A stretch of 35,100 nucleotides of DNA from an uncultured Deferribacteres bacterium (GCA_964014485.1 CAXHAT010000077.1:1-35100); one strand, 5' to 3'. Counted from the first letter of the stretch, positions 1 to 35,100 are shown. Made by a program: numbers and translations. The notes: generated by a model from the letters alone, not told the origin.

Positions 1-10
1 TGCACGGTCA

Positions 11-37
11 CTGGATTCCTGCCTCCGCAGGAATGAC
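11..37. repeat. GTCATTCC-family palindromic intergenic repeat (dRS3-like); partner arm probably lies before the window start
   Basis: CTGGATTCCTGC-CTCC-GCAGGAATGAC with 8-bp arms ATTCCTGC/GCAGGAAT. The same family occurs as a pair at 31608-31678. Confidence 0.7.
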
Positions 38-114
38 GCGTGAGCAAAGTTTTTAGTCAAATGTCATATCATTGACCAGTTGCGTAAGATCAATAACTAA
101 CCAGATGACGGTCC

Positions 115-798
115 ATGAAACTGGTACTTTTCGATATTGACGGAACGCTCGTGCTAACTGGCGGCGCCGGAAAGCGCAGCATGACGCGAGCGTATCACGA
201 AATCTTCGGGATTGATAACGCGCTCGAAAAAATCAATTTTTCCGGGATGACAGACTTGCTTATTTTTCGTCTGGCGTCGGAGCAGTTTGGGCGTGAATTT
301 TCATTCGAAGCGCATAGAAAATTTAAGGCCGCCTACTTGACGTACCTGGTGGAAGAGATTTTGTTGGAGCATCCTGAAAAACGCCTCCTCCCCGGCGTTG
401 TTGATTTGCTGGAAGCGCTGAAAAAACGCCCTGACGTTACGCTTGGCTTGTTGACGGGGAATTACGCTGAGTCTGCTCAAATTAAACTCGAGCATTTCAA
501 CGTCTTCCATTATTTTTCTTGCGGCGCTTACGGAGACGACCATGAAAATCGCGACCGGCTCGTTCCATTTGCGCTTGAGAGAATACCGCCTAAAAACAAA
601 GCGCCCGAAAGCGCTGACGTTGAAGTTTGGGTGGTCGGCGATACGCCGCGAGATATTGCCTGCGCCCGTCCGCACGGCGCAAAAGCCGTGGCCGTGGCGA
701 CAGGTTTCTACAGTCTGGACGAGCTAAAGTCGCATAGTCCGGATTTCTATTTTGAAAACTTGGACGATACCGGCTCCGTGCTTGAAATCTTCAATTAA
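115..798 (+). CDS. HAD-superfamily hydrolase (phosphoglycolate phosphatase-like)
   Basis: Motif I LFDIDGTL, motif II LLTGN, motif IV VVGDTPRD; 227 aa. Confidence 0.92.
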   Translation: MKLVLFDIDGTLVLTGGAGKRSMTRAYHEIFGIDNALEKINFSGMTDLLIFRLASEQFGREFSFEAHRKFKAAYLTYLVEEILLEHPEKRLLPGVVDLLEALKKRPDVTLGLLTGNYAESAQIKLEHFNVFHYFSCGAYGDDHENRDRLVPFALERIPPKNKAPESADVEVWVVGDTPRDIACARPHGAKAVAVATGFYSLDELKSHSPDFYFENLDDTGSVLEIFN

Positions 799-813
799 CC
801 CTGTCAGGGTTAA
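795..813. repeat. Half/degenerate copy of the CTGACAGGGTT REP-like palindrome
   Basis: TTAACCCTG-T-CAGGGTTAA overlaps the HAD stop codon and shares AACCCTGTCAG with the copies at 6378 and 19575. Confidence 0.6.
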
Positions 814-949
814 AGCCCTATTTCCGAACTCCTGATAACACCGCTGAAATAGTAACTCGAAATCCCCGTCTTTTTCCGCTTCTATCCTGATCTCAACGCC
901 GTCATATTTAACTATTATGCTTGGAATGAATCACCTCAAAAGGAGGACG

Positions 950-3037
950 ATGATGAGAAAAGCTATTGTAGCGAGCTTCTTGGCGGCCTCGGTTTTTCTT
1001 GGCCAGAGTTCTGGAGCGGAAAAATCCGACGTGCTAAAAATTACGGACGCGTTTGAGCTTGAACACGTTCTTGACCCGCAAGTTTCTCCGGACGGCAAGA
1101 AAATAATCTATGTCCGCCAATTTACCGACGTCATGACTGACCGGTATTACTCCAATCTTTGGATCATCGATTCTGACGGCGGTGATCATCGTCCGCTCAC
1201 CACGGGGAAGTTCAACGATACATCGCCGCGTTGGTCGCCGGACGGAAAACGGCTGGCGTTTATCTCCAATCGCGATGGATCAACGCAAATTCATATGCGC
1301 TGGATGGATTCGGGCGAGATGTTTAAGATTTCGAACTTACAGCAATCCCCGAGCGGTTTGGCTTGGTCGCCGAACGGTGAGAAAATCGCTTTCTCCATGT
1401 TCGTGCCCAGCCCGCAAGCTTCAATGATTACCATGCCGCCAAAGCCGAGCGGCGCTGAATGGGCTCCGCCGGCGCGGGAGATCGACAAGACCGTTTACCG
1501 TTTCAACGGGCCGGGTTATTTGCCGGATGGGTTTTCGCATATTTTTGTCATGTCCGACGAAGGCGGCACGGCGCGACAGGTAACGAGCGGAGATTTCCAT
1601 CACGGCGCGGCGCCCTTTTCGCGCGGCGGCGGACAAGCTTCCTGGAGCCATGACGGCAAATCAATCGTCATTACGGCAAATCGGCGGGAAGACGCTGATT
1701 TGGAACCGTTGGATACGGAAGTGTACGAATTCTCGGTTACGACGGGTGAGATGACGCAATTGACGGATCGTCGAGGCCCGGACAACGGCGCAGTGGTTTC
1801 GCCGGACGGTAAATACATCGCTTACACAGGTTACGATGATCGCTATCAAGGCTACCAGGTTACAAAATTATACGTGATGGATCGCGACGGCGGTAATTCG
1901 CGCGAATTGAACTCAGATTTGGATCGCAGCGTTGGCAATCTGCAATGGGGAGAAGACGGCAAGGGCGTTTATTTCCAATATGACAGCGAAGGCAATACAA
2001 AAATCGGATACGCAAATCTCAGCGGCGAACACCGTGAAATCGCCAAAAATCTTGGCAGCCGTTCAAGCGCTTATTCCAGCGGAGATTATGACATCGGCGC
2101 CGGCGGTCTTTTTGCATTTACATACGGCAGGCCAAGCGTGCCGTCGGATTTGGCGGTTGGGAATGTGAAAAATACCGCCGTCCGAGTTCTTACACATGTC
2201 AATGAAGATTTGTTCGGCCACAAAACGCTGGGCGCGGTTGAAGAAATCTGGTATGAATCGTCGCATGACGGCAAAAAAATCCAGGGCTGGATCATTAAGC
2301 CGCCGAATTTTGACCCTGCTGAAAAGTATCCGCTTATCATCGAAATTCATGGCGGGCCGTTTCTGAATTACGGCGACCGTTACGATTTTGAGAAGCAGTT
2401 CATGGCTTCAAAAGGATATGTTGTGCTTTATGTCAATCCGCGAGGCAGCACGAGCTACGGCGGGGAGTTCGGAAACTTGATTCATCACGCTTATCCCGGC
2501 GATGATTTCTACGATTTGAATTCCGGCGTGGATGCTGTGATCGCGAAGGGCTACATTGACGAAGAGAATCTTTTTGTCACGGGCGGCAGTGGCGGCGGCG
2601 TTTTGACGTGCTGGATGATCGGGCGCACGGATCGTTTTCGTGCGGCGGTCACGGTTTACCCGGTGATCAACTGGTACAGCTTTGTGCTCACCGCGGATAT
2701 TTCCGCTTTCGTCGCCAAGTATTGGTTTCCGGGAATGCCCTGGGACAATGTTGAGCATTATGAAAAGCGTTCATTACTTTCCGTGGTCAAAAACGTAAAA
2801 ACGCCGACGATGGTTTTGACCGGCGAGGCCGATTACCGCACGCCGATGTCCGAGTCTGAGCAATATTATCAAGCCTTGAAACTTTTGGGCGTCGAGTCGA
2901 CGCTTGTGCGCGTCCCGGACGAACCGCACGGCATTCGGCGGCATCCGAGCCACTGGGTCGGCAAAATGCTTTACATCACGGAGTGGTTTGAAAAATATCG
3001 CGTCGGCAAAAATCTTCAGACTTCGAATGAGCGTTGA
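950..3037 (+). CDS. S9 family serine peptidase (acylaminoacyl/dipeptidyl peptidase-like) with N-terminal beta-propeller and signal peptide
   Basis: PD40-type WSPDG repeats, IHGGP, nucleophile GGSGGG, GEADYR Asp and EPHG His. AGGAGG at 941-946 favours ATG 950/953 over the ORF-track start at 917. Confidence 0.93.
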   Translation: MMRKAIVASFLAASVFLGQSSGAEKSDVLKITDAFELEHVLDPQVSPDGKKIIYVRQFTDVMTDRYYSNLWIIDSDGGDHRPLTTGKFNDTSPRWSPDGKRLAFISNRDGSTQIHMRWMDSGEMFKISNLQQSPSGLAWSPNGEKIAFSMFVPSPQASMITMPPKPSGAEWAPPAREIDKTVYRFNGPGYLPDGFSHIFVMSDEGGTARQVTSGDFHHGAAPFSRGGGQASWSHDGKSIVITANRREDADLEPLDTEVYEFSVTTGEMTQLTDRRGPDNGAVVSPDGKYIAYTGYDDRYQGYQVTKLYVMDRDGGNSRELNSDLDRSVGNLQWGEDGKGVYFQYDSEGNTKIGYANLSGEHREIAKNLGSRSSAYSSGDYDIGAGGLFAFTYGRPSVPSDLAVGNVKNTAVRVLTHVNEDLFGHKTLGAVEEIWYESSHDGKKIQGWIIKPPNFDPAEKYPLIIEIHGGPFLNYGDRYDFEKQFMASKGYVVLYVNPRGSTSYGGEFGNLIHHAYPGDDFYDLNSGVDAVIAKGYIDEENLFVTGGSGGGVLTCWMIGRTDRFRAAVTVYPVINWYSFVLTADISAFVAKYWFPGMPWDNVEHYEKRSLLSVVKNVKTPTMVLTGEADYRTPMSESEQYYQALKLLGVESTLVRVPDEPHGIRRHPSHWVGKMLYITEWFEKYRVGKNLQTSNER

Positions 3038-3046
3038 AGACTTGTT

Positions 3047-3079
3047 AACCTTGACAGGGTTCCGAATCCTGTCAAGGTT
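3047..3079. repeat. 33-bp REP-like palindrome
   Basis: AACCTTGACAGGGTT-CCG-AATCCTGTCAAGGTT; 15-bp arms with one G-T pair. Confidence 0.85.
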
Positions 3080-3296
3080 GTCTGGGCCGTGGTGAAACGG
3101 GGGTTTAAACCGCCATCTCAAAATTGCTGCATTCTCCAGGTACAGCCCGCATTTTTCTCCCGACTTACATAATTGAACTTACGCACAACCCGACAAAAAA
3201 TGTATTCATATAGCAATATAGTCTCGTTTTCCCGCGAGACGCTTTAAGGACAAAGAATCAATGGATTGAGCAACTAGGGTAACGCATCTAAAGGCA

Positions 3297-6200
3297 ATGA
3301 CGACCACAATAAATGAGACCATCCAAGAAGCACAAGCGGCGATAGAGAACAAGGATTTCGAAAAGGGGAGGGCGTTGCTAACGCAAGCTCTCCAGGATTC
3401 GCCGAACGATCAAGTCATCAATAAGTACGCATTGTACTACCTCTCTTTTATTTCTGACAGTTACGAAGCTTGTTTCGATTACGGTCAGAAATTCCTCGCC
3501 GAAATAGAAGCCGCCGAGCATTTACGCGAACGCGAAGTTGTTGAAGAGCGGCTGACAAAGATTACGCCCAAATTGATCGAGTACGCTCGCGATCTTCCTG
3601 ATAAGGAAAAGGCGAAAGAAATCTTGCAAAAAATCGTTGCTTCAGGCCGCTCCAACGGCGCTGCGGCGCAGGCGCTTTCCGCTCTGAAACCGTCGGCTCC
3701 AAAAGCAGAGCCTAAAAAGGCAAAGTCTTCAAAAAAGACGCCCCGGCCGGTAGCGCCGCCTTTGCAAAAAAAGCGCGTTTCCGAGAAGAGCGAAAAACCG
3801 GCAAAGCCGCAGAAGAACAAGGGCGCCAAAGGTATAAATTTGTTGCAAGACCTCAAAAAAACGCCTGAAAAATCAGAAGTTCCGCATAACGATTCCTGGA
3901 CGACGTTCTTCAAATCCGCCGAGCAACTGACAAAAACATTCAACGGTTATGTCGATGAGTTAATTCAGATCTGCGAAGAAGAAAGCGCGGTTTCTCAGAA
4001 GAAAACCAAAAGTTTGCAGTACGCGAAAGAAATGCGTGAGCAATGGGAGCCGGAACTGCCTTCGAAAATCTTCCTCGCTCCAGCCGTCAGAACGGCAGTC
4101 GATATTATTAAACTCTTGTTTAAAGATAACAAATTTAAGGAAGCGTTTTATTTTTCCAATGTTTTCGCTGAGATGGGCAAAGCGCTTGTTTCACAAAATC
4201 AGGAGCGCTACCAGAAAACTTTTCGGCAATTGGTTAAATTCGCAGCCAGATCGTATGTCGGCGAACGCCTCAATGAGAATGCAGCCAATAACAGTGTTTT
4301 CTTGAGTGTTAGCTTGTCCAATCTTGCTCAAGATTTACGCACGAATTGCATGGACGGGGCTTTGGGCGTTTATTTTGACAATGAGGGTCAAGAGTTCAAA
4401 GCAAATCCGGAGCCTGACCAGGATTTGGCCGCCGCCATTATGAGCGACGCGCTGCAGTGGGGAACGGATTGTTTTCTCCAGCGTCTTTTGGACGAAGCGC
4501 CGGAAGAAGTAGAGAATTTCATCCGCGACAATTTGGGTGAGTTGAAACGGTTTGCGGACGTTGAAGCCTGGGCGCAGAAGTGGCTTCGTTCGGTAAAAGA
4601 CGAAAGCGTGACGGCCGCCTTGCAAGAGTTAATCCCTTCCGACGACAAACGTGAACCGAAGCCAAAAACTAACGTCCGCGCTGAATTGAAGCAAGCCGCC
4701 GAGAATCGCGATTTTGACGCGGCGGCTGCATTGCTGGAAGATGAAGTCGATTTGGTTGTTAAAAACCTTCAGCAAAGATCGAAAGAACGCTTTGTTTACA
4801 AACGGCCTCAGCAGCCGAGATTTCGCGACTTTAATCTTTACAAAGCATTCGAAACGCTAACGCAAAACCTGGATTTTGATTTAGCCGGACGAGCCGAGTA
4901 TACCGCAGCGATTGAGAAGGCCAAAGACATATGGCTCGCGGAAATCGAGAATTTGGATATTCAGGAGTGGATCGCGTATTTTTATATCAGAGTGGACGGT
5001 TTGGTCGCGGCTGAAAGAATGCTCGAACTGCTCAAAAACCGCCGCAAGAATACGCGCAAAAAACTATTCGCATATTGGAACCTTGCGGTCATCCAGTTTC
5101 GCAAAGGCGATCTCAAAGGCGCTTACAAGAACCTTCATTCACTTCTTCTTTCCGGGGCGAGCAGCGAAGAACTTTCGAGCGTGCTTCTTTCCATGGCCCA
5201 CAAGCTTAAGAAACGCAATGATTTCTTGAAAATCGTTCAGCGCAGCCTGAATGATGAACTTTTGCCGCTCTCGTTTAAAATCGCCCATGATTACGGCGAC
5301 AGTCTTTTGCAAGAGCATTTCTTAAATCGAATATTGAAAAATCCCGGCTGGCAATTGCCGGATTATCGCGAAACGCTGAACGACATTTCTTTGAAAAAGA
5401 CCGTCAACAAGGCTGTCATCGAAGGACACGTCGATCAACTTGTCACCTGGCTAAAAGACAGGATCAAACTTTCGCCCGGCTATGTGCCGAATTACAATGA
5501 ATTAAGCCGCGTGCTGGAATACCATTGCATGGATATTGAAGGGGCGTATTATACGCTTCGCGTGGTGGCGCAAAAGACTTCGGACGCCGACGGTGAAAGA
5601 ACGCGCGCAAAACAACGCATGGTGGACAGCGTTTGTCGAGAACTGCTTAACTTTTGCCGTCGCAATGAGCGGCCAGACTTGGGTAAACGAGCTTACAAGC
5701 TGGTCCGCAGCGCGAATGTTAGCCCGGATTTGCTGCGACCGTTTGAAGATTACGCTTCGGCTTCGGACGTTCGGATGAGTGATACGGCCGAGATTCATGC
5801 GATCACGAAGACAGAGGACGGCAAGTGCGGGATTTTCATCGATCACGAGAATTTGGTGAAGTGCCTGCATCGCGTTAATACAGATCGCGGCTACAGCTAT
5901 CCGAAATATCAAGACAAAACACAGTGGTTGTCGGAAATCATTCGATCGTTGATCGATGAAACCGAGCGTCGCATCAAACGTCCGGCTTACCGCGTTGCCG
6001 TCGCTTTTTGGCGGCGAAAAACCGAAGCGGATTATGGCGTTGCGTATTCGATGCATGATTTTGTTCTGCGCCAGCCTGAAGATATTAAGCAAGGCAACGC
6101 CGTTGATTTTAAGGTTGCCGACGAAGTTCGTCGTGCGCAATTGCATGCTCTGAGTGAAAAAACAAAACTCACGGATGTGATTATCGTTTCCGGTGACGGG

Positions 6201-6344
6201 GACTTTGCGCATATGGCGCGCAACCTCGTACATGAGGGTGTTAACGTGCAAATTTGGGGCGGCAGCAAAGATACGAGCCAACATTACGCGGACATCGTTG
6301 GCGCCGGCAATATTATCTCAATTGACGACGTTTGCGGTTTGTAG
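3297..6344 (+). CDS. Large helical/TPR-like repeat protein with C-terminal NYN (LabA/DUF88 PIN-fold) nuclease domain
   Basis: The C-terminal ~170 aa carry IFIDHEN, GNAVDFKV, IIVSGDGDF and GVNVQIWG, typical NYN acidic motifs. TPR-like segments occur at the N-terminus and mid-protein (AYWNLAVIQFRKGDLKGAYKNL), with a Lys/Pro-rich linker. Confidence 0.8.
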   Translation: MTTTINETIQEAQAAIENKDFEKGRALLTQALQDSPNDQVINKYALYYLSFISDSYEACFDYGQKFLAEIEAAEHLREREVVEERLTKITPKLIEYARDLPDKEKAKEILQKIVASGRSNGAAAQALSALKPSAPKAEPKKAKSSKKTPRPVAPPLQKKRVSEKSEKPAKPQKNKGAKGINLLQDLKKTPEKSEVPHNDSWTTFFKSAEQLTKTFNGYVDELIQICEEESAVSQKKTKSLQYAKEMREQWEPELPSKIFLAPAVRTAVDIIKLLFKDNKFKEAFYFSNVFAEMGKALVSQNQERYQKTFRQLVKFAARSYVGERLNENAANNSVFLSVSLSNLAQDLRTNCMDGALGVYFDNEGQEFKANPEPDQDLAAAIMSDALQWGTDCFLQRLLDEAPEEVENFIRDNLGELKRFADVEAWAQKWLRSVKDESVTAALQELIPSDDKREPKPKTNVRAELKQAAENRDFDAAAALLEDEVDLVVKNLQQRSKERFVYKRPQQPRFRDFNLYKAFETLTQNLDFDLAGRAEYTAAIEKAKDIWLAEIENLDIQEWIAYFYIRVDGLVAAERMLELLKNRRKNTRKKLFAYWNLAVIQFRKGDLKGAYKNLHSLLLSGASSEELSSVLLSMAHKLKKRNDFLKIVQRSLNDELLPLSFKIAHDYGDSLLQEHFLNRILKNPGWQLPDYRETLNDISLKKTVNKAVIEGHVDQLVTWLKDRIKLSPGYVPNYNELSRVLEYHCMDIEGAYYTLRVVAQKTSDADGERTRAKQRMVDSVCRELLNFCRRNERPDLGKRAYKLVRSANVSPDLLRPFEDYASASDVRMSDTAEIHAITKTEDGKCGIFIDHENLVKCLHRVNTDRGYSYPKYQDKTQWLSEIIRSLIDETERRIKRPAYRVAVAFWRRKTEADYGVAYSMHDFVLRQPEDIKQGNAVDFKVADEVRRAQLHALSEKTKLTDVIIVSGDGDFAHMARNLVHEGVNVQIWGGSKDTSQHYADIVGAGNIISIDDVCGL

Positions 6345-6377
6345 AGATAATCAGACAACTTGCACCAACTAATTTTT

Positions 6378-6410
6378 AACTCTGACAGGGTTCTGAACCC
6401 TGTCAGAGTT
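6378..6410. repeat. 33-bp REP-like palindrome
   Basis: AACTCTGACAGGGTT-CTG-AACCCTGTCAGAGTT; perfect 15-bp arms. Confidence 0.88.
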
Positions 6411-6723
6411 TTGTCGCCTGTAGATTCCAAATCAAACACAGAAGCGTTTGACTCCCGGCGAGTTGCTTCTTGATCAAGCCCGCAAGCGCTGTGTGAAAGC
6501 GAACAAGCCCGCCTTCTTGTTTTAAACCCGCCAAAACTTAATCATCGACTCCGAATTGCCCAAAACGACTGAATGCCTTTGCGCTTCCGGGTTCAAATTC
6601 CTCAAAACGAATAAAAATCGTCATATGATTTCTCCGTGATAATTTTGTGATCTTCAAAATGTATATAAGATTGCCGCCGGAAAAATCACTGATTGGTTTA
6701 ATTGTATCGTAAGGAGGAGCCTG

Positions 6724-8052
6724 ATGAAAAGGATCACCTTGTACCTGCTTTCCCTCTCCCTAATCGCAGCTTTAGCCGGCTGTGAAAACCCGACGCCCGT
6801 CGCTAACTCAAACGATGAAGCGGAATTGGCCGCTTCCGCCGATGCTGTGACGCTGACAAAAGCAAGCTCAACGGTTATGTTTGAAGTGACATTGAAAAAC
6901 CTGGCCCCGGCAACTGCTCCCGGCGCCAGCCAGATTTTCTCTCCCGCCGTTCTCGCCACGCATGACGATGATTTTCACATTTTCGAAGTCGGGGGCTACG
7001 CGTCCAGAGGTTTGTCGCAAGTTGCTGAAGACGCCGTCAACGGCCCAATGGTCGATTTTCTGAGCAATTCGGATGATGTTTATGATGTTGTTGAAGGCGA
7101 CGGCGTGGTTCCGCCAGGCGCTTACGGCAAGTTTTACATCGACGCTAATGCCGACGCAAAGTATTTTTCTTTGGTCTCGATGTTGGTCAATACCAATGAC
7201 GGCTTTGTCGGCGCCAATGCGATTAAGCTCCCGAATCGCGGCGAAGCGACTTATTACCTGAACACCTATGATGCAGGCACGGAGAAAAATACGGAACTGC
7301 ACGCTCATATTCCTGGCCCGTGCTGCGGCAGCGGCGGCGTTCGCGTCCCAACGCGTGAAAGAATTAAGCGCCACGCAGGCATTACCGGCGTCGGCGACCT
7401 TGACCCCGCCGTTTATGACTGGGAAGATCCTGTTGCGAAGCTGACGATTCGCAGAATCAACCCAACATATGAAGTGAAAATTGAAAATATGACTCCGGCG
7501 ACTGGTCCCGGCGCCAGTCAGCCAATGTCGCCGCCGGTGCTCGCCACGCATCGCGAGGGTTATCACATGTTTCAAGTTGGGAAAAAAGCTTCTTATGAAC
7601 TGGCGCAAATTGCACAAGACGCAATTAACGGCCCGATGGTAGACAGGTTGAGCAGTTCTCGCGATGTGTTTAGTGTAACGGAAGGCGGCGGCGTGATTCT
7701 CCCCGGCGGTTACGACAGTTTTAAGATTGAAGCCAGATCGCGCTTCACGCGCTTGTCTCTGGCGACAATGCTCGTGAACACCAACGACGCATTCGCCGGT
7801 CTCGACGGTTTGAAGCTGCCGCGTTACGGTTCGACAACGGTTTACGGCAGCGCCTACGATGCAGGCTCGGAAAAGAATACCGAACTGCGCTCCGACATTC
7901 CCGGCCCCTGTTGCGGCAGCCCTGGAAACGGCACTTCAACAAGTGAAAAAATCGCACATCACCCAGGCATTCTCGGCGTCGGCGACCTGTCCGTCGCGAC
8001 TTATAACTGGGACGATCCGGTTGTCAAAATCACGATAACGCGGGTCAAGTAG
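6724..8052 (+). CDS. Lipoprotein with two tandem Spondin_N-like domains
   Basis: Lipobox LAGC and RBS AAGGAGG. Duplicated motifs: SP.VLATH, MLVNTND.F.G, YDAG.EKNTE, IPGPCCG, YxWxDPV. Units start at about 6880 and 7468. Confidence 0.85.
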   Translation: MKRITLYLLSLSLIAALAGCENPTPVANSNDEAELAASADAVTLTKASSTVMFEVTLKNLAPATAPGASQIFSPAVLATHDDDFHIFEVGGYASRGLSQVAEDAVNGPMVDFLSNSDDVYDVVEGDGVVPPGAYGKFYIDANADAKYFSLVSMLVNTNDGFVGANAIKLPNRGEATYYLNTYDAGTEKNTELHAHIPGPCCGSGGVRVPTRERIKRHAGITGVGDLDPAVYDWEDPVAKLTIRRINPTYEVKIENMTPATGPGASQPMSPPVLATHREGYHMFQVGKKASYELAQIAQDAINGPMVDRLSSSRDVFSVTEGGGVILPGGYDSFKIEARSRFTRLSLATMLVNTNDAFAGLDGLKLPRYGSTTVYGSAYDAGSEKNTELRSDIPGPCCGSPGNGTSTSEKIAHHPGILGVGDLSVATYNWDDPVVKITITRVK

Positions 8053-8060
8053 GCTTATAA

Positions 8061-8096
8061 ACAAAAAGGCGGTAAATTACTTTACCGCCTTTTTGT
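8061..8096. terminator. Bidirectional intrinsic terminator
   Basis: ACAAAAAGGCGGTAAA-TTAC-TTTACCGCCTTTTTGT between convergent genes, with A/T tails on both sides. Confidence 0.88.
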
Positions 8097-8124
8097 CTGA
8101 TTCTCAAATTGCTGAGATAAAAAC

Positions 8125-8469
8125 TTATTCGTCTAATTCGGGGGGGTCAGAGTTTTTACCAGTAAGATTGAAAAGGCCTTTATATGCACCGCCAGTGACT
8201 CCAGCCCCAGCCGCACCGGCTCCAGCCGCTTGGCCGCCTTGTTCTGCGGACTGTGCTAACATAACAAACATTTCATCAACCGGCCCCAACGCTTGCCCGT
8301 CCATGCCGAGAAAATACGAGATGAGTTTGCCGATCAACTCCCAGACTACGTAAGCGGCTAATCCGCCTAATAATCCGCTGATTGTAAGCAGTTTTACATC
8401 TAGTACATAGTCGAGCCACCGCGCTTGCAGCGTTTTGCCTTCGCGTCTTTCTTGAGAAGCCTTTGCCAT
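8125..8469 (-). CDS. Small hypothetical membrane protein with Gly-zipper-like TM and Gly/Ala-rich segment; last gene of the sigma/CHAT cassette
   Basis: Strong RBS (AGGAGGG) before the ATG, 15 bp after the CHAT stop. Contains hydrophobic LLTISGLLGGLAAYVVWELIG and GGQAAGAGAAGAGVTGGAY, and is followed by a terminator. Confidence 0.72.
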   Translation of the reverse strand: MAKASQERREGKTLQARWLDYVLDVKLLTISGLLGGLAAYVVWELIGKLISYFLGMDGQALGPVDEMFVMLAQSAEQGGQAAGAGAAGAGVTGGAYKGLFNLTGKNSDPPELDE

Positions 8470-8484
8470 GACACCCTCCTAAAT

Positions 8485-11400
8485 TCAATCGAACATCAAA
8501 TTGTTCAAAGGTAAATTTTCAGCATACCCAATCAAAATGAAAGGCGCCCAGAAGTAGGGATGCGGTTGTTTTAATGTTGAACTCTCGCGTAATCGTTTAA
8601 TTTCACTGACTTGAGCTTCCCTTAGTGCTTCAGCAAATGAGGAAAAACCGGCCTGAATATTTTTGAGCGCTTTTTCCATAAGTATTGCAGTCGCTTTTTG
8701 ATCTACATCCCATAGTGTTGCCACGAGACTTGGCGCTCCAGCAGTTCTGAATGCGTGCGTAAGGCCGACTAAGCCTTCGCCATGGTAGTGCTTGCCGACG
8801 CCTGTTTGGCATGCGGCAAGAATTGCCAATCTGGTTTTCTGAAACTTAAGTTCCATAACGTGATGCATCATCAGATCTTTAGAATCGGAATTGAGAAGAA
8901 ATTTTGTTTCAAGAGGGTCGCGCTCATTAACTTGACAATGTAAGCCGAAGAAAAGGAATCGATAATCATTCTTTAAATGTTCTCGAACACTGTCTAAGTT
9001 AGCATCGTTTCCTCTGAGTAATCTAGAAGCTGGGAAAATGTCTATCGCTTTCTCGCCGATTTCCGTCATCCACTGCAAATCCTGATTCGGATCGACGATT
9101 GCGAGTAGGTCGCCTTGCATCTGACCTCCCGCATCGGTCATGTTGAATACGGCTGTCTTGGAGTGTAAGAAAGCCTTCGCGCTAGATACAAATGCGAAGG
9201 GAAGTTCTTCAACCAAAAAAGAATTTTTTGATACGCTTTTGGTTAACGGAAGTGCAGCAAACGGCAAGTAGTGTAATGAGCCGTCGGGAATCAAATAAAC
9301 GGTCTTGTATGGCTTAATTCGATGCCAGACTGGGTCAATTAAAAGAGCGCTGAGCTCACGTCCGACAGAGGTTGAATGCTCAAATACGCCTTTCGAATTT
9401 TTATTTACTTCTTCTTGAAAGCGATCTTTTTGTTCGGCGCCAATAGAAATTCGAAATTCCCGAACTAACGAATCCAGAACGTCTTTCGGGCCGTCTGTTC
9501 TGTACATGTCTACGGATTCCGTTGTCAGCGTCCAAATGATGGTTTCTCTTGGAAGGATCTGATACATGACGAGAATTTCATCTGTCGACAACTCTTGCTG
9601 TATTTGGCTAGTGTCGACGACCAAAGACGAATCGGAAAAATTAATCTGCGTTTCTTTCCTCACTTTTTCTGAAGTCAGGCTTTCTCGATCTTCAATGTTG
9701 ACCTCGCCGACAAGAAAATCATGTAGAGTCCTTCCCTTAAATCGTTCAGAGACCTCGAGCGTAGATCGAGCGACGTCTGGTGCATTAGACGCGAGAATGG
9801 CCTCGATATAGTCTTCATATAAACTTTGCTTTTCAGCAAAATAGGCCGTTCTTGATATGCCGCTCTTGATTTGACCTCGCCATTGTTCAACATACTTCGT
9901 TGCTTGCTCAAAAGCCAAAAGCGCGAGTTGGTTTTTGCCTAGTTCACGCTGCGCTTTCGCTTTTCCGTGCAAAGCTCTCCAATGCTCATAATTCATATTT
10001 TCTGAAAAAGTGGCGATTTCCAACGCTCTGTCGTAATTGGATAATGCTCCGTGAGCATCTTGCAGCATCAGCTTGCACTCGCCCATCGCCAAATTGGATT
10101 GCAGTCGCGCGATTTGCAGACCGCTTTGTTCGCTAAGCTGAATAATTTCCTGCAGCAGTGGTAATGCTTTTTTCGGACGGTTTTGTTTTAACAAAGCTCT
10201 TGCAAGCATCAGTCGCGTTTCAGCCCTTCTTTTTTCTAAATCGTCGCCTCCTTCAAATGTCAAAGCGGTTTCGAAATAATGTAATGCACTATCGACTTTG
10301 CCTATTTGCGCGAACACTTCTCCTTTGTTGGCCAAGGCTTCAGCGATATTCGCGGACTTCCCGTGACGCTTGAACATCCGCAAGGCCTTTTCTTGAAACC
10401 TAAGCGCCTGATCGTATCGCCCCAGATAGAGATAATTGTTGCCGATATTGGTGTATTGAGCCCCTTGTTGTAGATTGTTTTGAATTTTCTGGAAAAAACC
10501 GAGACTGGCTTCATGCTCTTTTATTGCTTGTTCGAACTCCCCGGCGTCGCTGAGTATAAAACCGGTTAGCCGTTTGATCGCGCCGAGTTTAGGACGATCT
10601 GCCTGTGATTGTGAAATTTCTGTGCAAAGAGTGAGGGCGTCTAAAGCGGAAGATAAATCTCCAGTTTCATAGTAAATTCTGCTCAGGATAAGGCGGGCGT
10701 CAAGCTCAAGCTTTTTATTACCAAGTGAATCAACCAGTCCTAAGGACGTCTCAATCCAATGCAGACTGCTGTCATAATCTCGTAAATAGTAGCAGGCTTT
10801 ACCAGTATAAATAGAACTCAAAGTTTCATAGAATAAATATTGACCCTCCTCAGCGAGATCATGCGCTTTTTGAAAACTTTCAATACTTTTACTAAAGTTC
10901 CAACTTTTGAATCTTATCGCGCCGATGGCAATATGAGTAGCAATTTGACCCTGCACAGCCCCCAAATTCTCATAGCGCCGCAGTGCTTGTTTTAAATAAT
11001 TTTCCCCTAGGGATGCTGGCAGTGATTTCGCTTTTTGGATGAGCAGACGGGCTTCTATAAAGCTTTGTTTTCTTTCTGAAGGCAAAGCGCGAAACAGGCA
11101 GAATTCGTTGGATAGGACACAATGTTCAGGATGGTTTTCGAAAACGTTCTGCAATGAATCAAGTGACTCAAATCCGTCTTGGTCCAGCACGTGAGCAACG
11201 AATATGCTATTCAAATACTTGGTGAAGTCAGCATTGAAGTGCTCGCCGTCGGGGCAATTGAGAACTTTGTGAGTAGACGTCTCGGGGCATTTATCATGGC
11301 TAAAACAGAAAGTTTTCCGAGAATCTTCTCCGGCTACGTCGCTCGATTCGAAGTAGAGAATGGCTTGCGGAGAAAGATTCGAGTCATGCTGCCGGTAAGC

Positions 11401-11511
11401 CAAAAGCGAGATGATGAACACAAAAAGTACAAAAGTGAAGACGGCCTTTCGACCTCCGCTCATAAAACTAAAAAGCTTTTTCATCTCGAGTACGCGTCTT
11501 TGTTTATTCAC
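8485..11511 (-). CDS. TPR-CHAT (caspase HetF-like) protease with N-terminal signal/TM segment
   Basis: Multiple TPRs; CHAT motifs SERFKGRTL, LIPDGSLHYLPFAAL, His in FFGLHC (codon 8938-8940), Cys in LAACQTG (codon 8809-8811), ATLWDV and HPYFWAPFILIG. The true start may be ATG 11484 (MKKLF) or 11463. Confidence 0.9.
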   Translation of the reverse strand: MNKQRRVLEMKKLFSFMSGGRKAVFTFVLFVFIISLLAYRQHDSNLSPQAILYFESSDVAGEDSRKTFCFSHDKCPETSTHKVLNCPDGEHFNADFTKYLNSIFVAHVLDQDGFESLDSLQNVFENHPEHCVLSNEFCLFRALPSERKQSFIEARLLIQKAKSLPASLGENYLKQALRRYENLGAVQGQIATHIAIGAIRFKSWNFSKSIESFQKAHDLAEEGQYLFYETLSSIYTGKACYYLRDYDSSLHWIETSLGLVDSLGNKKLELDARLILSRIYYETGDLSSALDALTLCTEISQSQADRPKLGAIKRLTGFILSDAGEFEQAIKEHEASLGFFQKIQNNLQQGAQYTNIGNNYLYLGRYDQALRFQEKALRMFKRHGKSANIAEALANKGEVFAQIGKVDSALHYFETALTFEGGDDLEKRRAETRLMLARALLKQNRPKKALPLLQEIIQLSEQSGLQIARLQSNLAMGECKLMLQDAHGALSNYDRALEIATFSENMNYEHWRALHGKAKAQRELGKNQLALLAFEQATKYVEQWRGQIKSGISRTAYFAEKQSLYEDYIEAILASNAPDVARSTLEVSERFKGRTLHDFLVGEVNIEDRESLTSEKVRKETQINFSDSSLVVDTSQIQQELSTDEILVMYQILPRETIIWTLTTESVDMYRTDGPKDVLDSLVREFRISIGAEQKDRFQEEVNKNSKGVFEHSTSVGRELSALLIDPVWHRIKPYKTVYLIPDGSLHYLPFAALPLTKSVSKNSFLVEELPFAFVSSAKAFLHSKTAVFNMTDAGGQMQGDLLAIVDPNQDLQWMTEIGEKAIDIFPASRLLRGNDANLDSVREHLKNDYRFLFFGLHCQVNERDPLETKFLLNSDSKDLMMHHVMELKFQKTRLAILAACQTGVGKHYHGEGLVGLTHAFRTAGAPSLVATLWDVDQKATAILMEKALKNIQAGFSSFAEALREAQVSEIKRLRESSTLKQPHPYFWAPFILIGYAENLPLNNLMFD

Positions 11512-11706
11512 TACCTAACACTTTTTGTATAGGCTTATAAACTGGCGAAAAAGGCCGGTATTGTCATTCTGGAAGCATCTTTTTTGATCCGCCCCTTGAA
11601 CTTTTTAGCATGTTCTGTACTGGGCGATAACAAAGATTCTTTCAGTATGACAAAACGGGGCTGTTCGACGGCTCGAAAATGCAGTTTACAAAAAAGTGTC
11701 AGGTAG
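11511..11706. repeat. Nested inverted-repeat element (MITE/REPIN-like) filling the anti-sigma/CHAT intergenic space
   Basis: Outer arms CTACCTAACACTTTTTGTA (11511-11529) and TACAAAAAAGTGTCAGGTAG (11687-11706). Inner arms TTGTCATTCTGGAAGCATCT (11561-11580) and AGATTCTTTCAGTATGACAA (11634-11653). Confidence 0.7.
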
Positions 11707-11715
11707 AGAGTGTGA

Positions 11716-12696
11716 TTATTGATTCGAGAGAATGCGCAAATTGATTTTTGCGTTTTCACGCCAGAGCGATTTTTCATCGCCGTCGATTTCAAGATATTTT
11801 CGCCACTCGGCTTTTGCCTGTTCGACAAGGCCTTGTTGTTGCGTGGCAACCGCCAAATTGTACTGCGCTTCTCGAAAATCAGGGAATTGGGAGACAAGAT
11901 CGGTTAAAAGTTCCTTCGCTTGCTCCAAATCGCCTTTTTGCCAAAGACCGACCGCAACGTCATTCAAAATTTCTCTGTCATTCGGGGATTTCAGTAAAGC
12001 GGCGGCATAAAACGAATCCGCCCTGGCAATGTTTTTCTCTTTCAGCAGCGCATGGGTTCCCAAATAGTGGAGCGCCTTTTCGTTTTCGGGGTCGAGTTGG
12101 TGCGCTTTAAAAAGATCAGTTTTGACGGTTTCCTCTTCAGCGCCGTCTTCTTCTCCTGAAAGCGTCTGCGTAAACTCGCTGAACTCAAAGCCGCCGGACA
12201 GCCTCAATTCGTCCTGTGAATTGACTTGATGCGCAGCCTTCAGCGATTCCAGGCTGCTGAAAATCAACGCGTCGCTCTTATCGAGGGCGCTGGGTTTCAA
12301 TGCAAAAAACAAAAAAATGAGAAGCGCCCCAATAAACCCGCCTGAAAGAAGAGACCGTTTTCTATTCGCCCAAAGCAATGTCAGCAATGCCGCCATTCCA
12401 GCGGCAGCGGTTTTTTTTGAAGCTTCAGAAAACATCTTTTCCATCTGCCCGTCAACATCGATTTCGATTTTTTCCTGTTCGTCGAGTAATTCACCTTGGT
12501 ACGCCGGTTCTAATTCCTGACGGTGGAATGTTGCGGCGGTTTGAAAGCAGATCGCGCATTCAGTCAAGTGTTTCTCGATATGCTTTGCGGTTTCTTGTGA
12601 AGCGTCTCCTTCCAAATATTGCAGCAACAGCGCTTCTTCGGGATGAGCTCCGGCTCCGGCTTCGGTTACGTTTTCGTGCATCTCTTTTTCGTTCAT
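11716..12696 (-). CDS. Zinc-binding anti-sigma factor (zf-HC2/ZAS) with TM helix and C-terminal TPRs
   Basis: HPEE...HLTECAIC (HxxxCxxC), TM GGFIGALLIFLFFAL and TPR motifs (EILNDVAVGLWQKGD, EAQYNLAVA). It lies directly downstream of the ECF sigma gene. Confidence 0.85.
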   Translation of the reverse strand: MNEKEMHENVTEAGAGAHPEEALLLQYLEGDASQETAKHIEKHLTECAICFQTAATFHRQELEPAYQGELLDEQEKIEIDVDGQMEKMFSEASKKTAAAGMAALLTLLWANRKRSLLSGGFIGALLIFLFFALKPSALDKSDALIFSSLESLKAAHQVNSQDELRLSGGFEFSEFTQTLSGEEDGAEEETVKTDLFKAHQLDPENEKALHYLGTHALLKEKNIARADSFYAAALLKSPNDREILNDVAVGLWQKGDLEQAKELLTDLVSQFPDFREAQYNLAVATQQQGLVEQAKAEWRKYLEIDGDEKSLWRENAKINLRILSNQ

Positions 12697-12789
12697 TTTA
12701 CGGTTCCTTTTTCCAATACCTTCTCCTCAAACCGTCGGAAATAGCGGTTCTATCAAGGTTGGACACTTCGGGCTTTTTGCCCTCCCGAT

Positions 12790-13500
12790 TTATTTTTTTC
12801 CAAGCCCTTTTTTCAAGAGACAGTTTCGCAGCTTTTCTTTCAGTGCGGAAATAATGTTGGCGATGCGTTTTGTAGACAGCGCGCTGAATTCAGCAAAGCC
12901 GGCGATTTCCTGGGCTTGAAAACCGCCGTATAAATAATGTGAAAAAATGACGGCGTTACGCTCAACCGAGCGTACTCTTTTGAGGATGCGTCCCATGCAA
13001 TCGTCAACTTCTTCGGAAAGCTCTGCAAAATTCTGCTCATCTTCCAAAGTCTCGCTGCCAAGCAAATCTTTTAGTGCGTGCTCTTTGTCCCCGTTCATCG
13101 AGGTCGTTGTTTTGTCAATGGACGTTACGCCGCCTGGCGCTCTGCGTCGGCCCGCAAGCGTGTAGTGCAGGTGATTGAGCACGATTCGCGTCGCGATGAT
13201 GCGAAGATATTTGATAATGGATTGTTGGTTTTTCGCCTGAAAGTTTCGCAGCGCTTTGCAATCTTTTTCGCGCAGCCGAATGAAAACGTCTTGAAAAAGA
13301 TCGTCGCGCTCATTCAGCCCTTCTTTAAAATTGAGCCGTCTGCATTCTTTGACGATAACCGCGGCGATGAATTTTCCGAACCTTTGCACGAACTCGCGCC
13401 AGGCGAGCTCGTGGTCATTATTTTCCGCGAGAAACTTGACCAGTTCGTTGTGGGAATAATCGGGGAGTCTTTTGGGGGACGACAAAACTATGCGCTCCAT
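12790..13500 (-). CDS. ECF-type sigma-70 family RNA polymerase sigma factor
   Basis: Region 2 signature AWREFVQRF...DDLFQDVFIRL...YLRIIATRIVLN and region 4 HTH GFQAQEIA...TKRIANIISALKEKLR. RBS AAGGAGG upstream. Confidence 0.88.
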   Translation of the reverse strand: MERIVLSSPKRLPDYSHNELVKFLAENNDHELAWREFVQRFGKFIAAVIVKECRRLNFKEGLNERDDLFQDVFIRLREKDCKALRNFQAKNQQSIIKYLRIIATRIVLNHLHYTLAGRRRAPGGVTSIDKTTTSMNGDKEHALKDLLGSETLEDEQNFAELSEEVDDCMGRILKRVRSVERNAVIFSHYLYGGFQAQEIAGFAEFSALSTKRIANIISALKEKLRNCLLKKGLGKK

Positions 13501-13550
13501 TTGCGGATTTCGCCTCCTTGCGTTTTCCTTCTCTATGACAGCCCTTTCTT

Positions 13551-13577
13551 TAGATAGGGCGATTTGAAAAAATTCCC
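13551..13577 (-). promoter_or_regulatory. Candidate ECF-type (autoregulatory) promoter of the sigma cassette
   Basis: Minus strand GGGAAT-N15-TATCTA about 50 bp upstream of the sigma ATG. It resembles the general ECF GGAAC/T...GTCT architecture. Confidence 0.35.
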
Positions 13578-13682
13578 AAACAGCGAAACGAAAAACAAGA
13601 ACCCGGCTTTTTTGCAGTTCAGGTCAATGGCGTGTAACTTTTTTCACTGCGTCCGGCTTCACTATTTCAGAAGTATCAGATC

Positions 13683-14993
13683 ATGAAGCGTCTCTCGGTG
13701 AAATTGCCTCAAAAAAAATTAAAAACACTCTTTCTTTTTCTCTTCTGTTCTTCACTTCAGGCGCAAGACCAGGTTTTTTTGCGGGTGGAGCGTAATGCGA
13801 TAAATCGAATTCCACTTGAGATTCGCCTGTTTGAACTTAACGAAGCCCCTGAAGGAACCGAAGTCGACGAGCTGATGAAGACGCTTGAAAACGACCTTGT
13901 CTCTTCAAGTTTGATTGCGCCCTATCTTACCGTGCGCGGCGCCAACGGTCATTCAGCAGACAAGGCGAGGATTCGAACCGCGCTGAATACGATTGTCGCA
14001 TTTAATGGCGGGAGGGTTTTGATTCGGGGGGAAGTTGTGAACAGGCAAACAGGGCGGATTCTCAAAAAGGAAATTTATCGGGGCTGCTTGGAAAAGTTAG
14101 ACCTGCTTATCCATAAATATGCCGATGACGTTGTAAACACGCTCACCGGCCAGACTGGCGTGGCGAAAAGCCGGATTGCTTTTGCTGCTAAAAGCTACGG
14201 CGGGGTCGAGATTTATGTCATGGATTACGACGGCGGCAACCTCGAGAAACTGACGGACAATGGATCGCTCAATCTGACTCCGGCATGGCGGAAAACAGCC
14301 GCCCAGCTTTCGTTTACCTCGTTTCAAGACAAGAATCCGGATTTGTACACTTTCGATTTTCCCTCAGGCAAGACGTTTCCCGTTTTGCAACGCAACGCGC
14401 TTTTCACTTCGCCCGCCTGGTCGCCGACGGAGCAAAAGGTGGCGTTTGTTTCAACCTATGCGGGGAACGCTGAAATCTATGTTCTTCAGGCCCGGAGTCA
14501 AAAAATTACGCGTTTGACTTATCACCACGCAATTGAATCGGCGCCTGCCTGGGCTCCCACGGGGCGAGAAATCGTTTTTAGCTCGGATCGGCTGGGAAAG
14601 CCGCAGTTATACATTATGTCGGCGGACGGAGGCAATGTGCGCCGAATAGAAACGGGCTTGGACTACAATGATTCGCCCGTCTGGTCGCCGCGCGGCGATA
14701 AAATCGCATTTGTCGCTCGCCAGGAAAGCACATTTGATATTTATGTTTATGACGTCGGCACGCATGAGGTCATTTCCGTAACCCAAAACGCCGGGAGCAA
14801 CGAAGACCCGTGCTGGTCGCCGGACGGTTACATGCTTGCATTTACTTCAACGCGAGACGGACAAAAGGACGTTTATACGATGGGTTGGGACGGGACTGAC
14901 GTTAAGCGATTGACGCAAAAAGGGACGTGCGCAAGCCCGGCCTGGTCGCCGAACATTCGCCTTGAAACGGATTTTGATTGCTCATCTAAATGA
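13683..14993 (+). CDS. tolB: Tol-Pal system beta-propeller protein TolB
   Basis: Signal peptide, TolB_N end motif HKYADDVVNTLTGQTGVAKSRIAF, six PD40 (P.WSP) repeats, and position upstream of pal. Confidence 0.88.
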   Translation: MKRLSVKLPQKKLKTLFLFLFCSSLQAQDQVFLRVERNAINRIPLEIRLFELNEAPEGTEVDELMKTLENDLVSSSLIAPYLTVRGANGHSADKARIRTALNTIVAFNGGRVLIRGEVVNRQTGRILKKEIYRGCLEKLDLLIHKYADDVVNTLTGQTGVAKSRIAFAAKSYGGVEIYVMDYDGGNLEKLTDNGSLNLTPAWRKTAAQLSFTSFQDKNPDLYTFDFPSGKTFPVLQRNALFTSPAWSPTEQKVAFVSTYAGNAEIYVLQARSQKITRLTYHHAIESAPAWAPTGREIVFSSDRLGKPQLYIMSADGGNVRRIETGLDYNDSPVWSPRGDKIAFVARQESTFDIYVYDVGTHEVISVTQNAGSNEDPCWSPDGYMLAFTSTRDGQKDVYTMGWDGTDVKRLTQKGTCASPAWSPNIRLETDFDCSSK

Positions 14994-15023
14994 AATAAAA
15001 GTTTTTACTGAAGGAAGCGACTG

Positions 15024-15602
15024 ATGAAAATTCCAAGACAACAAGATTTAAGGCTGGTTATCAACGCCGTTCTGCTTGCAGGATTCACGGCTATTCTGTC
15101 ATCAGGGTGCGGAGGGTCGAGTGCGACAACAATCGAAGAACCGCCGCAGCCTCCGCCGCCATTGGTGCTGGAACAAACCGATCCCGATCCGGAGCCCATT
15201 TTGACGCCTGTTGAGCCGCCCGTTGAAGTTGTTGAACCGGAGCCCTTGCCTGAGCCGCCGCCAAAACCAGCGTTTTCATTAGCGACGATTCATTTCGCAT
15301 TTGACGCTTTTGAGCTGATGGACGCGTCGCTTGAACGTCTGCGCAAAAATGCCGAGATTTTGCACGCTTACCCGGAAGCGGAAATCGTGATCGAAGGTCA
15401 TTGCGATGAACGCGGAACCATTGAATACAACCTTGCATTGGGCGACAAACGCGCACGCGCCGCAAAGGCTTACTTGATGCAATTAGGGATTGAAGAGTCG
15501 CGGATTTCGACCATAAGTTTTGGCAAAGAAAAGCCTGTTAACCAGGAGCAAACCGAAGCCGCATGGGCGGAGAACCGCCGCGCTGAATTTGCCCGCAAAT
15601 AG
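15024..15602 (+). CDS. pal: Peptidoglycan-associated lipoprotein Pal
   Basis: Lipobox SSGC, Pro-rich linker, and OmpA-C motifs IHFAFD, IEGHCDERGTIEYNLALGDKRA, SFGKEKP and NRRAEF. Confidence 0.93.
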   Translation: MKIPRQQDLRLVINAVLLAGFTAILSSGCGGSSATTIEEPPQPPPPLVLEQTDPDPEPILTPVEPPVEVVEPEPLPEPPPKPAFSLATIHFAFDAFELMDASLERLRKNAEILHAYPEAEIVIEGHCDERGTIEYNLALGDKRARAAKAYLMQLGIEESRISTISFGKEKPVNQEQTEAAWAENRRAEFARK

Positions 15603-15613
15603 AGAAAACGACA

Positions 15614-16363
15614 ATGCGTGTTGAGAAAAGTATCAAAAAAAGCGCCCTACATTATTTGCTCTTTGCGGGAGTCGGGACGATTTGGGCGTGCGCAGGAGGC
15701 GGCAGCGTTTCCGTTGTGCAACAAGACGTGAAAGTCCTGGAAAATCGTCTAAGCGCTGTGCAAAAAGAGCAGGCAAAATTGCGTGGGGAGCTTGAGAAGC
15801 TGCAGGAGCAACTTAAGTCTTCGCAGAAATCGAACGCCGATTTGTTCTTGAAACTGGAAAAAACAACCAGGCAGGTGCAGTTTCTCCAAGACTTACTGGA
15901 TGATTCAAAATCAGGCGGCGTCAACGGGAGCCGGAAAACATCAGAAAGTAATGGGGGCGAAGGTGAGTCGGTCGGAAAAACGCCGAGCGGCCCAAAACAA
16001 GTTTTTGACGCCGCTTATCAGGATTTTGTCAAGGGGCAAGACAAAATTGCTGCTGCTGGATTTAAGCGTTTCCTGGCTTTGGAGCCAAACGGCGCGTCTT
16101 CAGATGACGCCGTTTTTTGGCTTGGGGAAATCGATTTTTCACAGCAGCGTTATTATGACGCGATAGAACAGTTTAAGACGCTGCTTGTTAATTATCCCGA
16201 AGCGGACAAAGCGCCCTCCGCGATGCTAAAAATCGGCAATGCGTATCTCGCAGCGGGGCAGAAAGAAAAGAGCGCGGATTGGCTGACGCGGCTGACGCAA
16301 AGATTCCCGTTTTCCGCTGAAGCGGCGTTAGCAAAAGCGAAATTGAAGGGGCTTCAACGCTAA
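15614..16363 (+). CDS. cpoB: Tol-Pal protein CpoB/YbgF
   Basis: N-terminal coiled coil plus TPRs (DDAVFWLGE, YPEADKAPSAMLKIG), directly after pal. Possible lipobox IWAC. Confidence 0.88.
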   Translation: MRVEKSIKKSALHYLLFAGVGTIWACAGGGSVSVVQQDVKVLENRLSAVQKEQAKLRGELEKLQEQLKSSQKSNADLFLKLEKTTRQVQFLQDLLDDSKSGGVNGSRKTSESNGGEGESVGKTPSGPKQVFDAAYQDFVKGQDKIAAAGFKRFLALEPNGASSDDAVFWLGEIDFSQQRYYDAIEQFKTLLVNYPEADKAPSAMLKIGNAYLAAGQKEKSADWLTRLTQRFPFSAEAALAKAKLKGLQR

Positions 16364-17028
16364 TCCTTCGGAACAGCCAGTTTCGCCAATTGTGGACGAA
16401 ACAGGCTCAGCGGATCGATGTTTTCTAAATTCGTTTTGAAATTGTACTTTTCACCCAGCCGAGCGACTTCAAAGTGCAGGTGCGGCGTATTGGCGTTCCC
16501 TGTGCGCCCGACCCCGCCGATCTTCTCTCCTGCGTAAACATGCCTCCCCACAAACAAATCATCGGCGACTGATTTCAAGTGCATGAACTGGTACAGATAA
16601 CCGCCGTTATGATCTAACAGCCAAAGATAATTCCCCGCTTTAGCGCCGTGATCAATCTTGACCACCCAGCTTTCCGCAGGTGCAAGAACCGACGCACCGG
16701 AAGGCGCTTTTAAATCTATCCCCTTGTGTTTTCTCTGACCGTTTTCTCTGGAATCGCCCCATACAGAAATGATTTCAACCTGCTCGGGCGCATCCGCCTG
16801 GATTAGAAATAAATCATTAACGGTTGGATCAGCGTTGCCTTCGCCTCTCGTCGTAATCGTCCAGACAATCCCGGAAATAATTAAAACGAAGAAGGCCAGG
16901 ATAAACGGAAAAACGGCTCGATAAACGTGAAGTCCGGGCAAAAACCAATGCCTGAGACGGCGCAAGGATTTCTTGTAAAAGTATCGCGTCGTACGCAGCG
17001 TCCCTGTGTAAAAAATTCTCTCTTTCAT
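16360..17028 (-). CDS. M23 family metallopeptidase with N-terminal TM anchor
   Basis: HKGIDL (HxxxD) and PHLHFEV (HxH) motifs, plus TM FPFILAFFVLIISGIVW. Start taken at ATG 17028; its stop overlaps the cpoB stop. Confidence 0.85.
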   Translation of the reverse strand: MKERIFYTGTLRTTRYFYKKSLRRLRHWFLPGLHVYRAVFPFILAFFVLIISGIVWTITTRGEGNADPTVNDLFLIQADAPEQVEIISVWGDSRENGQRKHKGIDLKAPSGASVLAPAESWVVKIDHGAKAGNYLWLLDHNGGYLYQFMHLKSVADDLFVGRHVYAGEKIGGVGRTGNANTPHLHFEVARLGEKYNFKTNLENIDPLSLFRPQLAKLAVPKD

Positions 17029-17131
17029 TTTATAGAAAGTCAATTTTGCTTGTTTTCTTTTTGGATTGGCGCGCCAAACGCCTAACCTCCCCAAAAGCAT
17101 GATTTGTACCACCGTAAGGAGAGCTGCAACT

Positions 17132-17689
17132 ATGATTCGAAAATGGCGGAAAATTGAATCGAAGGAACTGTTCGATTTTACGATTTTTAAGATGCGCCAA
17201 ACGACCAGCCGGTCGCCAAGAAACGGTAAGGATTTTTCTTTTTATATCTTGGATTCGCCGGACTGGATTAATGTCATCCCGATAACGCCGGAAGGCCAGG
17301 TTGTTTTGATTGAGCAATTTCGGCACGGCACGGAAGAGAACACGCTTGAAATCCCCGGCGGCATGATGGACCCCGGAGACAACGATCCCGCAGAATCCGC
17401 AAAGCGCGAGCTGTTGGAAGAAACCGGCTACGATTCCGATCCTTTGATTCAAATTGGCGTGGTTGCGCCAAACCCGGCGATTTTAAACAATAAATGTTAT
17501 ACTTTTATCGCGCCCAACGCAAGGAAAGTCGCCGAGCAATCACAGGACGGAGCGGAAGATATTGCCGTCCGTCTTGTCGACGTTTTGGAAATGCCCGAGT
17601 ACATTGCAGACGGCAGAATAAGCCATGCCTTGGTGATCGCCGCGTTTTACCACTATGAAAATTTTAGGAAAAAACGCTTGTTTCCTTAA
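17132..17689 (+). CDS. NUDIX hydrolase (ADP-ribose pyrophosphatase-like)
   Basis: Nudix box GGMMDPGDNDPAESAKRELLEETGY and QFRHG. RBS AAGGAG at 17116-17121 favours ATG 17132. Confidence 0.92.
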   Translation: MIRKWRKIESKELFDFTIFKMRQTTSRSPRNGKDFSFYILDSPDWINVIPITPEGQVVLIEQFRHGTEENTLEIPGGMMDPGDNDPAESAKRELLEETGYDSDPLIQIGVVAPNPAILNNKCYTFIAPNARKVAEQSQDGAEDIAVRLVDVLEMPEYIADGRISHALVIAAFYHYENFRKKRLFP

Positions 17690-18055
17690 AATTATGCGTT
17701 AAATTATCGCCCGTTTTTTAAGAAAATTTCACATTCCAACCGAGTTGAATTATGCGACTCATCACACCACTTCAAAAATTCCGCAGCATCGCCGTAGATG
17801 TGTGCGGCCTTTAGCCTCGAGCTTCGGCAAGTAATTTCTCCGCCTTGGCGGATTTTTATTTTTCCTTCCGATCTCTTGGCTTCTCACAGCCCAATCCCCT
17901 TTCATATTCTCTAATTTTATAATTTATAGTCCTTTGAAGACGTAGAACAGCAACGTTTTCAGGACGCATCCGTCTCGACAACACAGACGCGTAACTGATT
18001 TTACGTTTTTCCTGTTGTTCGGAACGGCGCTCATCTACAAAAGCGAGTATTGAAA

Positions 18056-19498
18056 ATGTCTTCTGAAAATCTCGAACAAAGTGGTGAACAACCTGAAGCG
18101 CCGCAACAACAAAATTCCCTTTGGCGGGATATTGTCGAAGCAATTCGAGGCAAAGCCGACAGGGATTACACCTCCGGCTCAATTGGCCGCGCTATTCTTT
18201 ATCTCTCGATCCCAATGGTTCTGGAAATGGCGATGGAATCGGTTTTTGCCGTCGTAGACATCTTTTTTGTCAGCAAGCTCGGTGCAGACGCCGTCACGGC
18301 GGTTGGTTTGACCGAATCAGTCATCATTTTAATCTACGCTGTGGCGATTGGCGTGAGCATGGCGGGAACCGCGATGATCGCACGGCGCATTGGCGAAAAG
18401 GACAAGGAAGCCGCTTGCAATGCCGCAGTCCAGATTATCGGCCTTGGCGTCCTGCTGGCGATTCCCGGCATGATCGCGGGCATGTTTTGGGCGGACGACA
18501 TGTTGCGATTCATGGGCGCGCCGGAGAGCAGCATCGAAATAGGCTCAGGCTACACCACGATATTGTTTGGCGGCAACATTGTGATTATGCTGCTTTTCCT
18601 GAATAACGCCATTTTTCGCGGTGCTGGTGACGCGGCGATTGCGATGCGCGCGCTCTGGCTTTCCAATGGATTGAACCTGATACTCGACCCTTGTCTCATT
18701 TTTGGGCTCGGGCCGTTTCCTGAACTTGGCGTGCCCGGCGCTGCCATCGCAACGACGATTGGGCGAGGCGCGGGCGTATGTTTTCAACTTTACGTTATGT
18801 TTCGCGGCAGCAGCCGAATCCAGCTATTAAGGCGGCACGTAAAGCTGCAATGGCAGGTTATTGTTCGGTTGATTCGCGTTTCGGCGTGGGGCGTCGTGCA
18901 GTACTTGCTGGCAACGGCGAGTTGGCTGATCCTGATTCGTATCATTGCCAGATTTGGCAGTCAGGCCGTCGCGGGCTATACAATTGCGATACGTTTTGTC
19001 GTGTTCACGATTTTGCCGTCCTGGGGCATGGCAAACGCCGCGGCGACTTTGGTAGGGCAGAATTTAGGCGCCAATAAGCCGGATCGTGCGGAAAAATCGG
19101 TTTGGATAACCAGTCATTACAACATGGCGTTTCTATTGTTCATTTCTGTGTTTTTCATTTTCTATCCGGAAATGATCATCGGCATTTTCACACAAGAAGA
19201 GGCCGTCATTGGCTTCGGCGCCGATTGTCTCAGAATTATGAGCTACGGTTATGCGCTTTTCGCCTACGGCATGGTCGTTTCGCAAGCCTTTAACGGTGCC
19301 GGCGATACAAGGACGCCGACAAAAATCAACTTTCTCTGCTATTGGCTTTTGCAAATTCCGCTAGCCTATTATCTCGCGGTAGGTTCCGGTTTTGAAACGG
19401 TTGGCGTGTATTGGTCGATTACGACTGCCGAAGTCGCGTTGGCGGCAACGGCTGTGTTTTTTTTCAGGCGGGGAAAATGGAAGGCGCAGCAAATTTAG
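18056..19498 (+). CDS. MATE family efflux transporter
   Basis: About 12 TM segments; motifs DIFFVSKLG, RGAGD, NLILDPCLIFG...GVPGAAIAT, GQNLGA and GAGDTRTP. Confidence 0.95.
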   Translation: MSSENLEQSGEQPEAPQQQNSLWRDIVEAIRGKADRDYTSGSIGRAILYLSIPMVLEMAMESVFAVVDIFFVSKLGADAVTAVGLTESVIILIYAVAIGVSMAGTAMIARRIGEKDKEAACNAAVQIIGLGVLLAIPGMIAGMFWADDMLRFMGAPESSIEIGSGYTTILFGGNIVIMLLFLNNAIFRGAGDAAIAMRALWLSNGLNLILDPCLIFGLGPFPELGVPGAAIATTIGRGAGVCFQLYVMFRGSSRIQLLRRHVKLQWQVIVRLIRVSAWGVVQYLLATASWLILIRIIARFGSQAVAGYTIAIRFVVFTILPSWGMANAAATLVGQNLGANKPDRAEKSVWITSHYNMAFLLFISVFFIFYPEMIIGIFTQEEAVIGFGADCLRIMSYGYALFAYGMVVSQAFNGAGDTRTPTKINFLCYWLLQIPLAYYLAVGSGFETVGVYWSITTAEVALAATAVFFFRRGKWKAQQI

Positions 19499-19527
19499 GC
19501 TGCTTTGATCATTCCTCTACTTCAAAT

Positions 19528-19567
19528 AAAAAAATCCCCAGCGTTCAAACACGACGGGGATTTTTTT
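19528..19567. terminator. Bidirectional intrinsic terminator
   Basis: AAAAAAATCCCC...GGGGATTTTTTT between the convergent MATE and Spy-like genes. Confidence 0.7.
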
Positions 19568-19574
19568 CTTCTCT

Positions 19575-19607
19575 AACTCTGACAGGGTTCGCAACCCTGT
19601 CAGAGTT
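19575..19607. repeat. 33-bp REP-like palindrome
   Basis: AACTCTGACAGGGTT-CGC-AACCCTGTCAGAGTT; arms identical to the 6378 copy. Confidence 0.88.
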
Positions 19608-19626
19608 AGGAATTAACGAAAATCAA

Positions 19627-20196
19627 TCAATTTTCAAATTCATCGAAAAGCCCAGCTTCTTCATCAAGAAAAGCGCCCTGCTGGCCGAAGCCGCCGGATC
19701 GCGGCGCTCTCTGGCGAAATTGACCGCCTCTGCCGCGCATGCCTTTTCCAAAGTGCCGTTGCCCTCGCTGCATTCTGGAAAAAATGCGCATTTCCTTGGC
19801 TTTCTCACGCTGTTCCGGCGTCAAAACCTGTTGCGCCGCCAGCATCGTCTCAACTTTGTGCTTCATGGTAGATTCATGCAATTTGCTAATTTCCGCAATT
19901 TTCGCATCGATTTTGGCTTTGTCCGGCGATTCAGCGGCCATCAGTTCTTGCATTTCGAGACGGGCGACTTGCTGCTTTGCGCGGATTTCAATGCCTTGCT
20001 TACGCGCCGACATGAAGACTTCACGCAGTTTCGTCTTTTGCTCTTTTGAAAGCCCCAGCTCTTCCATTGCATTCTTGCGCGGGGCTTCCATGCGCTGTCG
20101 TCCGCCTTGCATACCGCGTCTTGGTTGTGCGGTGGCGATAACCGATGCAAACAGCATTGCGATCAGGGTTGTGAACATCATAAAACGTTTCATCAT
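19627..20196 (-). CDS. Spy/CpxP-family periplasmic protein (LTXXQ motif)
   Basis: Signal peptide, LGLSKEQ and VLTPEQR motifs, and Gly/Arg/Met-rich termini. Confidence 0.85.
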   Translation of the reverse strand: MMKRFMMFTTLIAMLFASVIATAQPRRGMQGGRQRMEAPRKNAMEELGLSKEQKTKLREVFMSARKQGIEIRAKQQVARLEMQELMAAESPDKAKIDAKIAEISKLHESTMKHKVETMLAAQQVLTPEQREKAKEMRIFSRMQRGQRHFGKGMRGRGGQFRQRAPRSGGFGQQGAFLDEEAGLFDEFEN

Positions 20197-20456
20197 GCAT
20201 CTCCTTATATTTTTGAGAAGTGTCTATTCATTGGAGCAAACCTTTGGTGGTCTGCTGTTTAACCTTCGCCCAAAAATACGCACGAAAACGAAAAATTTTC
20301 CCTGATTGTGACTAAAACCGTCACCCAGTGATGAAGTTGATAATCCCTGACGTAAGTGCGAAGCGCGCTCTGAAACAATTGCATTGCAAACGAAGGTGTG
20401 AATGCTAAATTTAAGCTGAATCGCTAATTCCAAGAGCATCCAATCATACGCCAAAC

Positions 20457-21344
20457 ATGTCCTTCTACGAAAAAGAAATTACTTCCATTCAACGCAACAA
20501 TAAGTTGGTGCTTGGGTTCGTTATTTTGATTGTCCTGGTTCTCGGCTTGGTCGAGTGGAAGTTCTTTTTTGTCGAGAAGGCGCTGGGTCAATACCTCGTT
20601 TGGAATAATGAGAGCCGCGAAAAGCTGGGGCCGCAGTGGCAGCGCGTTGCCGAGAAAATAAACGCCGACCGCAATTTCCAACGTCTTGACAGCCTGTCTC
20701 GAAAAGCGCGACAGGACGTAGATGCGATCCAAGACTTTGGTCAGCTTTTGGGCCGAACGGCGGAGCGCGGGCAAATCGTTTTACAGCCGCGTCAATTCCA
20801 GCGCTTGTACAGCAGACTTCCCTTTCACATCAAAACCCTCATTATCGAGCCGGATTCGCTGCTTATCTTCGCCGGTGAAGGGCTTTTGAGCGACGTTTTC
20901 TGCACCAGCTTTTCTTCATCCCTGGCTCTTTATTTCGTCGATAGCCGGAACAATCTGCTGTCGCAGACAACGCTAACGGCTGAAGAAATAGAAATGATTG
21001 GGCGGCACGGGAGCTTGACGGCTCTCAACCTTGAAGCGGATTCGCGTTTTCCCCGGCAGCGCATCTTTTCACTTGCACGATTTAATCAGAAAATGAAGTT
21101 TCTCGACTACGAAACCAAAGAAGGGTTCTTGCGAGAATTGCCGGCGATGACGGAATTCGCCGATAATGCTTCCGTCCAAATCGCGATTTCCAACAAGATT
21201 ATCAGCGGCCTGGTGGAAATGGCCGTCGCGATTGATCGCTCGCGGGCTTACCTTTATTATTTGCCTGAAGATTGGATTAATGATTTTGGCTCATTGTTAG
21301 ATGATGAAGATTTTTCAGAAGACGAAGACGAGATTATTTTATAG
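20457..21344 (+). CDS. Hypothetical single-pass membrane protein, overlapping the PBP gene
   Basis: 295-aa ORF with N-terminal TM LVLGFVILIVLVLGLV and an acidic C-tail; overlaps the PBP start by about 44 nt. Confidence 0.75.
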   Translation: MSFYEKEITSIQRNNKLVLGFVILIVLVLGLVEWKFFFVEKALGQYLVWNNESREKLGPQWQRVAEKINADRNFQRLDSLSRKARQDVDAIQDFGQLLGRTAERGQIVLQPRQFQRLYSRLPFHIKTLIIEPDSLLIFAGEGLLSDVFCTSFSSSLALYFVDSRNNLLSQTTLTAEEIEMIGRHGSLTALNLEADSRFPRQRIFSLARFNQKMKFLDYETKEGFLRELPAMTEFADNASVQIAISNKIISGLVEMAVAIDRSRAYLYYLPEDWINDFGSLLDDEDFSEDEDEIIL

Positions 21345-23340
21345 CCTGCTTTCCGCAGCCACGCTGTTTCTTGCACTCCTTTATATCGGCTTGTATTTGC
21401 TGATCACGGACCTGCCGCACGTGCCGGATGATCTGCGACAGCTCGTCTACGCCCGCCCAACTGAAATTTACGCCAGCGACGGCACGCTTGTGCGTTCTCT
21501 TGGCGGCCAATCATACCGTACGCTGGACAGGATGAGCCCGTATTTCCAGCAAGCCGTGGTCGCCACCGAAGACGGCGATTTCTACAAACACCACGGCGTA
21601 GATATTCGATCGAATTTACGCGCTTTTTTTAATCGTATTTTCCGGGGACGGCGTTTGGGCGGCGCGTCGACGCTAAGCCAGCAATTGGCCAAAAACCTCT
21701 TCTTTTCCCACCGCCGCGAAGTTTTGCGGAAATTTAAGGACATGCTCGTCGCGATGCAGCTCGAAAGCATGTTCGAAAAAGATGACATTTTGGAGGCATA
21801 CTGCAACCTTATCTATTTCGGCGGCACTGCTTACGGCGTGGAAGACGCGGCGCAGCAGTTCTTCGCCAAAAGCGCCGATTCGCTCTCGCTATCTGAATCA
21901 GCGCTGCTTGCCGGAATTCTGAACTCGCCGAATTCGTTTAATCCATACTCTCATCCTGAGCGTGCAAAGCGTCGCCAGCGCATCGTTTTGGCGAGCATGT
22001 TGCGTGAGGGATACGTCGATGATCAGCAATATGAACGTGCTCTTGCGGATTCGCTGCGCTATGTGCCCCGTCGCAGCCCAAGCAACGATTTCGTCGATCA
22101 TGTCCTGAATCTGGCTATCCAAAAATATGGTCGTGAAGCGGTCTATTTTGGCGGGCTGAAAATTTACACGACCATGGATCCGGAGCTGCAGCGCATCGCT
22201 GAAGAAGAAATTGCCTCCGGCCTCGACGCTCTTGAGAGCAATCTGCAAGACAGTACTGGCGCCCTGCAAGGCGCGATGACCGTCGTCGCCGTATCGACGG
22301 GAGAAGTCAAAGCGCTGGTTGGCAGTCGAGCACACGTGCCCGGCGGTTTCAACCGTGCAACAAACGCCAATCGCCACGTCGGGTCAGGGATCAAGCCGTT
22401 TTTGTATTATGGCGCACTGGAAACGCTTGGCTTTCAGCCGTACTCGATTCAAAACGACAGTCTGATTACCTACCGGCTCAAAACCCGCCAGTCCTACCGC
22501 CCCAGAAATTTTGATCGTCGGTACGATGGAAAAATGACGCTGAAATGGGCGCTGATGAAGTCGAAAAATACAGTCGCGGTGCAACTGGCGGAACAACTCA
22601 CGCCGGAGAAACTGGTGGAAGATATTCGTCGTTTCGGCGTAACGAGCGACGTCGCCCCGGTGCTTTCTTTGGGACTTGGCACGTCTGGAATTTCTTCCGT
22701 GGAAATGGCCTCGGCTTACGCAGTATTTGCCCGAAACGGCGTTTACTTCGAGCCGGTTTTCATCAAACGCGTCGAAGACATCAACGGCATTGTGATCGAT
22801 CCCGGCCCCCTCCGTTTTGGTCAGGAACGCCTCGACCCCCAGACTTCTTACCAAATGCTCGATATGATGCGCGGCGTGGTAGACGGCGGCACGGCGGCGG
22901 GGGCGGTTCGGCGCGTCGCGGGTTTCACGGCCCCGGCGGCTGGGAAAACCGGGACAAGTTACAGTTACACGGACGCCTGGTTTAACGGCGTGACTTCGGC
23001 GTTGTCCGCTTCGGTTTGGGTTGGCTATGACCGCGAAAAACAAATGTTTCGCAAAGTGGGCGGCGGCGCCACCGGCGGCTATGCAGCGGCGCCAATTTGG
23101 GGCAACTTTATGCAGCGCGCCTCGCGCCGTTACCCCGCGCGCGAATTTCCACAGCCCGAAGGCTTGCGCTTTTTTAACGTCGATCCCGTTCAGGGCTGGC
23201 GCACCGACTCAACGGAAACAAGCATTCACATCGTGCTCAAGAACGGCGATTTTCCGCCGCGAAAACCGATCTATGATCTCGACGCACTTTTCCCGATGAC
23301 AAGAGACAGTTTGAGAACTTTTGATCGCCGCCGAAGATGA
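21301..23340 (+). CDS. Class A penicillin-binding protein (PBP1A family, transglycosylase-transpeptidase)
   Basis: GT51 motifs EDGDFYKHHGVD, GASTLSQQLAKN and RKFKD; transpeptidase motifs SGIK (SxxK), SKN (SxN) and KTGT. Confidence 0.93.
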   Translation: MMKIFQKTKTRLFYSLLSAATLFLALLYIGLYLLITDLPHVPDDLRQLVYARPTEIYASDGTLVRSLGGQSYRTLDRMSPYFQQAVVATEDGDFYKHHGVDIRSNLRAFFNRIFRGRRLGGASTLSQQLAKNLFFSHRREVLRKFKDMLVAMQLESMFEKDDILEAYCNLIYFGGTAYGVEDAAQQFFAKSADSLSLSESALLAGILNSPNSFNPYSHPERAKRRQRIVLASMLREGYVDDQQYERALADSLRYVPRRSPSNDFVDHVLNLAIQKYGREAVYFGGLKIYTTMDPELQRIAEEEIASGLDALESNLQDSTGALQGAMTVVAVSTGEVKALVGSRAHVPGGFNRATNANRHVGSGIKPFLYYGALETLGFQPYSIQNDSLITYRLKTRQSYRPRNFDRRYDGKMTLKWALMKSKNTVAVQLAEQLTPEKLVEDIRRFGVTSDVAPVLSLGLGTSGISSVEMASAYAVFARNGVYFEPVFIKRVEDINGIVIDPGPLRFGQERLDPQTSYQMLDMMRGVVDGGTAAGAVRRVAGFTAPAAGKTGTSYSYTDAWFNGVTSALSASVWVGYDREKQMFRKVGGGATGGYAAAPIWGNFMQRASRRYPAREFPQPEGLRFFNVDPVQGWRTDSTETSIHIVLKNGDFPPRKPIYDLDALFPMTRDSLRTFDRRRR

Positions 23341-23553
23341 TTGCCGCCGGCGCAAATTGACTGAACCGAGACAGGCGCTCTCAAGATAAACCGGGAATTT
23401 TTGTAGGCTTGGGTTGTCGTGAACAAAATAGACGCGGAGAATCGCTGTAGAAAATGCCTTGCAATTATTTGAATTAAAGAAGATTATGTGGCTGGCTTTT
23501 TGCGATGTTTTGCCGCGCAAAAAAATCATGGACATAAGACCAAGGAGTTTTTG

Positions 23554-25287
23554 ATGTTTAGGACAAGGTTTCTTTCAGGGAAGAAAATTGCAATCGTCTC
23601 AATTTTGCTGGGGCTGTTTTCAGGCGTGAATGCTCAACAGCGCCCGCAATTTGTCGAAGGCGAAGTCATTGTAAAATTTCGAGATGACGTTGTAACCGCT
23701 CAGGCGCAGACGATTTTTGCAAATGCGAGCATCGCTCAGCTCGATTATTATGAAGAGATTCGAGCTTATCGCTGCAACGTCACGAATCAACAAAGCGTCG
23801 CTCAGGCCGTTCGCGCTTGCCAGCAAAATCCTTCCGTCGAATATGCCGAACCGAATTATATTTACACCATCGATATGCTCAAGGAAACGCCCCTCATGCG
23901 CGCGGAGCCAAACGATCCCGCTTTTAGCCAATTGTACGGTATGAACAACATCGATGCTGTGACGGCCTGGGACGTACAAACGGGAAACAGTGATCTCATT
24001 GTCGGCGTGATCGATACGGGCGTGGACTATGAGCATGAAGATTTGGCGGCTAACATGTGGCGCAACCCCGGTGAAACCGGCAATGACGCTGACGGAGCCG
24101 ACAAAGCGACCAACGGCGTTGACGACGACGGCAACGGTTATATCGACGACGTTTATGGCTGGGATTTCGCCAGCGATGACAATGATCCGCAAGACGGCAA
24201 CGGTCACGGGACGCACGTTGCCGGGACAATTGGCGCGGTTGGCAATAATGAAACCGGCGTTGTCGGCGTCAATTGGAACGTGTCAATTATGGCGCTCCGT
24301 TTCCTCGATAACAACGGCAGCGGCACAACCGCGGACGCCATTCCGGCCATCGTTTACGCCGCTGACATGGGCGTGCTTCTCACCAACAACAGTTGGGGCG
24401 GCGGCGGTTTTTCCCAAGCGTTGAAAGATGCGATTGAATATGCGCGAGACAAAAATTCTCTTTTTGTCGCAGCGGCCGGAAACTCAAATTTGAACAATGA
24501 TTCGTCTCCGTCATATCCTGCGAGCTACGATGTTGACAACATCATTTCCGTCGCCGCCTCAGATCGCAACGACAACCGTGCTAGCTTTTCAAACTTCGGT
24601 AAAAAATCGGTACATTTGGCCGCGCCGGGCGTTGGAATTTTGAGCTGTGAGCCAAACAATCGATACCAACAACTTAGCGGCACTTCAATGGCTTCGCCGC
24701 ACGTTGCGGGCGCTGTTGCGCTTGTGGCGACGCAATTTTCAGGAATTTCTTACACCGATCTTCGCACTCGGATTCTGGGAACAATCGATCCAAAAGCGAA
24801 TTTTAGCGGCAACACCATCACAGGCGGCAGATTGAACGTGAATAACGCATTTACAACCGATCCAATCGTGGCGTTAGTCACACGTCTCGAAGACACCAAG
24901 GACACGGACGGGCCGTACTCAGTTTCGGCGAACGCAACGGATGACGGCGAAATCACTTCGGTTACTTTGCACTATTCCGCCGCCGGCGGCGCTGAAGAAA
25001 CGGTCGCAATGGCGATGAGCGGAAATCTTTACGAAGCAACCGTGCCAGGGCAGTCGAAAGGCACAAACGTAAGTTACTACGTCAAGGCGACGGATAACGA
25101 CGGAAACACAGTCCAGAGCCCTGTCTACGAGTTCAAAATTGGATCGGGGAGGTGCGGATCGATGTTTCTCATCACCTCCGGCGATTCAGGAACGGGCCAG
25201 GCTTTCTTTTTTCTCCTGAACTTTGTCATCATGCTTGCTCTGATTAAGCTGATCGGTCGGATCAGGATGCGCCCAAAATTTGCCTGA
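23554..25287 (+). CDS. S8 subtilisin-like serine protease with propeptide, Ig-like domain and C-terminal TM anchor
   Basis: Catalytic triad VIDTG / HGTHVAG / GTSMASP; DDDGNGYIDD loop. RBS AAGGAG at 23542-23547 favours ATG 23554. Confidence 0.94.
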   Translation: MFRTRFLSGKKIAIVSILLGLFSGVNAQQRPQFVEGEVIVKFRDDVVTAQAQTIFANASIAQLDYYEEIRAYRCNVTNQQSVAQAVRACQQNPSVEYAEPNYIYTIDMLKETPLMRAEPNDPAFSQLYGMNNIDAVTAWDVQTGNSDLIVGVIDTGVDYEHEDLAANMWRNPGETGNDADGADKATNGVDDDGNGYIDDVYGWDFASDDNDPQDGNGHGTHVAGTIGAVGNNETGVVGVNWNVSIMALRFLDNNGSGTTADAIPAIVYAADMGVLLTNNSWGGGGFSQALKDAIEYARDKNSLFVAAAGNSNLNNDSSPSYPASYDVDNIISVAASDRNDNRASFSNFGKKSVHLAAPGVGILSCEPNNRYQQLSGTSMASPHVAGAVALVATQFSGISYTDLRTRILGTIDPKANFSGNTITGGRLNVNNAFTTDPIVALVTRLEDTKDTDGPYSVSANATDDGEITSVTLHYSAAGGAEETVAMAMSGNLYEATVPGQSKGTNVSYYVKATDNDGNTVQSPVYEFKIGSGRCGSMFLITSGDSGTGQAFFFLLNFVIMLALIKLIGRIRMRPKFA

Positions 25288-25311
25288 AAATAGGTGCATT
25301 TATCGTTTTTC

Positions 25312-25348
25312 AACCCTGTTCGTCTCATATGGCGAGCAGGGTTTTTTT
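25312..25348 (+). terminator. Intrinsic terminator after the S8 gene
   Basis: AACCCTGTTCGTC-TCATAT-GGCGAGCAGGGTT followed by a T run. Confidence 0.8.
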
Positions 25349-25382
25349 GTGTATTTAGATTGATTCGAGCGAGGATTCAAAG

Positions 25383-26240
25383 TTGAAAAAAGTCAGTTTT
25401 TCACCAAAAGCGATTTTTGCCTTATGGGCCATTTGGGCTGTTGCGGGCGCGCAGGCGGTTTTTGCGAGACAGTCTCTGAACGAGGACAATGACAACATCG
25501 CCCGCGAAAACGTGCAATTGGGACGTTCGGTTGAATTTTCACTTTCGGTGAAAAATGCGAACCAGGCGCTCGAGTTTTATCAAGGACTGGGCTTTAGAGA
25601 AACTGCTTCCGCGCCTGCGCCGCACCCGGTGAAAACCGTGACAGACGGCTCCATCGTCATCGCGCTGCATCAAGCCAGCTTCCCGTCTCCTTCGGTGACG
25701 TTTTTTGGAGCAAAGCCGAAGGAAATTTTGAAGATTTTAAAGAACGCCAAGATTCATTCTGAAATGAAATTTGATGAGCGCGGCGACATCAAATCCGTGG
25801 AATTTGTCGATTTAAACGGGCTGCGAATTGTCGCAAGGTCAGACGCGGGAATTGAAAGGGAAGGCGTTCAATTTGAAATGATGTCTTTGGCGGGCGATAA
25901 CAAGGAATACTCAAAATGCGGCATGTTCGGCGAGTTTGCAGTTTCAACAAAAAGCCGGGACGCGACCTTTGATTTCTACAAAAACTTCAGCTTTGTTCGT
26001 AATCATGAAAGCAATTCGCCTCACCCCTGGGGGATTTACGTTAATGGAATCACCGTTTTGGGCGTGCATCAAAGCAATGACGTTCAAACGCCTGCGCTGA
26101 CGTTTTTTGCCAAGAATTCAGCGGAGCGAATAGCGCGGTTAAAGTCCGAAGGCTTCGATTTTCTACAGGAACTTGACCCGAAAAACGCCATTCTGCAATC
26201 CCCGGACGGTCAGTTGATCTTTATTTTTACACTGCCTTAA
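25383..26240 (+). CDS. VOC/glyoxalase-like protein (tandem domains) with apparent signal peptide
   Basis: Repeated EFSLSVKN...ALEFYQGLGF and EFAVSTK...TFDFYKNFSF, each followed by DG/NG..I.L.(L/V)HQ...P.(V/L)TFF, and LQSPDGQ. TTG start with GAGGA RBS. Confidence 0.72.
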   Translation: MKKVSFSPKAIFALWAIWAVAGAQAVFARQSLNEDNDNIARENVQLGRSVEFSLSVKNANQALEFYQGLGFRETASAPAPHPVKTVTDGSIVIALHQASFPSPSVTFFGAKPKEILKILKNAKIHSEMKFDERGDIKSVEFVDLNGLRIVARSDAGIEREGVQFEMMSLAGDNKEYSKCGMFGEFAVSTKSRDATFDFYKNFSFVRNHESNSPHPWGIYVNGITVLGVHQSNDVQTPALTFFAKNSAERIARLKSEGFDFLQELDPKNAILQSPDGQLIFIFTLP

Positions 26241-26270
26241 AACAATCATCGTTACGATAAAAATCTTTGG

Positions 26271-26456
26271 GCTGCGCTGTCCCGCTCCATGCTCGCGCCA
26301 TAAGCCTTGATGGACATGGCCGCACTCCACGACGGAGCAACCAATTTATAGGGCGTGGTTGAAGCCTATGCCAGCGTTCTGAAAACCTACGCTTCCTCCA
26401 TTTTGGGCGACGAAGCGATGTTTATGGTGAAGTAAGCCTATGGAAAACAAAAGGAT
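26271..26456 (+). pseudogene. Degraded TPR-like gene fragment
   Basis: The frame starting at 26271 reads SRSMLAP*ALMDMAALH...EAYASVLKTYASSILGDEAMFMVK*AY, resembling BamD/CpoB-type TPRs. Stops at 26301, 26349 and 26433. Confidence 0.4.
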
Positions 26457-26681
26457 ACCGCCATTAAAGAGACGCTCAATAACGGTTGTCGCCCTTGCAA
26501 AAAATGCAAACCCACTGAAAACGCCAACGAAGCGCAGGAGCAAGTTGAGCGGGCTGTCAATTTGGTCAAGGAACATTCAAAAGAAAAGGTTTCGCACGTC
26601 CGGCTGCGTGAAAATTAAATCAGCCCGGAGTTGGTGCGGTGGTGGTTCATGAAAAACTACGGCATGGCGCTTAACGCCTAA
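26457..26681 (+). pseudogene. ada: Ada-family regulator remnant (second half of Zn-binding domain plus start of AraC-type HTH)
   Basis: Reads IKETLNNGCRPCKKCKPTENANEAQEQVERAVNLVKEH...REN*ISPELVRWWFMKNYGM, matching the Ada G(F/Y)RPCKxCxP signature and the RRxFK..GMT helix. Stops at 26616 and 26679. Confidence 0.75.
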
Positions 26682-26759
26682 CCGGACAATTTGGAAATTT
26701 CAAATCTCAATGTTTAGTTTTCGGCCTTTTCGAATCGGATCGTTTGCTAACTTTTGAGT

Positions 26760-26787
26760 TTGCATTCCGGCAAGTCATTTTTATATT
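26760..26787 (+). promoter_or_regulatory. Candidate sigma-70 promoter of the TA operon
   Basis: TTGCAT-N16-TATATT about 40 bp upstream of the antitoxin ATG. Confidence 0.4.
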
Positions 26788-26826
26788 GAGCCAAGCAGAA
26801 CAAGAATTTTAGAGGAATATTGGAAC

Positions 26827-27051
26827 ATGAGAAGCACCATAACCATTCCGGATGACCTTGTTAATGCGATTGACCAAATCACGGGCCGGAAGGATAATAT
26901 CGAAAAATTGATTGAACTCCTGCTTCGAGAATATCTTACCGAGGAGAAGAAAAAACAACAATCTTCAAAAGATCTAAAGATATTGCGTGAGAATTCGAAA
27001 TTTTTGAACAGGGAAGCTCAAGACGTGCTTGATTACCAGGTCAATCTATGA
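26827..27051 (+). CDS. Ribbon-helix-helix (CopG-like) antitoxin
   Basis: [19 protein letters not shown] start; ATGA overlap with the toxin gene. Confidence 0.8.
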
Positions 27052-27386
27052 AGCGCGGGGAGCTGTACCGGGTATACAAAGGCTCAAAGCATGATCCCAA
27101 AAAGCACAGAGTGTTTGTCGTTGTCAGCCGCCAGGTGTTAATTGAATCCAGATTTTCTACGGTCATTTGCGCGCCAATATATACGCGGTATGATGGCTTG
27201 TCGACTCAAGTGAAGGTAGGAATTGAAGACGGATTAAAGCATGACAGCGCCATACACTGTGATGAGCTTATCAGCATCCCCAAAACAACGCTTACGAATT
27301 TTATCGCTACTCTATCCGTTGACAAAATCAAAGAGCTGAATGAAGCATTACAAACAGCGATTGGTTATAGAGACAAAGTTGAATAA
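27048..27386 (+). CDS. mazF: PemK/MazF-family endoribonuclease toxin
   Basis: MKRGELY...[10 protein letters not shown]...VICAPI...[16 protein letters not shown]...LNEAL; 112 aa. Confidence 0.88.
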
Positions 27387-27407
27387 AAAAGTTAATCAAC
27401 ACCAGCG

Positions 27408-27605
27408 TACTACAAAGACGTTTAGCTGAAAAACGATGTCCGTCCCGCCCGAAGCTTTATGATATTTTATGCGGGAGTGAAACCACAGGCGTTTTTTGCA
27501 TTGCAACCTGCCGCGCCAGAAAACCAAAGTTGAAAATGTTGAATTCTTCTCCTCCCTCAAAAAGTGTTTGACAACAGTTACCTGCCTTATGAAACTTGCA
27601 AAAGT
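27408..27605 (+). pseudogene. ada: Second Ada remnant (N-terminal Zn-binding domain, frameshifted)
   Basis: With frameshifts near 27481, 27530 and about 27570 it reads IFYAGVK/TTGVFCIATCRARKPK/ENVEFFSSLK...NSYLPYETCK, matching Ada GVKTTG(I/V)(F/Y)CxxxCxARxP. Confidence 0.75.
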
Positions 27606-27739
27606 GAAGCGCCTGCACTCGAGCTTTACACCGATTGCCAGAGAGCCAAGTGTCCATCTTGAAGCTGATTGATTGGGATTTGTTAAAGTTTTGAAAAACC
27701 AGCTTTTCGCCTTGCATATCTTCAAAAACAAGCGCTTCT

Positions 27740-27757
27740 TGTCACAGCTTTGTGACA
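27740..27757. promoter_or_regulatory. Palindromic candidate transcription-factor site
   Basis: TGTCACA-GCTT-TGTGACA, a perfect 7-bp inverted repeat about 210 bp upstream of the YVTN lipoprotein gene. Confidence 0.35.
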
Positions 27758-27967
27758 TTTGCCGCCGCCACAACTCACAGAGCCACAGCATGAGGCTGGC
27801 CCTGCAATCACGTTGGAAGAAATGAAGCGTGATTCTCTCCGATTAAGAATGGATTCTATTGCAACCAGGCGTAAGCGCCGTAATCCTTTCACCTGCCTTT
27901 TATTATCGAAGAACGGCGATTCACTCAGTCCGTTCGCAAGCCCTCAACTTTTTCAGGAGTATTCAGC

Positions 27968-29095
27968 ATGAAGATGAGAACCGTCATTAGTCCGTTAATC
28001 GCTTTGACCATGTGTTTTGCCGCATTTAGCGGTTGCGACCGCGCCGCCGCTCCGGTTGTAAACGAAGAGGATGATTGGGGCGCCGAAATTCCGGAAGCCG
28101 AACTTGCCAAGCACCGTCACAGAGATCTCGGCCAGATTGTCATCGCCAATCGCGCTTCCGGCACGATTTCCGTCATTGACGCCAACACCGATGCAGTGTC
28201 CGGAACCTATGATTTGCCGGAAGGCGATAACACGAACGAGCCGATGTACGTGGTTTGGTCTGCGGCGAAGGATCTCGTATATGTCGGCGACCGCGGCAAT
28301 GACCGCGTCGTTGCGTTCAATCCCGGCGACTTTTCCGTGGCTGGCGAAGTGGCTGTAGGCGCGGGCGTTTTTCACATGTGGGCCGACTTTAAAGGCAAGA
28401 AACAGCTTTGGGTCAACAACGATGTGGACAAAACCACAAGCGTGATCGATTTAGAAACCATGACCGTTGTCGCGACGGTTCCCACCCCGGCTGATCTGGT
28501 CGACATGGGCGGCAAGCCGCACGATGTGATTGTAGAAGCGCGCGGCCGGGCGGCCTACGTTTCAGTGATTGGCGTTGCAGGCGACAATGACTACATTGTT
28601 CAGTTTGATACGGAAACTTTCGAGGAAATCGGACGCGCAGCCGTCGGGAATGATCCGCATTTGTCGCTTAGCCCGGAAAATCGCAAGCTGTTCGTCCCAT
28701 GTCAGGGCGCAGATAAAGTGTTCGTTCTGGATTTGAAAACGCTGGCGCAAATCACCACGATCGACGTGCCGAACGCGCACGGCGCGATCATGTCATTGGA
28801 CGGCAAGGCGCTTTACACGACGAATATTTCCGACGGCGGCTCGGACGGCATTTTCGGCGTACATGCTGCAAAGCATATTGTAAAAGTCACCGCTGATACG
28901 CCTTTCCCGGTTCCGCATAATGCTGCGTTGACGCCGCAGGACAGAGTCGGTTCTCGCCCGAAGAAGCTTTACATCACGCATTCAGGCGCAACCGCCGACA
29001 AAGTTTCCGTTTACGACGTTTCCCGCCGCGCGCCCGTGCATATCACGGACATTACCGTAGGGCTGAATCCTTTCGGCTTGGCGTTCGCTAGATAA
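27968..29095 (+). CDS. YncE/YVTN-type beta-propeller lipoprotein
   Basis: Lipobox FSGC; repeats IANRASGTISVID, VGDRGNDRVVAF, AVGNDPHL and TVGLNPFGL; RBS AGGAG. Confidence 0.82.
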   Translation: MKMRTVISPLIALTMCFAAFSGCDRAAAPVVNEEDDWGAEIPEAELAKHRHRDLGQIVIANRASGTISVIDANTDAVSGTYDLPEGDNTNEPMYVVWSAAKDLVYVGDRGNDRVVAFNPGDFSVAGEVAVGAGVFHMWADFKGKKQLWVNNDVDKTTSVIDLETMTVVATVPTPADLVDMGGKPHDVIVEARGRAAYVSVIGVAGDNDYIVQFDTETFEEIGRAAVGNDPHLSLSPENRKLFVPCQGADKVFVLDLKTLAQITTIDVPNAHGAIMSLDGKALYTTNISDGGSDGIFGVHAAKHIVKVTADTPFPVPHNAALTPQDRVGSRPKKLYITHSGATADKVSVYDVSRRAPVHITDITVGLNPFGLAFAR

Positions 29096-29112
29096 TCAGG
29101 AGTCCCCTTTTC

Positions 29113-29140
29113 GTAGAGACGCGATGCATCGCGTCTCTAC
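29113..29140. repeat. GTAG-type REP palindrome (may double as terminator)
   Basis: Perfect 28-bp palindrome GTAGAGACGCGATGCATCGCGTCTCTAC between convergent genes. Confidence 0.85.
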
Positions 29141-29151
29141 CTGTCTGTTTG

Positions 29152-31521
29152 TTACTCTTTCCGAATCGCATTAACCGGATTCAGCGTCGTGATTTTGTAG
29201 ACCTGCGAGCTGATCGTCAGGATTGAAACGATAAAAACGATAACGATTGCCACGACAAACGGAAACGCAGTGACGGGCACGCGATAGGCGTAGATGCCGT
29301 CGAGAAGTGCGCCCGCAGTGAAGAAACCGATGGCAGTTGCGAGCACCGCCGCCGCGAGAAGAACCAACGCAAATTCTTTGTTGATCAGCCCGCCAATCTG
29401 GCCAATCGAAGCGCCCAGCACTTTCCGAATGCCAATCTCTTTTGTTCGCTTGGCAATGTTGAGCGAAACCAACGCAAACAAGCCCATCGCCGAAATCAAA
29501 ATCGCGATAATTGCAATATATTCGCTGATGGTTTTGATGCTGTTTGTCACAAACGCCGCTTCAGCCAGCACGTTGTCCTGGTACGAGCCGGAATACGGCG
29601 AATTTGGAAACAGCTTGAACCATTCTCCTTCCATCAATGCGTTGGCGCCGACCAAATCTTCGGTGCTGACGACGGCGGTCAAATAGTTGTACGTCTCCGG
29701 TTTTGCCAAGCGCAGCGCCGAAGGCTCGACCAGGCGCCACAACCCGTTGTTGTGAAAATCTTTAACAACCCCGATCACGCTGTATTTCACGCTGTCGATC
29801 TCGATTTCCTGCTTGAGCGGCTCTTGCCAGCCGAAGGTCTCCACAAGTTTTTGGTTGACGATAATCGAGCGGTCAAAATCGGATTCGAGCGCCGAGTCAA
29901 ATGCACGCCCGCTAAGAAGATTGAAGCCCATCACATCCAGGTAATTCTCGCCGATATTCATCACCTCGATCTCTTCTTCCGCCTGAAAATGTTTTGCGAT
30001 GCGGCGATACCAGGAATAGCCGACATGATTGCCGCCCCCGGCGATAGCCTCAATCTGCGGGTGCTTTTGCAGGGCGTTGCGGTAAGCTTCAAACTCGCTT
30101 TCGCCGTCCACGCGCACGACGATGACGTTTTCCTTGTTGTAGCCAAAATCGAAGGTGCGCTGAAACTCCGCGTTCTGCGCCATGATGAGGCTCATGATCA
30201 CCGCGAGAATGGAGATGCTGAATTGCAGGCTCATCAACACGCGCGCGAGCGGGTTAGTGCCGCCGACCTTTTGCTCGCCTTTCATAATTCTGACCGGCGA
30301 ATATGCGCTGATGTAGTATGCTGGATAAACGCCCGAAAAAATAGCCGTGCCAAAAAGGAGCGCGCCAAAAACGATGAACAACTCAGGATTGCTCGTGTAG
30401 TCGAAGAAGAGCTCGACGTTCGGGAAAAGTGCGTTGTACTTGTCGGCAAAGAGATAGCCGAGAGGAACGGCGATGGCGAAGGAAACCATGCAAAGCAAAA
30501 TGTTCTCGCCCATGAATTGAAAAATAAGTCCTTGCCTTCTGGCGCCGACGACTTTCCGCACGCCGATTTCTTTAAGGCGCCGGCTGGAAAAAGCGATGGA
30601 GGTGTTCATGAAATTGAAGCAGGCCATAAGCAGGAGTAAAAACGCCGTCACCGAAGGCCCGACAATCGCGGTCGGATTGATCCCGTCATTCAAAATATTG
30701 CCGCGCATCTCGCGCCCTGATTCGGCGATATTGAGCAAAGGATCAAAAGAAAATTGCGTCATTTGAAAATCCGGCATGGCCGCGTTTTGGCGCTCGATAT
30801 ACTGCTGAAATTGCGAAGGGAGCGAGGCCGCGACGGCGGCATCGGAGATTTGGACAAAAGTGGTGAACGCCCAGCGATCCCAACTGTTCAAATCGTCAAT
30901 GCCGAGATCGGCGAGATTTTCGTACGGCAGCAAGAATTCAAACTGGATGCTCGAGCCCTGCGTGATTTTTTCCATCACCGCGGCGACGATCAGGCTCGTT
31001 TCAAAGCCGTTGCCGTACTCGATGCTGATCTGCTTGCCGACCGGATTTTCCTCGCCAAAATACTTTTCCGCCACGGGACGCGTGAGCACGATGCTTTGTT
31101 TGCGGGCGAGCGGATTTTGATCCCCGGCCGCAACGGGAAAAGTGAACATCTCGAAAAAGCCGGGATCGGCGAAATGCACTTGCTCGTCAAAAACCTTGTC
31201 GCCGTAGCGCAGGATAACGGAGGTGCGGGAGAAACGCACGGATCGCTCGATGGCCGGAAAGTCTTGCTCCAACGCCGGGCCAAGTCCCATTGGCGTCAGG
31301 CCGTAAAGCACGGAGCGATTGTTCGCGACTCTGGTGCTGTTGATGCGATAAACTTCATCCGTGTTTTCGTGGAAAGCGTCGTAGCTGTTGGTGAAATCAT
31401 AATTCAGCCAGGCGACCATGCTCGCCGCCAAAGCCACGCTCAAACCCAAAATGTTGATGAATGCGTAATACTTGTTCCGCAACAAACTGCGAACAGCCAC
31501 TTTGATAAAATTCTTCAGCAT
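29152..31521 (-). CDS. ABC transporter permease, duplicated MacB_PCD/FtsX type
   Basis: MLKNFIKVAVRSLLRNK start, ACFNFMN...RRLKEIGVRKVVGA and RTKEIGIRKVLGA. RBS AGGAGG favours ATG 31521. Confidence 0.93.
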   Translation of the reverse strand: MLKNFIKVAVRSLLRNKYYAFINILGLSVALAASMVAWLNYDFTNSYDAFHENTDEVYRINSTRVANNRSVLYGLTPMGLGPALEQDFPAIERSVRFSRTSVILRYGDKVFDEQVHFADPGFFEMFTFPVAAGDQNPLARKQSIVLTRPVAEKYFGEENPVGKQISIEYGNGFETSLIVAAVMEKITQGSSIQFEFLLPYENLADLGIDDLNSWDRWAFTTFVQISDAAVAASLPSQFQQYIERQNAAMPDFQMTQFSFDPLLNIAESGREMRGNILNDGINPTAIVGPSVTAFLLLLMACFNFMNTSIAFSSRRLKEIGVRKVVGARRQGLIFQFMGENILLCMVSFAIAVPLGYLFADKYNALFPNVELFFDYTSNPELFIVFGALLFGTAIFSGVYPAYYISAYSPVRIMKGEQKVGGTNPLARVLMSLQFSISILAVIMSLIMAQNAEFQRTFDFGYNKENVIVVRVDGESEFEAYRNALQKHPQIEAIAGGGNHVGYSWYRRIAKHFQAEEEIEVMNIGENYLDVMGFNLLSGRAFDSALESDFDRSIIVNQKLVETFGWQEPLKQEIEIDSVKYSVIGVVKDFHNNGLWRLVEPSALRLAKPETYNYLTAVVSTEDLVGANALMEGEWFKLFPNSPYSGSYQDNVLAEAAFVTNSIKTISEYIAIIAILISAMGLFALVSLNIAKRTKEIGIRKVLGASIGQIGGLINKEFALVLLAAAVLATAIGFFTAGALLDGIYAYRVPVTAFPFVVAIVIVFIVSILTISSQVYKITTLNPVNAIRKE

Positions 31522-31607
31522 AAACAGCCTCCTAAAAAGAACGGAAAATAAACGAATCGGCGGCGACAACCACCAAACTACGCTTCTATCTAAACATCGC
31601 TTCTACC

Positions 31608-31678
31608 GTCATTCCCGCGCAGGCGGAAATCCAGCCAAACGTGCAACGCCAACAGATTCCCGTCTTCACGGGAATGAC
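31608..31678. repeat. Inverted pair of GTCATTCCC-family palindromes (dRS3-like)
   Basis: GTCATTCCCGCGCAGGCGGAAATCCAG ... AGATTCCCGTCTTCACGGGAATGAC. Confidence 0.8.
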
Positions 31679-31848
31679 TAAATACGAGCGTTTTGGCGGG
31701 CGTAATCTGAATCATTGTATTTGACAACAATCCCCCCGTTCGGTTGCGAAAGAAACGCACTTTGCGGCAAACAACCCGGCGACCGCCGCCAAAACCGCGC
31801 GCCAGTTAAATTTGACTGGCTATTTTTGTAGGGAAGACATTTTTTACA

Positions 31849-32027
31849 AACTGATGTTACGCACGCCGCAAACGCAAGGAGTGCAAAGCTTGCTTTGCCT
31901 GTCACTCGCCGCCGGCAAGAAAACGGCGGATTCAGGACCACCTTGCGCAATGGTTAAAAATATCCGCAACTGAATAGCAAGGCAAGCCTTGCACTCCATT
32001 ATCTGTGCGATCCGCGTAACATCAGTT
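31849..32027. repeat. 179-bp inverted-repeat element (REPIN/MITE-like) with GGAGT-hairpin units
   Basis: Exact 14-bp terminal IR AACTGATGTTACGC (31849-31862) / GCGTAACATCAGTT (32014-32027). Internal GGAGTGCAAAGCTTGCTTTGC and its inverted variant GCAAGGCAAGCCTTGCACTCC. Confidence 0.72.
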
Positions 32028-32092
32028 ACAAATAAAGAATAGGGGGCGATTTTGCTCTCCCAACCCCGATTGCTCACAAACGACGCACGCCC

Positions 32093-35047
32093 ATGCAGCC
32101 CGATTTAGAAAACGCCGAAACAACCGCCAACGCGCCAACCAAACCCCAAAAAACAAAACTCCAAAAACTCTGGCGATGGATTTGGCCCGAGCCAAAAATG
32201 TCTTGGCAAGAAGCGCGCGAAAAAATGCGCCAGGATTGGCAAGACGCTTTCACTTTTGATGAACGCGGTTTGTGGTTAAGTCAAGTTTTGCTCGGACTGA
32301 TATTTTTGACGATTGGTTTGTTCTTGGCACAAATTGAAAAGCTTGAAGTGATAGGGACAACAATTTCAGCGGTGGCAGGCGGAAGTTTTGTTCTCATCTT
32401 TCGGTATTATATACGATGGCTGCGCATAGTCTTGTACTCTCGTGGAAGAGCAACGGCACGGAGGATTGCATTTAGCATTTATCTCATCGCTGTCGCTTTC
32501 GCTGTCGCTGTCGCTGTCGCTGTCGCTTTCGCTGGCGCTGGCGCTGTCGCTGGCGCTGTCGCTGTCGCTTTCGCTGGCGCTGTCGCTTTCGCTGGCGCTT
32601 TCGCTGGCGCTTTCGCTGGCGCTGTCGCTGTCGCTGGCGCTTTCGCTGGCGCTGGCGCTTTCGCTGGCGCTGGCGCTTTCGCTGGCGCTGTCGCTGTCGC
32701 TGGCGCTGTCGCTGGCGCTTTCGCTGGCGCTTTCGCTGTCGCTGTCGCTGGGTTAAGATGGCTTGGAAATTTACTAAGACGCGCTGAATCAACGCAAGCC
32801 CGCGCGAACGACAATGAAGCGCTTATAAATCGGCAGGACTTGCAGCGACCGTATCCGGAAGTACACCATGGGCGCGCCGTAGTCAATGGTAGAATGGAGA
32901 AGTTTTTTCAGGACCAGAAACGTTTTACCATCGGCATGGCCGGGCGGCGCGGCTTGGGCAAAACCAATTTGCTGCACCGGTTTCGCGAGCATGTGCTGGA
33001 AAATTTTCAAAAGTACGACGACGGCGTCGGAGACGAACAGCGGTTTAAGACACTCAAAGAGCAGAATAACTTGCGCAAACATCGCCGTCAACGTTTGCCG
33101 CTGTTCTCGCCTATCCCAACCGAATTCGGCGAGAAGTCGTTTCTACTCGCCCTGCTGGAAAAATTGGCGCAGGAAGTCAATCGCTGCCTGACATTACTCT
33201 TGCCGCCGATTCAGCCGTTTGCGGTTGAGCAGGAATTACAGAATAAACGCCTTTTGCTTAAGAAAGCACACCGCTATTATTTGTTTTTGGGCGGTTTGCT
33301 CATCATCGGAAATATCGCGCTGCATTGGCAAACGCCGCCATTCAGCCAGATGCGCGAGCAATGGTTCGCGGTAAAAAGCGATTCAACCAAAACAGATCAA
33401 ATCTCTACAAGAGAACCGTCGCTCTTACGTCAAGAATATCGCGATTCCTTGTATCTTGATCTAGCGCCGACAATTCAGAGCCTACAAGATTCCTTGCAAA
33501 AAATCGACGCGCTGCTTGAGCCAGACGTGAGCAGCACCGATTGGAATTTTGATGAGGAAAGGTCTGGCGATTTTACCCGATTCTTCATCATTCAGGCAAC
33601 GTGGGATTCTCTGCGCCGCGCCCGGCATTGGCCGTCTAAACCGAGTATAGATTCGCTCTTCGCACAACTTGATTCGGCCAGAATTCAGCTCGGCGATATT
33701 GCGGCGGTCGAAGCGAGATATGATTCCTTGCAAGACACATTGCGGCAAGCGGAGTTTTATTTGTCTGAGTCGCCAGAATCGAGCATTGATTGGAGTTTGA
33801 GCTTAGTCATCTCGCTGTGCGTGATTTTAGGTTTTCCAATCGCCGCTGGCGTGATTTATTGGCGTACGGTCGAGGGCGATCAGCGCTTGAATCGCAGTCT
33901 TTACGATCCCATGCGCAACGAGATCGCGCTTTATCATCGCACCAACGAGTTGCTGGAGCGCTTGAGATATCAAATGAGTTTTGGCGAGGGGCAAGAGACC
34001 GGGGTCAAGGGCGGCGGCAGGTGGTTTTCCTTCGGGCGCAAAAAATCCAATCTGGTCAGCCGAGAGCTAAGGCCGTTCACCACCCTTAGCCTGATCGACG
34101 AGTACCGCACCTACGTACAGGAAGTACTTTTCTATCTTAACCGTGCGCTGGAAGTCGATGAACGAGAAGTGGGCACGCCCAGGGAGCAGGTCAAAATCGT
34201 TATCGCTATCGATGAGTTGGACAAGGTGCTCGACACGCAGCGCCTGCACGAAATGCTCAAGAGCATGAAGGCGATTTTTGAGTTGGATCACGTCTACTAC
34301 TTGCTCTCCATCAGCGAAGACGCGCTGGAGACCTACCGTCTGCGGCACATGGAAACCAAGAACGAAATCGACAGCGCTTTCACGCACATTTTCACCCTGC
34401 CGCCCATGGAAGCGGCGGGTTCGCTGGCGTTTTTTCGGCAAGAGAAAACAAAAGTCAAAGACCAGCTTCTGCCCGCGGCCGTCGTCTTTGGCGGCGGCGT
34501 CCCGCGCGACATGCACCGGCTGGCGCAAATGATGAACGTACGCGAAGAATGGGATTCGCTGGCGCGCTGCCTGCAAGATTTGGAACGGGAAGACAAAGAC
34601 GCACTCTGCGATCTCTTCCAGCAAAACCCCCTGCTCTCCGATGAATGGAAGCACACGCTCACCCAAAGCGTCGCCGCCATGCGCTGCGAAACGTCAGACG
34701 AGGTTGAAAAGATTTTGCGGCGAGTCGAGCGAATGACTTTGGAGCAATTTGAAGCGGGAAATCCGTGCAGTGGAGAACCTGCCAAGAAGCTTTATCACCA
34801 GGTGCAAACCTACGTGCGCGGTATGGCGGTCAAATCGTTCATTTATGCGCGCGTCGGGCAGGCTCAAATTCCAGGGCAAGTTGCCGCGCTGCCGCAAAAT
34901 GAAGAGTCATTGATGCACGCCATTGAAAGCTGGCAATCGATCACGAACTGGCTGGTGCAACTCGAACCGCTGCGCGGCGCCATCTTCAACCTGTCGCACA
35001 ACCCGCTCGGCGTTTGGGATACGCTGAAGAAAAACGCCAACGCTTAG
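32093..35047 (+). CDS. Membrane-associated KAP-family-like P-loop NTPase
   Basis: Walker A GRRGLGKT (32942-32965) and Walker B IVIAIDELDK (~34200) are separated by two TM helices, the KAP hallmark. Also GGVPRD motif and N-terminal TMs. Confidence 0.75.
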   Translation: MQPDLENAETTANAPTKPQKTKLQKLWRWIWPEPKMSWQEAREKMRQDWQDAFTFDERGLWLSQVLLGLIFLTIGLFLAQIEKLEVIGTTISAVAGGSFVLIFRYYIRWLRIVLYSRGRATARRIAFSIYLIAVAFAVAVAVAVAFAGAGAVAGAVAVAFAGAVAFAGAFAGAFAGAVAVAGAFAGAGAFAGAGAFAGAVAVAGAVAGAFAGAFAVAVAGLRWLGNLLRRAESTQARANDNEALINRQDLQRPYPEVHHGRAVVNGRMEKFFQDQKRFTIGMAGRRGLGKTNLLHRFREHVLENFQKYDDGVGDEQRFKTLKEQNNLRKHRRQRLPLFSPIPTEFGEKSFLLALLEKLAQEVNRCLTLLLPPIQPFAVEQELQNKRLLLKKAHRYYLFLGGLLIIGNIALHWQTPPFSQMREQWFAVKSDSTKTDQISTREPSLLRQEYRDSLYLDLAPTIQSLQDSLQKIDALLEPDVSSTDWNFDEERSGDFTRFFIIQATWDSLRRARHWPSKPSIDSLFAQLDSARIQLGDIAAVEARYDSLQDTLRQAEFYLSESPESSIDWSLSLVISLCVILGFPIAAGVIYWRTVEGDQRLNRSLYDPMRNEIALYHRTNELLERLRYQMSFGEGQETGVKGGGRWFSFGRKKSNLVSRELRPFTTLSLIDEYRTYVQEVLFYLNRALEVDEREVGTPREQVKIVIAIDELDKVLDTQRLHEMLKSMKAIFELDHVYYLLSISEDALETYRLRHMETKNEIDSAFTHIFTLPPMEAAGSLAFFRQEKTKVKDQLLPAAVVFGGGVPRDMHRLAQMMNVREEWDSLARCLQDLEREDKDALCDLFQQNPLLSDEWKHTLTQSVAAMRCETSDEVEKILRRVERMTLEQFEAGNPCSGEPAKKLYHQVQTYVRGMAVKSFIYARVGQAQIPGQVAALPQNEESLMHAIESWQSITNWLVQLEPLRGAIFNLSHNPLGVWDTLKKNANA
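32489..32752 (+). repeat. In-frame hexanucleotide microsatellite (GCT-GTC/TTC/GGC) x44 encoding Ala-X repeats
   Basis: 264 nt in which every other codon is GCT and the alternate codon is GTC, TTC or GGC (last one GGG). Confidence 0.95.
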
Positions 35048-35060
35048 AAGCTGTTTTAAA

Positions 35061-35100
35061 AGTCCCGCAGGGACGGTCGAAAGTAGCCCGGAAGTTCACT
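35061..35100. repeat. Start of another REP-like element truncated by the window end
   Basis: GTCCC-GCA-GGGAC hairpin followed by AGCCCGGAAGTTCACT..., immediately after the NTPase stop. Confidence 0.45.

Follow-up and report, generated by a model that had tools for sequence, protein, structure and literature searches.

A putative two-protein counterpart of the DdvS/DdvA sigma switch, with a separate TPR-CHAT protease, in an uncultured Deferribacteres bacterium

Four genes in a 35,100-nucleotide stretch of DNA from an uncultured Deferribacteres bacterium (GCA_964014485.1 CAXHAT010000077.1:1-35100, referred to as the window) probably specify a DdvS/DdvA-type switch, known from Myxococcus xanthus (PMC11506125, PMC6061681; structures PDB 8rot and 8rw5), in a two-protein form, a reading to which a probability of roughly 0.6 is assigned. 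In the proposed mechanism, a membrane anti-sigma factor likely holds an ECF sigma factor through its zinc domain, and on a signal the linker of the anti-sigma factor would be cut after Leu179 by a separate TPR-CHAT protease with a predicted periplasmic location. Once the TPR cap is lost, RseP would gain access to the membrane helix, and the freed sigma factor would transcribe from a motif behind its own gene and thereby supply more anti-sigma factor, protease and small membrane protein as feedback. The genes, motifs, synteny and covariation are direct observations, and the folds and their fit to DdvA are predictions; we infer the location of the protease, the binding, the cleavage, the RseP step and the promoter use. 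Truncated DdvA has been shown to be an RseP substrate (PMC11506125), and an RseP-like M50 protease is encoded in the genome. The suggestion of the preliminary description of this DNA, that it encodes a trans-envelope module independent of CRISPR, with the anti-sigma factor as a probable target of CHAT cleavage, is supported by synteny in three other genomes and by covariation that points to the predicted cut site.

All four genes are on the minus strand, in the order ECF sigma factor (12790..13500, 236 amino acids), anti-sigma factor (11716..12696, 326 amino acids), TPR-CHAT protease (8485..11511, 1008 amino acids from a GTG start or 999 amino acids from an ATG at codon 10) and small membrane protein (8125..8469, 114 amino acids, with AGGAGG preceding its ATG). 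At 8063..8094, a 32-base inverted repeat flanked on either side by A/T runs (folding energy -25.5 kcal/mol), which a terminator consensus scan did not pick up, is likely a terminator for both strands that is common to the cassette and a convergent gene with a spondin domain. Inspection of open reading frames, domains and repeats bore out the four co-oriented genes, the His/Cys pair and the terminator reported in the preliminary description. The idea of a four-gene unit stands as regards co-orientation and termination but not as regards a single simple transcript, which is improbable because the gaps between the sigma and anti-sigma genes (93 bases) and between the anti-sigma and protease genes (204 bases) are both wide and a promoter-like motif is conserved in the first of them.

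A gene-neighbourhood check, as had been proposed, found all four families together in the same order in 3 of 124 other genomes. Among the 20 top sigma loci, 13 have the sigma, anti-sigma and protease genes together and four more end at a contig edge, and the anti-sigma gene follows the sigma gene both here and at 18 of 20 later loci; nine of 15 further sigma loci with at least 6.7 kb of room have no adjacent CHAT gene. Pattern scans found no protease-related loci in genome contigs and no loci related to the small protein in metagenome contigs. The host genome encodes eight members of the sigma subfamily and contains paralogous cassettes (C98, C99 and C59).

The sigma factor is of the ECF type but divergent, matching TIGR02937 with an E-value of 1.4e-9 that is under the family cut-off. 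Its closest solved structures by profile search are AlgU/RpoE-type sigma factors, and DdvS is not among the eight matches from a structure set that possibly does not contain it. The promoter-like motif GGGAG-N16-TGTCC (12761..12786, minus strand), located six bases past the first base of the sigma stop codon, is a putative promoter that would drive the anti-sigma, protease and small-protein genes. The motif pattern lies at most 55 bases from this stop codon in 20 of the 35 cassettes from which it was derived and in six of the 20 later loci, which are a separate set, compared with 32 of 5178 genes of the genome. A matrix made from the motif scores at least 12 in 11 of 18 held-out gaps versus 56 of 6252 upstream regions; the cassette's own site has a modest score of 9.8, and 202 of the 6252 regions reach 10. 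Scanning these 6252 regions for a regulon placed three paralogous anti-sigma genes in the top 14 and gave no clear set of further targets. A weaker candidate site upstream of the sigma gene, GGGAA-N16-TATCT (13552..13577, minus strand, score 11.2), is doubtful as a promoter because no motif is common to the regions upstream of sigma in the 35 cassettes; nor do these cassettes have a common motif between the anti-sigma gene and the next gene.

The anti-sigma factor consists of an N-terminal domain with the zinc motif H43-x3-C47-x2-C50, a single hydrophobic helix (residues 115-133), a linker loop (156-183) and TPRs that continue to the C-terminus. H43, C47 and C50 are retained in at least 90% of 32 anti-sigma factors, and although the match to PF13490 (E-value 6e-4) is marginally short of the cut-off, the N-terminal HxxxCxxC motif and the adjoining ECF sigma gene identify the protein as a predicted ZAS (zf-HC2) anti-sigma factor. 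Residues 140-326 of its predicted model align with DdvA 95-283 (8rot) over 165 residues (Z 17.1, rmsd 2.6, rank 2 of 48,161 chains), and the model thus appears to have the periplasmic TPR scaffold after a long linker that characterizes DdvA, with the reservation that TPR folds are generic and OGT and PilF tie with DdvA in Z. DdvA is absent from the Foldseek matches listed for the model; generic TPRs dominate the matches of full-length profile searches of solved structures, and with a profile of the linker only, DdvA is not among the best 60 of 69 matches.

The protease has a CHAT domain (E-value 1.6e-48) with a His-Cys dyad, His858 (codon 8940-8938) and Cys901 (codon 8811-8809), that all 30 aligned relatives keep unchanged; the catalytic His is followed by Cys in this protease, and by Gly in just eight of the 30. 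Its model, residues 219-995, aligns with the TPR-CHAT unit of DdvA, defined as residues 368-991 (PMC11506125), over 610 residues (rmsd 4.6, Z 21.5), and like that unit it combines TPRs with a His-Cys CHAT domain; separase and Csx29 outscore DdvA (Z 27-29). The protease domain aligns with separase over 323 residues (Z 29.3, rmsd 3.2), without gaps from the catalytic Cys to the LW motif. The CHAT domain of DdvA is described as devoid of the three-helix motif of separase and craspase (PMC11506125). As a measure of span length, 128-154 residues separate the end of the TPRs from the PD motif in 30 cassette proteases, versus about 260 in paralog C59. An N-terminal hydrophobic helix (approximately residues 20-38) is present in most relatives. 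This agrees in part with the preliminary description, which called the protease exported: the helix is there, as a signal peptide or a membrane anchor, and export is a prediction. Together, the anti-sigma factor and the protease are predicted from their models to rebuild the DdvA receptor in two pieces.

The predicted cut site is derived from covariation between the two proteins. Where residue 938 of the protease, the fourth residue past the invariant Trp934, is acidic, residue 179 of the anti-sigma factor is Arg or His, and where it is non-acidic, residue 179 is Met or Leu. This pattern holds for 34 of the 35 gene pairs (all 25 of the first set and nine of ten in the held-out set, the single discordant pair being L094 with E/M). 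The pair of columns was first spotted by eye and then scanned over all columns: column 179 is the best of 191 anti-sigma columns in the first set, and of 400 CHAT-domain columns, 938 best predicts whether residue 179 is basic, with columns 818 and 811 also tracking 179 owing to kinship. By parsimony, there were three changes at anti-sigma 179 and four at protease 938, amounting to about three independent events, and one pair of sister loci differs in state (L034 with A/M versus L039 with E/R). The cassette has Gln938 (codon 8698..8700, minus strand) and Leu179 (codon 12160..12162, minus strand, in the linker). The residue in the column of Gln938 is Asp in separase, an enzyme that cleaves after Arg, and Ser in two Csx29 proteins; craspases cleave after Met or Leu (PMC11506125). 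The pairing of acidic residues with Arg/His and of non-acidic residues with Met/Leu matches separase and Csx29, and it is on this basis that Leu179 is predicted as P1 and that the protease likely cuts the linker after it. Gln938 is the predicted specificity residue in a putative S1-pocket position; the documented P1-binding residue of separase is Asp2151 (PMC10317155), which by rough numbering is four residues beyond column 938, where the cassette protease has Ala. In the DdvA structure, the linker stretch closest to the dyad is V129-P140, just ahead of the end of the linker at S143, and in the anti-sigma model, Leu179 is five residues ahead of the equivalent helix, which starts at 184; by this offset, Leu179 would map to about the same stretch. 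No report of a split DdvA-type module or of the 938/179 covariation was found in the literature covered, which includes few subscription journals.

The covariation would fit binding as well as cutting, and the linker could act like securin, plugging or gripping the active site without a productive cut. In that case the two proteins would form a receptor that signals by a change of shape, or the anti-sigma factor would hold back a protease whose targets are other periplasmic proteins. Securin acts on separase as a pseudosubstrate whose P1 is hydrophobic (PMC10317155), the DdvA paper reports no activity for the CHAT domain and no cleavage set off by Mx4 infection (PMC11506125), and some sigma/anti-sigma pairs have no protease gene next to them. 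On the other side, a mismatch with the pocket would be expected of a pseudosubstrate, and the residues agree in all but one of the 35 pairs; the dyad does not vary, and RseP accepts truncated DdvA (PMC11506125). A plug of this kind is considered rather unlikely, and cutting at Leu179 is preferred. The first choice of cut site had been the near-invariant Arg165 (codon 12202..12204, minus strand), which is present in 31 of 32 anti-sigma factors of the first set and 14 of 17 of the later set and is part of a separase-like S-x-D-x-x-R motif, with an acidic P4 in 19 of 31 versus 56 of 395 other arginines. It was demoted on order, conservation and lack of covariation: the acidic P4 drops to five of 14 in the later set, the Arg is retained in pairs without an adjacent protease, its block is modelled as ordered (pLDDT 95, versus 75-78 around 171-190), and it does not vary along with the protease. 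A cut there is highly improbable, and Arg165 is more likely a structural or grip site.

Phage defence or cell death, proposed in the preliminary description as an output, found no backing in the neighbourhood. DdvS/DdvA controls a CBASS-CRISPR island (PMC11506125), the G+C content of the cassette (0.458) is under that of the genome (0.502), and a toxic product might arise if the protease also clipped the small membrane protein. With PADLOC at 1e-10, however, 79 of 84 neighbouring proteins have no match and the other five matches read as ABC-ATPase-type cross-hits; no cas7-11, csx30, csx31 or other cas gene is among the 27 proteins of the window; and the RAMP genes of type III CRISPR are only on another contig (C60), with the promoter-like motif not found upstream. 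In the small protein, a single clear hydrophobic helix is joined by a second segment rich in Ala/Gly and by an acidic Pro tail. Its hydrophobicity, the Ala/Gly-rich segment and the way its type tracks the protease clade, in a comparison that used a quick tree, could suit a toxin; no toxin family matches it in family profile searches, and its charge and two hydrophobic segments point to a probable cytoplasmic position of the conserved tail, across the membrane from the protease. An anti-phage or cell-death system is judged improbable, and the small protein, not a proven substrate, probably serves the switch as a partner or output matched to the protease clade. It is not the orphan it was first taken for, having homologs at 35-38% identity behind the closest proteases in the same gene order, with synonymous versus non-synonymous changes of 34:15, 34:12 and 21:5. 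The family is small and found only behind the protease clade of the cassette. The protein alone matched only itself among 5.8 billion proteins, a four-row profile recovered seven proteins among 8000 scored, and the Atlas matches were under the bar of that search. Type A has no detectable kinship with types B and C (probability 2.8 and 0.1), whereas B versus C gives 97.5.

The DdvA paper poses as a question whether a periplasmic CHAT domain can be the first protease in sigma release; in DdvA, enzyme and substrate share one chain (PMC11506125). Here a minimal cassette encodes the protease apart from its predicted substrate, and covariation singles out Gln938 in the former and Leu179 in the latter. 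The genome has several paralogous cassettes (C98, C99 and C59), and therefore insulation between switches is a real question. Tentatively, periplasmic caspase-like CHAT proteases may be the dedicated site-1 proteases of a family of ECF switches, in which a one-residue code (an acid reads Arg/His, a non-acid reads Met/Leu) would separate paralogous switches in one cell and predict cut sites, including the long-sought one of DdvA, with the small membrane protein as a dedicated fourth part. If this is true, the known site-1 enzymes would come to include a clan CD protease, and the specificity of CHAT proteases could be read by a rule.

The closest known system is DdvS/DdvA and not type III-E CRISPR; Csx29/Csx30/CASP-sigma, the nearest model in the preliminary description, gives way to a much closer one for which the same logic has already been proposed (PMC11506125). 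Both the cassette and DdvS/DdvA have an ECF sigma factor, a zinc-motif anti-sigma domain, one membrane helix, a linker, a TPR scaffold and a His-Cys TPR-CHAT unit in the same domain order, and a gene without an assigned function (MXAN_7287) trails the Myxococcus pair as the small gene trails the protease gene here. DdvA is one chain, forms a dimer with the active site toward the partner's linker, and in its fused form is reported only from Myxococcota and one Comamonas (PMC11506125), whereas the cassette has two genes, divided by a stop codon and the 204-base gap and separate in all related loci examined. The cassette protease also has its own N-terminal hydrophobic helix, unlike the fused TPR-CHAT of DdvA, the zinc motif is HxxxCxxC rather than the CHCC-type site of DdvA, the motif behind the sigma gene is G[GA]GA-N16-TGTC rather than the GTAA-n16-CGT of DdvS, and there are no nearby CBASS or CRISPR genes.

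Separase is a eukaryotic, Arg-specific clan CD protease with Asp where the cassette protease has Gln938. Csx29 has the same fold, a non-acidic residue in this column and cleavage after Met/Leu, and in Csx29/Csx30/CASP-sigma (PMC10028731) a TPR-CHAT protein cleaves a separate anti-sigma factor and so relieves an ECF-like sigma factor, as is proposed for the cassette. Csx29 is cytoplasmic, bound to Cas7-11 and triggered by RNA, in contrast to a protease whose N-terminal hydrophobic helix suggests another location, and Csx30 has neither the membrane helix nor the HxxxCxxC-type zinc motif of the cassette anti-sigma factor. In the ECF54 group, an ECF sigma gene is near a TPR-CHAT gene and proteolytic control has been proposed, but ECF54 (PMC7826278 supplement), possibly not the only ECF group with CHAT neighbours, has no anti-sigma factor, subtilase and carboxypeptidase-regulatory neighbours, a GTATCAG/CTCC promoter and a distribution in Actinobacteria only, and the cassette does not fit it. 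Finally, a separate site-1 protease cuts a single-pass anti-sigma factor before RseP in RseA/DegS/RseP (PMC10028731, PMC11506125), as is proposed for the cassette, whose site-1 enzyme, in place of an HtrA serine protease such as DegS, would be a cysteine protease of clan CD equipped with a TPR sensor.

The four minus-strand open reading frames of the preliminary description are all present. In family scans, the first (13500-12790) encodes a divergent ECF sigma factor, the second (12696-11716) a zf-HC2/TPR anti-sigma factor with a single membrane helix at residues 115-133, and the third (11511-8485) a TPR-CHAT protease with a hydrophobic helix at its N-terminus, in which the intact catalytic pair reported earlier was located at His858 (codon 8940-8938) and Cys901 (codon 8811-8809); the 114-aa product of the fourth gene (8469-8125) had no family match. 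The closing terminator, a 32-base inverted repeat (8063-8094), is at the end of the unit and is likely common to the cassette and a convergent plus-strand gene (6724-8052) for a lipoprotein-like protein with two spondin domains; tolB-pal-cpoB-like genes flank the other side. The 204-base gap between the anti-sigma and protease genes (11511-11715, minus strand) folds at -62 kcal/mol, a value without shuffle control; the gap is just 44-82 bases in the closest relatives. Also in the window, all on the plus strand, are genes for a 1015-aa protein (3297-6344) with weak TPR matches, a weak C-terminal NYN/PIN-like match (E 2e-4) and no PADLOC match, for a 984-aa protein (32093-35047) with a KAP-family P-loop match and no PADLOC match at 1e-10, and for a MazF/PemK-like protein (27048-27386).

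The cassette is real and conserved. Its sigma subfamily was found in 53 of the 167 genomes of the phylum that were searched, and in none of those outside the window's class. Anti-sigma and protease genes lie downstream in 13 of the 20 best sigma loci, with four cut off by a contig end and three missing an adjacent protease; 20 more loci were picked by protease similarity and are not countable as a synteny test. Among 20 further loci picked by sigma profile alone, 18 have the anti-sigma and six the protease, and nine of the 15 that offer 6.7 kb or more for it have no protease. The link of the sigma/anti-sigma pair to the protease is therefore strong but not obligate. The genome of the window encodes eight sigma factors of this subfamily, 19 CHAT matches and an RseP-like protease. 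Three paralogous cassettes (C98:12741-20600, C99:11421-19933, C59:34251-39042) have the order of the window, beginning with a sigma or sigma-like gene; in a fourth (C94:9366-14363), a TAG stop splits the TPR from the CHAT part and both face the sigma pair; and C20:11232-13293 holds only sigma and anti-sigma genes, with a high-scoring promoter-like site.

In many related cassettes, the anti-sigma and protease genes are separated by two additional genes without annotation (L032:7716-10004, L038:8380-10051, L039:7836-10757, C99:13519-16327 and others similar), of which the window cassette, a minimal form, is free. In cassettes with type B and C small proteins, these genes encode 400-725 aa with N-terminal membrane helices and 130-330 aa with an MxPLHP-like start; none of 15 tested had a Pfam match. 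One genus has a half-length second sigma-like ORF between sigma and anti-sigma genes (L034:11222-11620, L037:11583-11984, L039:6357-6782), and two tandem zinc motifs are common among anti-sigmas of the family (L045, L053, L066-L069, L075-L090).

The 114-aa protein, formerly called an orphan, has 129-aa homologs (35-38% identity) directly behind the three closest proteases, which belong to one genus (G012, G020, G015) of a family other than the window's and cluster with the window protease in a quick tree (99% support, long branch). Its profile matches in four of 125 genomes of the class, always at the same place behind the protease, and retrieved seven proteins from a large protein database; one homolog carries the source label candidate division KSB1. 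Sequencing runs that contain the DNA are marine metagenomes from a single study, which is possibly where the window itself comes from. Behind other protease clades stand different small proteins, either of a soluble repeat type or of two mutually related types with two helices. Each of the six proteases of the further sigma-profile loci is also followed by a small protein; therefore, a fourth gene regularly belongs to the cassette. A short Pro/acidic motif (loose pattern, without control) occurs in 21 of 21 membrane-type small proteins checked, N-terminally in two membrane types and C-terminally in the window's type. At L056, L058, L059, L062 and L063, the CHAT gene is followed instead by a soluble basic protein with a repeated KDRG-type motif, possibly a peptide precursor.

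Enumeration of sigma/anti-sigma gaps found GGAA-16-TGT in 12 of 35, versus 5-7 in shuffled sequences; the other two cassette regions yielded no comparable signal. A matrix built from 15 sites scored at least 12 in 11 of 18 held-out gaps versus 56 of 6252 upstream regions, and the fixed pattern occurs no more than 55 bases from the sigma stop in 20 of 35 cassettes and six of 20 later loci versus 32 of 5178 genes; the window's site (12786-12761, minus strand) scores 9.8. From the motif's position, we infer that the sigma factor reads the promoter-like sequence behind its own gene. The motif resembles RpoE-type promoters, in agreement with the nearest solved relatives of the sigma factor.

The phage defence or cell death output proposed earlier is unsupported here, because PADLOC had no match for 79 of 84 neighbouring proteins (79 from 26 related cassettes examined, five from the window) and matched the other five to ATPase-type models. 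The type III CRISPR genes of the same genome (C60:13433-24781), with large fused RAMP proteins beside an IS element, are unlinked to the cassette, and the cassette motif is absent upstream of them. The plainer reading is a response to an envelope signal with a small and largely self-contained output.

Two anti-sigma residues were considered as the cut site. Arg165 is present in 31 of 32 anti-sigmas, often with an acidic P4, but was ranked below position 179 because the acidic P4 falls to five of 14 in later loci, the residue is modelled as ordered, and it is kept in anti-sigmas without an adjacent protease. Leu179 is the better candidate from sequence comparison. In the first set of pairs, 12 of 12 anti-sigmas whose protease has Asp or Glu at position 938 have Arg or His at 179, and 13 of 13 whose protease has Ala, Ser or Gln have Met or Leu; nine of ten held-out pairs follow the rule. 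Position 179 was the best of 191 anti-sigma columns and 938 the best of 400 protease columns, with L035 (two cassettes) and pairs with either partner missing from the fetched DNA left out. Kinship among the pairs makes the p-values too strong, and the evidence effectively amounts to about three concordant switches versus one discordant; parsimony gives three changes at 179 and four at 938. Gln938, the fourth residue past the invariant Trp934, is probably not the equivalent of separase Asp2151 (numbering inferred; PMC10317155). At the column of 938, separase, which cuts after Arg, has Asp, whereas two Csx29 proteins have Ser; the craspase cleavage site follows Met or Leu (PMC11506125). Where no protease gene is adjacent, the anti-sigmas mostly retain Arg, His or Met at position 179 or beside it, a pattern compatible with cleavage by a protease from another locus but also with a structural role.

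The protease model (mean pLDDT 85) matches Csx29, separase and DdvA in a fold search. Its residues 219-995 align with DdvA 368-991 (610 residues, rmsd 4.6, Z 21.5). Z is higher for separase and Csx29, in most cases with a larger rmsd or with the alignment confined to the protease domain. Residues 140-326 of the anti-sigma model (pLDDT 85) align with DdvA 95-283 at rank 2 of 48,161, in a tie with generic TPR proteins, and by offset Leu179 falls on DdvA V129-P140, the linker stretch closest to the dyad. As modelled, anti-sigma and protease jointly span DdvA in order, with the break within its midrib helix (267-304). DdvS has its own motif, GTAA-n16-CGT, unlike that of the cassette. A literature search found neither a split form of DdvA nor the 938/179 covariation described, and the interest of the cassette rests on this testable cut-site code. 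Because the defining fusion is missing, the cassette is not a DdvA-type member, yet it is proposed to work like DdvS/DdvA.
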